Part shown: piece after piece, positions 1-64,000 of the stretch
How positions within the stretch are numbered: position 1 is the stretch's first letter
Layout: every line of letters starts with the position of its first letter
Source: Mayamaea pseudoterrestris
Lineage: Eukaryota
Reading direction: 5' to 3'
NCBI GenBank assembly: GCA_027923505.1
Contig: BROI01000008.1
Location: forward strand, 310,001-374,000
Length of the DNA stretch: 64,000 nt
The notes under the pieces: generated by a model
Seen by the model: the letters and a program-made list of their open reading frames with translations, nothing else
Told to the model about the DNA's origin: nothing
Databases searched by the model: none
Program-made: the position numbers and the translations under genes

Positions 1-2971
1 GGCCCAGGAAACTTACAGTGGGCCGGAGGGGTAGGCGCAACGCTGACAAAGTCTCTTACGGAAGGCGACGCTGCCTTGGCTAGACTTAAGTCGATCGAAC
101 TCGCTGATGCGGTTGCTGAACGCTTGGGCAAGGCCATAGAAGTCAGAAGTGAAGTAGTTGGCGGTCTTGACGGTATCATTGCGAGTGCACTAAGCCAATT
201 AAGAGAAGGCACGATCTATCCGAACAGCACAATTCAAAGAGTGTTGAGCAGCTTGCAACACGGAGCATCGTCAGCAGCAGTTGAATCGCACGAGACTCTA
301 CTTTCGCTCCTTTCCTCACAGAGTGCATATCGCGACGGGGCTCTGCTGCAGATCGAACGGGTCTTGTGCGGTTTGAGTGATCAGTTTGGCGAAAGTTTGT
401 CGCCCAATGACATTTCCAAGATTGCACGCGGCGATGGAGGTACTGCCAAGCTCTTCGAGCCTATCTGTAAGCAGGCATTGTTGCAAATTGATACACAACT
501 AAATTTAGCAGAGTCCAGCATCAGCGATGCGACCGCACTTGGCGTGCTACGTAAAGTGAGGAAAATTACTAGTGGCGACTTGTCGTTGTCATCAATATTG
601 GATGATCTAGTGAACGTCTTAAACGACAAAAGCTTTGTGCAAGCGAGCGAGACGTTCGTCCAACGAAGGTAATTACTATTGCAACGTTAGAAGAGTTTGG
701 TACAGTAGTTTACTCACGTCCCAAAAAAATTTTAATGCGATTTCCAGCGAACAAGTGTTAGATTTTATTGAAGGCGTCTCGGCAAATCAAGCACTTGATG
801 ATGCACTCAAGTTGGCGGAGCGCGCCGGCATTACGAAAACTTCGGTCATAGAGGAGCTTGAAAATGTAGACATAAATGATCTTCTATCCACCGCAGGAAA
901 TGCCGTAACGGATGAAAGTGCCCGTCACAATCTCCTGTCGACGGCCACTGATACTGCACTCGACTTTGTGTTGCGTATCCTGCCGTCCATAAAGTTTCCT
1001 CCATTTGAAGGAGTAAACGATGGTCTTATATACCACATCTCGAATTTGTCCATGAAAGGTTTTAAAGTGAAAAAGGAAGATATACACATTGAGCTTGCTG
1101 GAATGAATGCGACGCGAATACGACGAACGAATAGCGCTAACTTATCTTCCCCAAACAAGAATGGCAAGGTGGAGAGCCACGGTCGAGTCAAGTCCACAGA
1201 AGTCCTTATAATTGATATTCAAAATATATCGGCTGTTCTCGAGGATGCCCAATGGAACTTCGAACAAACTTACATGCCGTATTTGAAGGCGCATGGGTTA
1301 GCGAATATTCGGTTTCATGGAGGCGCCATACGACTGCAATTTGAGCTTCGGCGGCAGCGTACTGAAAGCAATCCGCCAATATGGGAACCGGTTCTTTGCC
1401 TTCATGATCGGCAGTGCACGATCTCGGAGGTGGACCTCACGCTTCAAGGAGAAAGTCGCCTCGCCTGGATCCTCAACAAGGCTGCATCTGTTTTTAAGGG
1501 TCCACTGCGCGACTATATAGTCCGCACAGTCTCCTATATGCTCGTCAGCCAGAGTGGATGGATATTGCAACGCATGAATAGCTTATTAAGTGCGCACTGG
1601 GGCTTGATTCTGCAAACTGCTGGTTTGAAAATGAGTGACTTGGTCGCGGCAGACGAGCGTGTCGTGTCAAAAGAAAGCTTGCAAAAGGAGCAAACGTACT
1701 TTGAGCTTGTATGGAGGGATCATTTACCGCTTGGTATCAACCTGTTGTTAAATGACGAGTCTGGATTCTTGAAAGTGGTGGACTTTCCTCGTGGAAGCCA
1801 AGCAAGGGTCGTCTGCGAAAGAAAAAGACTCGATCCTGACACATTCAAGGGATCTCGCATTGTAGCTGTAAACGGATCTCAACATGGCGGCGATCTCGAA
1901 GATTTGTTTGCAGCTTTAAAAGAACCGGGGCGCCCGAAAACGATTCGCTTCGAAGTGGCCAATCAACAAGAGGCTCAACGGGTCAGAACTTTCGTTTTAG
2001 GAAATGATGAGGTGCCCCCTTATAAAAAATCAACAGCACATGAGACTGTTTCATACGAACTTCGGGATCTCTTATTGTCAGCACTCGATAGTGTTGGCAT
2101 CGCTTTCTGCAGAAGCCTTGATGATGGTTTGGTTGTTGAGAGCTTCTTAGAAGGTGATGGCGGCGTGGTGCTTGCGGCAGAGCGATCTCACCTTGTCAGC
2201 GTCGGCGACTTGTTGGTAAAGATAAACAATACGTTTGTCTCCAGCTTTGCAGACGCGCTTAACACTTTAGAAGCAGCAGATCAGCACCGACCAATGACTT
2301 TGTCGTTCGCAGACCCCTATCTACACTCAAAGGAAATATTACGGCCTATTGATGGTGCTGGTGGTGGTGATGAGCTCACACTTTCCCGAAAAGGGAAAAA
2401 AATAATCATTAGCGGATTTAAGAACATCAGTGGCAAAGCCGAGCGATCCGGAATAATGATCGGGGACTTTTTAGTGTTTGTTAACGGCCATGCCGTCGGC
2501 GCCGGATGCCGTTGGCTAGATATCCAGCCAATGCCAACGTTAGCTGAAGTCAAGCGAATGATCGTGGAACAGGCGGCCCATCCCATGGGTCTGACTTTCG
2601 CACGACCTACGCGAGAGCGGGATACTCTGGGACTTTTCCGTGACGATGAGGCGGAGACTATTTGCGTAACTTTGGATCGACCAGACGAGCTAGGATGTGT
2701 CATCCAGCAGACTAAAACTCATGATATAGTTGTCGCGGATTTCCAGGGTGTACCTGGAAACCTCCAAACTGCTTTGCGACCTTTCGCGACTGGCCTGTCG
2801 ATTCAAGCAATCAATGGGCAAGCTCTTCCTTCGTACGCATCAGAGGAAATGGTCAAAAGCGCAATAAGTCGAAGCTGGAAAGTTGACGGCAAAGTTGAAC
2901 TTTGGCTTTGCAATGACCAGCTCAAAGACTGGCTACAAAATCACGGAAAAGAGGTTGTAACTAACAAATGA
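1..2971 (+). CDS. 5'-truncated large protein: helical region, HAM1-like/TULIP (BPI-like) domain, then several PDZ-like domains; intron 669-747
   Basis: Frame is open from base 1. A GT..TACTCAC..CAG intron at 669-747 joins ORF 76-672 to ORF 635-2971 in frame. 'LPSIKFPPFEG..YHISNL..W.FEQTYMPYLK..G.A' resembles a HAM1/TULIP beta-wrap. 'PLGINL', 'VGDLLVKINN' and 'IGDFLVFVNG' are PDZ-like. Confidence 0.6.
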
Positions 2972-2996
2972 TGATAAATGCAAACGTATCAGTTAG

Positions 2997-5066
2997 TTAG
3001 TCGTCATCGTCATTGCTATCCGAGTCGACTGCCTCCATCTGCTGTGCTTTCCATTTTGCAGCCATCTCGAGAATCTTGAAGTTTCCTGCTGTCGCTGTTT
3101 CGTCATCCGGAAATTGATAATCAAAATACTCTTCCCACCCCAAATCAATTCCTTGCTCGTTCTCCTGCATACGCTTTCTCTTAATGCGACGTGGCATCTT
3201 TGCTTCTACAATAGAAAGATGTTCAGTATCACCGTGTGACTTCTCCATGACTCGCCACGCATCGAGTAATAAAACGCGCTCTTCACTAAGATTCTCCCGC
3301 TTGAGCTGCTCGTAAGCTTTGATGAATTCTTCACGCGCTGATTTGATGCCACGACCTAATGGCGACGTTTCAAACTGAGCGAATGATATCCACGCCTTAA
3401 CATGCCCCGTCGTCTCGATCAAACGCTGAAACAATGATCGAGCTTTCTCAGCCTCTTTTTCTTCTATTTCAAAATCAATGTAACATTTCCAAAGCAACTC
3501 TGGCATATCAAGTGAAGTCTGCGCAATGGCGAGTTCGTAAATGGACCTAGCCCTGTCTGTCTCGCCAAGCGATTGTTCTAGGTTTGCGTAGCTTGTCCAT
3601 GCCTTACACACGTGCGCAAAAGACTTTATATAGTTGCCGTATAGCATGCGGCATCGATCAATCTCACCCAAGGCCAATTCTAGGGCAATGTATTCAGTAA
3701 AAATTTTCTCTTTAGCGCAGAGACCTATTGCCCTCCCCAAAAGCTTGCGGGCTGCCGCTAAATCTCGTCTCCTGACAAACAACTTGGCTGCCAGGACCCA
3801 AATCTTGGCAAATGAAAACGAATTGTGAGGAATTGTCGCAAGGCACTGCGCGTAAACCTTTGTGGCCGCCTCTGAATTATGCGCAACGACCTCCTCGAAA
3901 ACAGCTAGAAAAATCCACAGGTAAATATACCGCTTCCAGTGCTCCTTTTGATCGGAGAGTGGCATGTTTAATACAGCGCGACTGTAAGTTGCTCTGACCG
4001 AATCAAAATCGCCTCGCTCTTCCTCCACTTTTGCCAGATCAAACCATGTATCATAGTCGTAGGGATTGTCGTTCAACACTGCTTTATATTGAGCTCGTTG
4101 CTTAGATAAAATTACATCCTCGATAATCTCGCGATCGCCATGTTTCTTCTCAAATGCAACGTACGACTTGTAAAGGTCTTCGCGCTTGCTCTTCTCATGT
4201 TCGCTCAACTCTGCTCGCTCGTCCATGGACATTTGACCGTCGCCGAGCTTAAGGAGCTTAACCGCATGCTTGTAAAGAATACGCGCCCGTTCAGGCTCGC
4301 CTTGACGCTCCTCAAACGAAGCAAACTGCTTGAAAACTCTCGCTTGCCGCGACTCTTCGGGTTCTAATTCCGAAAGACACGACTCGAATATCTGTCTCGC
4401 TAGCGACACGTTCATGGCTTCAAACTCGGCCCACTTGGCAAAGCGTAACATGGCTCGAGCCGACGTGTACGTGTTGACATAACGCCGCATGACAACCTCC
4501 GCTCGATCGAGATGACCGCATCTTGTTTCGAATCTCGTGTAGCTCAAGTAGGCATTGTCGTCGGGATTCCACTGCATCCACCGCTCAAAGACGGTTCGAC
4601 ACTTGGGTATGTCACCCACCATTTCCTCAAGGAATACGTACTTGTACCAGAGAAAGTCGACCCTGGGAAGAATTTGAACGGCACGATCAAGAATATTTCG
4701 CGCGTGATTAACAAACTCGTTTCGCATTTCAAACTCGGCGTAGCGAAGCCAGAGTTCCGAGGAGCGGTGGTCCACCTCTAGTGCTCGTTCGAATACGGAC
4801 CTGGCTCTTTCGAATTCCTTATTGTCTTCCTCGAAACGAGCATATTTGACCCAGTTCCCCATGTCTTCTCTTCGATAACGAATATTGTCTTCATAGTGCT
4901 TGCGCCGCTCGCTTAAATGAGCTTGGTATTCCTCGCGATCGTGAATCTTGACAACGGGTTCAACCACTACATCCTGCTGTCGATCCGAAGCTTCGCGAAC
5001 AATTTGTTCCGATGTGATCTGAATGGATGCGGCCGCTCGATTCTTGACTTGATTGGAACGAGACAT
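2997..5066 (-). CDS. CRNKL1: Crooked neck / CLF1 / SYF3 HAT-repeat splicing factor
   Basis: N-terminal 'VKNRAAASIQITSEQIVREA', HAT repeats ('ARSVFERALEVD', 'LWLRYAEFEMRN') and C-terminal 'WEEYFDYQFPDD..KILEMAAKWK'. Start placed at ATG 5066. Confidence 0.95.
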   Translation of the reverse strand: MSRSNQVKNRAAASIQITSEQIVREASDRQQDVVVEPVVKIHDREEYQAHLSERRKHYEDNIRYRREDMGNWVKYARFEEDNKEFERARSVFERALEVDHRSSELWLRYAEFEMRNEFVNHARNILDRAVQILPRVDFLWYKYVFLEEMVGDIPKCRTVFERWMQWNPDDNAYLSYTRFETRCGHLDRAEVVMRRYVNTYTSARAMLRFAKWAEFEAMNVSLARQIFESCLSELEPEESRQARVFKQFASFEERQGEPERARILYKHAVKLLKLGDGQMSMDERAELSEHEKSKREDLYKSYVAFEKKHGDREIIEDVILSKQRAQYKAVLNDNPYDYDTWFDLAKVEEERGDFDSVRATYSRAVLNMPLSDQKEHWKRYIYLWIFLAVFEEVVAHNSEAATKVYAQCLATIPHNSFSFAKIWVLAAKLFVRRRDLAAARKLLGRAIGLCAKEKIFTEYIALELALGEIDRCRMLYGNYIKSFAHVCKAWTSYANLEQSLGETDRARSIYELAIAQTSLDMPELLWKCYIDFEIEEKEAEKARSLFQRLIETTGHVKAWISFAQFETSPLGRGIKSAREEFIKAYEQLKRENLSEERVLLLDAWRVMEKSHGDTEHLSIVEAKMPRRIKRKRMQENEQGIDLGWEEYFDYQFPDDETATAGNFKILEMAAKWKAQQMEAVDSDSNDDDD

Positions 5067-5320
5067 GGTAATGTGAATGTAGTGTATGCACAGCTCAGAG
5101 TAAAAAATGGACTTGTGGCATGCGGCGAGGAAAAGTTTGAAACTCATGGTGGAGAGCACTGTTAAGTGTCGGTTGTATGTCGCACCGGATCTCATTATCA
5201 ACACGTTCTACCACGACCAGCTACTCGTACGCGGTATCTTCCATGCAAGACAAGGTTACAAAATCGCACTGAGTATTGTATCATAGTCATTATGTAACAA
5301 TATTTTTGCTTTCCTAACCA

Positions 5321-6025
5321 TTAGTTTATCAAAGCGTCACCCGTCGCCGCTGTTCGCACGTCTCCACTTGCATATCTCCAAACGCCGTCGTTGCTTTTCA
5401 GAAACAAAGACTTTTCAGCGATGACACTCTCCTTTCCCGACAGATAATCACTGCCACCTTGATTCTTGTCTCTTAGTCGCACCTTAAATTCGATTGCCCC
5501 AGTGTCACCGTCGAAATGTTCCTTACCATGTTCCAAACCAACGAACTCGAACGAGTCAAACATGCCGTTGCGATGTAGCGACCTGGCCCAACCTATCTTG
5601 TCAGTTTGGTAGTCTCGACAAGTTGAATGCGTTGTGGAAATCACGTAGGGAATGAGTCGATAGGCGAAGGCAGAGTATCGCGAGCGTAAAACATCCAAAG
5701 GCCTTGTACAATTGCGAGCGCCAAGGTGGAATAATTGACAGCAATCCTTGTAAAGGGTTCGAGGATCTGTAGTACCATCATCAGCGTCGTTCAAAAACCT
5801 GCATGGACATGGGAGTGATTCAGCATTGTCGGGTAGACGTGTTCGTAAGTCCTTGACAACGTCGGCGAAGGTGAGTGGAGCCGACCCAAAGCCCTTTGGT
5901 GTGCTGGCCGTCTTTTTGGTTGGCTTTCTCTTGGCAGCGAAAGCATGGCTACATGTGAATAGAAGGGTTATCCTCAGCACTGCTATAAGGAAGTTTGTGT
6001 TTCGAGGTCCATTGCTGCGTTCCAT
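5321..6025 (-). CDS. YchJ-like (CPC..CC + NTF2-like) protein, probably plastid-targeted
   Basis: 'PCPC..YKDCC..H', 'LRSRYSAFA' and 'EKSLF..WRYASGD' match YchJ family motifs. Signal peptide ends 'SHA-FAA'. Confidence 0.8.
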   Translation of the reverse strand: MERSNGPRNTNFLIAVLRITLLFTCSHAFAAKRKPTKKTASTPKGFGSAPLTFADVVKDLRTRLPDNAESLPCPCRFLNDADDGTTDPRTLYKDCCQLFHLGARNCTRPLDVLRSRYSAFAYRLIPYVISTTHSTCRDYQTDKIGWARSLHRNGMFDSFEFVGLEHGKEHFDGDTGAIEFKVRLRDKNQGGSDYLSGKESVIAEKSLFLKSNDGVWRYASGDVRTAATGDALIN

Positions 6026-6243
6026 GCTGTTTGATGACGCTATTGTAATAGATGAGGTGTGATGAGGTGTGCCGTTTCGAAGCGCCAACGCTGAAATAAA
6101 TGACTGGCTTGGCAAGGCAATAATAGAGGATCAGCAATGAATGACTCTACGTGTCGTTCGGGACTCACTCGATGGGCGGAAGATCCACGCATTCACAGTC
6201 CATCAGCTTCCCGCCATTGCAATTTGACGTCCCTTGATTCATC

Positions 6244-7851
6244 ATGCGTAACATCCATCTCCTTGTCGCAATACAAATTGTAGTCTCTTCTTGGAGCTTT
6301 CAATCAGCAAGCAAAAGTGCTAAACCATTCACACTGCTGTCGGCCACTACCAAATCATCAACGTCCACCTCACGACGGATCCGCATTTCATCCTTGACGG
6401 AATGGGCGAAACAAGTCAAAGTTCGAGTGACAAACAACATTGAACTCCAGAATGACAATGCTGCAGGTCTAGGATGGTTTGCTGGAGCCTCAAGCAAGCT
6501 TCCGGCAGCTTCAATCCTCCTGACAGTACCTGCAACAGTGGCTCTAACTGTCGAGTCGCCTGGATCAGGTTCAGACGATACGTCTGTCAACGAACTGCTC
6601 GGCAACGACAAAGACGAAATGCCTTGGTATATCCAAATGGCAATCTACCTGCACAAGCTCGATCACATCGACAGCCGAAAGAACAGCCAAGGGTTGGACA
6701 TGCGCCCGTGGCTCGACTCCTTGCCAAGAGCATTAAATACGCCAATCCACTGGACAAACCTCAAAGAGTTGCAATATGAATACATGGATCAAACTGTGCA
6801 ACGTCAGGAAAGAGAGTGGAAGAGATACTATCGCCAATTATCACCAAGTCTCTCAACGTTAACGTGGGATTCATTTTTATGGGCAACCGATATGGCCAGG
6901 TCTCGCGCCTTTTCAGGTGCCTATACTGGTTCCGCATTCAATCCTCTGATTTATGCATTCACGCTGTTATTGGTGACGATATACGTGGGTATGGGACTAG
7001 GTACACTGGAGCAAGCCGCCAATGGTGCGGGTGTTGTTGTATGTGCCAGTATCCTACGCGATTTTGTGATACCAAAACTTACAAAAACCAGGAGATACGT
7101 TATCTGTCCCATGATTGACATGACGAACCATCAGTCTATGCAGTCACAAGCTCTAGTATCGTTCGAATATTTCGAAAACGCTTACAGCTTGGCCTTGGAT
7201 GCCTCATCTCAAGTTGTGCCCGGAGATCAAGTGTACATTTCTTACGGAACACGGTCAAACGACCAATTACTACAATATTATGGATTTGTGGAAGTTGATA
7301 ACCCGCATGATGTATATGTCATGCCACCGCTGCGAGACTGGGATGTTCAAGCGCTTGAATCGGCATGTGGACGCACATTTGCCGATGGTCGACTGCTTCG
7401 ATTAGATCGAGCTGGACTTCTAGGAGGCGTCACCAACGTGGTCATGGGTAGAAGTGACAGTACAGTAGCGCGGCAACGAGCAAGTGATGATGAAGTGGCA
7501 AATCAAGCTGGTGGAGTCGTCGTGACGCGGATGACGGGGTTGGATCCTGCGGTTCTACAAGCACTGCGGGCGCTCGTATCAACCGAGCGAGAATGGCAGG
7601 ACGCTGGATCGGCAGTGGGCAATTTTTGCGAAAAAGTGTCTGACGAAAACGAAGCCTGCGCAAGGGCAGCTGCTCGGAAAGCCATGGAGTTGGAGCTTGC
7701 GTCTAAACCAACGACGCTCGAACACGACCTGGCACTTGCGAAGCATATGTCAAGTCGCCAAAGCCTTGATGCTAGTGAGGAAGATAAGCTTGCGGTACTC
7801 TTTCGAATAGAGAAGAAGAAGGTGCTAATTAATGCCATCGAAAGGTTATAA
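6244..7851 (+). CDS. Rubisco LSMT-like SET-domain lysine methyltransferase, probably plastid-targeted
   Basis: 'SRAF', 'PMIDMTNH', 'YISYG..SNDQLLQYYGF' and an LSMT substrate-binding C-terminus ('PTTLEHD..FRIEKKKVL'). Signal peptide ends 'SWS-F'. Confidence 0.85.
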   Translation: MRNIHLLVAIQIVVSSWSFQSASKSAKPFTLLSATTKSSTSTSRRIRISSLTEWAKQVKVRVTNNIELQNDNAAGLGWFAGASSKLPAASILLTVPATVALTVESPGSGSDDTSVNELLGNDKDEMPWYIQMAIYLHKLDHIDSRKNSQGLDMRPWLDSLPRALNTPIHWTNLKELQYEYMDQTVQRQEREWKRYYRQLSPSLSTLTWDSFLWATDMARSRAFSGAYTGSAFNPLIYAFTLLLVTIYVGMGLGTLEQAANGAGVVVCASILRDFVIPKLTKTRRYVICPMIDMTNHQSMQSQALVSFEYFENAYSLALDASSQVVPGDQVYISYGTRSNDQLLQYYGFVEVDNPHDVYVMPPLRDWDVQALESACGRTFADGRLLRLDRAGLLGGVTNVVMGRSDSTVARQRASDDEVANQAGGVVVTRMTGLDPAVLQALRALVSTEREWQDAGSAVGNFCEKVSDENEACARAAARKAMELELASKPTTLEHDLALAKHMSSRQSLDASEEDKLAVLFRIEKKKVLINAIERL

Positions 7852-7866
7852 GGTGTTCTTGTTGTT

Positions 7867-9241
7867 TTATATGTTTGTCTTGGCTCCGTTCTTTGCGTTC
7901 CCGTTGAGCGAAATATATTTCTGTAGTCGCGGCACCATCAAACTTCCCACAATAAGTTGCATGGGATGTATAAACATGATTGGTGCGCAGTAAGCAGCCA
8001 AGTTGGGACTTCCTTCGAAAATGGTATTAACCAGCGGCAAGCCAAATGCCAATGTCTTTTGCGACGCGCAGAAGGCTGCCGCAACAACTTCATCTCGCTT
8101 ATATCCGAGTTTGTGAAAGATGGCCAGCAAGGCCAAAAGCGAGAAACTGTGCACGGTAGGCAGTACGACCAATAAGCCGAGGCCATGCTTCAGCTCCAGT
8201 CCTATGCTCTCTGAAAAGGCGGTACAAAAAGCATTCCAAAGTATACTCAACAGGATAAACTCTTGAAGGCGCTTAAACAAGTTGCCATGGGCGTCGCAAA
8301 ATGATTTAATAGGTGTCGCACGCAGTGCTTGGCCAACAATAACTGGCAGTAAGACTTTATTGGAGAGTTTGAACAGCATGTCGAGAAAGGGCAGTTGAAT
8401 GTGCGAGCCAAAAAAGTGAAAGAGCAAAGCTGGCGTGAGGAAAATGCCAGCCAAGTTGGAGAGCACGGCGTTACAAAGGGCCGTCGCAATGCTCCCTCCC
8501 GCCGTCGAGGTTAGAATGACACACATGTTCACCGTGGTCGGCAGTGACATCATGATTAGAACTCCATCCAGAAGCTGATGAATATAAAAATGAATGAATG
8601 AATGAATGAATGAATGAGTGAGTGATTGATTGGACGAGTATAAACAGATACTGATTAAACAAATGGGCACTTACCGGCTTGGGAAAAAAGTTAAGTGAGG
8701 AGAGTCCTTTGGTGAGAGGTAGTCCAATACCAAATGGCCAGATTGCGAAAAGTACAAACTGCACTATAGCATTGAGCTTGACGTTGGAAAAGGCTCGGGT
8801 CAGTTGCGAGAGCTCAAGGGAGAGTCCTGAAAGAAAAAAGACGAGCATAACGCCAAACTTGCCAATGAATAGCTCGGGTCGAAGCACGCCACCGTTCGTC
8901 CCGAGCGACGGAAAGAGTCGGGCCATGGCGACTGCAACAAACATGCCAACGAGGAACAAGTACTTGCTGCAAAACTTTTTAATCTCGCCAAAAGACATGG
9001 AAGCATCGCCGCCGTTTGGTAACGATAGCGCGGCATCGAGACTAGTGAGTTTGTTGAGTGGGATGTGGTGATTGATCGGAACATCGGTCGCACGTCGTTG
9101 ATTCGCACCAGGCCGAATCGTTTTTGCGAGCGACGACGTGATACTGTAGGAGTACAAGCTACTGCATTGAATACAGAATATCAATATTGCAAAGAGCACG
9201 AGCCGCAACTGGCTGTGACCACGACGAGCAATTGAACGCAT
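7867..9241 (-). CDS. Sodium/bile-acid symporter family (SLC10A7/BASS4-like) transporter; intron 8575-8674
   Basis: 'FFLSGLSL', '[21 protein letters not shown]', '[10 protein letters not shown]' and 'HPMQL'. A phase-0 GTAAGT..CAG intron joins the two ORFs in frame. Confidence 0.9.
8589..8632. repeat. (TGAA)n microsatellite decaying into TGAG/TGAT, inside the transporter intron
   Basis: About six perfect TGAA units followed by TGAG x2 and TGAT x2. Confidence 0.9.
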
Positions 9242-9451
9242 GGTCGTGCTGTCAAGCTGGGTGCTATAGTTAAAGATTGTGTGATGCCGACGAAGATTTT
9301 TCACTGTCAAGTCGTGGATTGGGCGGCGCAGCTGACGTCATTAGAAAAGTACTTTGCACTACAGAGCGAGGTTACTGTGCAATGAGGTGTAGTTCTCTCC
9401 AAATTCGATTCCAGCTCCCTCTGTCGCTGATAATAACGCAACGGTACTTGA

Positions 9452-9574
9452 GTACACTTTACGCTATAGTGCCAAAAATTTCGATTTATTTCAAAGTTAT
9501 TGGCAGTACATTTTACACCACAGTGCCAAAAACTTTGATTTTCAAAGTTTTTGGCTGTACACTTTACGCTATAG
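9452..9574. repeat. Tandem repeat (units 54 and 51 bp plus an 18-bp partial unit), each full unit carrying an inverted repeat
   Basis: GTACACTTTACGCTATAG is identical at 9452-9469 and 9557-9574 and degenerate at 9506. Perfect 14-bp inverted repeat GCCAAAAACTTTGA-TTT-TCAAAGTTTTTGGC at 9525-9555. Confidence 0.9.
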
Positions 9575-9750
9575 GTTTATAGCGGTGCGACATTTTAGCG
9601 TGAACAAGCGACGGACGAAATCTTGGGACGGAAATCCAAAGGCGCTCTCGCCTCTCGCGCCCCATCAAGACTCTCTACCGTATACAACTTTACACCATGC
9701 ACCTCTTACTTATTGAAAGTCTGGTAAGGCGTCAGATTGTCGCATTTTAG

Positions 9751-12735
9751 TTGTCTTTTCACTTGGCAATGGATGGCAAAGCTAAACTGCTGCCAATGGC
9801 GTCGGCCATGTTCTTTGGCACCTGCCTGTTTGCGACGACGGCTTTCACTGTCAAAACACTTTTAGCTGGCAGCACAAAGGCGATTAAGTTTGCGAGAAAT
9901 CCCAGAGCTTCACCATTGGATATACGATCATTTAGCTCTGTGTACACCATTCTCTATCACACATCAGTCCTCGGCCTCATTTTATTCTACGCTTACGTTT
10001 GCGAGAATCATCCTCCATTTCCTCATGCACCTAAATCATACAACCGCGACGATTTCTTCTTCATGACGGCTCTTCTTTTCCTTGTCGCAATTTTTACGGT
10101 CAAAGAACACAAGCCGGAAAAAGCGGCAGCCGCGACAGGTTCATCGCCCGATCGATCGATGCACATAATCGCACCCTTGGATGAAGCGACGGAGATGTTG
10201 AATCGCAACCAAACTGAAGAATGGAAGGGATGGATGCAGGTTATGTTTTTGCTATATCATTATCATCACGCGGACGAAGTATACAATGCAATACGCGCCA
10301 TGATAACCTGCTACGTTTGGATGACGGGTTTTGGAAACCTGAGCTTCTTCTACGTCACGGCCGACTACAGCCTCGTCAGAGTGCTACAAATGCTCTGGAG
10401 ACTCAACTTTTTAGTCTTATGTTTATGCTGGACGCAAGGAACAACCTACGTTCTATATCATATCTGCTTCTTGCATACCTATTACTTCTTAATGGTTTAC
10501 GTCACCATGCGGATTCGAAGCGACTTGAACTACACGAAATTGGGGCTTCAATACAAATTAACAGTGCTAGCGGTGCTCATCTTTATTGTCTGGGATTGGA
10601 ACAAGGGATCACTATTTCGCTTTCTACACTGGCCAGTGACACTATTGTTGGGTGACAAGCCCTTACTCGGTGCGAAATTTGGTGGCATGTGGGAAATTTA
10701 CTTTCGAACGAGCCTGGATCACTGGTCTACATTACTTGGTATGGTGTTTGCATGTAACTTTCCGATTGTGAGCTTATTATTCCGCAAGCTTGAGGCTGAG
10801 ATGGTATTTAGGCATGTCGCTGGAAAGAGTCTCATGGCGTTTCCCCTCCTCGGAGCATTCGCCTTATGGACCTTAGGACCGTTTCAACATAACAATGTCG
10901 CATACAACCAAACAAATGCCTTCTTTGCTCCAATACCACTCATTACGTATGTGTTTCTTCGAAACCTCACACCACGGTTACGAAGTCATTCACTAGAGCT
11001 CCTGCATCAGATTGGCAAGACGACGCTGGAAACTTATCTCATGCAGCACCACATCTGGCTGACATCGGATGCCAAGACACTGCTCACGCTCATTCCTGGC
11101 TGGCCGAAGATAAATTTTCTGGTGGTCGGCGTCATTTATATACTGATGAGTCGGCGTTTATACCGACTGACATTATTTCTGAGAGGAATGATATTGCCAA
11201 ACGATCGTGACGCCTGTCTGCGCCACCTCGCCAGCATGTTTGGCGCTCTCGCCGCCTTTTACCTACTTGCTGCGGCGTTAAATGCAGCTGGAGTCCTCAA
11301 CTTGTTTTCTGTGGCGCTTGTCGCAATTAGCGCGGGCACGTTATTGTACGCTTTGGTTGAAAGGTTAACGTGGACTACATTCGCGGATATGACGTCCGGC
11401 TCTGTAAATGGCGAAGGAAAACCTCAAGTAGTTCGACTAAGAAGACATCGCAAACCGATACTGTTTGGAATATCTACAATATTGGCAATTGGATTCATCT
11501 GGCAAGCAATGAAGACACATGGCGCATCGAAGATAACGCTGCTTACCGACTCGTGCGCGTCGGCAGTGCAAGATGGGAGCTGGATTCCCGGGAATGTCTG
11601 CGAAGACAGCTTTCGTGGGCGAGCACATAGAAATTACGGCATAACGTCTATTGGTACCTGCTCGCCTCAGAGTAACGTGTATACCTGGGGATGGAATGCT
11701 GTGCCTTCGTCGTCGCATTGCCATTTTTCGCAGCGAGATGTCAGCTCATTACGTGACATGTTAGACAAGAGAAGGGTCACGTTTGTAGGCGACAGTATCA
11801 TTCGACACCTGTACCATGCCATGTGCCGACAACTCGGTGATGCAAGCGCTGGGAGTTATAATACGTCTCTTGGAAAATGGCAAGATTTTTCTCGCGTATA
11901 CCAGAATACTGTTCTTGAATTTCGATGGGCTCCTTTCACTGATTTGTTGAGCGAAGTTGTGGACAATATTACGTCGAGCACTTCAAAAGACGACGCCATC
12001 GTGATGGGTGGCGGACCATGGGACCGGCTTCACCGGTATAGCAACAAAACCGATCAAGCCTCGTTGAAAGAAAACGTGAACACACTAGTAAGGAAGCTTG
12101 ATTCGCTGCTCTCCGCTGGCATCCCAATTGTCTGGGTCACACCCACTACAATCAACTCTTGGGCGCTGGGCACCGAGGAAAAGCGCAGCAATATCCGAGA
12201 AGATCAGATAGCGGAGTTACGACAATTGTACAAGGATGTTGGTGTGGAGACAGCCGCCACGTGGGTGCTCCATGGTCCTTCATTCACTAAAGACCGTGTC
12301 GCGGAAAGCTACGACGGCGTGCATTATCCGCTTTACATCTATGATGGCGGCGCACAAATTCTTGCGAACGCGTTCGACTGGCTACTGCCGGATCGAAGAG
12401 TGCAGGATAGGAAGAAAGTGACCTCGACAGTTCCTAATGTCGGAGCGATGGCACACCCAATGTACGGGCTATCCATGCTTCTTTGCGTAATTGTTGCTTT
12501 ATATACGAGGGATGGTTTTTTCGGCTGCTCGTACATTGCCGGCGTTGTCGTACCTGCGGTGCGACCTTTTGTTATCTTTACGGATGCCTATACGAATTTT
12601 CACGCAAGAATGAACATTTCGACGCCCCCAGTCCCAAGTGTTACATACAGCAACCAAGAGTTGGACAAAAGTCACTCCAGTGACGATTTTGAAATGGATA
12701 GTTTAATAGATAATGTGAATGAACAATGCAATTAA
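9751..12735 (+). CDS. Cas1p/RWA-family multi-TM O-acetyltransferase fused to a C-terminal SGNH-like domain (exact start uncertain)
   Basis: 'LNRNQTEEWKGWMQ..FLLYHY', 'YVWMTGFGN', 'FRTSLDHW' and 'GKTTLETYLMQHHIWL' match Cas1p/RWA. 'FVGDSIIR' and 'DGVHY' match SGNH GDS/DxxH. Confidence 0.9.
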   Translation: MSFHLAMDGKAKLLPMASAMFFGTCLFATTAFTVKTLLAGSTKAIKFARNPRASPLDIRSFSSVYTILYHTSVLGLILFYAYVCENHPPFPHAPKSYNRDDFFFMTALLFLVAIFTVKEHKPEKAAAATGSSPDRSMHIIAPLDEATEMLNRNQTEEWKGWMQVMFLLYHYHHADEVYNAIRAMITCYVWMTGFGNLSFFYVTADYSLVRVLQMLWRLNFLVLCLCWTQGTTYVLYHICFLHTYYFLMVYVTMRIRSDLNYTKLGLQYKLTVLAVLIFIVWDWNKGSLFRFLHWPVTLLLGDKPLLGAKFGGMWEIYFRTSLDHWSTLLGMVFACNFPIVSLLFRKLEAEMVFRHVAGKSLMAFPLLGAFALWTLGPFQHNNVAYNQTNAFFAPIPLITYVFLRNLTPRLRSHSLELLHQIGKTTLETYLMQHHIWLTSDAKTLLTLIPGWPKINFLVVGVIYILMSRRLYRLTLFLRGMILPNDRDACLRHLASMFGALAAFYLLAAALNAAGVLNLFSVALVAISAGTLLYALVERLTWTTFADMTSGSVNGEGKPQVVRLRRHRKPILFGISTILAIGFIWQAMKTHGASKITLLTDSCASAVQDGSWIPGNVCEDSFRGRAHRNYGITSIGTCSPQSNVYTWGWNAVPSSSHCHFSQRDVSSLRDMLDKRRVTFVGDSIIRHLYHAMCRQLGDASAGSYNTSLGKWQDFSRVYQNTVLEFRWAPFTDLLSEVVDNITSSTSKDDAIVMGGGPWDRLHRYSNKTDQASLKENVNTLVRKLDSLLSAGIPIVWVTPTTINSWALGTEEKRSNIREDQIAELRQLYKDVGVETAATWVLHGPSFTKDRVAESYDGVHYPLYIYDGGAQILANAFDWLLPDRRVQDRKKVTSTVPNVGAMAHPMYGLSMLLCVIVALYTRDGFFGCSYIAGVVVPAVRPFVIFTDAYTNFHARMNISTPPVPSVTYSNQELDKSHSSDDFEMDSLIDNVNEQCN

Positions 12736-13497
12736 CTACTTGGCTGCCCGCAGTCGGAACTGCGCTCGCGTGCCATCCCCTAGAATCTTTACCTCGTTCA
12801 TTAGCTCAGCAACACCATTCAGACTATCGATGACGCGGTCTGTCGTATTTTTCACAACAAAGGCATCCTTCTTGAGCATCCAATTCTTACAACGAATAGA
12901 CACAATACACTGCGTTCCTTTGCTTAAACTGTCTGTTATACTATCCACCTTGCGCTTCAGATCGTTCTCTTCTATTTCTGCGTTAAAGCGAAACTCCTTT
13001 TCGGTCTGTTTCTTGCTGCTGGCTGCAACCCTTTTCGATTGCTTGTATAGAAAAGAATTAAGTTGATCAATCCGCAGCACCGGCACTTCTTGATCTAGCG
13101 ACACTGCGATGAGGTCTCGATTGTCGAGGGCAATGGACATTTTTATCGCTTCGGCGAGCGTGACAAGCTGCGGCTGTGGTCTGGTATCAGTGTTGCGGCT
13201 TTCGACAATCACACGAACCTTAAGCTCGTCGGCCGGCAAGCCGTGCGCCTTTCGAATGAGAGCTGTTACAAGTTTTTCGTTCGCTAATGGCTCATTTGAA
13301 GCGCTAGCAAATCCGCGACATCCAATTTTATGTACATGGATGTGAGAGCTGTAAGATGACTCGAGTGGTAGTCGGTGATGCTGTTTTCCTCGAAGAAGAC
13401 ACCAGTATGCGGTCGTAGACGGATTGCTGGTGCACAGTGCTGTCCGCGCCGCGCGCTGCCAGTGAAGCACGGTAGAGCATCGTTTCAAACCGTTCAT
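12736..13497 (-). CDS. Organellar (probably mitochondrial) translation initiation factor IF3-like protein
   Basis: 'NEKL..VRVI..LAEAIKMS..DLIAVS..PVLRI' matches IF3-N. 'KEFRFNAEIEENDLKRKV..L.KG' matches IF3-C. The presequence is Arg/Ser-rich. Confidence 0.75.
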   Translation of the reverse strand: MNGLKRCSTVLHWQRAARTALCTSNPSTTAYWCLLRGKQHHRLPLESSYSSHIHVHKIGCRGFASASNEPLANEKLVTALIRKAHGLPADELKVRVIVESRNTDTRPQPQLVTLAEAIKMSIALDNRDLIAVSLDQEVPVLRIDQLNSFLYKQSKRVAASSKKQTEKEFRFNAEIEENDLKRKVDSITDSLSKGTQCIVSIRCKNWMLKKDAFVVKNTTDRVIDSLNGVAELMNEVKILGDGTRAQFRLRAAK

Positions 13498-13824
13498 GGG
13501 ATTTACGAAATGATGCAATGCTGTATGTTTTGATAGCTCAAATGGGACTGACACCTGATTTCTTGCAATGAGTTGTGGTTCACATTGGATCGCCCATGCG
13601 TGGTCGGCGCAAGAAAAAAATACGTGGTCATTCTTTTCGGTGAAACCAGTGAGACATGAATTACAATTTGCCGTGTGCTGGTCGTACCGGTACCGGTCGT
13701 CGTATACGAGTACTACTGTACAGCACTACTGTACATATACATAGGAGTATCTGCCACTACGAATTGTATTGATAGACATGTCACGCGCATTAAAGACCAG
13801 AAACATACTAATTATAGATGTAAC

Positions 13825-16632
13825 TTAATGTTTTTTCATTCGCTTCTTCCTTTTCTTGCCGCTTTCTGGTGCTATTTCACGTCGGCCCAAGCCCATTGTC
13901 GCATACTGACGATTCTTAGCAGTCAAGGACTCGCTTATCACTACTTCATACTCTTCAGCATCGGCGAATGTCGGAAGGTGGTTTGGCCTTTCTCTCGTAT
14001 GCTCATCAATGACTTCGTCATCATCGCTCTCGCCAAGTACAATATCCACGTCATCGTTCTCGTTGACAGCATCGCCTTCATCTGCGCCTAATTCTCCTTC
14101 GTCAATGTTCAAGAGACTTGGAGCCTCACTGTCGCTATCAAAGTCTTCATTTGAAACTTCCAAAAACTCGCCATCATCGTCTTCCGCGTCCAAACCATTT
14201 GTCCCACGATGATCCGAACACAACAGCGTGGTCCGGTCATCAGCAGAGTCAGCGTCGTACAAGTCATCCCAACCAGCCATGTTGGGATCCTCGGCATCAA
14301 GTTCATCCGGGCCAAACCTGTCAATTTCATCTTCAAGAATTTCCTGGGCCAACGAATCCACAAATGCCTCCTCGTCACTATCACTATCCCAGCCACGTTC
14401 AAATTCCTCGAAACTCCGACCAACATCAAACTGCTCTTCCTCGTGAAGGACCTCTTCTTCGTCTTGCTCTTCATCCATCTCACCAGGCGACTTTCGAGTA
14501 TCAAGTCCCCTTTTGTCGTCCCGTCTGGCGCGTTCGACAAAGAAACGGTGAAAAAACTCCTCGTGAACATCCACCTTCTGTCGATGCAAAAAACTGCTGT
14601 CGTTTACCGGTGGAGTTGATAGTGACTGAATAATATTATCTCTCCCGCTTCGGCGGACACCAACGCTCGTTCCCTGCTTAATCCTCTCTATAACATGCTG
14701 ACTCGACTTGGGGTTGCGATAAGCAAACTTATCCAAAAACGTTAGCAAACCGAAGTCTCTTAACGGATCACCATTATAGCCTATGGATCCGAGCGTATCT
14801 GTAAACTTGTCGACGGAGGGATGAAAATGATGCTTGACGAGCGCTAGTTCCCACAGAGGTGCTTTTTTTACTGTGCAATCTCCCTCCTCGGGTACTCCTT
14901 CGAGCGACAAGGCACCACTCGGCTCTCGCTTAGTAGGATCCAATACTCGTCGACAGTGGGGATCCTCCAAAGCCTCGTGAAAACAAGAAAGGACCACTGA
15001 ATGTCTGCGTGCAATCTCATTTAACAAGAAAAGACTTGCTGCCAGCACTGCGGAGCTGCAGTGCATGGTTGTGCACATGACTCGCTTGGTAAAAGCAATG
15101 ACTCTCGTCGTGTCGGTATCGTACTTCATCGCCTTGTAAAGCAAGTTAAAGAGCATAGTCAAGTGCTTTCCGGAACTGAGCATGCTTGTTTTTGATAGTG
15201 ACGCGTACAAGGCTCGATAAAACCGTTGTTGCCGCTTAAGGCCAGCATCCGTCACATCACCTTCATTGTTGCCGTCCTGATCGCTATTTGATCCCACTGC
15301 AACGTGAAACAGTAGCAGCAACGCCTGCGTGCAAGCCGCTGGTGGCGCTGTATGCACGACACGGTACAAGGAGTCGAGGTGATCGTCCATGCCCTTGTCC
15401 TTTTCAGGCAGGTAAGGATGGGCTCGATTGACACCTGATAGCAGCGCGGACAATAGTCGGCTCTTCATTTCCAATTCTTCTCGATCATCAGAGAATTCGG
15501 GCTGCTTCCCAATAGCGACATCGAATAGACGAAAATAACTGCTGATAAGCGACGCAGGGAGTGAAGCCTTGACACTCCCTTCAACATTGAATTTGTCGCG
15601 CTGCAGCTTGAGTTGATTCAAGAAAGAAATGCAGTGATATAAAGCACGACTTTTCAATCCTGGCCGAAAGGCCAATTGCTGCACTTCACGTGCAATAATG
15701 AGCTGCATGGATGGATGTTTCTGCAAGACTTTTCGAAGTTCATGACCGGCTGCAGCAGCAACTTTTTTGGATGGGTCACCGAGTTTGTTGACAATCAGCT
15801 GAAGCAAAATTCTTTCACCTTCTGAGACAGAAGTTAATAGCGATGATGTTGTCCTCAAGGCAGATATTTTATCCATTTCCATTCCATCGCGAAGAGTCTT
15901 GTCTAGGCATTGATGGAGAAAGCGATGGTACTTATCCTTCACCAACTCCTCGAATCGCCAAAGGAGCAACACTTTCGGCGACAACGTCTTGATAGTCTGC
16001 TTCTTGGCACCCTCAACATGCTCGAACAAATAGAATGGACGCTGCGCTAGCGAATGTAGTTTCCGATCCGGAGGGAGATAAGTATTTATGAACAATTCTT
16101 CCAATGCCTCGGCTGCGAGTTGTACGACGCGAGAATTCGTCTGTTGTGACCCCGATTCGGAGCAGCCAGCCATTTGCAAGAGCCCATCCAGCGCATATAG
16201 CTTGTGAATTGAATCCGTGCTTGCCACAACACTCATGGCGGCAATTCTATCTTTGAGCGTTCCTTTCTTCATGGTACCTTCGACCCAACGATCGTCTGAT
16301 GTCTTGCCACTGCCCTTGTTGGAAGCAAAAAGCTCCTTTTGGTACAGTTCATCTGCCTGTCGACGATACTTGCTTACCAGCTCTGACGTCATTCGTGGAA
16401 CACCCTTGGCGGGCGGATCTGTGGTTATTGTAGCGTTTCGCTCAGCCTGCTGATGGCCAAGCTTATACCACGTCGGTTCATCCTCCGTCAATGCGAGAAT
16501 TTTGTTTTCCTGCTGGGGTTCAGACTCGATGAGTCTTTCTGCATTTTGATGTTTTGGCTTTTTCAACCCATAACTGCTATCTTGTCGTCCTCGGCGGCGT
16601 TTAGCCGCTCCTTTGACTTTAGAGTCGACCAT
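13825..16632 (-). CDS. NOC1: CBF/Mak21/NOC1 (CEBPZ) ribosome biogenesis factor
   Basis: 'GTLKDRIAAM', 'LIVNKLGDP', 'ALLSGVNRAHPY', 'WEL..HHFHPSV', 'GDPLRDF.L..FLDKFAYRNPK' and an acidic tail ending 'TFADAEEY'. Confidence 0.93.
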   Translation of the reverse strand: MVDSKVKGAAKRRRGRQDSSYGLKKPKHQNAERLIESEPQQENKILALTEDEPTWYKLGHQQAERNATITTDPPAKGVPRMTSELVSKYRRQADELYQKELFASNKGSGKTSDDRWVEGTMKKGTLKDRIAAMSVVASTDSIHKLYALDGLLQMAGCSESGSQQTNSRVVQLAAEALEELFINTYLPPDRKLHSLAQRPFYLFEHVEGAKKQTIKTLSPKVLLLWRFEELVKDKYHRFLHQCLDKTLRDGMEMDKISALRTTSSLLTSVSEGERILLQLIVNKLGDPSKKVAAAAGHELRKVLQKHPSMQLIIAREVQQLAFRPGLKSRALYHCISFLNQLKLQRDKFNVEGSVKASLPASLISSYFRLFDVAIGKQPEFSDDREELEMKSRLLSALLSGVNRAHPYLPEKDKGMDDHLDSLYRVVHTAPPAACTQALLLLFHVAVGSNSDQDGNNEGDVTDAGLKRQQRFYRALYASLSKTSMLSSGKHLTMLFNLLYKAMKYDTDTTRVIAFTKRVMCTTMHCSSAVLAASLFLLNEIARRHSVVLSCFHEALEDPHCRRVLDPTKREPSGALSLEGVPEEGDCTVKKAPLWELALVKHHFHPSVDKFTDTLGSIGYNGDPLRDFGLLTFLDKFAYRNPKSSQHVIERIKQGTSVGVRRSGRDNIIQSLSTPPVNDSSFLHRQKVDVHEEFFHRFFVERARRDDKRGLDTRKSPGEMDEEQDEEEVLHEEEQFDVGRSFEEFERGWDSDSDEEAFVDSLAQEILEDEIDRFGPDELDAEDPNMAGWDDLYDADSADDRTTLLCSDHRGTNGLDAEDDDGEFLEVSNEDFDSDSEAPSLLNIDEGELGADEGDAVNENDDVDIVLGESDDDEVIDEHTRERPNHLPTFADAEEYEVVISESLTAKNRQYATMGLGRREIAPESGKKRKKRMKKH

Positions 16633-16871
16633 GGTGAAATACGCTTCGAAATTCTATTCCAACACACATTGAGAATTTCGTGGCCCTCGGCCCGGAAACT
16701 CATGACCTGACAAAAGGTGCGTTTAGCTAATATACGTAGGCCTAGGGATGGTAAAAGAGAGGGTGTACGACATATGTAGATAAGAGTAGGTTCTGCTGTC
16801 TTTGTAATATTTTAAAAATTACTTCCACTTGTTAGTCGATTGCTGGAACTACTGTTTCACAGTCAATCATA

Positions 16872-19064
16872 CTATTTGAACGTGTTAAAGTCGCGAACCT
16901 CGTTGACAATGTCCAGCGCTTTGCCGAGTAGCTCCTTGGTTTCATTGCAGCGCTCGCGACGCTCAGCAATATCCTCTGCTTCGTTCATAAGCTGCCCAAC
17001 CTCCGCGTCGCGGTAAAGCTCCTTGACTAACTCGTTCTGGAGGCTGTCGCGAACGTGGTTCACAAGAAAGTACATGATTGTCTTTGGCACCATGTCGATG
17101 AAATTCTTTTGCACAATGGCAAAGTATGATTCAATCAAGGATTTAATGACTTCCATTTCTACCTGCTCGCGGTCGCTCATGGGAACGTCCGTCTGCTTCA
17201 TCGTTTGCGGAGGCTTGGAGAGGTGCACGATGCTTGTTCCGCTATTGTCAAAGGCAACCTTTCGCGGAGTGGGAGACTGCGTTCCTCGAAAGACAACACT
17301 CATTATGCCACTAGCATTTCCCGGTGGCACGTCTTTACTGGTCGGCAAATTTTCGTCTTCATCATCACCTTCGTCGTACTGATTACCTTTGGGTGAAGAC
17401 AAGAGAGGGGTGCGAGGAATCCCACGCTTGCTCTCTTTTCCCAAGCGACTCATCAATCCAGCGACAGCCTGCGATCCGCCCACAAAGTCTGGGTGACTCG
17501 TGTTCACGTAGGCCAATTCAATCTTGACAAGGTTACTCACCATGAGCTGCGTCGGGTTCATGGCGCGGCGGAGGAGCGTCTGAACAACTTCTAACATGCG
17601 GTCACGCAGCAAAGGGAACCTCGTGAGTTCGTTAGGTTCGGCTTGAGAGGCAATGCGCTGGAGCTCTTCATAAACAAGGTCAACACATTGAATACCCGGC
17701 TGCTCAAGGCGAGTGATCTGACGTCGGACTAGAATATCGAAACTGATTTCCGGAATAAAGAGTGACGGCCGAGTTCCATTTGCATTAGCAATCGTTGTAC
17801 GGATCTCCTCATTCGTCAAGCCATCAAAGGCACCCACCGAAATGAGAGATGACGCAAAAACTTCGGTGAATATGTAGCTAATGCGCGCTCCTCCCCACAA
17901 CTCGTTCTGCGTCGTCGAGTTTTTCATTTTGGCGTTAGCGTCTTTGGCGCCGTGCCCATCCAAGAGCGATCCAAAGTTGTTCGCAAACTTGGATAAGAGT
18001 CCAAGCAAAGCTCCGCCGCGACTGGATCGAGACGTGAGCGCTGGAGACCCGAGCGTGTCAATCTCCGTCTGTACGTCCGACATCATGTGCGTGATTCTTG
18101 TCTTGAGATCCGGCAAGACGTCGCGAATGTGATGCATGAGCATACTGTTCAAGTTTTTGGCGAGACGTGGGGTACCGCACTTGGCCAATAAGTTGCGGTC
18201 CTTGCCATAAACAGCATGCGTGCGAAAAAACTTTTCCTCCTTGATGAGACCATCGCGAATCTGCATGTCGCTGACAATATCTTTCTGTCCGCGATTGACG
18301 ACGGCCACATACCCGCGACGTAGAGGAATGACTAAGTTGTTCAGAATATCAGCGCAATCAGTCTCCTGGTCCATCAAGTCAACCTTGGTCAATACGCCAA
18401 CTGTGCGCAGTCCGAGTGGGTCGACACTCTGGGCCATTTTGATGGCGTCGCTGTTCGCCAAGTCAGTGTTCGCACTAGTGACAGCTAGAACAATGGCATT
18501 GGGATTCTGGATGTACTCTAAACACATGTTTTGAATCTGCTTTTCAATGTCGTGAGGCTGATCACCGACTGGAATCTTTGCTACTCCAGGAAGGTCTACT
18601 AGCGTGAGCGCTAGGACGTATGGCGAGTAAATCTTGAGGCGAATCGGAGTTGCATCGACGCCTTTGTTTCGTCCAGTGAGACGTTCAGTTTCCGCAACAA
18701 TTTCTTGGCGAATGGCTGAAAAGTCGTGAAATTTGCGGCCAGGCATGTGGAGGAACTCGCCGTACTCGTTCAATGATCCTTGAATATCCTTTGGTTTGCT
18801 CCCTTCACTACTCTTGCTCTCCTTCGTCGACGTATTGAAAAGCTGAAGGATAAGTGGACGACGTGTCACGATACCAGTACCACGGGGAAGAAAGGAGCGG
18901 CCGACAATGGACTCGAGGACACTGCTTTTGCCAGATGACTGCCCACCGACGACGACAATTTGGGGAAGGTCAAGCGACTGCGTATGTCCCAAAGCACCGA
19001 GGACATCCTGCAACTTGCTTGCGATAGGGATAAGCTGATCCATCATTGGCGATGCTTCAGTCAT
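16872..19064 (-). CDS. Dynamin-related GTPase (DRP1/Vps1-like)
   Basis: G1 'GGQSSGKSS', 'TRRPL', 'DLPG', 'TKVD', a middle domain and a GED ('YFAIV.KN..DMVPKTIMYFLVN'). Confidence 0.95.
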   Translation of the reverse strand: MTEASPMMDQLIPIASKLQDVLGALGHTQSLDLPQIVVVGGQSSGKSSVLESIVGRSFLPRGTGIVTRRPLILQLFNTSTKESKSSEGSKPKDIQGSLNEYGEFLHMPGRKFHDFSAIRQEIVAETERLTGRNKGVDATPIRLKIYSPYVLALTLVDLPGVAKIPVGDQPHDIEKQIQNMCLEYIQNPNAIVLAVTSANTDLANSDAIKMAQSVDPLGLRTVGVLTKVDLMDQETDCADILNNLVIPLRRGYVAVVNRGQKDIVSDMQIRDGLIKEEKFFRTHAVYGKDRNLLAKCGTPRLAKNLNSMLMHHIRDVLPDLKTRITHMMSDVQTEIDTLGSPALTSRSSRGGALLGLLSKFANNFGSLLDGHGAKDANAKMKNSTTQNELWGGARISYIFTEVFASSLISVGAFDGLTNEEIRTTIANANGTRPSLFIPEISFDILVRRQITRLEQPGIQCVDLVYEELQRIASQAEPNELTRFPLLRDRMLEVVQTLLRRAMNPTQLMVSNLVKIELAYVNTSHPDFVGGSQAVAGLMSRLGKESKRGIPRTPLLSSPKGNQYDEGDDEDENLPTSKDVPPGNASGIMSVVFRGTQSPTPRKVAFDNSGTSIVHLSKPPQTMKQTDVPMSDREQVEMEVIKSLIESYFAIVQKNFIDMVPKTIMYFLVNHVRDSLQNELVKELYRDAEVGQLMNEAEDIAERRERCNETKELLGKALDIVNEVRDFNTFK

Positions 19065-19658
19065 TACAATAGTGCGTACAAATAAAGTAGTACTCGTACT
19101 TGTGAAGGTCCTTGTCAATCAAAACGACGAGAAAGCGAAGGTGCGACGATCCGGCATGGCAGACGACGCACGAGCAAACGGCCAGAAAAACATGCTTGCG
19201 CGTCGCACCACGTCTCAACGTAAAAAAATTTCGAACTTCGGCCAGCATTTTTTCGAATACATTTTCTACCAGCGGATACTCTACCCAGCGATAAATTTGT
19301 ATATCGCGCAAAACGATTTGTTTGCTAGGAGGTTTATGCCACATGGGATTCAGTTCTCCTATATCGTTGTTAGCAAAGTCTAATTTAGCAGAGGTGCCTC
19401 CCAATTTTGCTGGACGAACGCTTTGTTCCGTATGAACTACCCACTCACTAATTTTCATTCCTCAAAGAACTTCCGAAGACTTTATCTTGCCCGTACACAA
19501 CTCGGTCCGACGATGCTGACATATCAAAACAAGTACATGCTCCTGACTCTAGCTTAGTAATTGCATGCAGTTGTTGTAAGTTTCCATTCTGTTAAGGAGC
19601 CGGTGACACCACATCCCCTTCGTCTACCATCAAAGCCTTGAGTGCCCATCTATACTGC

Positions 19659-20285
19659 TCATTCGACTTTCACTTGAAGACGGACGGTAGCCATCCCCCA
19701 ATCCATGTCGAGCTGAACCTCGGCAACAGTTCGAATTCCGTCATTCTCGCTCAAACTCTTACTGACGATACAAAATATTGTTCCTGCTCGACAAGATTCA
19801 CACAAGATGTTGAGAGATTTCATCAGATCATCTTCGAATACAGTGGCATGAATGAAAACGAAGTCGGCTTGCTGAGTCCAATCCGTTTCCACTGTAAAAT
19901 CCGCGCAGTGAAACTGCCACAATTCTTTCGAGGAGACCGATTCGTTGACGCAATGCCATTTCCTGGCATTTTGAAAAGCTTGCTCATGCAAACGCGGAAT
20001 AATCTCTAGTCCAATTGCCTTGTCTAAGGCAAGACACAACGAAGCAGCCAACAAAACCTTGCCATTCCCACTGCCCAAGTCTACAACACAGGGACGCTTG
20101 GGCAAATGCAAGCCGTTCTGCTGCAGCTGGTTTTGCGAAAGCCAGTGAAATATAGAAAAGACTGTTGATGGAGTGATCTCGCCATAGCCAACGCTCTTTT
20201 TCCATGCAAAATCGTTGTAAAGATCTGCGCTCGCGCCAAGGACAGCCGCTGCGTCGTTTCTGACAGGGTGATTGTCATGTATCAT
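19659..20285 (-). CDS. Small DOT1-like SAM-dependent methyltransferase (start uncertain; ORF extends to 20516)
   Basis: 'YGEI', 'VDLGSGNGK', 'GLEIIP.LH', 'ADF' and 'MDWG.ATV'. Confidence 0.75.
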   Translation of the reverse strand: MIHDNHPVRNDAAAVLGASADLYNDFAWKKSVGYGEITPSTVFSIFHWLSQNQLQQNGLHLPKRPCVVDLGSGNGKVLLAASLCLALDKAIGLEIIPRLHEQAFQNARKWHCVNESVSSKELWQFHCADFTVETDWTQQADFVFIHATVFEDDLMKSLNILCESCRAGTIFCIVSKSLSENDGIRTVAEVQLDMDWGMATVRLQVKVE

Positions 20286-20771
20286 TGAAGCTTTATACCG
20301 AGATGTATCTTTAACATTCTCATGCAGAAAACCGAGAGAGGATGATGCACTTGTGCAGCAGATCCGACAGTCTACCGCTGTCAATGCATGCCAAGCGATC
20401 GTTTGCCAGACAATTTCATGAGCATCGACAAACACAAGCTCCGGGACGAGCAACGGAAAGGCCAAGGACCACGTAATTTGCCACTGCAAGGTATAAAGAC
20501 AGCAAGGAGTTGGCATTGCCAGTCAACATATTGTAAGCGTCGTTGGTTGTTGGTCGGCTATTCGCTTGTGAATGTGATGGATGGGAACGGGCGCTGCGGC
20601 GCGGTCACGCAAAAGAAAAGATGTCGCAGTGTTACTTTCACCCGGGACTCACATTCGAATTGCGCAGCGACGATTTTCTTTTCGTTGCATCAGCTTGCAG
20701 AGGTGACGAAGATTCGTCGTCATTGCATCTAAAACTGCGTCTAGTAAAATCAAGCAGTCACACATACTCCA

Positions 20772-22499
20772 ATGTACAATGTTTGTTGTGGATGCAGCAC
20801 TGATGATATTGCAAGCAGTGGTGACGAGTGCGAGGATCGAAGCGCGAACAGACTTTCGCACATTGGCACAGCGGCATACGAAACACTTAGAAAACACCAC
20901 AACCGGCACCACCATCAGCTTTGGAACGTAACCATGGGAGAATTCATGTCATTGGATCAAACTCCAAGAAATGGATGGGAGTTTACTAAGGATCCGGAAG
21001 CTGGACACGACGACTGGTTTCCAACGAAAATGGCCGATCTTTTGAAAAGAACGGAATATTGGGCGGATGTGATGAGTCTTGGACCACCAGATGGATTGTT
21101 CATGACCAAATTTAATGACGCACTGAAAGTCGTTGCTGCTAAAGAGCTAAATAGGACTATTGTCGTCCGCATGATGTTTGCCAACATTATCGGCATGCCA
21201 GTCAACTGCAACAAGGTCATCAAGCGACTCACGCAAGGCGTACCCAAGGATGGTTGTTTACAACTATGGGTTGGGGCTTGGCGACGAGGTGTCTCGTGGA
21301 ACCACGCAAAAATTATCGCAGTCGATGGACTATACTTGCATACGGGCGGCCACAATATGTGGGACCAACACTATCTGCAAAAAAATCCAGTACATGATTT
21401 ATCACTCGAGCTACAGGGCCGAGTCGCTCACGACGGACACTTGTTTGCGAATGAGCAGTGGAAATTTATTGAAGTGATACAAAGTACAAGATGCGGTCAA
21501 TGTGTCGACAAATTACCTGACTACTTGCCCATTTTGGCTCGCACGCGAGTCACTGTCAGCGAGTTTCCACGCAATGTTGCAGACGAGTTCCCGCCGCCTT
21601 ATAGCAAGGCCGTTGGCATTCCTACTCGACCACCTTTAAACAATGCAGTGCCAATCATTACCCTTGGCCGTTACGGCACTTTGATATCGCGATCGAGGCC
21701 GAGCGACGATGCATTCTATGCCATGTTCGAGTCGGCCCAAAGCTCCATTCGATTGGCCATTCAAGATCTTGGCCCCGTATGTATTCCTAACACAAAGCTA
21801 CCACTAATCGGATGCGTATGGCCAAAGAAAACTCTGACCTTGCTTGGAATGGCCATGTACGAACGAGACGTGGACGTGTATATTGCGCTGAGTAATCCAG
21901 GTTCCATTCCCGGAGGTTTAAAAGTGTTTGAAGCTTGCTATGGAAATGGCTGGTCCTGTGTCGACGTGGCTGCTGAAATTGTTAAATCAATTCACAAGTT
22001 GCATCCCGAAGCTAAACTAGACGACCTTCGCCGAGTTGTTGCCCATCGTCTTCGCATTAGCTTTGTACGACAAAAGCGGGGTGTGCGGCCCACTTTTTAT
22101 GATAATGGCGGAACAATTGGGATGCATGCCAAGCACTTTATCATTGACGATGTCTGCTCATATATTGGTTCTCAAAATTTATATATATGTGATTTGGCAG
22201 AATGGGGAGTTATAATCGACGACGAAGAAGTCACTCTGAGAATTATGCGAGAGTATTGGGAGCCTCTCTGGCGTGCGTCATACTCGCCGACCGATTGCGC
22301 TGTGCAAGCAGTGATGAAGGGCCTGGATGTTAATCGCGATGGAAGTGACAAGGCGTCATTAGACCAACGAAGACATTGGATGGAACAAACAAAATTGCAG
22401 CATACGCTGAAACCCGATCGCAGATTGGCGATGGCTCAAATAAGTGTCATGCCAAGCCAGGCTGACATTGAAGCATACTACGACGAGGACGAAGCATAA
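20772..22499 (+). CDS. Phospholipase D with two HKD motifs, bacterial (Streptomyces PLD/Ymt-like) type
   Basis: 'SWNHAKIIAVDG..TGGHN' and 'HAKHFIIDD..YIGSQNLY..L.EWG'. Confidence 0.88.
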   Translation: MYNVCCGCSTDDIASSGDECEDRSANRLSHIGTAAYETLRKHHNRHHHQLWNVTMGEFMSLDQTPRNGWEFTKDPEAGHDDWFPTKMADLLKRTEYWADVMSLGPPDGLFMTKFNDALKVVAAKELNRTIVVRMMFANIIGMPVNCNKVIKRLTQGVPKDGCLQLWVGAWRRGVSWNHAKIIAVDGLYLHTGGHNMWDQHYLQKNPVHDLSLELQGRVAHDGHLFANEQWKFIEVIQSTRCGQCVDKLPDYLPILARTRVTVSEFPRNVADEFPPPYSKAVGIPTRPPLNNAVPIITLGRYGTLISRSRPSDDAFYAMFESAQSSIRLAIQDLGPVCIPNTKLPLIGCVWPKKTLTLLGMAMYERDVDVYIALSNPGSIPGGLKVFEACYGNGWSCVDVAAEIVKSIHKLHPEAKLDDLRRVVAHRLRISFVRQKRGVRPTFYDNGGTIGMHAKHFIIDDVCSYIGSQNLYICDLAEWGVIIDDEEVTLRIMREYWEPLWRASYSPTDCAVQAVMKGLDVNRDGSDKASLDQRRHWMEQTKLQHTLKPDRRLAMAQISVMPSQADIEAYYDEDEA

Positions 22500-22567
22500 G
22501 CTTTTTACTATACATTCTTCTATATTGTTTGTCTGCACAAGTTGCACATCTTACAAGTCTACACAAA

Positions 22568-23449
22568 TCACTTGCGCTTCTGCGAGCGAAGGTATCGCTG
22601 CCACACTTCATAATATGCCATTCCAAACAAGAGTCCACCCAGATGAGACGAATGTGCGATCGGACTTCTTTTTTGAATCATTACCCCAAACGCGCTCGAG
22701 CCCAATAGATACATTAATAGACGCTGCGCTTCCAAATGTACAGGAATCAAGCCGGCAATCACCGTCGTTAAACGCTTCTTAGGCAGCATCCTCGCGTAGA
22801 CCGCTACAACTGCAAGCGTCACGTCAGATAATCCCAAAGATCCAACATGTTTTCGATCCAGCAGTAAAAACGCCATCGATCCTGCCATGGCAGCTCCTAG
22901 CAGCAGTGGCCAGATAGCTGTTCTCAGCATTTGCTTCACAGGCGAACCGAAGGTCAACAAGACGAGAATGTTTCCGATTAGGTGAAAGAATCCTTCATGC
23001 GACACTGACGCCAGCATTAGGCAAGGTATCCGTTTGTTTGCTAAATTAGAGTGACTTAATACAAAGTAGTTCCGCAAAATGAAATGCATGAATGGCAATT
23101 GCCAAGCAATGAACACTGCAACGCCGCTGAGTGTTGTGTAAAATAGCGACGGACTGACATCTTGTAGACGTCTCATTGCCTGAAACAATTGCGCCAAGGT
23201 AGCACTTGCTGGTCTATGGGAGACTTTACTAAATTGAAAAGGTGCCAATCGCGAGTTACTCGTGGTTTCAATAGTTGCGAATTCGTTGACATTGTTCTTG
23301 GCACGAGCGTCGGAATGGTGAGGAACATAATTTGGATTCAGCTCGTAATGAGAGCCTCCAGCACCGCCTCTAACAAGGATACGGTTTCTACTTGCAGTTG
23401 CTGCGAGAGAGCAGCTATAATATTGCGTTAGAATCAGTAGTAATCTCAT
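22568..23449 (-). CDS. Rhomboid-family intramembrane serine protease with signal peptide
   Basis: 'SHEGFFHLIGN', 'GSLGLS' and 'IAHSSHLGGLLFG'. Confidence 0.85.
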   Translation of the reverse strand: MRLLLILTQYYSCSLAATASRNRILVRGGAGGSHYELNPNYVPHHSDARAKNNVNEFATIETTSNSRLAPFQFSKVSHRPASATLAQLFQAMRRLQDVSPSLFYTTLSGVAVFIAWQLPFMHFILRNYFVLSHSNLANKRIPCLMLASVSHEGFFHLIGNILVLLTFGSPVKQMLRTAIWPLLLGAAMAGSMAFLLLDRKHVGSLGLSDVTLAVVAVYARMLPKKRLTTVIAGLIPVHLEAQRLLMYLLGSSAFGVMIQKRSPIAHSSHLGGLLFGMAYYEVWQRYLRSQKRK

Positions 23450-23593
23450 GGTAAAGCTCTTGTGTGGTTGCGTCGAGATTCAAAAAAAAAGGACGGTTTG
23501 TTTGTTCTTGTCACGATGCGACACGGATCACGAAGCGACATTTTAGCAACCTCCAAAATTGCGGCGCACATCGTCACATCCTCTTGCAACACC

Positions 23594-24184
23594 ATGGCTT
23601 CTACAGTTGTGGCTCCTTCCGCATTTTGCGCGATTGCGCTGCACGCAGTTCGTCACAAACACTCATCAGTCAATGGATTGCTGATTGGATCCCGGGTGGA
23701 CTCTGCAACTCGCATCGAACAGGCTATTCCCATCTGTCACAGCTGTCCTACCTTGCCGCTCGTGGAAGCGGCGATCGGTGTCTTGGCGGAGCAGACCATA
23801 GTAGGATGGTACACTGGTTCTCCACAGATGGATGACATAACGCCCTCAGCTAGTGCCCTGAGAATGGTAGAAAGTTTGGAAACAAGCAACATTATAGATC
23901 CAGTGCTTTTGATTGTGCAGAATCGTGGTCTCGCTGCCTGCGTGAACGGAACAGCTTCACCAGCATCGGAGCTTTTGCAGGCAATTGGGAAGGACAATAC
24001 AATGCAATGGACGAAACATTTGTCACTGAATATAGAGGACTTGAACAAGGCCACAAAAGCGACGCTTGAAGCGCTGCAGCAAAAGTACCGACTCGACGAC
24101 TTTGAAGATCACTTGGAAGGGCCTGCCACGGCCCCTTTTCCGGACAAGGAGCTTGCCAAGCTTGTCTCTAAAATGAGAGGCTAA
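23594..24184 (+). CDS. EMC8: ER membrane protein complex subunit 8/9 (UPF0172, MPN-like)
   Basis: 'LHAVRH..VNGLLIG', 'AIPICH', 'IVGWY' and 'DFEDHL'. Confidence 0.85.
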   Translation: MASTVVAPSAFCAIALHAVRHKHSSVNGLLIGSRVDSATRIEQAIPICHSCPTLPLVEAAIGVLAEQTIVGWYTGSPQMDDITPSASALRMVESLETSNIIDPVLLIVQNRGLAACVNGTASPASELLQAIGKDNTMQWTKHLSLNIEDLNKATKATLEALQQKYRLDDFEDHLEGPATAPFPDKELAKLVSKMRG

Positions 24185-24296
24185 CAATGTAGTAGGTGAT
24201 ATATTTGAACTACGCGTGAATAGTTATGGATATATCTTTTATAAGTTTGTGTAGTTAAAATCACTGCCACGAAGAGGAGCCCGCAACTTCGAATGT

Positions 24297-26087
24297 TCAA
24301 GCTCTACTTAGCACTTCGCCACTCGGCATGAGGACCTTCATTTGTATTGCAACGTCTTCAATTACAATTTCCGCATTGCGATAGCGACGCATTGCTCGCT
24401 CGACAGACTTTGGATGCCGGAATCGAACAATACCAAAGCCTCTCTTGCCCGATGCAACAGCCGCTTTTTCAATGTCCCCGAACTCGCTCAGAGCATTAAT
24501 AATTTCGCTAGCTTCAACTGCTTTACGCATTCCCGATATAATGACAGTCGTCATGGGCAGATCATTGGCCACCTGTAAGCCAAGCAACGCTGCCGACTCG
24601 TGAATAGTTCGCGATGCATCTTCAGCTTCAATGACACCGTATCTAACACTTGCCACCATTTTGTTTAACATGTCCTGCATAAAGCCCCGCCGCCGATCCA
24701 CTGGCGCCGAATCATTGCGCTTCAACCAGTCGCTTACTTCCACCAAAGCACTCGCTTCGACTTCGGCTCCTGTTGGAGTGCCTTGGCAACCCCACATGAG
24801 GTCGCTAGTGTCCATGTCAGCATCTTCGTCACCCATCAATACCTTTGTTACAGCTGCGCTCATGATACCTTCAAAACCCGACAGGTTGCCCTCAACGTTC
24901 GCTCTCAACTCTTCAAGATTTTGATCCTTATATTGATCAAACTCATCCTGCAAATTCTTGGCTTCGTCGTCTGAAAACTTGTCCGACCCGATACTGTCAC
25001 TGGATTCACCATCGGAGACAAGAGAAACATTGTCGCGCGATGATATCATGGAACCATTGCGCCCGTACACTGCCATACCTGGGATAGAGGCCACAGATGA
25101 AGGATTATGCTTGCCCATGTGGTTCACATTATTGTCACCGCCGCCATTTTGGTTGTTGGCCGTATACCGACTTCGCCTTCTCTTAGTACGTGCCAAGTGT
25201 TGCATCCGTCGCTTTCGCGTGATAAAGACAATGCCGATGAGCACCGCCATGCCAGCCAAGACGGTGATTGGCACAATTATAGGAAGAGTCACACGAGTTG
25301 AGGCCTCCATTTCGGCCGGGTCAAAGGGACCGGGAGTCGGAGGAAATGTGAGAGTAGTAGGTGCAGTGGTAGGATTGGTAGGAGGTGCAGTAGTGGGATA
25401 GGGAGTTATGGTAGGAGAGGTTATAGAGGGCGGTGTTGTGGCTGTTGGCCCAGTCGTTTCGACTTGCACAAACTGGGTTTCCATAGTGTCCGTAATATCA
25501 AGTCCGATAGCTTGCAAGTCGCTCGTGACCAAATCAAGGTTCTCATTGACGTAGGCAATGAACAAGCTGGTATATCCAGTTACATTAACAGTGGGAGATG
25601 CGTAGTCCATGGAGTAGTCAATGATACACTCAAAGACTGAACTAGACGAATTGGTCTCTGTATATGCGAATCTTTGTCCGAGGAAGACACAGTCCGTGCT
25701 GACACGATCCGTCTCATTGGTAGGGGCAAAATCTTGAGTGTAACTTTCAAATAGCTCTTCAAATGCAGCCTTATCTTCGTCTGAAAAGAAGGTGTTGTTT
25801 CGTACCTCAAAAGATTCACTATATCGCTGCTGATCAAAACTAAACGGAGTTGGAGAAGGAGTAGGCACCAGTGTAGTCTGCATTTCAGTTGGATAAGGCG
25901 TAAGTGTTGGTCCAGATGTTGTTGGTGAAGTAGGAACGACATTGGTCGGTAATGGCGTGGGGGTATCAGAGCTGCTGGGCGTGTCTGCCGCTTGCAGCGA
26001 TCGAACTGACTGCTTTCGGGAAAGATGTTGCGTTCGTAGGGTTGATACCATTGCATGCTGCAGGATAAAAAGCAATAATGGTAGCAT
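24297..26087 (-). CDS. Predicted type I membrane protein: signal peptide, RxL site, Pro/Thr-rich ectodomain, TM helix, acidic region, C-terminal RRM
   Basis: Hydrophobic N-terminus 'MLPLLLFILQHA', 'VRSLQ', PT repeats, TM 'LPIIVPITVLAGMAVLIGIVFI' followed by 'RKRR', RNP2-like 'VIISGM' and RNP1 'RGFGIVRF'. Confidence 0.75.
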   Translation of the reverse strand: MLPLLLFILQHAMVSTLRTQHLSRKQSVRSLQAADTPSSSDTPTPLPTNVVPTSPTTSGPTLTPYPTEMQTTLVPTPSPTPFSFDQQRYSESFEVRNNTFFSDEDKAAFEELFESYTQDFAPTNETDRVSTDCVFLGQRFAYTETNSSSSVFECIIDYSMDYASPTVNVTGYTSLFIAYVNENLDLVTSDLQAIGLDITDTMETQFVQVETTGPTATTPPSITSPTITPYPTTAPPTNPTTAPTTLTFPPTPGPFDPAEMEASTRVTLPIIVPITVLAGMAVLIGIVFITRKRRMQHLARTKRRRSRYTANNQNGGGDNNVNHMGKHNPSSVASIPGMAVYGRNGSMISSRDNVSLVSDGESSDSIGSDKFSDDEAKNLQDEFDQYKDQNLEELRANVEGNLSGFEGIMSAAVTKVLMGDEDADMDTSDLMWGCQGTPTGAEVEASALVEVSDWLKRNDSAPVDRRRGFMQDMLNKMVASVRYGVIEAEDASRTIHESAALLGLQVANDLPMTTVIISGMRKAVEASEIINALSEFGDIEKAAVASGKRGFGIVRFRHPKSVERAMRRYRNAEIVIEDVAIQMKVLMPSGEVLSRA

Positions 26088-26691
26088 TCGACCACAGAAA
26101 CAAGTTTTATAAAGCAATCTAACTCGAAGTTGAGGAGTATAATGGCGCACGCGACGTGGTTTCTCCGTCCGTGGATTCGCAAATAAAGACGCTGCAACAT
26201 GTCTCGGGCGCTTCATATATCCGTTATCTCTTGCAGTCACCATTGAAATAGCAATTGCTTTCAGTTGATAGTTGGTCGATGGGCATGTAAGTAAGGACAG
26301 CGAGTGACGACGATTCGGTGGAGCGGCATTTGAACAAGAGAAACGCACGGCGTGCGGTCCTGCTTGGCGTACAGTCGAGGCTACAGTCAATTTTCCCTGA
26401 CTATTGCTGACGTCATAGCCGGAACGTCGGGGTTCCTTTTTCAGTCACAAGTCGGAGTGGTCACACTGTGACTACTGCAAACAATGAGCTTGATAACTTT
26501 GCTTCCATCTAAATCGGTATATACAATACTACGCACCGGTAGACGGGTGGCTGGGAAGTTGCTACTGCTTGTTAGTTTATCCATTTATTAGTTTGGCGCC
26601 TTATGGATTTATTTTATGACTATCATACTGGTAAAAACGATTCTTTAACACCTCGCTGATTAACTACCATTTAATCGTCAAAATCTAGAAT

Positions 26692-26773
26692 GGGCACTTG
26701 ACCGAGTGGTTAAGGTGACTGACTTGAAATCAGTTGGGATTATCCCGCGTATGTTCGAACCATGCAGTGCTCG
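26692..26773 (+). tRNA. trnS-UGA: tRNA-Ser (anticodon UGA)
   Basis: Acceptor GGGCACT/AGTGCTC + discriminator G, D-arm ACCGAGTGGTTAAGGT, anticodon arm ACTGA-CTTGAAA-TCAGT, long variable arm GGGATTATCCC, T-loop TTCGAAC and a downstream T-run. Confidence 0.96.
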
Positions 26774-26863
26774 TTCTTTTGCCGTTCTTTTTCTCTCTCA
26801 TGGTCGACATGCATATAATATTTTTGGAATGATTCCATCGCACAAGATCAACACGCTATACCA

Positions 26864-27403
26864 ATGAAGCATCTGTCAACTTTGCTTCTACCACTTTTTT
26901 CCTGTACCTTGCTTTGCGACTACTTTGCAGACGCTTTTTGTTCGCAAAGAACGCAACATGAGGAAGCGTCTTTATACTTCCACAAACACACTGCACTGGC
27001 CGTCAACTTTGGCTGGTTTTCTGGCGGAGACGGAGAACAAGCCGCCATCGATGAAAAGATTAAGGCAAATGCTAGTCGAGGACTAGGTGGTGTCGCGTCG
27101 ATGATGACCAATATAGAAAACCTGCAAGCATCTCAAAAATATGGCAAACTCACAGCTGGCGTGGTCAACGAACTGTCGTCCATGGCTGTCGAAGGCGTTT
27201 CTCCGGATGGAAAGGTCAAGGTGACCATGAGTGGCCAACAACGGCCCGTTGGTATTTCCATTGATGAAGCTTTCTTTGAGGTTTCGGATGTGTCCGATGT
27301 CAAACAGTCAGTAATGGCGGCCATGGAGGAAGCATATGAAAGGTCTGTTGAACGAATGGATGAAAAGATGAAGTCCTTTTACAAGGAAATTGGTATTCTA
27401 TAG
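26864..27403 (+). CDS. YbaB/EbfC-family (STIC2-like) protein, probably plastid-targeted
   Basis: 'EL..VEGVSPDGKVKVTMSGQQRPVGISID..V.AAM.EA'. Signal peptide ends 'ADA-F'. Confidence 0.85.
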   Translation: MKHLSTLLLPLFSCTLLCDYFADAFCSQRTQHEEASLYFHKHTALAVNFGWFSGGDGEQAAIDEKIKANASRGLGGVASMMTNIENLQASQKYGKLTAGVVNELSSMAVEGVSPDGKVKVTMSGQQRPVGISIDEAFFEVSDVSDVKQSVMAAMEEAYERSVERMDEKMKSFYKEIGIL

Positions 27404-27451
27404 TTGATTAGTACAAAATTTTTGGCGACATTACGTTGCTCAACAATTTTA

Positions 27452-28552
27452 CTACTTGGTCGCATTATGTAGTCCATTCACCAAGTACAGCTTGTAGATT
27501 CCTTCACCCGTGAACTTGTCCATTCGCTCGCAGTAACTCCGAATCTGGTTAGAAATGAGCAAACTTTCCATGCGCCGAGGCGCATCCGCGCCTGCCCATT
27601 CCTCGCGTCCCAGCGATCGGCCTTTGTTATCCTTGCTCTTGCGGGCCAACTGTCGGGAGAAGTATTGGAACTTGTGTTGCTCCGCCGACAAATCATCTAC
27701 CCATCCACAAAGGAACTCCAAGTGCTTTTCCAAATACGGATTCACCGTCAAGTCGAGTCGATCGAAGGTCGTATCGGCCCTATTATCAAATAGCGAGTCA
27801 CTGTTGTCGTTGCTCTGATCCGTCATTGCTTGCTTGTCAAAGCAACCATCCCGCACGTCCGCCAGCAATGCTCGCGCCAAACCAGGGTTCTTCAAAACGA
27901 CAGGCACCTCCTCAAAGATGGTCTTGGGGTCCATGTACACGTTTGCACCCGATGAGCGAATACGGATACACTCATCCGTGAGTCGAACACACTTGAGCAT
28001 CAAATTTCCGTTGGAAGTCTGCATAGGATCGTACAAAACAACAACCGCATTGGGGCTCAAGTCGGTTTGGTAAGACAATTGATTATCAAGCAAGGAAGAC
28101 GTTGAATAAATGCCCAGATACATGCTTTGGTACCAACCGACACAGTTATTGTCAACATTGACTTCTCGAAGCATGCGCATCATTTCCATCTGAAACTCAT
28201 GTCCTTCTAATCCAGCCGCATCGTCCTCCGAATCTGCCGCCGCAGCCGCAGCCGCAGCAGCAGCCTTGCGGTCGAACCGTGGATCCGGAAAAGGAAACGA
28301 ATGAGTAACTTCGAGAATGCCGCCTTGGACAGCCAAGCCGAGGAGTGAGCCAGTCACCATGTGAGGGAGCGACTCGTGGCAGTGCTTGACAATCTTCAGT
28401 AGAGCCTGTAATTAAAAAGGTGGAGTCGATTGTTTGTTAGTCATGTTATTTACGGTTAGCAAGACCTTGTGAAGGCGTCAGGTGCACGCACGTACCAAGC
28501 CATCCATGTGCACTACGTTTATACGCTCCGTAGATTCGATCACTGCCGCCAT
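27452..28552 (-). CDS. EIF3H: Eukaryotic translation initiation factor 3 subunit H; intron 28406-28495
   Basis: Spliced N-terminus 'VHMDGL|ALLKIVKHC', then 'VTGSLLGL..LEVTHSFPFP', 'MMRMLREVNVDNNCVGWYQS' and 'YDP'. Confidence 0.93.
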
Positions 28553-28858
28553 GTTCAGTAGTTTGTCTGTATGGCAATCTACGGTAGGCTCGTTTGAAGG
28601 TGATAGTAGAGTTGCGCGAGTGAACCAAGGACCCTCTGCCATGGTGGATTCGTGGCTATCGGTTGCTGCTCCTTACGATATCGTATAAATCACGTTTCAC
28701 GTGGCAAAAACAGCAGTCTAGAACGCTTATGAGTAAGCAGACGAGAAACGCACGACGACCGCAGGTTTTTTCTTTCGCAAGCCAATCACCAACACTCGCT
28801 TTCGGCAACAGGATCAGTACATACTCTACTAAGACAAAAGCTATATTTGCGACCAATC

Positions 28859-30977
28859 ATGGCGACTGAATTCGAAATTGAAGCTCCTGCTGCTACCGCG
28901 GATGGCGATAACGAGCCGCTCTCGAAGAATGCTTTAAAGAAGAAGCTCAAGGCCGAGCAAGCTGCCAAGGCCAAAGCGGAGAAGGAAGCCAAGCGGGCGG
29001 CAGAGCTTGCGGCCAACCCCAAACAAACATCGTCAAACGCAGCAGCTGTGGAGGAGGAACTTGATCCAAGTCAGTTTAAGGCTAATCGCGAGCTCATGAT
29101 CAAGAACTTTGAAGCCGAAGGCGGCAATCCCTACCCTCACAAGTTTCACGTTGATTGGCGACTTCCCGACTACAATGCCGAGTTCGAATCCAGAACCAAG
29201 GACGGAGAGCGATTAGAGGATGTTTTGACGACAGTCGCTGGCCGCATTGTTTCCGTTCGTGGACAAGGAAAGCTGTTCTTCTACGACTTGCGGGGAGATG
29301 GCGCCAAGGTGCAAGTCATGTCTGACTTGAAAACATATGCGGATGGAGAGGATGCCTTTTACAAAATTCATCGCATTCTTCGACGCGGTGATATCGTCGG
29401 AGTCAAGGGGTACCCGGGAAAGAGCAAGAAGGGAGAGCTATCCATCTTTCCCGTGGAAATTATTCTCCTATCGCCATGTTTGCACATGCTTCCATTCGCC
29501 AAGGGCGATTCGTGCGTTGGCGGTATCACCAACATGGAGACGCGTTATCGCCAGCGATATTTGGATTTGATTGTTAATCCGGACGTTCGCAATACTTTTG
29601 AGATACGATCCAAGATTATCAATGGGATTCGCAAGTACTTGGACGAGCGTCACTTTATGGAAGTGGAAACGCCCATGATGAACATGATTCCGGGTGGAGC
29701 TGTTGCTCGGCCGTTTATTACTTACCACAATGACCTGAGCATGGATTTGTATCTTCGCATTGCGCCCGAGCTCTACTTAAAGATGCTCGTTGTCGGCGGA
29801 CTTGATCGCGTCTACGAACTTGGTCGGCAGTTTCGCAACGAAGGAATTGACTTGACGCACAATCCAGAATTCACCACACTCGAGTTTTACATGGCTTATG
29901 CCGACTATGATGATCTCATGGTCATGTGTGAAGAGCTTGTCAGTGGACTTGTCAAGAGCATTACGGGTGGATACAAAATTAAGTACTCGCCCAAGCCAGG
30001 AATGGACGAGGTTGAGATCGACTTCAGTCCTCCGTTTAAGCGCATTAGCATGATGGAAGGACTCGAGGAGGCAATGAAGACCAAGCTGCCGGCATTGGAT
30101 GATCCTGACGTTGTCACGAAGTTGACTGCCTTGATGAAGGAGCACAAATTGGAGTGCACGCCTCCTCATACGACGGCGCGACTTTTGGACACGTTTGTGG
30201 GCGAGTTTCTGGAAAACAATATTACCCATCCGACATTCATTACGGAGCAGCCACAGCTCATGAGTCCACTTGCTAAGTATCATCGGTCCAAGCCGCATTT
30301 AACGGAACGATTTGAATTGTTTGCCGCTGGTCGAGAGGTATGTAGATGAGTCTGTTTCTGCTTTGCGTTATTATTGTGCCATGTGTTGATGCACATTATA
30401 TATAATTCATGTTCTCATGACCTCGTTTCTGTAGCTGGCCAACGCGTACACCGAGTTGAATAATCCAGTGGTACAGCAGTCACTTTTTTTGGACCAAGCC
30501 AAGGCTGGCAGCGCCGGTGACGATGAAGCGATGGTCATGGACGATGCGTTTGTCACGTCGCTCGAACACGGTCTGCCACCGACGGGTGGTTTTGGTCTCG
30601 GCGTGGATCGCTTGACCATGTTCTTGGCTAACAAGAACAATATAAAGGAGGTATTGCTGTTCCCGGCAATGAAACCAACGGAGGAGCAACTGGATTTAAT
30701 CTCTAAAAGCGCGCCAAAGAAGGCCCCGTTGAAGTGCATGGGTGTCGGAACTTTTGCCGGAGTGGACCTTGCTTCAGACGAAGGCATGGCCAAGCTAAAC
30801 AATGCGCTGGCGGGCAAGACTTTTTTGTCTGGAAACTCCCCAAGTATGCAGGACGCGGAGCTGCTCAAGGTGGCTGAGACTCTCCCGCTTTCTGCCGTGA
30901 TCAAGTCGCCCAATGTTTTGTCATGGATCCAGACTTGCTCCGCAGTTGCAGTAGATGCCCGAGAACAGTGGGCGTAG
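28859..30977 (+). CDS. KARS: Cytosolic class II lysyl-tRNA synthetase with C-terminal extension; intron 30338-30434
   Basis: 'PYPHKF', '[12 protein letters not shown]', '[15 protein letters not shown]', '[18 protein letters not shown]' and '[15 protein letters not shown]'. Confidence 0.97.
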
Positions 30978-31117
30978 CTTAAAAATTATCAACGTATACT
31001 TGTCGTGATGACCAATCATCATTGGCGCTTTGATGTCTGAAAGTATGTACGGTATATGACCTACCGAGGTATGTTACACTTCTATCAGTAAGTTAATACT
31101 TGCTAAAAAACGTTAAT

Positions 31118-31621
31118 TTACTGTCCAAAGGCCATGGCTTGCAAACTGCTGTACTTTTCCGCGACTGCTTGCGTAGTCACTTCAATTCCCTTGATCACCG
31201 TCTCCTTAACAGCTTTTGAAATATCCTCCGGCGAAGCGGAGTCAAACCATGCCTGATCAAATTTTATGCTCGCTGCCTCGTAGTCAGGGTTGGGGTCCAT
31301 GGGGTTGAGCGACGGCAGGCACTTGAAGACAGCCTTGACATTTCCGTCGGCAGATTCAACTTCCCACGATCCCTTGGCCAGTTCCTCGTCTAGCTGTTTC
31401 TTTTTTGTTGCAATTTCTTGCGCCTTTTTGAACATGGCAAGCTGATCCATCATACCTGGCGCTTTTGCATCGCCCTCTTTTTTGTTGCCAAACAAGTTCA
31501 AAGCTGAACTACCGGTAGTTAATGATTGATGCTGACGTTGTAAGGTCGACTGTTGGTTCAAGATGAAGGCCGAAGCTGGAGCTGCCGCTAAAAAAGCAAC
31601 CATAAAAATCAGTAACTTCAT
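31118..31621 (-). CDS. Second, divergent YbaB/EbfC-like protein, plastid-targeted
   Basis: 'ASA-F' presequence; 'GMMDQLAMFKKAQE..QLDEEL..ESADGNVK' and 'EDISKAV'. Confidence 0.7.
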   Translation of the reverse strand: MKLLIFMVAFLAAAPASAFILNQQSTLQRQHQSLTTGSSALNLFGNKKEGDAKAPGMMDQLAMFKKAQEIATKKKQLDEELAKGSWEVESADGNVKAVFKCLPSLNPMDPNPDYEAASIKFDQAWFDSASPEDISKAVKETVIKGIEVTTQAVAEKYSSLQAMAFGQ

Positions 31622-31933
31622 TGCTTGAGTACTTAGTGTATGTAGCGTGCAGGTTGGGAACGGATAAATTATAAATGATAGATAATACCCCGTCGAAGAA
31701 TGAAGAGGGTTGAAAGAAGTTTTTACGTGTGCGTCCGAGTGAGTGGTTCAACACGCGCGTCGTCATGTCGCATAGTGACTCGTCATAACCGCTCCGACGA
31801 CGCAATCGGTCATCGTCAGTTCGGTCTTTATCGGTACCTCTGTCACCACGACTGGATTGCAGATTGCAGCAAACATCTCGGTGCACAACGTTTCGCAGAA
31901 TATCTGGCAGCGAGTCTTCTTTTTGTCATAATC

Positions 31934-32759
31934 ATGCGGTCTGAGCGAGCCATTCGTCGACAGGACGAGCCAACAGGTGAGTTTCATCTTTGCTGCTTGG
32001 CAAATCTCCAACTACATGCAGTCGGGCAGTCCACTGTCCACTGCGAATTGCGAATTTTGCGCTAGCGGTGCTTTAGTGCTCGGTCACATTTGAAATCGAA
32101 ATGCAAAGATTAGTGGCTAAACCACGCCATTCCTCATAGATCCCATTCACCACCATGTTAACAATACCTATCGGGCAGCGATACTTACTGCGTTGGAGTC
32201 ACAGAAGGATTACCGCGATCGTTCAAACATTGATGCCATTCGTCGACACGCGCAGGATTTGTTGGAAGGGCAAACACCATGGAATGACACCTTGTTTCTA
32301 CGCACGCTTAAAGCCATTGTTAGATACGGGGAGGTTGATTTATTTGCCAACACCACCATTGAACTTTCGGCCGAGTATAAGCGAAACCGCGCGGATTCTT
32401 TCATGAAAAGGCTGAACGAAACGTTGGACGACGCGGAAGGCGCTATAAGCGTTCCTTCTGCGCCACAACCACCTCGAGCCTTGAAAGACTCACCGCCGGC
32501 TCGGCGACCAGAACATGACAAGTTTCGCATCATTCCCAAAAAGATTTACGATAAGACAATGTACGTCTTGTACATGAACTTTGAATGGAGGGCGTTGCGC
32601 GAGCCATCTCTTTCTCACACGCTATTTCGGTTGCCATATGCAGAGTTAAGAATTCTATGGATACTCATTGAGAGCTTTATGAGTTTATTTAGTGTCATGC
32701 AGGAGTATTGTGGTGTTGGACTCAGTCGCTTCTTCACTAGAGAGATGACACCCCTTTAA
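31934..32759 (+). CDS. Protein with a linker-histone H15-like winged helix; intron 31977-32139, possible second intron 32561-32643 (stop then 32671)
   Basis: A GTGAGT..GCTAA..TAG intron joins ATG 31934 in frame, giving 'TYRAAILTALESQKDYRDRSNIDAIRRH..FLRTLKAIVRYGEV'. Confidence 0.6.
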
Positions 32760-33575
32760 TCTACCGTAAGGTTTCGTTTACAGTTAACACCAAACTATGA
32801 AGAGTTAAGCTTATGTATTAAAGCATACATAAAAACTGTACAAGATTTGGGTTTTGTGTATGACATGACAGTAGTGGTGTGATTAAGAGAAAACGCACTG
32901 CTGTGAATCGATGCCATCCAGTGTATCTCAAAGGGTCCACCCTCGACTCGTATTTTTTATTCTTGATCACAAGCTTTGCTTTCCGGACAATGTCTATTAA
33001 TTAATGGTTTGCTTCCCCTTGCCCTGCCATGCTGCATCCCACTACCGTCCTATGCCGGTCGACGGTATAGTATCTGCCATGATGATCGTGTGCCTACTGC
33101 TAGCTAGGATATGAATACTGCATCGCCGAACATAATGATTGGCCAAGCTGGATTCATATGAGTCAAAAATTTATCCGAGAGAACAGAAAGAACAGACATA
33201 CGCTAGAAGGGCATATATAAACTAACGGTAGTGCGAGTTTATTTAACGGCTCCAGCTTCGCGTTGATGTTTCTCATCCGCACCAGCAAGATCCACACATC
33301 GCACACTCCACAGCAAAGCACTTGCATATCTTTCCAGCATTAGATCATAGACGACTGCTTGAGCTTGACTATCCCATTTGTATAACTTCAAACGTGCTTC
33401 GATGAATAGCTGCGAGCAAGAACTGGTCTGAAATTTGAATCGCGCAGGTGCTGGTGCTGATCAATCAACAGGAAAGACCCAAGTTCGTATTCGTCCAAAA
33501 GCTGAGCGACAAGCAACAAGCAACGCGAACGTTTATCACAAACATCCACGCTTACACAGAAAGTGCAACAACTGG

Positions 33576-35396
33576 ATGGAAACGCTAAGCATCTCCAAAA
33601 TTGCTGTCAGCACTTTGAATTTGCCAATGCAGCTGCCTTCTCAAATGGTTCCTATAGAGGAAAAGGAGCGGCCAAACTTTGATGATCAAGGACAAAAGAC
33701 AGTTACGCAGCCGCTCACAAGCGCACCGCCAAATCCTCTCCTGCTTGTTCGTATGAAGCAACTTAGCGAACCTTTGACTACATCGCGTCGATCCATCTTT
33801 AGCAATTTTTGGCGAGGAAGAAAGGCTTCAAAAAGCAACGAAGTGGAGCTTACTGAACCGAATGGGCAGAGCAACTCTGGAACGCCAACACCACAGTCAC
33901 CACCAGTGCCTTCCATTAGAGCTAGATCCAGATCCATTTCTGCCATTGCCAAGACTCCAGAGGACGCTAGGCTTTGTGTCGACTTCTTTTCTCCTCCGGT
34001 AGTGCGATCTGTCTTGAATCACCATGAGCACTTTTTGCCGTTGGATCGTCTCGGCCAGAACCACATGCTGCCCGTCTTGCCGTTGCCATTACGAAGATTT
34101 TACAGTGACGGTAGGAGCTCGCCGTTGCAAGGCATGTATCCGCTGTTGAAGCCGGAGTCAATTTTGAAAAGGCACTCATCGTATGGCTCGAGCAAGGCTG
34201 AGGATACACTAGCAATGTTGAAAGACACATGTCCCTGGGGTCAGATATTACAAGTTTCTACTATCACAGACTCGTCAACGTCGCTACAATCGGATACCCC
34301 TGGTATCAACGGCAGCCATAGCAGCAGTAGCGCTGCAAAACGAAGAGCCGTCTCGTTTGACCCAAGAGTGACCGTCTGTGAGTTTGAAGACTCCATTCCA
34401 CGTGACTGGTTTTCGGAGGCAGAACTGGACCGCTTTCGTGCACAGACCGTCATGCGTGCACAAGCCTACCTTATGGACCATCCGGAAATGATCCGAGCCT
34501 ACCAGCAGCCGTATCTAGATCCAATTACTGGCACGATGCGTAAGAAGGCGCTGTATTCCATGCCATGCTTGAGGTCCTCTGCAAGTGATGTCAATGGAAG
34601 AGACGATGTGAACGACGACGTCACGGAATCTGAAGGGACGCTAAATGTGCAAGATGCTGCCCAGGCCCGCCATTTGATGATGCATCATGCGCTGGAGCGG
34701 GCTGCCAAGCAACACGTCCAAGACATTCTCATTGTGGATCGCAACAATGTTTGTCTTGATCTATTTCATAGATCGCTCAAACAAATTTTTCCTCATGCAC
34801 GTATTGGGCTTGCTGACTCGGCACAAAAAGCATTAATGATGTTTCGCAGAGAGCTTATTGAAAAGAAGAAGGGATTTGATATTGTTATAGCAGAAGAGGC
34901 CCTCTACGTGCCGCCGACGAACTCGACAACACTTCCAATCACAAGGGGCAAAAGTTTAGACTCGATGACAACCAGTGCTGCTAGGCAGCAACAACTCCTG
35001 CACTCGCGCCATGCATCGCTCGAAGGATTCGTTTATGACGGTCCTGAACCTGTGCGTACTACACCAAGTAAGTCAGTTGCTCCTGTAACGGCAACAATGA
35101 CTGGTACGCAACTACTTTCTCGAGTATCGAGAGAGGCTGGGTTGCTGACTGTCACCTCCCAAACCAGTCCGCAGGGGATGTTGCGTCCAATTTCTTGCCC
35201 ATTTATTCCACTCTTGGTGGTTGTCGCTTCCCATTCCGATGGTGAAAAGAACAAGCTGCTGGAGTCTGTGGATCTTGTTTTGAGTAAGCCACCTCCATTA
35301 ATGAACGTGCAATTGAGAGACCTGATGGTGGAGACGCTGCTTGCAAAAAGAGCTGCGGCCAAATTCCGGGAGAGCAGCAACATCGATGCATCATGA
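33576..35396 (+). CDS. Uncharacterised protein with 'VSFD..V..WFS..E' motif and an atypical receiver-like domain (start uncertain)
   Basis: Long ORF with 'RRAVSFDPRVTVCEF..WFSEAELDRF' and 'ILIVD..SAQKAL..FDIVIAE..MTGTQLL..VDLVLSKP'. Confidence 0.6.
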   Translation: METLSISKIAVSTLNLPMQLPSQMVPIEEKERPNFDDQGQKTVTQPLTSAPPNPLLLVRMKQLSEPLTTSRRSIFSNFWRGRKASKSNEVELTEPNGQSNSGTPTPQSPPVPSIRARSRSISAIAKTPEDARLCVDFFSPPVVRSVLNHHEHFLPLDRLGQNHMLPVLPLPLRRFYSDGRSSPLQGMYPLLKPESILKRHSSYGSSKAEDTLAMLKDTCPWGQILQVSTITDSSTSLQSDTPGINGSHSSSSAAKRRAVSFDPRVTVCEFEDSIPRDWFSEAELDRFRAQTVMRAQAYLMDHPEMIRAYQQPYLDPITGTMRKKALYSMPCLRSSASDVNGRDDVNDDVTESEGTLNVQDAAQARHLMMHHALERAAKQHVQDILIVDRNNVCLDLFHRSLKQIFPHARIGLADSAQKALMMFRRELIEKKKGFDIVIAEEALYVPPTNSTTLPITRGKSLDSMTTSAARQQQLLHSRHASLEGFVYDGPEPVRTTPSKSVAPVTATMTGTQLLSRVSREAGLLTVTSQTSPQGMLRPISCPFIPLLVVVASHSDGEKNKLLESVDLVLSKPPPLMNVQLRDLMVETLLAKRAAAKFRESSNIDAS

Positions 35397-35739
35397 GAAT
35401 ATATATGAACTAACAGTAAATGTAAGGCCAAGAAATAGACTCTGGATATACGTACAAACTAATGCTGCAAATTATATTAAACTAATTCGAGCAGCTATTT
35501 TTACAGGTCCCTTACTTCACAATAGTGTTAAGCTACCGGTAGCTACCTGTAAAGCCCGCTTGTATTCGTGAGCTCGTACCGGTAATAAATTACCGTCAGT
35601 GCGACACGACAGTGATCTCGAGCACCGCTCATTCTTTGGCAAAACTGTGCCGATCCTGTCATAGATTGACCAACGCATATTGAACTGTTCATCGTGCAAT
35701 AGTTTACCAATATCGATCAACTTGACAAATACTGTAATC

Positions 35740-37212
35740 ATGAATCTGTCTATGATTCGATCGCTGGTTCTTCTCGCTGGTGGATGTGCCTATAGCAATG
35801 CCTTTGCACCTCTGCAAACAACCCGATGGGCGGCAGGATTGACGACAATAATGTCCTCATCCACTATACTTTATTCAGGTCCACCACAAAAGAGCGTATT
35901 TCTAACTCCCGAAACAACCAAAACATGCGCCAAAGTTGCTGGAGGTACGCCACTGTACGTTTACAGTGTCGAGCAACTCACCAAGGCGGCCGACGCTTGC
36001 TTGGCCTTTCCCAACGCCTACGGCTTGACGGTACGATTTGCCATGAAAGCTTGTCCCAATGCAAGCATCTTAAAGCTCTTTAGCAGCAAGGGAATCCACG
36101 TGGATGCGAGTTCTGGATATGAGGCCCGAAGAGCCATTTACAGGGCGGGTATTCCCGCCGAGCACATTTCCTTGTCGACACAGGAGTTGCCGAAAGATTT
36201 CGCCGATCTGGTGGACATGGGAGTGAAGCTCAACGCCTGTTCAATTTCACAATTGGAGCATTTTGGCCAACGTTATGCCGGAACTGGAGCAAGGGTTGGT
36301 ATACGCATTAATCCCGGTGTTGGCAGTGGTGGGTTCTCCGCGTCTACGACGCAGTTTAGCAAGACTAACGTCGGCGGGCCTTCCAGCTCATTTGGTATCT
36401 GGCACGAGCTAGTCACGGATGGGACGGTACCAAACATTGTTGAGAAATACGGCCTGAATGTGGAGCGCATTCATACGCACATTGGATCAGGAAGTGATCC
36501 AGGCATTTGGCAGCAGGTTGCTACCAAGTCATTGTCGTTCTGCAAGACTTTTTCGACAGTGACGACGCTGAACTTGGGAGGCGGATACAAAGTGGGTAGA
36601 AATGAAGGTGAAGCAACTACCGACTTGCAGGAAATTGGAAAACCGGTCATTGAAGCATTCCGAAAGTTTGCGGCTGACGAAGGCCGGGAGCTGCGTTTGG
36701 AGATTGAGCCGGGCACATACCTCATGGCCATGTCGGGTGCATTGGTCAGCACTGTCCAAGATATTGTGCAGACAACGGGAGAAGGTGGCCACACGTTCCT
36801 CAAGCTTGATGCTGGCATGACAGATGTCCTCCGACCATCGCTATACGGCGCCATCCACCCAATCACTGTGTTGCCAGGCTCTGGTGAGACGTCTGATGTT
36901 GGAACAGAGACTGAATCAGTCGTTGTCGTTGGTCACTGCTGTGAGTCGGGCGATCTTATGACTCCTAAACCAGGCGAACCGGAGGACTTGGCTGAACGTC
37001 GATTGCGAAAGGCTTGCATCGGAGACTACCTAGTCATAGATGGCTCGGGGGCCTATTGCTCGGCCATGTCGACTAAGAACTACAATAGCTATCCCGAATC
37101 GCCCGAAGTTCTTTTGGAGGAGTCAACGGGCAAGGCGCATCTCATTCGCAAGCGTCAGTCACTTGAGCAAGTGTATCAAAACGAAATTGATGCACCCGAA
37201 GGTGTATTTTAG
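35740..37212 (+). CDS. lysA: Diaminopimelate decarboxylase, plastid-targeted
   Basis: 'TPLYVY', 'FAMKA', 'HTHIGS', 'NLGGG', 'IEPG', 'CESGD' and 'GAYC'. Presequence 'SNA-FAP'. Confidence 0.95.
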
Positions 37213-37541
37213 AGTTGTTATGATCGCTTTACAAAAAGCATTCATAGCTGTAACTGCAAGTTCAACTCCAATGGTTGTGGCAACTCGCATCCAGCTTCAT
37301 TTGTAACATGATAAGATGAATGAACACTACTTTTTACGTCGTACGTCGTAAATTACCGGTAGCTTGAGGCAGACCTACTGCGACACGCGATCTACGTCAT
37401 TGCCCCTCAGTGACATCATGTCGATGGATTCGCGCCGTCGAATCGGCCATGCCACAAACTTGGATGATTACACACAGCCAATCTACACACTGTTTGTCGA
37501 CTCTCACAGTCAGTCAAAAGATTGCCAGGGAAGCCATCAAC

Positions 37542-39409
37542 ATGAATGTGGGAGCTTATTCGAGTATGACGGCTATAATTTTCATGCTGATTGCCTGTCT
37601 ACCTCTGAGTGATGCTTTTGTTGCTCCCTCATGGCAGCAGAGATTAACGTCACGAACAATAAGTATCGCTCTTCAGCGACCGCAAAATTTACCAGGAACA
37701 AGATCAAAGAGAGAAACTGGTCTCAAGAATATGATGTTTGATCAGTTAACAAATGCCATGTCCAAAATTGCCACAACTCTCAGTGGAGGCGGGAAAAAGA
37801 CCATGACGGAACAGTCCATCAAGTCGGCCCTCCGCGAAACACGACGCGCTCTTTTGGATGCTGATGTCAACATCGAAGTCGCAGATACTCTCATTGCTGG
37901 AGTACAAGCAAGAGCATTAGGACAAGAAGTGATACAGGGTGTCACGGCTGATCAACAATTCATCAAGGCCATGTATGATGAACTTGTCGACTTGTTCGGT
38001 GGAGATGCAACTAATCTTCGTGCAGCTGCAGACCCGATGGCGTCGCTGCCAGCAGCAACTCTGTCTGTCGGAACTATTGACAGTCCAGCGGTTATTCTAC
38101 TCGCTGGTTTGCAAGGAGCCGGAAAGGTAAGATCGTGTGAACAAAGTTGCTCATGACTCGGTCATGTCCGGCTACTCACTTTGTTCTCCTTTGGGTTTAG
38201 ACGACAGCTGCGGGCAAACTTGCCTTGTTTCTTAAGGAGCGAGAGGTAGACTACGATAAAGCGGCTTTGATAGAAGCTCAAAAAAGCAATGTTGACCCAA
38301 ATCGGATGCTTCCAAGCCGACTGCCGAAGCGAAATCGTAAGGTACTTCTAATTGCTGCCGATGTCTATCGGCCTGCAGCCATTCAACAGCTGCAAATTCT
38401 GGGAGAGTCGATTGGAGTTGAAGTTTATGCAGAAGGAACTGACGCGGACCCCGTCCAGCTTGTTGCCAATGGAATTGCATACGCCAAGAAAAGCCATGTT
38501 GACACCGTCATCGTGGACACGGCTGGTCGTCAGGTGATTGACGCCAAGTTGATGGGCGAACTCCAGCGCATGCAGCAAGCCGCAATGCCGGATGAAACCC
38601 TTCTTGTGGTTGATGCCATGACGGGGCAGGAAGCTGCGTCGTTGACTGCTGCCTTTGACGCCGCCGTGCCATTGACGGGAGCCATTTTAACTAAAATGGA
38701 TGGCGATTCACGCGGAGGAGCGGCGCTGAGTGTACGTGGAGTGAGCGGAAAAGCAATTAAATTTGTTGGTACGGGTGAACGAGTCGCGGATCTTGAGCCA
38801 TTCTATCCGGATCGCATGGCTAGTCGCATTCTCGGAATGGGCGATGTCGTTAGTTTAGTCGAAAAGGCAGCTGCAGAGGTATCCGATGCCGATGCAATAA
38901 AAATGGAGCAGAAGATTCGAGAGGCTAGGTTTGATTTTGACGATTTCTTGAAGCAGACGGAACTGCTTGGAAAGATGGGCAGCGTTGCTGGACTTGCAAA
39001 AATGATGCCAGGTATGGGCGGCCAAATGAACAATCAACAGCTCCGCGATGTCGAGAAACGGATAAAAGTTAACAAATCGATGATATGCAGCATGACTAAA
39101 GCCGAACGAGCAAACCCAGAACTACTTATCAAGGATAGAACTGCGCGCTCCAGGTTGATGCGAATATCTAAGGGTTCTGGAAGAACTTTGGAGGAAGCGG
39201 TAAATTTTATGAGCGAGTTTCAAAAAATGAAAACCATGATGAGTCGAATGCAAAAGCAAATGGGAGGGCAGGACCCGGCCAATCCAGTGCTTGATTCCGA
39301 TTCCGGGCAAGATATGGATGCGATGCTGGGCAACCGGGCCATGCGAAGGTTCGCCAAGAAAAGCAAAAATAAAGGAACTGGCAGGGGTTTTGGTGGAGGC
39401 TTTGGCTAA
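37542..39409 (+). CDS. cpSRP54: Plastid signal recognition particle protein cpSRP54/Ffh; intron 38127-38200
   Basis: 'ALLDADV', 'GLQGAGK|TT', 'DVYRPAA', 'DTAGR', 'TKMDGDSRGG' and M-domain 'SMTKAER.NP'. Presequence 'SDA-FVAP'. Confidence 0.95.
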
Positions 39410-40770
39410 ATTTTTCGTGAGCGCATGCATTCATTGCCTTTGACTAGCACCTTGGTGGCCTCTGCAATAGCGTCAATTGCTGTGCATTACAAACGTAAAG
39501 TTGTAATAAAAATTTGTTGTACAGTCAGGAGCTATGTAATGCATTCACCGCCGAAAGATAAAGAAACGGACAAGTCAGTGACAGGGCACGAAAGCTCGAC
39601 GCTTGGCTCGAATGGTGAGCAATCGTTGGGTGGATGCATGTGCAGCATTCATGTAGTCCGTCACTGTGTTCAGCATTGGCGGGCGCATGGCTGGAGATAT
39701 CACTTTGATCGGTCGCCTTAAGAAGACTCGTCGTCGTCGATGCAAATAACAATTGCGCTATCGCGCCCGCTTTAAAAGGCCCAATGATATGCTGGCTACC
39801 CTTAAATGCGTTATGGGAAGGGTAGGTTGAGACACATCTAAAGCAGCCATGCTGCTAACAAACCAGCCGGACGCATTTGACTTTCACCGTAGCTGCAGTT
39901 AAAATGTATCATACCGCCATTATTCTTATGCTCCAAAACTCAAAGTCAACACTGGCCGAGCCGAAAGCATAATCGTCGACATGACGCACCAGATGGTTCC
40001 ATCCTGTCACTTTGCTGCAAACTCTTCTTTAGATAGCCCGAAATCGCTGTCCCATTGACCCATGGGCTGCCCGGAACTGCTTTGACATACTGCTTGGTGG
40101 TTTTGCAATCACTTGTAAACAGAATCTCTCCCAAACACAATTTGAACAACAGCAAGTCCGAGAACGCGCGGCAAATGGCATCTGCGTGGGTTCCTCAAAG
40201 CCGGAACAATAAACAAAAGTGCTGCCTACGTACGGGATAAGGGCTTTGGAAGAGACTGATGGGACAAAGGTTAGTAATTCGCGGCTGTGCCATGGAATGA
40301 GCGTAGAGCTCGAGAGAACAACCAAAAGCTGATGTGCTCATAAAGACGATCATCGCCTTGCATTCCTTGCAAAGTGCGTGGGTACAATTCGAGGTGAAAT
40401 CAACGGGGCCATCGCATCGACGAAGCCACATGATGCTGCTCCGTCTCGTTGTCATGTCAGACAAGCCTGGAAAAAGTTCAGATGCATTCAAAGTGGCCTC
40501 CCCAACCACGATTGCGAATGCAAATTTCTAAAGTGCCCTCGCCAGCAGCTCCCAAAAGAAGACGCACCCTTGCTCGTCAAATTCTTGCCTTAGCAGCGAG
40601 GACAGCAGTGCTCTAAGTCCAGCAGGGAACACTGTTTCTCGCAAAACTACAACCCGTTTGGAGTGAGGTGCGATGTCGAGCGAAACGGAATCGGATGATC
40701 AGTCGTGTCACATCCATTCGTGATGCGACATGCATGAACGGTGGACTCCGTCTCATTTCTGTGATCACTA

Positions 40771-41532
40771 ATGGATGTCACCATGGCGTCCAGCCGTTCC
40801 TACTATCGACTCATTCCTTGTCTCGTTACCTTCATATTGTCATATACCATGGCGTTCCAACGCACAGGTAGCTTACTGGCGCGCAATAAGGCCTTCCGAA
40901 CGACGCGACCGAGGATTTCTCCCGACTTTTTGATGACTATGTTTGCTGCAGAAAACACAATGAAGGAAGAAGTTGATCCTGGAATAGTGGAAGGAACATC
41001 GCTACGCATCGTCAAGTATCCAGCACCGTCTTTACGGGCAAAGAATGAAGACGTGACTATGGAAGAACTCAAGGACGGCTCCATTCCCAAGCTTGCCAGG
41101 GAAATGTTTCTCGTCATGTACGCTGCTGAAGGTGTTGGACTAGCAGCCCCTCAGGTCGGGGTAAACAAGAAATTGATGGTGTTCAATGAGTCTGGTGACC
41201 GTAAGAAGTGGCTTGACGAAGTAATTATGATTAATCCGCGCATTGTCGAGTTTAGTGAGGCCACTGAAGTGGGTACGGAGGGTTGCCTGTCCTTTCCAGA
41301 CATGGACGGCGAGGTTCAACGAGCCAAGTCGATCAAAGTGGAAGCACTGAATACGAGAGGAAAGAAGATTACGAAGAAGTTCACTGGCTGGACAGCTCGC
41401 ATATTCCAACACGAATACGACCACCTTGACGGCGTCGTTTACGTGGATCGACTGGATGCGGAAGGGAGGGCGAAAGTGCAGCCCCGGCTGAACGAACTTA
41501 TTCAAGAATTTGGTGAAGGTGGTGCTCTTTAA
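40771..41532 (+). CDS. def: Peptide deformylase (PDF1B-like), probably plastid-targeted
   Basis: 'GVGLAAPQVG', 'EGCLS' and 'HEYDHLDG'. Hydrophobic presequence ending 'TMA-F'. Confidence 0.95.
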   Translation: MDVTMASSRSYYRLIPCLVTFILSYTMAFQRTGSLLARNKAFRTTRPRISPDFLMTMFAAENTMKEEVDPGIVEGTSLRIVKYPAPSLRAKNEDVTMEELKDGSIPKLAREMFLVMYAAEGVGLAAPQVGVNKKLMVFNESGDRKKWLDEVIMINPRIVEFSEATEVGTEGCLSFPDMDGEVQRAKSIKVEALNTRGKKITKKFTGWTARIFQHEYDHLDGVVYVDRLDAEGRAKVQPRLNELIQEFGEGGAL

Positions 41533-41600
41533 TACCTTTTTATAACTAATGGGAGTACACTGCCCTTCTAGCTACTGATCGACAGCGTCGAATCACAATA

Positions 41601-42594
41601 TTAGCCTTCCACTTTTGCTTGCATCCTGTTGTACCAATCTCGCAACGGACCGTCTCGAAGTGTAATGATTCTACCATGAGCTGGAAGACCAGCAATGGCT
41701 CTTAGACTGCCATACAATGCTAAGTCTCCCAAGTGTGGGTCTCGTCTACCTGAGACAAAATCGCTTGATCCACCTGCAAGCCCGTCACTTTCAATCGTTT
41801 GCAAAGCTGTTTCAAGTGCAGCACGTTCATCCGTTATCCCTCGTCTCTCTATGAACAAACAGCGCAAGTAGTAATGTCTTGTGAGATTCGAGCTGAATGT
41901 ATGCTAGGCCCTTGAATAATGGTGACGCATTCCATAGTTACTTACTCTTTACGCGCGACGCTGCCATGTACATGGCGAGCGATCCGACTGTTTGGATGGC
42001 AATCTTTTGTACAGTTGAGAAATGGTCATGCTGATGGATGTAGCTAAATGCTTGGTAGGAGTCTTTCAAAGTGCCACATATGTTCGGATAGAGAAGGGGC
42101 GCGAGTTGGTCATTGGCAAAACCTTGCCAGCGTCGTGCCTGGGGTCCATTGAATTCAGTAGTGTCCATCGTGGGTTTGGTAGTTGTAAGCAGTCCTTGCA
42201 CAATTTCGTTAGATCCGAAATACAACTTGTCGTTGATTGTAGCTATTGGGACCTTTTTGTATTCCTTGGACCTGTCGAATGTCGAATGATGATGCGGTGA
42301 GGCGTGAGACTTGCCGATTGCCGGCGACCATCGCGCTGCTATGTTTGCTCAAGTACATGACGTAGCATACCAATTGATTTCCGCTTTTGTCAATGGATTT
42401 ACTTCCACTGATTTGTATGGTGTATTCGTGTAATCAAGGAGCGTTTTTACTTTGCTGCAAAATGGGCATATTTCGTATTGATACAGTGTGACTTTAACAT
42501 GGTTCGCGTGGCTGGCGAACGTGCGGGCAATGTGATTCCATCTGCCACATTTCATTCCTGTTCGTGTTAAATGAGCAATCATTTTCATATTCAT
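41601..42594 (-). CDS. PTGES2: Prostaglandin E synthase 2-like (glutaredoxin/GST fold); introns 42272-42370 and 41849-41945
   Basis: 'LYQYEICPFCSKVK..LDY', 'VEVNPL', spliced 'W|SKEYKKVP', 'LLYPNI', 'ITDERAAL' and 'PHLGDLALYGSLRAI'. Confidence 0.88.
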
Positions 42595-42799
42595 ATACGC
42601 CAGCTATCGCAGAGGATGAACGAGGCGCTTGAGACAATCGCACCATGACGAAGTGTCGCACGTTTCATCAATCGAACAGTTGATAACCGGTAAGACGCAA
42701 AGCGACTGCCATTCATTCGGCATGCTTGTGACCGCGCGGCGACGTAACACAACACACCCTCTCGTCCATTGACAATCAGCTACACGACGAATCGACAGC

Positions 42800-43954
42800 A
42801 TGTTTGAGGAGACTCCACCAGTTGCTACGCTTATTGAGGCCATTCATGATCCATTGAATCCGATTGGCATGCGCATGCGTAGCGCTTACTACCTTCGACA
42901 CGCTTACCAGCAGACGACGAACGATAACAGTCAAGAAGTAGTTTCGGACAGCAACACGCTAGAAAAAGCCACTAATCATCTCATTATAGACGCTCTTGTC
43001 CGGGAGCTTGAGAATTTGGATCATAAATCGCTCATGCGACACGAGTTCGCCTACGTGCTTGGACAGCTGCAGGATACACGCGCCTGCCCCGCGCTTGAAG
43101 CTTGCGTCAAGGATTTCACCGACTGCGTCATGGTTCGGCACGAAGCTGCTGAGGCACTTGGGGCGATTGGACAATCGTCGTCCGTAATCGTGATGCGGCA
43201 AGTGTGTTGTGACGTCAACACGCCGGTGGAGCTGCGCGAAACTTGCGAACTGTCCATTGAACTAGTGGAGTGGAAGCAACGACAGGAGCAACGACTTTCC
43301 AACAATTTGAATGGTGAAAGTGATGAGAATGATCCGGCTCCACCCGTTTGTGCTTGTCTGCAGACGCCATACTCGTCCGTAGATCCGGGCCTTCCTCCTA
43401 GCCCCGCGCATGCCCACCTGTCGACGGCTCAACTCGGTGAATTGCTGCTTCAATCAAACTCTCCAATTAAAGAACGCTACCAGGCCATGTTCTCCTTACG
43501 CAATCGCGGAGGATCAGATGCCGTCAGTTGGTTGTGTCGAGCCCTTTTGGAGGACACATCGTCTGCCTTGTTGCGTCACGAAGTGGCCTACGTGCACGGT
43601 CAGTTGCAGCATCCAGAGTCGGTTTACGCCCTTGAAGAAAGCTTGAGGCGGACGAGTGAACACAAGATGGTTAGGCATGAAAGTGCGGAAGCTCTTGGTG
43701 CTATAGATGGACGGTGGGAGCAAGTGGAACTAATATTGCGAGAGTTTACCAACGATGAAGATGACGTTGTGCGAGAGAGCTGCCTAGTGGCCTTGGATGC
43801 CGCAGACTACTGGAAACATGCTGTCGAAGATTTTGAACTGGATGGAAACGAGGACATTGCTACGCAAGCGGACCAAAATGCGACGTCTCTGTTTGCGCAA
43901 GTCAAGGCTGGTAGACAAATGGTTACAAATGGCCACTTTAACCGAGTCGATTAA
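42800..43954 (+). CDS. DOHH: Deoxyhypusine hydroxylase
   Basis: Four HE motifs ('RHEFAYVLGQ', 'RHEAAEALGAIG', 'RHEVAYV.GQ', 'RHESAEALGAI') and 'ERYQAMFSLRN'. Confidence 0.95.
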   Translation: MFEETPPVATLIEAIHDPLNPIGMRMRSAYYLRHAYQQTTNDNSQEVVSDSNTLEKATNHLIIDALVRELENLDHKSLMRHEFAYVLGQLQDTRACPALEACVKDFTDCVMVRHEAAEALGAIGQSSSVIVMRQVCCDVNTPVELRETCELSIELVEWKQRQEQRLSNNLNGESDENDPAPPVCACLQTPYSSVDPGLPPSPAHAHLSTAQLGELLLQSNSPIKERYQAMFSLRNRGGSDAVSWLCRALLEDTSSALLRHEVAYVHGQLQHPESVYALEESLRRTSEHKMVRHESAEALGAIDGRWEQVELILREFTNDEDDVVRESCLVALDAADYWKHAVEDFELDGNEDIATQADQNATSLFAQVKAGRQMVTNGHFNRVD

Positions 43955-44018
43955 GCGTTATTAATTCTATGTCTGTTATCCTTGCATTACTGAAATTATG
44001 TTTGATGACCGCTGAACT

Positions 44019-45050
44019 CTACAAAACAAAGACAAACACAATAACTGCCGTCGCGACTGCCACAATGAGAAGAATCCAGCAGTACTTCTTCCGAATCTTC
44101 TTTTGGTACTCGATAGCTTCGTGAACATCTACATTTGCGTCCTCCACATAGTCTGCCGCTTGCTTAACCTGAAACTCAATTTGATCCAGCAATTCTCCCT
44201 GTTGTTCCGTCAATAGTGCAAAATCGAGAAACATTTGGTGCAGTTCCGCAACGGATGATTCGAGCGCCAAAACGTCTTGATACTTGCCAGCTACCTTGGC
44301 GTATGTGGTCTTGACTTGGTCGTTTACGCCGCCCGCCAATATTTGTTCCCGATACAAGGCGTCTCGGCCGCCTTCGGATCGCATGACAGCGTCAATTTCC
44401 TCGTCCGTCGCATCAGGCTTGACAATCTGCACCTGCCGAGCCACCTTTTTCTTTATATCAGTCTTGTATTTTTGTTGAGCATTCTGGTAAAGCTTCATTT
44501 CATCAATGAACTTTCGAGTGAGAGTATTACAAAGATTTTCTCGGACGCTGTCGAAATTAAGTGGCAAAAGGTGATGTAACGATGAGTGGTTTGCCCCATT
44601 CTGACGAGCGGGTTCATCTCTCAACCCAAAAACTTACCGCAAATCGCTCGCCTTGATATTCTTTTCAGCTTCTAATTTCTTGTTTTCCTCTTTTAAAAGA
44701 CCTAGCAAAGTCTTGGTACGTTTGGCACGCTTGTTGGTCTCGTTGACAAGAGGACGTAATTGATTGGAGAGCACATTCTCTTCCTCTGTCGTTGTCGCTT
44801 GTAATGCTTTCTCATTGATCTCACCAACTGTTTTGGTCGCCTTTTGGACAGACTCGATATCGTTTTTGATAGATTCTACTTCTCGAAAGAAATGCTCCAT
44901 GTGCTTGGGTTGTTTTGAAGTTGCAGTATCGCCCATCTCAATGTCTCCTCCCTTCTTGTTATTCCCATTGGTGGGTGGGCTTTCAAACTCATCATCACTG
45001 TCGGCTGCCCATGCTGGCAGGTCGCCTAATCGATCATTCATGGGAGGCAT
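44019..45050 (-). CDS. Plasma-membrane-type syntaxin (Qa-SNARE); intron 44548-44637
   Basis: 'MNDRL', Habc helices, SNARE 'LESSVAELHQMFLDFALLTEQQGELLDQIE' and a C-terminal TM helix. Confidence 0.93.
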
Positions 45051-45287
45051 AGAAATTGAAAGGAGTAGCAAGAGAAACCAACAATTATATACTTTCGCAA
45101 CCAACAACACTGCGGATGGATGTGCCATGGTCATTCTTGTGCCGGGCATGACGTCATGCGTTTTTAAGCCCTCGTTTTGCAGAGGTCGCATCCTTATCGC
45201 TCCGTTACTAGAATTTTGCAGGTCTCGCATCGTCGACGACCATGATGGCATCGTCAATCGCTCAACTCCAACTTGGCATGCAGCGAC

Positions 45288-48071
45288 ATGACTACCAGAC
45301 GACAGCGCGGCTACTTGTTGCTGCTATGCCATGTATGCTTCGTCTGTGCATTTATAAAAGCCCCGCTTTCCGGCTCAGGTATCAGGCTCGCTTTGACTGC
45401 AGTTGCGAGAAAGAAAAATCAGCCGGTGGCCACCTCGAAATCAACTACAAATACCGAGGAGTTTGATGCGATGAGTATATCATATTCTCAAAACTTTTGG
45501 CGACACGTCGTTCGATCTAGCGACGGAAGCATTGTCAAGAGCTATGCTTGGCTCGACGATGCCATGGAAGCCTATCCCAATGCCCACTTGAAACCGATAG
45601 CAGTCGTTGCAACGGACGAGACTTCGATTAATAAAGCGTTCATAGTTCCAGGCACAACTCCAAATTGCACATATGGCAATGAAAAACTTATTTTGAATCG
45701 GAAAACGAATGCTGCATCTGTCAGACGCATTCTCAGATCACTTGGTCTGGATACTAAAGTTATCAACTCCTTGCCGAAGGGCGTTTTCACGACGCCCTGC
45801 GATGATTTAGAGGAACGTATACGTTTTTACATATCACCATTGTCGAATGAAATTGAAGTGTCAACAAGCAGAACTCAAGTTGCGATGAAAGATCGAGATT
45901 GGGTGTTGGAACTTGAGCGAGACGGTTACGGAGCTGGCCTATCGGCGGAGCAACTTGCCTATATGATTCCGCGTTTGCCGTATCATCTGTTGCTTCCTTC
46001 GGGAGCGCGAGATATGAAAATGACAGAAATTGCAACCTTGGTTGGAAACTTACATCAAAACGTTCCGTCCTTGGTTCTTGACATGACGAGTCGGCAGCTA
46101 GATCCGTTTATCGATGGTGCTCTCCCTCTGGACTACAAAGTGTTTTCCTATATACACTGGCGAGGTTGGAGCTGGGCAAGCTCTCGTGTCATACTACAAG
46201 CGCTACCATCGATTGTGTCGGCTAATTTGGAGCCTAGCTGGCAGGTTGTGCACAGAAATAAGAAAATGCTACCAAAGCTTGAACATGGCGCTCTTGAAGT
46301 TTTGCAGTGGAGACTGCAGCTGCGGCCCTGGCACATTCGTGCCATTGTCAAGACCCATCCAGCTATTATAAACTATTCCAAAAGGTTTTTGGAGAGTCGT
46401 GTGGAGGATTTGCGAGCCCTCTTGGGCTTGCGGTCATCTAATATACAGCGAGTTGTTTTGCGACATCCGAGTGTACTGGGTATGTCTAAGGAGGCAATGC
46501 AAGCACGTATACAGTTTTGGAGAAACAAAATTGGACTCGATCATTCGCAACTTGAAGATGCTTTTGTCAAAGAGCCAGCATTGCTGCAGTACAGTATCGC
46601 TGACAATTTGGAACAAAAGCTCAAGTACTTCACTCGCACATGGCAACTCGACAGAAATTGCTTAGCACGCCTTACGGTTTTACGTCCTAGGATCTGGGGT
46701 CGGTCGCTTCAGCGACATTACATTCCATTCACACAGGCAATCTGTGATCGGCTTCTCATAACTCAGGAGGAACTCGGGCAAATCATATCCAAAGCACCAG
46801 AGCTTCTGCTCTGTAGCTGGCGCGGAAATATATGCGTAAAACTCGACTATCTTGAATCGCGCTTGAACCTACAGCCTCACGAATTGAAAGAAATGGTTCA
46901 GAACTCGCCAAAGATACTCATGCATGGTGTACAATCCTCGCTCGAGCAGAAAATTAGTCTATTAGAAAAGACGTCTCTGGAGCTGAGCCAGTCGGATGAT
47001 ACTCGATTAGCACTTGTGACCAACCCTTCGCTCTTACTTGTTTCGAACCAGTATTTTCGGCAAAGGTTAGAAAAAGTTGCCAATTTGACAGCCGCCAAGT
47101 TACCGAACTCTAAAGCAGATTCAACAACTATTTTAAAAGAGCTTGGCCGGCCTGCACGTACCACTGGAAAGACACGCACTCTTCGACTCGTTCCATTCTC
47201 TGGCAATGACCCCGACGATAAGGAGGTGGGAAAAACATTCAGCACTGTTGTCGAAGCGGCTAAGTTTTGTGCAATGAGTACATCACACATGTACAGGGTT
47301 ATTCGCTTAGGCCTCAAAGTCGAAGTTGACGGTCGCAAATTTCGGCTGGAGTATGCGGACCGGAATCTTACAATGAACATTCACGAAACGTCGACAAACG
47401 CGTCATCAGCTCTCAACGAGCGTGAAAGGGCAGTCGTGGATTTCTCCGACTATCGTCACAATTCAACAGCTTTGCTAATCATCAGCACAACAGGTCGATC
47501 ATTTCCTTCGGACAACAGCGTTCGCGGCCGCCGGCGGGGTGGAGGATTGGCGCTGCAGATGCAACTGTCGGGATCTGGGACCGACGCATCCTTTTGGCGT
47601 GCCACTGCGAATTACATGTACAGCAAACAACCATTCAAAGTATTTGAGACCGCCGACTCAGTGTTTGTGCTGCTTGGCTATCAACACTTGCGGCCCAGCC
47701 GACCACGATGCAGCTTGTATGCTGTCCGAGAAGCACTTCGACTTGCTCGAGAATGGGTTAAAGTTTCTCCTTCTGTTGAACATGAGGTCATCGTGCGAAC
47801 TGACTCTGAGAGCTACGTTGCGTATTTACTGCAAGAGGGTGATCTAGCTGCCTGGGGCACAGCGACTGACATAAACATGTTTACGACGCAATACAACGGC
47901 CCTACAGAGCACGCTTACCAAGCCAACCCTGACATACTGTACCCATTGGCTCGAAGTTATTGCCATCTTTCAAGATACAATGTGAAAATCAAGTTTGAGG
48001 CCTGGTCGAGCCATGGACAGCTGATGCGTGGGGCCCTACGAGCAGCGAAGCGCATGTACCGAGCAGTATGA
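45288..48071 (+). CDS. mTERF-repeat protein with NUMOD1-like HTH and C-terminal RNase H-like domain, probably plastid-targeted
   Basis: mTERF repeats ('HPSVLGMS', 'EPALLQYSIADNLEQKLKYF', 'APELLLCS'), 'KTFSTVVEAAKF' and 'VIVRTDSESYV..NPDIL'. Signal peptide ends 'VCA-F'. Confidence 0.75.
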   Translation: MTTRRQRGYLLLLCHVCFVCAFIKAPLSGSGIRLALTAVARKKNQPVATSKSTTNTEEFDAMSISYSQNFWRHVVRSSDGSIVKSYAWLDDAMEAYPNAHLKPIAVVATDETSINKAFIVPGTTPNCTYGNEKLILNRKTNAASVRRILRSLGLDTKVINSLPKGVFTTPCDDLEERIRFYISPLSNEIEVSTSRTQVAMKDRDWVLELERDGYGAGLSAEQLAYMIPRLPYHLLLPSGARDMKMTEIATLVGNLHQNVPSLVLDMTSRQLDPFIDGALPLDYKVFSYIHWRGWSWASSRVILQALPSIVSANLEPSWQVVHRNKKMLPKLEHGALEVLQWRLQLRPWHIRAIVKTHPAIINYSKRFLESRVEDLRALLGLRSSNIQRVVLRHPSVLGMSKEAMQARIQFWRNKIGLDHSQLEDAFVKEPALLQYSIADNLEQKLKYFTRTWQLDRNCLARLTVLRPRIWGRSLQRHYIPFTQAICDRLLITQEELGQIISKAPELLLCSWRGNICVKLDYLESRLNLQPHELKEMVQNSPKILMHGVQSSLEQKISLLEKTSLELSQSDDTRLALVTNPSLLLVSNQYFRQRLEKVANLTAAKLPNSKADSTTILKELGRPARTTGKTRTLRLVPFSGNDPDDKEVGKTFSTVVEAAKFCAMSTSHMYRVIRLGLKVEVDGRKFRLEYADRNLTMNIHETSTNASSALNERERAVVDFSDYRHNSTALLIISTTGRSFPSDNSVRGRRRGGGLALQMQLSGSGTDASFWRATANYMYSKQPFKVFETADSVFVLLGYQHLRPSRPRCSLYAVREALRLAREWVKVSPSVEHEVIVRTDSESYVAYLLQEGDLAAWGTATDINMFTTQYNGPTEHAYQANPDILYPLARSYCHLSRYNVKIKFEAWSSHGQLMRGALRAAKRMYRAV

Positions 48072-48280
48072 TTGCGGCTCGCTGCCGTGCAAGTATAATG
48101 AAGCTGCAGGAACTAGCTTTGGAGACTTGAATTTGCATACACAATTTCAAAGAGTGCTATTGGATTGTGCCTGGAGGACCGCGAATTTCACACGCACAAA
48201 AGCATCGCTGTGCGTTAAGAATCGAATTCCGATAGAGTAAATCTGCGTTAAACGCTCTTCAATATGATGGGCAAGTTTCT

Positions 48281-48808
48281 TTATTTCAAATTTTTGTTTA
48301 ACTGCGCTACCTGCCTGTTGACCCAACGATCCGAGTGGTAGGTGCTTTCGCCGACTGTCCATCCTCTGACATCCTTCATGATCTCAGCTTCGTGCTTCAA
48401 GATTCCATTCTCGCGTTCCACATACCAGCGATCCTCTTCTGCTTGAAGGATTGGCGCCATGGCGTAGCGAGCCCGTCGTTCTTCCAGCTTTTCGCCGTTC
48501 ATCTGCTTGTTGTATTGGCAGACGCGATAGAATCCAAAGGCAATCGCCGTAGTCGCGACACCCCAGATGACAGCTCCACTGGGTCCACGATTTCCTTTGC
48601 GTAGATTTAAGTTAATCTTCAATGTAATGACCAAACAGAGTGAGCAGAACTTGTAGGCAGGCCTCGCCACTGACGTTGCGTGTCCTTCGCGATTGTGCAC
48701 CTCACAACGCTTTGACTACTGTTAATCAACTCTATCACTTACACTCGGGAAACCACCACGAGGTGGCATATCCTGCACGGGTGGTCGATTATCGGGGCGA
48801 AAGCTCAT
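48281..48808 (-). CDS. NDUFA13: NADH dehydrogenase subunit NDUFA13 / GRIM-19 (B16.6); intron 48617-48742
   Basis: Exon 1 'VQDMPPRGGFPS'; exon 2 'RGPSG', 'PILQAEEDR' and 'IMKDVRGWTVGE'. Confidence 0.93.
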
Positions 48809-49047
48809 GTTGACGAACAGCGCCGAGGAGAGATAAGATGACTTGACAAGGAGTTGCTGCTGCAACGTTCCGCGTCGCTTGCGGCAGGCTGGGCTCCATC
48901 GGCGCGGTATGTAGAGTCAGACCCTAGCGTACATTTAACGGCACACTGATCATGCATACTCCGCACATAAAGCACATCAGAGCCGAGTGTCTTTACATAC
49001 CGGTATCTCAAACTACTTCTGAAATCAACATTACTTACAGATAACTT

Positions 49048-50256
49048 TTAAAAGGTAAAGATTGCTGCAGTCATGAGAAGGAAGATGAGCCACTTCATAC
49101 GTAACCAATTGTTTGCCCGACCACTAGAGACGTCACCTTTATCAGCAGCTAACGGCACATCGTCGCCGAAACCTCCAATCGGCTTCGCTGATAGGCTGGT
49201 TGCCCCCTGCATGGCTACTTCCAATGTGGACGCTAGCCTCACTGATGCAACCATCAGTCGCTGCCATACAACTTCGACTCGAGATACATAGTAGTCTTGC
49301 GATAACATGGTGCCGTCGACGATCTCCGTGTCGTTCACGTTGCGATAAGCGTACATGAGCGCATACTCAAGCGACTCCTGGCCCCAAGCGTCTGTGCACT
49401 CGAGACTTGATCCATCAGCGCAGTCCAACCATTGGGCCCATTCATCCTCTGATGCTTGCTGTAGGCGTTCCCAAAGTGCGTCTTCCAATGCCACGCGTGA
49501 CCCACCAAAGTTGTCGCGCATACTTTTTTCAATCATGAATGAGTCCCAGAATGAGTGAAGGTTTCCTTGCTTGCGAAGAAAACGACGGGAGTCCATGACA
49601 GCTTCTTGCGACTGACGGCGGTGTCGTGCTTGATAGTCGTAATAGTCATCGTCGCTGTCCCCTTCAAAGTCCACGTGAATGGTGTTTCCACCCAAGTCTG
49701 CTAAACGGCTGCAGTGAAGTGGCTGATGAATGTCACCAACGAAATGGACAAGAAACATGAGGCTTGTGCGTTGCAAAAAATCGTCAGGAGCGACATCAAC
49801 GACGTTGTTCATACGCATGATAATCTGGGTGTTGTTGAAAATGGCGCCTGGGACGCAAAGATTATCCGAACAGTCACGGGCGTAGTCAAAGTAGCAAACA
49901 TCCGTCTTTTGTAGGCTATTTGTAATTGGACAAGGCTTTTGGTTGACGTTAAGGTAGTGGAGCGGTCCAGTCCAGCTATAAGTGGACGAGTAGCGCGCGG
50001 TGTCAGCCCAGTCAGCGACTTGCGCGAGTGGACTGCATTTGTCGTTGCAGTCTTTGTCAATACCGTAGGAGCTGCTGGCGATTATATCATACAACTTAGT
50101 TTGAGTGTCATTGGAGATGAGATCCCACGCAAGATTGGCAACAATCTGGTGGCCTTCCTTGCCCCAAGCTTGCACCGAATGAGGGAGTGCGAAGAAGGGC
50201 AGTCCAATGATGATGATGCGCTGGAATAATGGTAACTGTCGATGATTTTCCCACAT
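49048..50256 (-). CDS. S1/P1 nuclease, secreted with hydrophobic C-terminal tail
   Basis: 'AWGKEGHQIVA', 'WAD', 'LHY', 'HFVGDIHQPLH' and 'NLHSFWD'. Signal peptide plus C-terminal 'WLIFLLMTAAIFTF'. Confidence 0.93.
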   Translation of the reverse strand: MWENHRQLPLFQRIIIIGLPFFALPHSVQAWGKEGHQIVANLAWDLISNDTQTKLYDIIASSSYGIDKDCNDKCSPLAQVADWADTARYSSTYSWTGPLHYLNVNQKPCPITNSLQKTDVCYFDYARDCSDNLCVPGAIFNNTQIIMRMNNVVDVAPDDFLQRTSLMFLVHFVGDIHQPLHCSRLADLGGNTIHVDFEGDSDDDYYDYQARHRRQSQEAVMDSRRFLRKQGNLHSFWDSFMIEKSMRDNFGGSRVALEDALWERLQQASEDEWAQWLDCADGSSLECTDAWGQESLEYALMYAYRNVNDTEIVDGTMLSQDYYVSRVEVVWQRLMVASVRLASTLEVAMQGATSLSAKPIGGFGDDVPLAADKGDVSSGRANNWLRMKWLIFLLMTAAIFTF

Positions 50257-50496
50257 ATTCAAAAGCAAAATCGTACAGTTTGTCCAATAGGATCGTCAAG
50301 TTTACAAAAAATGGGCAACAAGAGCACCGAGCTACATATATTCCACTGCCGCGCTGCTGGTTTGTGTCGTGGCGGATCGGTCATGAACAATCTTCCGCTT
50401 TCATGTCACGCCTTGACGTCATCTGTAACCACTGCGACATTATGTGACAGTCGGCTCGTCCATCGATTTTGTTCCGCTTCATTTCTGTAGTTGACC

Positions 50497-51612
50497 ATGG
50501 CATTTCAGGAAGATAGCGATGATTTTCAGCAACTTGCTAGACGCAAGCGAACGTCGAAGAAAAGAACTATTTACATTGGCAATCTTCCGCATGATTCCTC
50601 GGATCTGCCGACGCAACTCTTTGATCTGATTCAGACTGTGAATGTGACGCTCGATACAACCACGTCTTCCATTCACTGCGACAATCTAACGTCTTGCCAT
50701 GCGCTTGTCGAGTGCGAGCAGGAAAAAGCCGATCTAATCATTGCCAAGCTTCACAGCAAACAGTTTCAAGGGCGACGCCTCATTGTTCGGCGAGAGAAGC
50801 AGCAGCGAGAGCAACAGAAAGAAAGACAAAAGGTTGAGTTCAAGGCAAGCTCCTGGGCCAAGCCACAACGCGAAATTCCACGATGCGAACGTACAAGCTG
50901 CACGAAAGAAGCAGATGATACTTGCAATGAATTTTCAGTGCCAAATTCAGTTACTCAGCACCAGGGATCGCTAGCCACACTTTTGGCAGATTACGGAGAA
51001 CAAGATTTCGATTGGAAGAAAACAGTCGTTCCAGATGCAAGTATGTCTGCAACTACGGATGTACTAACGCATGACAATAGCGTCTTGGGGCAACATGGAA
51101 AGGCACCTATTCACATTTGCATCACGAGCTTTGGTTACCGACATGGGGCGCCGCCAAACGCTGGATGGTCGCACGCGCACCCGCTCGAGCCGTTTGACGT
51201 TCGAGACATTGAACCCGTTCCTCATTACTTGGCTTGGCAGCATGGTCTATCAGCTTCGGTTAAATTCGCTTTAATACGGCAGGACAAAGAGGGCTTGATT
51301 AAGAAGATGTCGAAAGACATTGCCGCGCAAGTGGTAATAGCTCTCGAAGCAGCAATTGAGCAAGGCGGGCATGGATACGCATTGCCGCTCCGAGTGGCGA
51401 TAGCCATTGGGAGCGATAATGGTCAGCACCGTAGTGTCATGGTGGCGGAGCAAGTGGCAATGGCGGTTCGAAGGCAATTGCGTGAGAATGTGGAAAAGAG
51501 GCTTGGGACGTCGTTAAAGGTGTCGGTTGGGACGGCACATCGTGACATGGAGCGAAAAATCCGGGACAATTCGAGCAAAACAAAGCAAAACGACATGGAA
51601 GATGATTGGTAG
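50497..51612 (+). CDS. RRM + RapZ C-terminal-like domain protein
   Basis: RRM 'IYIGNLP..HALVE..LHSKQFQGRRLIV'; RapZ-CTD-like 'ITSFGYRHGAP..FDVR..IAIGSDNGQHRSV.VAE..HRD'. Confidence 0.75.
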   Translation: MAFQEDSDDFQQLARRKRTSKKRTIYIGNLPHDSSDLPTQLFDLIQTVNVTLDTTTSSIHCDNLTSCHALVECEQEKADLIIAKLHSKQFQGRRLIVRREKQQREQQKERQKVEFKASSWAKPQREIPRCERTSCTKEADDTCNEFSVPNSVTQHQGSLATLLADYGEQDFDWKKTVVPDASMSATTDVLTHDNSVLGQHGKAPIHICITSFGYRHGAPPNAGWSHAHPLEPFDVRDIEPVPHYLAWQHGLSASVKFALIRQDKEGLIKKMSKDIAAQVVIALEAAIEQGGHGYALPLRVAIAIGSDNGQHRSVMVAEQVAMAVRRQLRENVEKRLGTSLKVSVGTAHRDMERKIRDNSSKTKQNDMEDDW

Positions 51613-51802
51613 CGTGATTGTATTTCTAGGTTGTTAATTATAAGATGCAAATGAATATGGCATTATACACCAAGTTGCCATAGGAGTTCGTCCATTTCGT
51701 TGTCCATTGCAGGTTTTTGATTCGCACCACCCAAAGTTGGTGCTTTAGCAGTTGACGGATAAATTGCTGGCGTTGGTGTGCTGTCTTGTAACAACTGAGC
51801 TG

Positions 51803-53626
51803 TCAAGCATCGTCGCTTTTGGACGGCGACAATTCAGGCGAGATGCCCATTAAACGGATTAAGTCCTCTATTTCCGCATCCACTTCAGACCTCTTGTGCT
51901 CGACGCCATCGGGGGCCGAAGATGCTGGTGAATTACTCGCTGCAATCATCTTCTTCCTTCCTGTTAAAGATTCAAGTTCATCCATTATGAGCCTTTCATC
52001 GAATGTCGTGTCATCGTCATCGTCTGATCCAAAAGCATCCATAATGCCCTCAAAATTCCCTTCCATGAGGTCATCAACGACACGCCGTGTTGCTTGAATG
52101 ACTTTTCTAAGTTTTACGGCCAGCCATTGGCGCGCAGCTTCGACACTTGCTCTGTTCCCAGCATCATCTCGTATCCGCTCTACTGCCTTGGTACGAGCCG
52201 CAGTGACAGTTCTGCGAATAAGCTCCAATCCCATCTTTGTGCGCTTAATAATGATTCGCGTTCCTTGTCTCATCAGTACTTCTCGAATTGATGTTCCGGC
52301 ACCAACATCAAGTTCTTCGGGAGCATCGACTCCTTCAAAGAATTTGTCAATGTCGTCAAGACCGTCCACAAACTCGTTCGTAGGCTTAATTGAAAGTGGT
52401 AAGTTGCTGGTCTTGTCTTCGAAGACCTTCTCGAATGCAGCATTAACGAGTTGTGCTGCTTCAATCTGAGGGTCCGAAAAGATGTGATCGGTCTTGTTGT
52501 TAAGAATGTCATATTGGAAAAAAGTGAACAGCAAAGAAACATTAAGCGGCGCTTTCCGCCGACTAGTTCCCCAAATTGCACAGTATGGTTGCTGAAGTGG
52601 TTCTTTTGCTAACAAATTTGTCGTACGTTCAACCTCGGTCGGCTCTGTAATTTCATCGTCAGTCGTTTTAAAATCGTTTTCCGTCGACGCTTCCTTTAGT
52701 TCGACGGTTGCCGGTGCACCTGCTGACTCCGCACTCGACTCAGACAACACACTCGTCTCTTGTAGAGACATTCGGTTTAGCATGACTTCCTTTTTGGAGT
52801 TGCCAAATAATTCACCGCCAATGGCAAAGGATACGGGTTCTGATGTGACTGGCGGCTGAGAGCTGCCAATAAATTCGTCATACTGAACCGCATCTTCATC
52901 TATATGTTCAATTTGAACATCATCCAGCTCTCTTGGCTCGTTTTCAACTTGGCTTTCAGTTTCAACTTTTGTCGTTCCTGGATGAAGATTGTCAGTTAAA
53001 TCACTCTCCTTGAAAGCAACGCCCGACGCCGTGTCACTGGCAACGCAGCTGTGCGTAAATGCATCGACTTGTGCACAGAGACCATCATCATCATCATCGA
53101 TTAGTTCGAACTGTTCACCGTGCAATATAAGCTCGTCTTCTGGTTCGATAATGTCTTTCCTTGCAAAATCGCCCATGTCGACTAATGCGGTATGCGATGT
53201 TGCAGTAGCCATCATTGCATTGACAGCAAATGGCTCGTTTCTTTCTGCTGCTTCGTGATTGTGATTCATTGATTCAGGATTAAAAATTTTTGCTTCGTCA
53301 TATGATATTGAATCATATGATATTGGTTCGGTGACTGATAATTCGTCATTCTTGTCTGTCGAAAAAGTGCCATCACCAACTTGGTCCTTTTGGTCATCCA
53401 AGACCAGCAGTTGCAGCTCACTCGATACAATGCCATGACCCGCCATGCCATCGTAACCGTCTTCGGTAACCATGATGTCAATATCTTCGAAAGATATCGA
53501 CAGATCTTGGCATTGGGTGCCAATGAAACAAAAAACGAACAAGTAAGCATAAGTGGAGAAGAAATTTCTCGGTCGGCAAGGAGGGATAGCAGCCACAATC
53601 CAGAGTGTGCGGGACATTTGGCTCAC
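51803..53626 (-). CDS. Uncharacterised acidic protein with hydrophobic N-terminal segment
   Basis: 607-codon ORF (ORF-track start is non-ATG; first ATG at 53617 region uncertain). Low-complexity acidic body, ordered-looking block 'FVDGLDDIDKFFEGVDAPEELDVGAG.SIREVL'. Confidence 0.6.
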   Translation of the reverse strand: MSQMSRTLWIVAAIPPCRPRNFFSTYAYLFVFCFIGTQCQDLSISFEDIDIMVTEDGYDGMAGHGIVSSELQLLVLDDQKDQVGDGTFSTDKNDELSVTEPISYDSISYDEAKIFNPESMNHNHEAAERNEPFAVNAMMATATSHTALVDMGDFARKDIIEPEDELILHGEQFELIDDDDDGLCAQVDAFTHSCVASDTASGVAFKESDLTDNLHPGTTKVETESQVENEPRELDDVQIEHIDEDAVQYDEFIGSSQPPVTSEPVSFAIGGELFGNSKKEVMLNRMSLQETSVLSESSAESAGAPATVELKEASTENDFKTTDDEITEPTEVERTTNLLAKEPLQQPYCAIWGTSRRKAPLNVSLLFTFFQYDILNNKTDHIFSDPQIEAAQLVNAAFEKVFEDKTSNLPLSIKPTNEFVDGLDDIDKFFEGVDAPEELDVGAGTSIREVLMRQGTRIIIKRTKMGLELIRRTVTAARTKAVERIRDDAGNRASVEAARQWLAVKLRKVIQATRRVVDDLMEGNFEGIMDAFGSDDDDDTTFDERLIMDELESLTGRKKMIAASNSPASSAPDGVEHKRSEVDAEIEDLIRLMGISPELSPSKSDDA

Positions 53627-53949
53627 AGTAACACAGCAGTCTCAAGGCGATGATATTTGTTCAGAAGTGATGTGTGACAGTAGATATAGATGGGAAAGGC
53701 AGCAAGCTCCACACTTCATGATCCAGAAGAAGTGATGAAGCTTTCACACAGCAAATCCACGAACAAGCGTCGACTCACTTGTACTCTTTGGGTCACACCA
53801 GGATTTTGATGTTTGAAAACGAAGCTGGGGCAATTGGAACTCAAATGAAAACACGACACGAGCAATGAAAACCCATGTCGCAGAAAATCTTCGGGGGATC
53901 CGCGCCGCGACGATGATAGCCTCAACCATCACAGATCAGCACCGTCACC

Positions 53950-56900
53950 ATGAGCAGCTCACTTTCGGCTACAGCCGAATCAGTAGCGAGATCTGCCTCG
54001 GGCGAGCGCTCCCTTGATGTGGCTTCAGCGTTAAGGGAGGCGAGGGCTCGTGGTCTTCCAGATGGATGGAGTGTTAGCATTGATGTAAGCTTGAGTTTGG
54101 TCTCATGGTTGATCGCCGAGCGAGATGTGTCGTGACGCGATGCGTTTTTGTAGCAGTATGCGAGTGCTGCACCTACATACTCAGCTCATTTGTTTCTTAC
54201 TATTGGTACAGAAACGTAACCGGAGAAAATGGACAGCACCAAATGGCAGATCTTGCGACTCGATTCCCAAGGCCCTCGCCATGTCCGTCGAACTAGGTTT
54301 GCTTCCACCCGACACTGTCATTATTTCCGGCAAGAACAAGAAGCGCAAGGAAATATCCAGTCCAACTGTGACTGCTACATCACCTTCATCAAATAGTCAC
54401 CTGCCCGCCCTCTTACAGGCAGCGGCAGTTGCTAATGCTCAGCCACCGTTTGCTCCGCCGCCAGAGGGAGTTGGCAGCAGTTCTTCGCCTACGACAAGAA
54501 TAACGACGACGCTCGATATATCACGCTCAGGTGTGTCGATGGCGAAAAGTGATGTATTTACCGAGTCTCGCGATGAGCCTGTGCGGAAGCCAAGAGATCG
54601 TCGCCTTGTCAACACCAAGCCGCCCGCCCGAAGAAAACCCGTTAAGTCTACCAGAGCTGTACCGACTAGAGCTCATTCATCAGCAGGCGCCGCAAGTATC
54701 AGGAAACCGAATGTTGCTATTGCTCTCGACGCGAGCGAAGACGATGACGAAGAGGGAGCGACTGCAGTCCCATTGGAACCAATGAACCCGGAGACAGCTC
54801 TGGATCCAAGTAAGCACGTTAAAGCCCCGCCGCTTACGGTGCACTATGATCCTTATGATCGGGACGGGTCCAAGGTGGGCTGGAAAGTCCGGGTACAACT
54901 GAAGAGTGCAGGGAGCGCAGGGGGTGCTGCAACGGCATCAAGCGGTCATAGCATGGAGGATGACGGAAGGAGTACCTGGTTGGAAGGCCGCGTCATGCGG
55001 TATGATCCGTACTACCACAAGCACAAAATTGAATTCACAACTCCAGTTAATATAGCAAGTAACAATAAGCGTCAGAAGCAGATGTCGAGTGTCTGGATTT
55101 GGCTACGGAACCAGGAGCATAGTATACGTTTGGCCACCAGGATTGTGTGGGCACACGTCAAGGGGTACGCTTGGTGGCCTGCAATGGTCATCGAATCAAA
55201 CGATGAGGAAGACCAGCGACCCGGGAGCGTTCACGTGGAATTTTTCGGGAGCGATGAAGTCGCTTGGCTGAAGGATACGCCAGAAACGGTTCGATCCTTT
55301 TCGCCCGATGAGGTTGACCCGGTCGTGGCCAAACATAAGAAGAAACGGAACGCTAAGGCGTTTGACTTAGCATGCGAGGAATACGCAAAAATTCGCGAGA
55401 TCAGGAACCAAGCTGTTGTATTTTATGCAGAGCAAGCAATTGAGCTAGCACGGCGAGCCGGCAAAAAACCATTCGTGGCCAAGCGCATACAGCTTCATCG
55501 TCACGATGTCAATTACCCGTATGGCGAGTTTCTAAGTGCTAAGGTACGAACCTTTAGTCCGGCGCAAAAGAAGTGGCTTGTCAGTTTTGAATTTTCCGAA
55601 AAATCAAAAGCGAAATACGATGCTTGCTGGATCAATTTGTTGGGAAAGGATGTAAGCAATTTGCATGTAATGAACAAATCTCATGAATTGACTGTGGAAG
55701 ACCTCGTCCCTTTCGTACCCTTTTATGAACTGGCAAGCGCCAGCGATTTTAAAGCAGAACCTCCGGATAGTAATGAACTTGCCGCTTTGCTTCAAGAAAC
55801 TTGTCGGGGATGTGTCGAGTACTGGAAAACGAGTGAAATTCGTGTAGGTTGTGACGAATGCGACGCCGAGTGGCACTTAGGATGCTTTGACCCGCCCCTT
55901 TCTTTGGAAGCATGGCAAAAGCTTGTTAAGGATGGAAGCTCCATCGTTTGTTCCCGATGCACTCCTTGTCGAGGTTGCTACCAGAAGGACATTGTGTTTG
56001 GATGCCATCCGCAACCGAAGCCTCCAACTCTATCTTTTCCGCGGGACGAGACGCTCGACCTTTGCTTCTCGTGCATCCGGGCCTATTCTGATACCGAATA
56101 TTGCAGCAACTGCGCTCATACTTACAACGCTGATAAATTGGACAAGGTTACCACGCAACTTGAAGCGTTGGACAGAAGGCGGAAAATAGACGGCGTGATA
56201 TGCGACTCGCAAATACCCTTGGCACTCAAATCGTTCGATGGCGATGATATTTTTCCACCCGGGGCTAAAGTTGATCCATCGTATTACTATCCAGAGACGC
56301 CGGAGTGGGGTTATGGCGAAAAGGACATGCTTGTTTGCGATACTTGCGACATATGGATTCATGGGGGCTGCGCTGGGATTAGTGAAGACGAATATGACGA
56401 AATATCAGACGGAAAGCACCCTGTCTTTAGCAAAGAGTTTCTTTGTCGTGCGTGCTGTCGCCAGCGGTGCAAAGAAATCATTGATGCGCTGATGGGAAAA
56501 GATTCGCATTCCCTCTTTACATCACCCGTTACGGAGCAGGTCGCGCCTATGTATTTCGATGTTATCAAGGCACCGATGGATCTTGAAATGATGAGTGAGA
56601 AGGCCAAAAATAATGATTACCTCCATTATGCTTGGGTTCGCGAAGATTTTGAACTTATGGTTCTGAATGCACTGATCTATAATCGATACTATACTTCGAC
56701 ATGGAAGGAAGCCCAGCGCTACTACACGGACTGCCTGAAGACCGTTTTTATGTCTGTGGGCAAAGCAGCGCCGCCAAGCAAACACGCTTCCGCTATAGAA
56801 GAAGAGTTTCGGCAAGCGAATGAGGCTAAAAAGAACGAAGAAATTCGCATCCAAATTGACGAGTCCGTCGAGAAGAAGGACTTAGTTGCAGGTACAGATG

Positions 56901-59900
56901 CTGTCACAATGGTGCTACCGAAATTGCGTGATTCCCCTCCTGATCAGTCGTCATGCATTCCTTTCACGGAAGTTAAGCTGCGGCTTTCCGATGCGTTTTA
57001 CTGCTCTTGGATGGACTGCTGCTATACGTGCGGAAGCTCGGGAGCCATGGACTGCTTCATATTTTGTTGCGAATGCGGGGAAACGTTTCACAGTTTCTGT
57101 GTCAATGCGCCCATTCACAACATGGATATTTATAGCTTTAACGCGTGGCGCTGTCCCAGTTGTAAGGTCTGTGAGATCAGCGGACAGGTTCCTGCGGAGG
57201 AAACGAGCATGCTGTTCTGTGAAATGTGCGATCGCGCCTTCACCCTCCATCTATTAGACCCGCCGCTAAAAAATGCTCCTCCAGGACTATGGATATGTGG
57301 GCAATGCGTCGATTGCAAGGTATGTTCCAACATGTCGGAGCCTGGCGGTGTTCGATTAACTCATTGGTCCTGTGATCCAGGCCGATGCTTTAGATGCGGT
57401 GGTTGCGATGATGTGGAATGTGGCCCCGCTTCGCAGTGCATAGTGTGTTCGAAATTTTACAGAGCGACCGATACTGATATTATAAGATGCAGTTCCTGTA
57501 CGAGACGTGTCCATTCAACCTGCGGTGGCTTATTCGTAAGTTTTTTATTTGAAACGCGAAATGTCACTTTAAAACAATTGTCTCATAAAATTTTGTATGT
57601 ACAGGCAAATGTTGGTTTTCATTGCCACTCATGCCGCCCGATCAACGACACTTTTGGTGCCCATGATTATAATGCAGCTGATCACAGAGCACTATCCGAA
57701 ATGGCTTTGACGGCGACGGAGAGTTTGAATGGATTGGTTGGGGAAGAGCTTGCACCGTATGAACTGCATTCAAAGATTATGGACGCAATTGCTTGGACTT
57801 CTCGTGATATGTGCCGCGACTCGTACAAAACCATCTTACGCGAAGGCCTCCGCGCTGTAGCTGTCGCAAAGGCTACGTACGGGGATGCACGAATTCTTCT
57901 GCAGCACGCCATTGGTCAGAACCAAGAGATTCCCACATGGGTAACTCAACGAGCGTATCGCTTCATTCTAGTCGCCCGGCGTTCCAATTGGTCGTTTGAA
58001 GGCACTCTTGAGGATAAAATCGAGTCTATTGTTTATGGAGCCAAACTAGCGACTTCTTTTTTGACTGTTGCAAGGTCAATCATGTTGTTCAATGTCACCG
58101 AAAAAATGCCCTCCAACAAGTGCTTTGCCTCGCTAGCTAGGGCTCCCGATGAATGTGGTTTGTTTGCACTACCCTTAAACTCGGTATGGCATGGGGCCGA
58201 CGTTAAACCATTGATTTTTCGTCCAACTGCTCACGCCACTGATATGAGGCAGCAAGTGGCTGGTGCTGTTGTTTCAGCGTCGCCGCTGTGTGGATGGTCC
58301 AAGGATAGAACGTTTGAGGCCGTGTGTGCTTGGAAAGACCCGAGAGCTTGCGTTCTTTGCGGGTTGCCGGGTGATGATGATGCCGGCTGCGAAGTGATAG
58401 ACGAATCTTATGTTGGCGAAGCCAAGCTGGGTCGGCTACTACCGTTCAATGGCGGTTTGTTTGTGCATAGCGGTAGGGGCACTCGAGCTGCTTTCATGTT
58501 GTTTGTCCCTTTGTAATTTCTGATTATATATCTCTTGTCGCAGGTTGCGCATTGTGGAGCAGTGAGACATGGGAAGACCCACATGATGGTCTCGTTTATG
58601 GGGTTGAAAAAGCGAGATCCCGCGGATCACAATTAAAGTGTTTTGGTTGTGGTCGCCAAGGTACGTCCAGCTATAGACGCTTCGACTGCTAGCTCATTTC
58701 CTCATGTTGAGATCTTAAAATTTCGCAGGAGCCACAGTTGGTTGCAGCAAAGGCAATTGCCTATACAATTACCACTTTCCATGTGCAAAGGCATGTGGTG
58801 GCGCTTTTACGTCAGACCAACATCTTTACTGTAGGAACCACAAGGCTGACACAATCAACGATCTGGAACAAGCGCACCATGAGCCCATGAAAGCGTTGAT
58901 GATTGCGGCGGGGGGAAAAGGGGCAGCGGCAGAGAAAGCACCCGATGACGATGCTGCTGACGGGGATCTTTGTGTTCGCGTGGGAGCGCTAGTTTTACAC
59001 TCTATGGGCGAGATTCAGACTGATTGCGCTGGCTTTCACTCGGAGCATTATATAACCCCGCCCGGTTATGTTGCGACTAGGATCTTTTGGTCTACCGTTC
59101 GTCCTAAGAAACGCACCGTTTATGTTGTCAAAATCGAACGTTCAAGTACAGATGAACCGCTGTTCACGATACTCGCAGGCGATGATAGATCATTGAAAAT
59201 TTTCTCGAATAATGTCGCCGACGCTTATGAGACGCTGATGGCCAAGGTACGAAGAGTCAACGCTGATCATTTCAATACTCGGGAAGATCTTACGTCGAAG
59301 CTTCCCGTTTTGCGCCGCTCTCGACGCAAAGCGCATGGTTTAAATGGTCCCCAGGTGAGTTTATGACATTCCTCAGTTACGCCTCCCTCTAGAATTGTTT
59401 TTAAACACGATCGTATTTTTGTTATTTACAGTTTTTTGGTTTTGGTCTCGATTTTGTACGGCAAAAATTGGAAACAGCACCTAATGTCGAAGCGGTAATT
59501 GCCCCGCTGGCACCTTTCGAACCTCTTTATCGGTTTTGTTTTGTGCTCCCATCGATTGAGCTTGTGCAAGACTTGCAGCGCAGGCGTGCTGCCGCCAAGG
59601 CCGAACGTGCTCTTGAGAACGCCAGTGGATGTGCGCGGACAGAAGGAATGCAGGCGGTCAAGTCTAGCGGCGGCAGCGGACGAATAACGCGAGCTCTCGT
59701 CCGCAACGCCGACGACGATACAGAATCAGGCTCGCTCGCGAACAACGGCGACGAGGCGAAAGCAAGGATAGATCGAAACTTGATCAATGCCAGATACAGG
59801 CGGATGATCACAATTCCAATCGAACAACGGCTTGTCGCACGTCGGTCGCACATTCATGGATGGGGATTGTTCACCAAAACGGACATTGCCGCTGACCATC

Positions 59901-60342
59901 CAATAGTCGAATACATGGGTGAAGTCATTCGACAGCCTGTTGCTGATAGGAGGGAAAAGGCTTACGAGGTATCGGGCGAAGGAAGTTGCTACATGTTTCG
60001 GCTGGATATGCAAAGAATTGTCGATGCCACCAAAACGGGATGTCTCGCTCGATTCATGAACCATAGTTGCCAGCCAAACGCATACGCAAAGATTGTGTTG
60101 GTCGACACTGAGACTGGTCAAGAGAAAAAGATACTTGTGTTTGCAAACAAAGATATCTCCTTAGGCGAGGAGGTCACTTATGGTAGGTTCCTAAACTGGG
60201 TCTTTTGATGTTACTCTCCTTTGTTTGCCCTCCTATCTCACCCGAAGCAACCGAGTTACTCCCAGACTACAAATTTCCAGTGGAAGACGGAAGTTTGCGA
60301 TGTACATGCGGTGCTGCCAATTGTATTGGGAGATTGAACTAG
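53950..60342 (+). CDS. Trithorax/MLL-like histone H3K4 methyltransferase (MBD-like, PWWP, PHDs, bromodomain, ePHD, FYRN/FYRC, SET, post-SET); introns 54085-54211, 57536-57604, 58473-58543, 58661-58728, 59355-59431, 60183-60265
   Basis: 'VWAHVKGYAWWPA', PHD Cys/His patterns, 'YFDVIKAPMDL..NALIYN', 'CALWSSE', 'SGCARTEG', 'SHIHGWGLF', 'ARFMNHSCQPN' and 'TY|DYKF..CTCGAANC'. All six GT-AG junctions keep the frame. Confidence 0.9.
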
Positions 60343-60400
60343 CAGCCACTACCACGAGCTCGTACGTCGTATATGTACTACATTGATGCAGTGTTAATGT

Positions 60401-61018
60401 TTAAGCTTTAAAGTTTTTTATAATGCGATTCTCCTCTCTTTTGGCGTCCCTCGCTTGAATAGAGGCTCGCTTGTCTCTGGTATTCTTGCCCCTGCACAGA
60501 GCGATCTGTACCTTGAGCTTGTTTTCTCTAAAATATGCTTTAATCGGTACAATCGTCATGCCTGGCATTGTCTCAGTCCGCTGCGCGAGCTTGCGCGCTT
60601 CCTGTTTGTGTAGCAGCAAATTACGCACTCTCTTTTCCTCATGCTGGAAATATGCGCCTGCATTCTTAAACTTTGCAATATGTACATTGTGAAGCGTTGA
60701 TTGCCCAAACTTGTTGCATTTAATGTATCCGTCTCTTAGATTCATGCTGCCTTTCATCCGGATTGACTTTATTTCAGTGCCAAGTAAAGAGACACCTGCT
60801 TCAATCGTTTCCAGAAGCTCATAGTTTCTGTAAGCCAGTCGATTAATTGATATATTACCATCATTAGGTTTCTTTTTCTTTTTCGACTTTGCGAAAAGTG
60901 ACTGCGTACATCGACGTGACTTAGTATAAAATCCGCATGAAAACGTTGAGGCCACTTGAACGCAGGCTGATATAATGGCTATAAGAAGTAAAGCCTTAGC
61001 TGTCAATTTGACATACAT
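60401..61018 (-). CDS. smpB: SsrA-binding protein SmpB, plastid-targeted
   Basis: 'NRLAYRNY..EAGVSLLGTEIKSIR', 'R.LLLHKQE' and 'GKNTRDKR'. Presequence 'AST-F'. Confidence 0.93.
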   Translation of the reverse strand: MYVKLTAKALLLIAIISACVQVASTFSCGFYTKSRRCTQSLFAKSKKKKKPNDGNISINRLAYRNYELLETIEAGVSLLGTEIKSIRMKGSMNLRDGYIKCNKFGQSTLHNVHIAKFKNAGAYFQHEEKRVRNLLLHKQEARKLAQRTETMPGMTIVPIKAYFRENKLKVQIALCRGKNTRDKRASIQARDAKREENRIIKNFKA

Positions 61019-61270
61019 GATATACAGCACGCTAAAAAGTGTCGATAATATGGCACAAAAGAGCAGCTCTCGTGGTCGCAGAATGCGATGATCCAAGGAT
61101 TGCCTTGTTTGTGACTACAGATGGGGCTAACGATACGACGCCAATTCGTCCCATCGGTACCGTACTCTATCCCATCGATCGCTTGCAAAAAGGTTATCGC
61201 TATCCGTCTACCGGTAGTACATCGTCTGTATGATATATATGTACAGGTAAGGCGACTAGACGTCTAACAA

Positions 61271-64000
61271 CTACTCCAAGAATCCATTGGGTGTCAGTCG
61301 GGTCCGCCTCTTGCGAAACGCGGTTCCATAGCCACCACCCTTGCGATTATCGTCTTCGTCATCCGATGAGTCGCCACTGGCACCGTGCAAAGATCTTTTC
61401 TTGGGTATAGTCTCGGCTGGGCGTTCAGACGGGAGACTGTTTAGTCTAAGCGTAGCTAGTGCCATTTCGATCAAATGGGGAGGCGGCTTTGGGACAATGG
61501 GGACTCTCAACTTGGATGCTGGGAGCATCACTAGCAAAGACCGAAGCCACTCGGGACTCTGTTGTATGACAAGCATCATGGCTGTACTATGACCCGCGCC
61601 AAGGCCTGTAGCTTGCTGTTGGAACCGTTCTCTGGCGGAAAGAAGTTTCGATGTAGCTCCAGAGTCACCCATTGGCACCTCAAATTCACCTCCGGCGTTG
61701 ATGAGACTTTGAAATTGTGCGCGTTTCTGATATAAAGCATCGCTTGCGCCAGCCGATACGTCAACATCCTTCTCTTGTTTAGCCCTTCTCCGAGACAATG
61801 CAAGTGTAAATCCATCACTACCCAAGAACCCAGACACCTCCAAAAAATCCAGAGCTCGACTCAAGCCGTTGACGATTTTCGAACTCACGTCGTATCCGTC
61901 TAATCTGATTAGCTGCTCGGATATGCTAGTCTTCTGGGCACCGATCAACGGAACGTCGCTGGAAGATAAAAGTCCTCCTGTGGCAACATCTTCGATATCC
62001 GGACCAAGAACAGCAGTCCTTCGCTTTCTCTCAATCTCATCAAGTCGTGCACCACTCGACTCGTCAGGATCCAAAAGCGACTCAAAATAAAGTGTGATGT
62101 CCCAAAGAGCCGCCAGTGATCCTTCTTTTCCCTGGTCTTCACAAGCAGCGACTGCACGACGAAGGAGGGCTCGAAGGTTAGTAGTATCTCCAAGCTCCAA
62201 TAACAGCTGGGCATAGCGCAACACGTATGGTGCCTTTGTCAAAAAGTTGCCATGTTTCCTCAAACCTAGCTCATAGGTTCGCCCTGCAACTTCGCGTGCT
62301 CCATTCATGCGATGTTCCATTGTAGCGTGGGCCGCGTAGAGATGCCACGTAACTACGCCTCTATATGACGCCATGGAAGTTGCCTCGCCCCTACCCATAA
62401 CTTCCAAAAACTGCACTGACTTTGCGAGTCCTTCCTTTCCAATACTAGAATCGAGCCGATTGGTAATTGCCCATTTTTGCTTTTCGGAAACTTCATTGTG
62501 AGATTGATTAGCCACACCATCCCCTCCCTCCTGGGCGGCGTCGTCCTTAAATGTCGCCGCTTCTTCCACGTTGCCTTTAGCGTTAGACGCAACATTAAGC
62601 GCTAGTACTCGTCTCGCTCTCGCAAACACTGCCCGCGCCTCCTCGGCGCCTTTGTATCGTCGCACCAACTGTTGACATATGACGAACCCAAGCGTACTCG
62701 GACATCTTGCTAGCAATCGCTCCATAACATCAATACATTCCATAGAGTCGCAGGCCGACAACTCTACGATCTGCGCCTCTGCATACGCAAGCAAAGTTGA
62801 ATCTGGTATATGACCCTGGGCAAGCTGTAGAACTGCAATCGCTCGTTCTGGACTCTTGCTTTCAGCACCGGACAACTCCCACATGCCCCATTGATACCAG
62901 CATTCGGGATGCCGCGTCATTACGCAAATCATTTCCTTGTATGCATGCCGTATGCGTTGCGCCGATTCGGAGCTTGAAAGTCTCTCCGGATTCGTTCGTT
63001 GGTAGGAAGTCCGAATTTTCCAAATGCGGAGCAGCTTATACTCATCTTCCATCTTTGCGGCGTAATCGTCTTCATTGTCGATTACTGGATCCGTCGCGAG
63101 TCGATCAAGATGTAAGTCTCCAGATCCACCGTAAACCCGATTCCTTTCCAAGTAAACGTTCCGCGCATGCTGATACTTTGGCGCAAAATCTTGCGTCAGT
63201 GCCTGGGCCAAAGCCTCGCTCTGAGTGCGCTCAAACGCTTCGTACTCGTTCCAAAACAGGTCCAGCCCCACCATGGGCAACACAACGGCGCGCTGGTAGA
63301 CGGATCGCAGTTGGACCATTTGCTGCTGCGCCAAAACGTGCTGCATGCCGGAATTCTGATCCACCGTCAATGTCCACGACCGGACAAACGCCAGGTATTG
63401 TTTCCACAAAACGTGATTATTGTGCGCAAATCCCGCATTTTGGACGGCCAAGTCAAATGCCCTTGTCGTCGCTTCTCTCACAGCTATGCGTTGGGCATCG
63501 ACATCATCCGTCGACGCCAGACACTGTCTTCGCGCTTGGCGCGATACGGCGAATATGTATACAAGCCAAAGTTCAACACTCCAAACACAAACCCCTCCTA
63601 GCGGCGAAGGCTTATCATCTTCGGCACCACCATCATCCATTTCGACGGCATGTGATTCATTAGCATTTTCTGCAGCCACTTCTCCATCCAAGTTATATCC
63701 CAGCGAATGGCGTAGCAAGTGTAAAAGTTTCAGTTCACATTGCGCGGCGCGTTGCGGCGACACCAACGATGGAACATGTTTGTGTTCGACCGTCAAGCTT
63801 CGTCGCGCCCATGACTGTTCGTCATCCATAAGTACATGCAAATCGTAGTCATCATCACCAGGCCTTGCCGTCTGCGTCCAAAGAAGCTGTGCAACGCGTA
63901 CTTGATACTGAGCCGCGTAGGGAAACGTTTGGAGCAAATATCCATAGCAGCTTTCAATCCAATCAAGCTGGATCTCGCGTTGGTGAGCGTCATGCGAAGA
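61271..64000 (-). CDS. CSTF3: Cleavage stimulation factor 77 kDa / Rna14 (Suf HAT repeats), 5'-truncated by window edge
   Basis: 'SVELWLVYI', 'LRSVYQRAV..PM..LWNEYEAFE', 'ARAVFARAR' and 'YELGLRK'. Frame is open to 64000. Confidence 0.9.
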   Translation of the reverse strand, partial: SSHDAHQREIQLDWIESCYGYLLQTFPYAAQYQVRVAQLLWTQTARPGDDDYDLHVLMDDEQSWARRSLTVEHKHVPSLVSPQRAAQCELKLLHLLRHSLGYNLDGEVAAENANESHAVEMDDGGAEDDKPSPLGGVCVWSVELWLVYIFAVSRQARRQCLASTDDVDAQRIAVREATTRAFDLAVQNAGFAHNNHVLWKQYLAFVRSWTLTVDQNSGMQHVLAQQQMVQLRSVYQRAVVLPMVGLDLFWNEYEAFERTQSEALAQALTQDFAPKYQHARNVYLERNRVYGGSGDLHLDRLATDPVIDNEDDYAAKMEDEYKLLRIWKIRTSYQRTNPERLSSSESAQRIRHAYKEMICVMTRHPECWYQWGMWELSGAESKSPERAIAVLQLAQGHIPDSTLLAYAEAQIVELSACDSMECIDVMERLLARCPSTLGFVICQQLVRRYKGAEEARAVFARARRVLALNVASNAKGNVEEAATFKDDAAQEGGDGVANQSHNEVSEKQKWAITNRLDSSIGKEGLAKSVQFLEVMGRGEATSMASYRGVVTWHLYAAHATMEHRMNGAREVAGRTYELGLRKHGNFLTKAPYVLRYAQLLLELGDTTNLRALLRRAVAACEDQGKEGSLAALWDITLYFESLLDPDESSGARLDEIERKRRTAVLGPDIEDVATGGLLSSSDVPLIGAQKTSISEQLIRLDGYDVSSKIVNGLSRALDFLEVSGFLGSDGFTLALSRRRAKQEKDVDVSAGASDALYQKRAQFQSLINAGGEFEVPMGDSGATSKLLSARERFQQQATGLGAGHSTAMMLVIQQSPEWLRSLLVMLPASKLRVPIVPKPPPHLIEMALATLRLNSLPSERPAETIPKKRSLHGASGDSSDDEDDNRKGGGYGTAFRKRRTRLTPNGFLE

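Follow-up and report, generated by a model that had tools for sequence, protein, structure and literature searches.

A diatom protein combining a divergent RRM with a RapZ C-terminal-type domain

Within the 64-kb window (the whole stretch of DNA that was analysed), the ORF P0001 is a real and intact diatom nuclear gene. Its product is a soluble protein of ~41 kDa in three parts: a divergent RRM, a disordered linker with conserved Trp-containing short motifs, and a homologue of the RapZ C-terminal domain (CTD). The aligned relatives indicate that diatoms and their sister algae (Parmales) have kept this fusion of an RRM and a RapZ-type domain. The RapZ CTD is a bacterial RNA- and metabolite-binding module that has been studied in essentially one organism. 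Here it is fixed in a major eukaryotic phytoplankton group, always without the P-loop domain and usually with an RRM or an RG-rich stretch, which provides independent evolutionary support for a portable, RNA-related module. For diatom biology, the family would mark a lineage-specific candidate RNA-binding regulator.

Gene structure and domain organization

The P0001 gene and the parts of its product are laid out as follows.

50497..51612, + strand: complete single-exon ORF (ATG at 50497, stop at 51610-51612, 371 aa)
50497..50565, + strand: acidic-aromatic motif EDSDDFQ, then the basic patch RRKRTSKKR, NLS-like by eye (family conservation)
50557..50802, + strand: divergent RRM, aa 21-102, with a canonical RNP2 (IYIGNL) and a degenerate RNP1 (SCHALVEC)
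50803..51093, + strand: disordered linker, aa 103-199, differing widely in length among relatives
50848..50865, + strand: SSWAKP motif (family consensus SWSKP)
50965..51021, + strand: linker motif GSLATLLADYGEQDFDWKK (family consensus PLSELLA[DE]YGEQDxxWK), with a short helix at aa 159-166
51094..51564, + strand: RapZ C-terminal-type domain, aa 200-356 (Pfam, hhalign, AlphaFold2, Foldseek)
51409..51438, + strand: anion-pocket loop GSDNGQHRSV, aligning to E. coli G246-C-T-G-G-K-H-R-S-V255
51538..51564, + strand: HRDMERKIR, aa 348-356, aligned by hhalign to E. coli H276-R-T-L-E-K-R-K283, the start of the basic RNA-binding tail
51565..51609, + strand: C-terminal tail, ending in an acidic stretch and Trp (MEDDW)

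An in-frame TAG lies just 5' of the ATG (50488-50490), and contigs from four sequencing runs showed no joint inside the ORF. A contig of run X3 was collinear with the window over 50305-51142, from the intergenic region into the ORF. Runs X3 and X4 both carried a GT..AG-type joint in the adjoining gene, and because of this joint they are probably RNA-derived. Orthologues of 364-462 aa aligned end to end, both domains were found within one intron-free ORF at 6 of 6 complete metagenome loci, and the MMETSP-derived relatives P0319 and P0064 each contained both the RNP2 and the GxHRSV motifs. The strings quoted in the first-pass annotation (ITSFGYRHGAP, FDVR, IAIGSDNGQHRSV and HRD) were all found in the translation. 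Throughout, 235 family rows were used for motif counts, 152 for per-residue conservation and 66 for the Pfam scan.

The N-terminus reads as acidic and then basic, and D-D-[FW] with a K/R run after it recurs across the family, including the members that lack an RRM. The basic patch may act as an NLS. Only 3 of 235 members had a hydrophobic run in the first 30 aa, and the protein, judged by a reading of its sequence, appears to be without a signal or targeting peptide.

Pfam RRM_1 (PF00076) gave no match on the protein even at E<=1, and its cut-off (20.7 bits) was passed by just three of the 66 scanned relatives (P0019 with 29.3, P0043 with 22.0 and P0036 with 21.0). The N-terminal RRM called in the first-pass annotation was nonetheless borne out, though Pfam was silent, by the family profile and the model fold. 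Compared with the PDB, the profile of the family N-terminal region matched RRM chains, with cS22 as the best (4.1e-14) and U2AF65 at 5.6e-8, and 40 of the 41 PDB sequences at E<=0.01 were RRM proteins. At aa 22-99 the elements of the AlphaFold2 model follow one another as b1-a1-b2-b3-a2-b4. The fold and the RNP2 pattern [IL]Y[IV]GNL are shared with canonical eukaryotic RRMs (U2AF65 RRM2, plastid ribosomal cS22, PABP and Pub1), whereas the RNP1 is degenerate and the score falls below the RRM_1 cut-off. His68 and Leu70 occupy the positions of the usual RNP1 aromatics. Among aligned members, the RNP2 Tyr/Phe was retained in 99 of 117, and position 3 of RNP1 was His, Phe or Tyr in 88 of 120.

The linker has pLDDT values <50 over aa 105-124, 128-156 and 179-199, and it carries two motifs that are strongly kept. 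Trp120 of the first was found in 147 of 152 members; in the second, the YGEQD motif, G167 was kept in 148, Y166 in 118 and D170 in 137 of the 152. A regex search for YGEQD-type motifs in the 235 rows found one copy in 146, two in 38 and none in 51, and the motif was doubled in loci L006/L007/L010. At the other end of the protein, the last residue was Trp in 129/235 members.

The RapZ-like C-terminus proposed earlier was confirmed by both profile and fold comparisons. Pfam PF22740 matched aa 206-334 over positions 2-117 of its 121 (E 2.4e-10), the score of 41.1 bits lying above the cut-off of 27; among the 66 scanned relatives, 65 matched at E<=0.01 and 49 reached 27 bits. The family profile aligned to residues 158-283 of E. 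coli RapZ by hhalign (probability 95.8%, E 7.2e-9). In the AlphaFold2 model, pLDDT was >90 across ~aa 200-360, and Foldseek with this model matched RapZ 8b0i_A with E 3e-7 and the isolated CTD 5o5s with a TM score of 0.73. 6-Phosphofructokinase (PFK), whose fructose-6-phosphate-binding subdomain was considered for comparison, was absent among the top matches listed for the model, those lists being filled by RapZ and RRMs. A homodimer prediction with two copies of the CTD (aa 198-371) scored 0.00 against a mark of 0.42 and is uninformative either way.

Set against bacterial RapZ/YvcJ (NF003828; PF03668 plus PF22740), the CTD passes PF22740 and fails the full-length equivalog: NF003828 gave 41.1 bits against a cut-off of 244, over model positions 135-276 of 278 only. 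By these profile matches, the C-terminal half of RapZ alone is present and the N-terminal P-loop NTPase (Walker A/B) is missing; with an RRM at the N-terminus, this agrees with the earlier suggestion that the P-loop domain had been swapped for an RRM. A domain-swapped tetramer like that of RapZ would therefore not be expected. The equivalent of E. coli D182, on which the CTD homodimer depends, was kept (D234, 143 of 152 members).

With the CTD of E. coli RapZ (YhbJ; 5O5S, 5O5O/5O5Q, 8B0I/8B0J) the diatom protein shares SFG-x-x-HG, FDVR and G-x-x-x-G-x-HRSV, as well as HR-x-[LM]-E-[KR] at the C-terminal strand, and D182, R184 and E259 align to D234, R236 and E318. The diatom protein differs in being eukaryotic, nuclear-encoded and fused to an RRM through a long disordered linker. 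Its loop at the position of residues 190-197 is shorter, ~12 residues are inserted ahead of the last strand, and there is an additional helix at ~aa 267-290.

Range and origin of the family

A phmmer search with the protein recovered 164 cluster representatives at E<=1e-3. Every named relative was a diatom or Triparma (Parmales), and the Atlas cluster was 100% Eukaryota. The first-pass annotation had pointed to stramenopiles as the range in which the architecture should be surveyed; it does recur, but in diatoms and Parmales only and not in stramenopiles generally. In the relatives found so far, the family appears confined to these two groups, and it has probably been conserved since their common ancestor. 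Groups in a CTD tree (27 of the 235 family rows plus E. coli) tracked taxonomy, the E. coli branch being too long for rooting of the family. Literature searches found no paper on an RRM-RapZ protein, and the database annotation is automatic.

The core of the family, as read from the alignments, consists of the N-terminal acidic-aromatic motif with its basic patch, GW[AS]KP, YGEQDxxW, the RapZ-type domain and the C-terminal acidic-Trp end. The RRM lies between the basic patch and GW[AS]KP in most members, and some have a Gly/Arg-rich stretch there instead. An RRM was present in 180 of 235 members; 40 apparently complete members were without one, and 10 of these had an RG-rich stretch at the same place. 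With some 40 members doing without it, the RRM is therefore dispensable for the core function of the family.

No prokaryotic protein with the RRM and RapZ-CTD layout was found, and phmmer from the diatom protein reached no obvious bacterial RapZ. Searches with the CTD profile for other architectures returned the same family only, with 147 matches of 94-433 aa and 113 of 434-656 aa, and nothing >656 aa, a range where absence is weak evidence. The loop G-S-[DE]-x-G-R-H-R-S-V-x3-E was also sought in one genome each of 185,579 prokaryotic species. It gave 24 matches, about the chance number by our own estimate; none was RapZ-like or aligned to RapZ beyond the motif, and this prokaryote-wide scan identified no bacterial donor of the domain, its pattern demanding Arg at the K251 position and so missing variants.

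The anion pocket and possible functions

The reference anion pocket of E. coli RapZ is formed by H190, T248, G249, H252 and R253, with C247 nearby (Gonzalez 2017; Islam 2022). Family conservation was strongest in and around this pocket (S211-F212-G213, D234, R236, S306, G309, H311, R312, V314 and H348). Their E. coli counterparts are described as binding sulphate/malonate and the GlmZ backbone (PMC5737377, PMC9841335). H311 and R312, the equivalents of H252 and R253, were each kept in 150 of 152 members. C247 aligned to S306, and Ser was found there in all 235 members (150/152 in the smaller alignment), in line with the Cys-to-Ser change noted in the first-pass annotation. The first-pass annotation gives the RapZ/YvcJ motif with Cys, and in this analysis the Cys was seen in the E. 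coli sequence. At the T248 position the protein has Asp, and residue 307 was acidic in 123 of 152 members; over the 235 rows, residues 306-307 read S-E in 176, S-D in 24 and S-H in 18 (Glu/Asp in 200). The G249 position is Asn in the diatom protein and variable in the family, and the H190 equivalent is His (H243), yet His occurs there in only 52 of 152 members.

Of the RNA-path residues, E. coli K194 and R196 are without a counterpart, with a 3-residue gap at K194 and Ala at R196, and the K170 equivalent was K/R in 52 of 152 members and His in a further 25. In E. coli the basic RNA-binding tail residues are K270, K281, R282 and K283. The last three align to R353, K354 and I355, with R/K in 98, 72 and 37 of 152 members, respectively; within HRDMERKIR, H348 was kept in 147/152 and R349 in 130/152. 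Beyond the aligned basic residues the diatom tail continues as a helix and then an acidic end. According to Khan et al., the RNA-binding tail is confined to Enterobacteriaceae, where GlmY/GlmZ occur, while the pocket is widely conserved; the ancestral role of the RapZ domain may therefore be ligand binding and not RNA binding.

The reading that we prefer, and to which we give an even chance, makes the protein an RNA-binding adaptor of the cytosol or nucleus whose phosphate pocket has been remodelled. The invariant His-Arg pocket of the RapZ-type domain would grip the RNA phosphate backbone, or another phosphate-bearing ligand, single-strand RNA contacts would come from the RRM or RG-rich module, and the linear motifs may recruit partner proteins. 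Counted against this adaptor reading are the degenerate RNP1, the silence of Pfam on the RRM, the restricted range of the RNA-binding tail given by Khan et al., the members without an RRM, the acidic pocket residue, the missing K194/R196 equivalents and the mostly non-basic K170 position. Either of the substitutions C247S and T248D is enough to abolish RapZ activity in E. coli, and T248D loses RNA binding, which its authors explain by lost charge complementarity (PMC9841335). The acidic residue in the diatom pocket could therefore disfavour RNA. With Ser for Cys247 and Asp/Glu for Thr248, the GlcN6P/sRNA competition switch of E. coli is therefore probably not reproduced. Both positions are essential in E. 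coli mutagenesis, and the hundreds of natural variants at them could help to settle the role of the pocket.

The first-pass annotation had proposed that a sugar-phosphate signal is coupled to RNA fate, a coupling that found no support in any of our tests. In this model, the RapZ-type domain would sense GlcN6P or a related sugar phosphate in competition with RNA, so that what becomes of the RRM-held RNAs would depend on amino-sugar status. The E. coli CTD alone is reported to bind GlcN6P with a KD of 10 nM, releasing GlmY (PMC7073468), and RapZ homologues from diverse bacteria reportedly keep the putative site to a high degree (Khan et al.). The near-invariant His-Arg pair and the retention of H190 as H243 would also fit, and pairing of the acidic residue 307 with an amino-sugar amine is conceivable. 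However, the E. coli site is described as 'yet uncharacterized' (PMC9841335), the H190 equivalent is mostly not His in the family, and nothing within the 64-kb window ties the gene to amino-sugar metabolism. Moreover, the residues that inactivate E. coli RapZ at C247 and T248 are those that the family carries (PMC9841335), and E. coli-type GlcN6P sensing is therefore unsupported. We consider this model unlikely.

A further reading, quite unlikely in our judgement, sees in the protein the RapZ adaptor principle realised independently in a eukaryote, with the same borrowed domain as its basis. The Ser-for-Cys RapZ-type domain, with the RRM or RG box, would hold structured RNA, the Trp motifs (SWSKP, YGEQDxxW and the C-terminal EDDW) would recruit an effector, for example a decay or silencing complex, and the S-x5-R-S pocket would read a phosphate-bearing signal, be it a metabolite or the 5'/3' phosphate of an RNA. 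Should the Cys of the bacterial protein prove to be catalytic, diatoms would offer a naturally occurring Ser variant of it, from which the chemistry of the RapZ pocket could be learned.

The S-x5-R-S spacing, which as read from the sequences equals that of E. coli C247-x5-R253-S254, raises another model: the RapZ-type domain could be an enzyme or dead enzyme with a phosphate-cradling loop, acting on or trapping a phosphorylated substrate, for example an RNA end, to which the RRM would direct it. The C-x5-R-S arrangement can be likened to the CX5R(S/T) signature of Cys-dependent phosphatases. No block of the family is more conserved than the pocket loop, and in E. coli an anion is held by the T248/G249 backbone, H252 and R253 (PMC5737377). 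A 'specialised catalytic function' is proposed for the Cys thiol by Islam et al., who see a chemically transformed GlcN6P product in the pocket (PMC9841335). On the other hand, the CTD fold is described as PFK-like, not phosphatase-like (PMC5737377), and no RapZ CTD is known to show activity. A literature search found no paper with both 'RapZ' and 'CX5R', and the likeness of the motifs may be coincidence. This model seems rather improbable.

It is highly doubtful that the protein does not bind RNA at all, the degenerate RRM then serving protein contacts and the RapZ-type domain being a small-molecule-binding regulatory module of a complex. The degenerate RNP1, the silence of Pfam, the ~40 members without an RRM and the several conserved short linear motifs, which suggest protein partners, would fit such a role, as would the proposal of Khan et al. 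that RapZ primordially controlled a two-component system through the binding of a metabolite. Against it, the RNP2 and RNP1 residues counted above are retained in most members, the RG-rich replacements in RRM-less members point to RNA, and the E. coli CTD is reported to bind RNA unaided (PMC5737377, PMC7073468).

The neighbouring S1/P1 nuclease gene

A nuclease gene is found head-to-head with the RRM-RapZ gene.

49048..50268, - strand: S1/P1 nuclease gene (PF02265, E 9.6e-54), probably not a functional partner
50269..50496, no strand: head-to-head intergenic region of 228 bp between the two genes

It is most improbable that the RRM-RapZ protein is an adaptor for this nuclease, co-expressed with it from the shared 228-bp promoter region and acting as RapZ does when it presents RNA to RNase E, even if RapZ is an RNase adaptor in E. 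coli (PMC9841335) and the same pair recurs in L003/L004. The nuclease has an N-terminal hydrophobic segment before its WGKEGH start and a C-terminal hydrophobic tail, which suggests the secretory pathway, whereas the RRM protein appears to have no signal peptide. The gene pair was not adjacent in L002, L005 and L006/L007/L010, which represent three lineages. The caution in the first-pass annotation that the nuclease link may be coincidental was justified, the block being found in one other diatom lineage and missing in three. In L003/L004 the pair (identity 42% for the RRM-RapZ protein, 43% for the nuclease) is part of a three-gene block that includes the unrelated GRIM-19 gene (53% identity), and it therefore looks like retained microsynteny.

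Gene structure and its two domains

The open reading frame encoding the diatom RRM-RapZ protein (P0001) lies next to two genes on the opposite strand:
50497-51612, + strand: RRM-RapZ gene, a single frame of 371 codons plus stop
49048-50268, - strand: S1/P1 nuclease gene (PF02265, E 9.6e-54), head to head with the RRM-RapZ gene
48281-48844, - strand: GRIM-19/NDUFA13-like gene (PF06212, 86.6 bits)

The RRM-RapZ gene is real and intact. An in-frame TAG is located two codons 5' of its ATG, and all the peptide strings quoted in the first-pass annotation were found in the 371-aa translation. Contigs from four public sequencing runs cover the region and show no joint (skipped segment) inside the frame. 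One of them, from run X3, is collinear with the window over 50305-51142, a span that takes in part of the 5' flank, the RRM and the linker and reaches the first strand of the C-terminal domain (CTD); its 12 differing letters and 2 gaps are probably allele or strain variation. In runs X3 and X4 a contig skips 126 nt (48617-48742) within the GRIM-19 gene, with CT..AC ends that read GT..AG on the minus strand, indicating a spliced intron. Because of this skip, and because depth varies unevenly from gene to gene, these two runs are probably RNA-derived.

The assignment of the CTD to the RapZ type, proposed from sequence motifs in the first-pass annotation, holds, with evidence that agrees across methods. 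Pfam places the RapZ C-terminal domain (PF22740) at aa 206-334 (41.1 bits, cut-off 27; E 2.4e-10). The NCBIfam equivalog for full-length RapZ reaches only 41 bits (cut-off 244) and is matched only over model positions 135-276 of 278; the P-loop half of RapZ is missing. When PDB sequences were searched with phmmer, E. coli RapZ was matched only weakly (E 0.009). A family profile built from 37 sequences aligned with E. coli RapZ 158-283 with an hhalign probability of 95.8% (E 7.2e-9). The AlphaFold2 model derived from the same alignment has pLDDT >90 across about aa 200-360, and RapZ chains take the top Foldseek ranks (8b0i_A, E 3e-7; the isolated CTD 5o5s, TM 0.73).

The N-terminal domain, which had also been claimed as an RRM, is a genuine but divergent one, even though Pfam calls none on the diatom protein at E≤1; the RRM_1 cut-off was passed by 3 of 66 relatives scanned. 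For an N-terminal family profile, the best PDB match is an RRM protein at E 4.1e-14, with RRM proteins making up 40 of the 41 sequences at E≤0.01, and the model of aa 22-99 shows the b1-a1-b2-b3-a2-b4 order at pLDDT 86-97. RNP2 is canonical (IYIGNL), while the usual aromatic positions of RNP1 (SCHALVEC) hold His and Leu. Among the non-gap rows of 152 aligned relatives, Tyr or Phe occupies RNP2 position 2 in 99/117, and His, Phe or Tyr occupies RNP1 position 3 in 88/120; at RNP1 position 5, Leu is found in 66/121 and Phe in 27/121.

A diatom and Parmales family

A word-indexed search returned 72 relatives, and exhaustive phmmer of 1.84 billion representatives gave 164 cluster representatives at E≤1e-3, of which 138 reach E≤1e-10. 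Searches with the CTD profile recovered only proteins of the same kind, 147 in the 94-433 aa range and 113 in the 434-656 aa range, with no match above 656 aa. Among named sources, this conserved family is limited to diatoms (Fistulifera, Pseudo-nitzschia, Bacillariaceae, Thalassiosira, Cyclotella, Cyclostephanos, Skeletonema, Mediolabrus, Leptocylindrus, Dactyliosolen) and Parmales (Triparma), the sister group of diatoms; the nearest protein Atlas cluster is 100% Eukaryota with Bacillariophyta in the majority. In a CTD tree of 27 of 235 family rows plus E. coli, whose branch is too long for rooting, Thalassiosirales, two radial centrics, the four Triparma proteins and the pennate groups each cohere, which fits vertical descent. 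A bacterial RapZ-type domain sits inside a eukaryote-specific architecture. Databases know the family as automatic labels only ("RapZ C-terminal domain-containing protein", "RRM domain-containing protein" and, at JGI, "RNase adaptor protein for sRNA GlmZ degradation"), and literature searches (RapZ with diatom or genus names; PF22740) found no publication on it, so that as far as they show it is unstudied.

The family alignment has seven elements in constant order, N- to C-terminal:
1, N-terminus: acidic-aromatic motif DD[FW] and basic run
2, RRM: usual, not universal
3, GW[AS]KP-type motif: SSWAKP in the diatom protein, W120 kept in 147/152
4, disordered linker: variable
5, PLSELLA[DE]YGEQDxxWK motif
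6, RapZ-type domain
7, acidic tail ending in Trp: last residue W in 129/235

By regular expression, YGEQDxxW is single in 146 of the 235 members, double in 38 and missing from 51. The linker motif DF.SRC..PLSELLAEYGEQD..WK is repeated in tandem (two copies) in P0019, P0043 and three Thalassiosirales-like metagenome loci (L006:4278-5936, L007:3600-5258, L010:4197-5840), suggesting a modular peptide motif.

With a family-specific profile, the RRM was found in 180 of 235 members of at least 300 aa, including all four Triparma proteins. Of the 55 members lacking it, 40 have a Met start and at least 150 residues ahead of the CTD; in these the N-terminal motif passes directly into the GW[AS]KP motif, with a Gly/Arg-rich stretch between the two in 10. 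In P0111, P0215, P0217, P0316, P0323 and others, DDGGWETAP and a basic run lead through such a stretch to GGWAKPKPP, replacing the RRM. On a FastTree of CTDs, presence or absence changes state 9 times, against 23-24 in the first ten of 200 label shuffles, so RRM-less forms are clustered without making up a single clade. The RRM is a common module that the family can do without.

The pocket and the possible role of the protein

Gonzalez et al. (PMC5737377) describe a malonate/sulphate pocket in E. coli RapZ formed by H190, T248, G249, H252 and R253. In the account of Islam et al. (PMC9841335), GlmZ backbone phosphates sit at these pockets, and H190A, G249W, R253A, K170A, T248D, C247A and C247S each abolish activity.

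Table. E. coli RapZ residue; diatom residue; occurrence in the family
K170; R215; K 29, R 23, H 25 of 152
H171; H216; H 82/152
D182; D234; 143/152
R184; R236; 140/152
H190; H243; 52/152
C247; S306; Ser 150/152, 235/235 in the larger set
T248; D307; Glu/Asp 123/152, 200/235 in the larger set
G249; N308; variable
K251; Q310; R 128/152, K 16/152
H252; H311; 150/152
R253; R312; 150/152
H276/R277; H348/R349; 147/152 and 130/152
K281/R282/K283; R353/K354/I355; partly basic

The family retains the core of the pocket, with altered surroundings. As in E. coli, the phosphate-holding His-Arg core is kept, and no other part of the diatom protein is as strongly conserved, but the C247 and T248 equivalents bear residue kinds that inactivate the bacterial protein; the Cys-to-Ser change noted earlier is a family-wide trait. 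Among 185,579 prokaryotic species, one genome each, the diatom-type pocket loop gave 24 matches, zero of them RapZ-like. The first-pass annotation had read the protein as a sugar-phosphate-sensing RNA adaptor; its domain observation is confirmed and its interpretation is supported in part. Khan et al. (PMC7073468) report a KD of 10 nM for GlcN6P and the isolated E. coli CTD, and describe the pocket as conserved in diverse bacteria and the RNA-binding tail as confined to Enterobacteriaceae. With the core retained and its neighbours replaced, an E. coli-style GlcN6P switch in the diatom protein is unlikely.

Slightly less probable still is an enzymatic or dead-enzyme pocket. The spacing C247-x5-R253-S254 of E. 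coli, S-x5-R-S in the family, resembles CX5R(S/T), the phosphate-binding loop signature of Cys-dependent phosphatases, whose fold is different from that of the CTD. The publications searched make no RapZ-CX5R connection, and the resemblance, seen in sequence, is a lead only. Islam et al. (PMC9841335) suggest that the pocket thiol of RapZ is possibly catalytic; the family has Ser there.

A hydrophobic N-terminus is absent from the diatom protein (present in 3 of 235 members) and a basic NLS-like patch is present, so the protein would be cytosolic or nuclear. An RNA-binding adaptor in either compartment, which would bind RNA via its two modules and might recruit partners via its conserved linear motifs, has in our judgement roughly even chances. 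RG-rich sequence is another RNA-binding element, and its alternation with the RRM gives the strongest indirect reason to suspect that the role is RNA-related. A non-RNA role, in a family whose RRM is dispensable, seems improbable.

The neighbouring nuclease

A functional link with the S1/P1 nuclease, 228 bp away, is very improbable, in line with the earlier caution that the proximity may be coincidental. The enzyme is hydrophobic at both ends, in an N-terminal stretch ahead of WGKEGH and at the C-terminus. Relatives of the RRM-RapZ protein are encoded at ten metagenome loci, where all six complete frames hold RRM and CTD without introns. The nuclease adjoins in the same orientation in L003/L004 only, where the RRM-RapZ homologue has 42% identity and the GRIM-19 gene beyond the nuclease is also conserved (53%), giving a collinear block of three genes in common with the window; L002, L005 and the L006/L007/L010 group have different upstream neighbours. 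This is what retained microsynteny among related diatoms would give, and it is no argument for functional pairing.

Convergent with the RRM-RapZ gene is a very acidic 607-aa frame with a hydrophobic N-terminal stretch (51803-53626, - strand), with no Pfam family at E≤0.01 and no counterpart in related loci at E≤1e-5. Over the intergenic region (50168-50334), runs X1-X3 each have a second short contig with 5 differing letters, and a 1-nt deletion in X1 and X3, apparently another allele of the promoter region that the two genes share.
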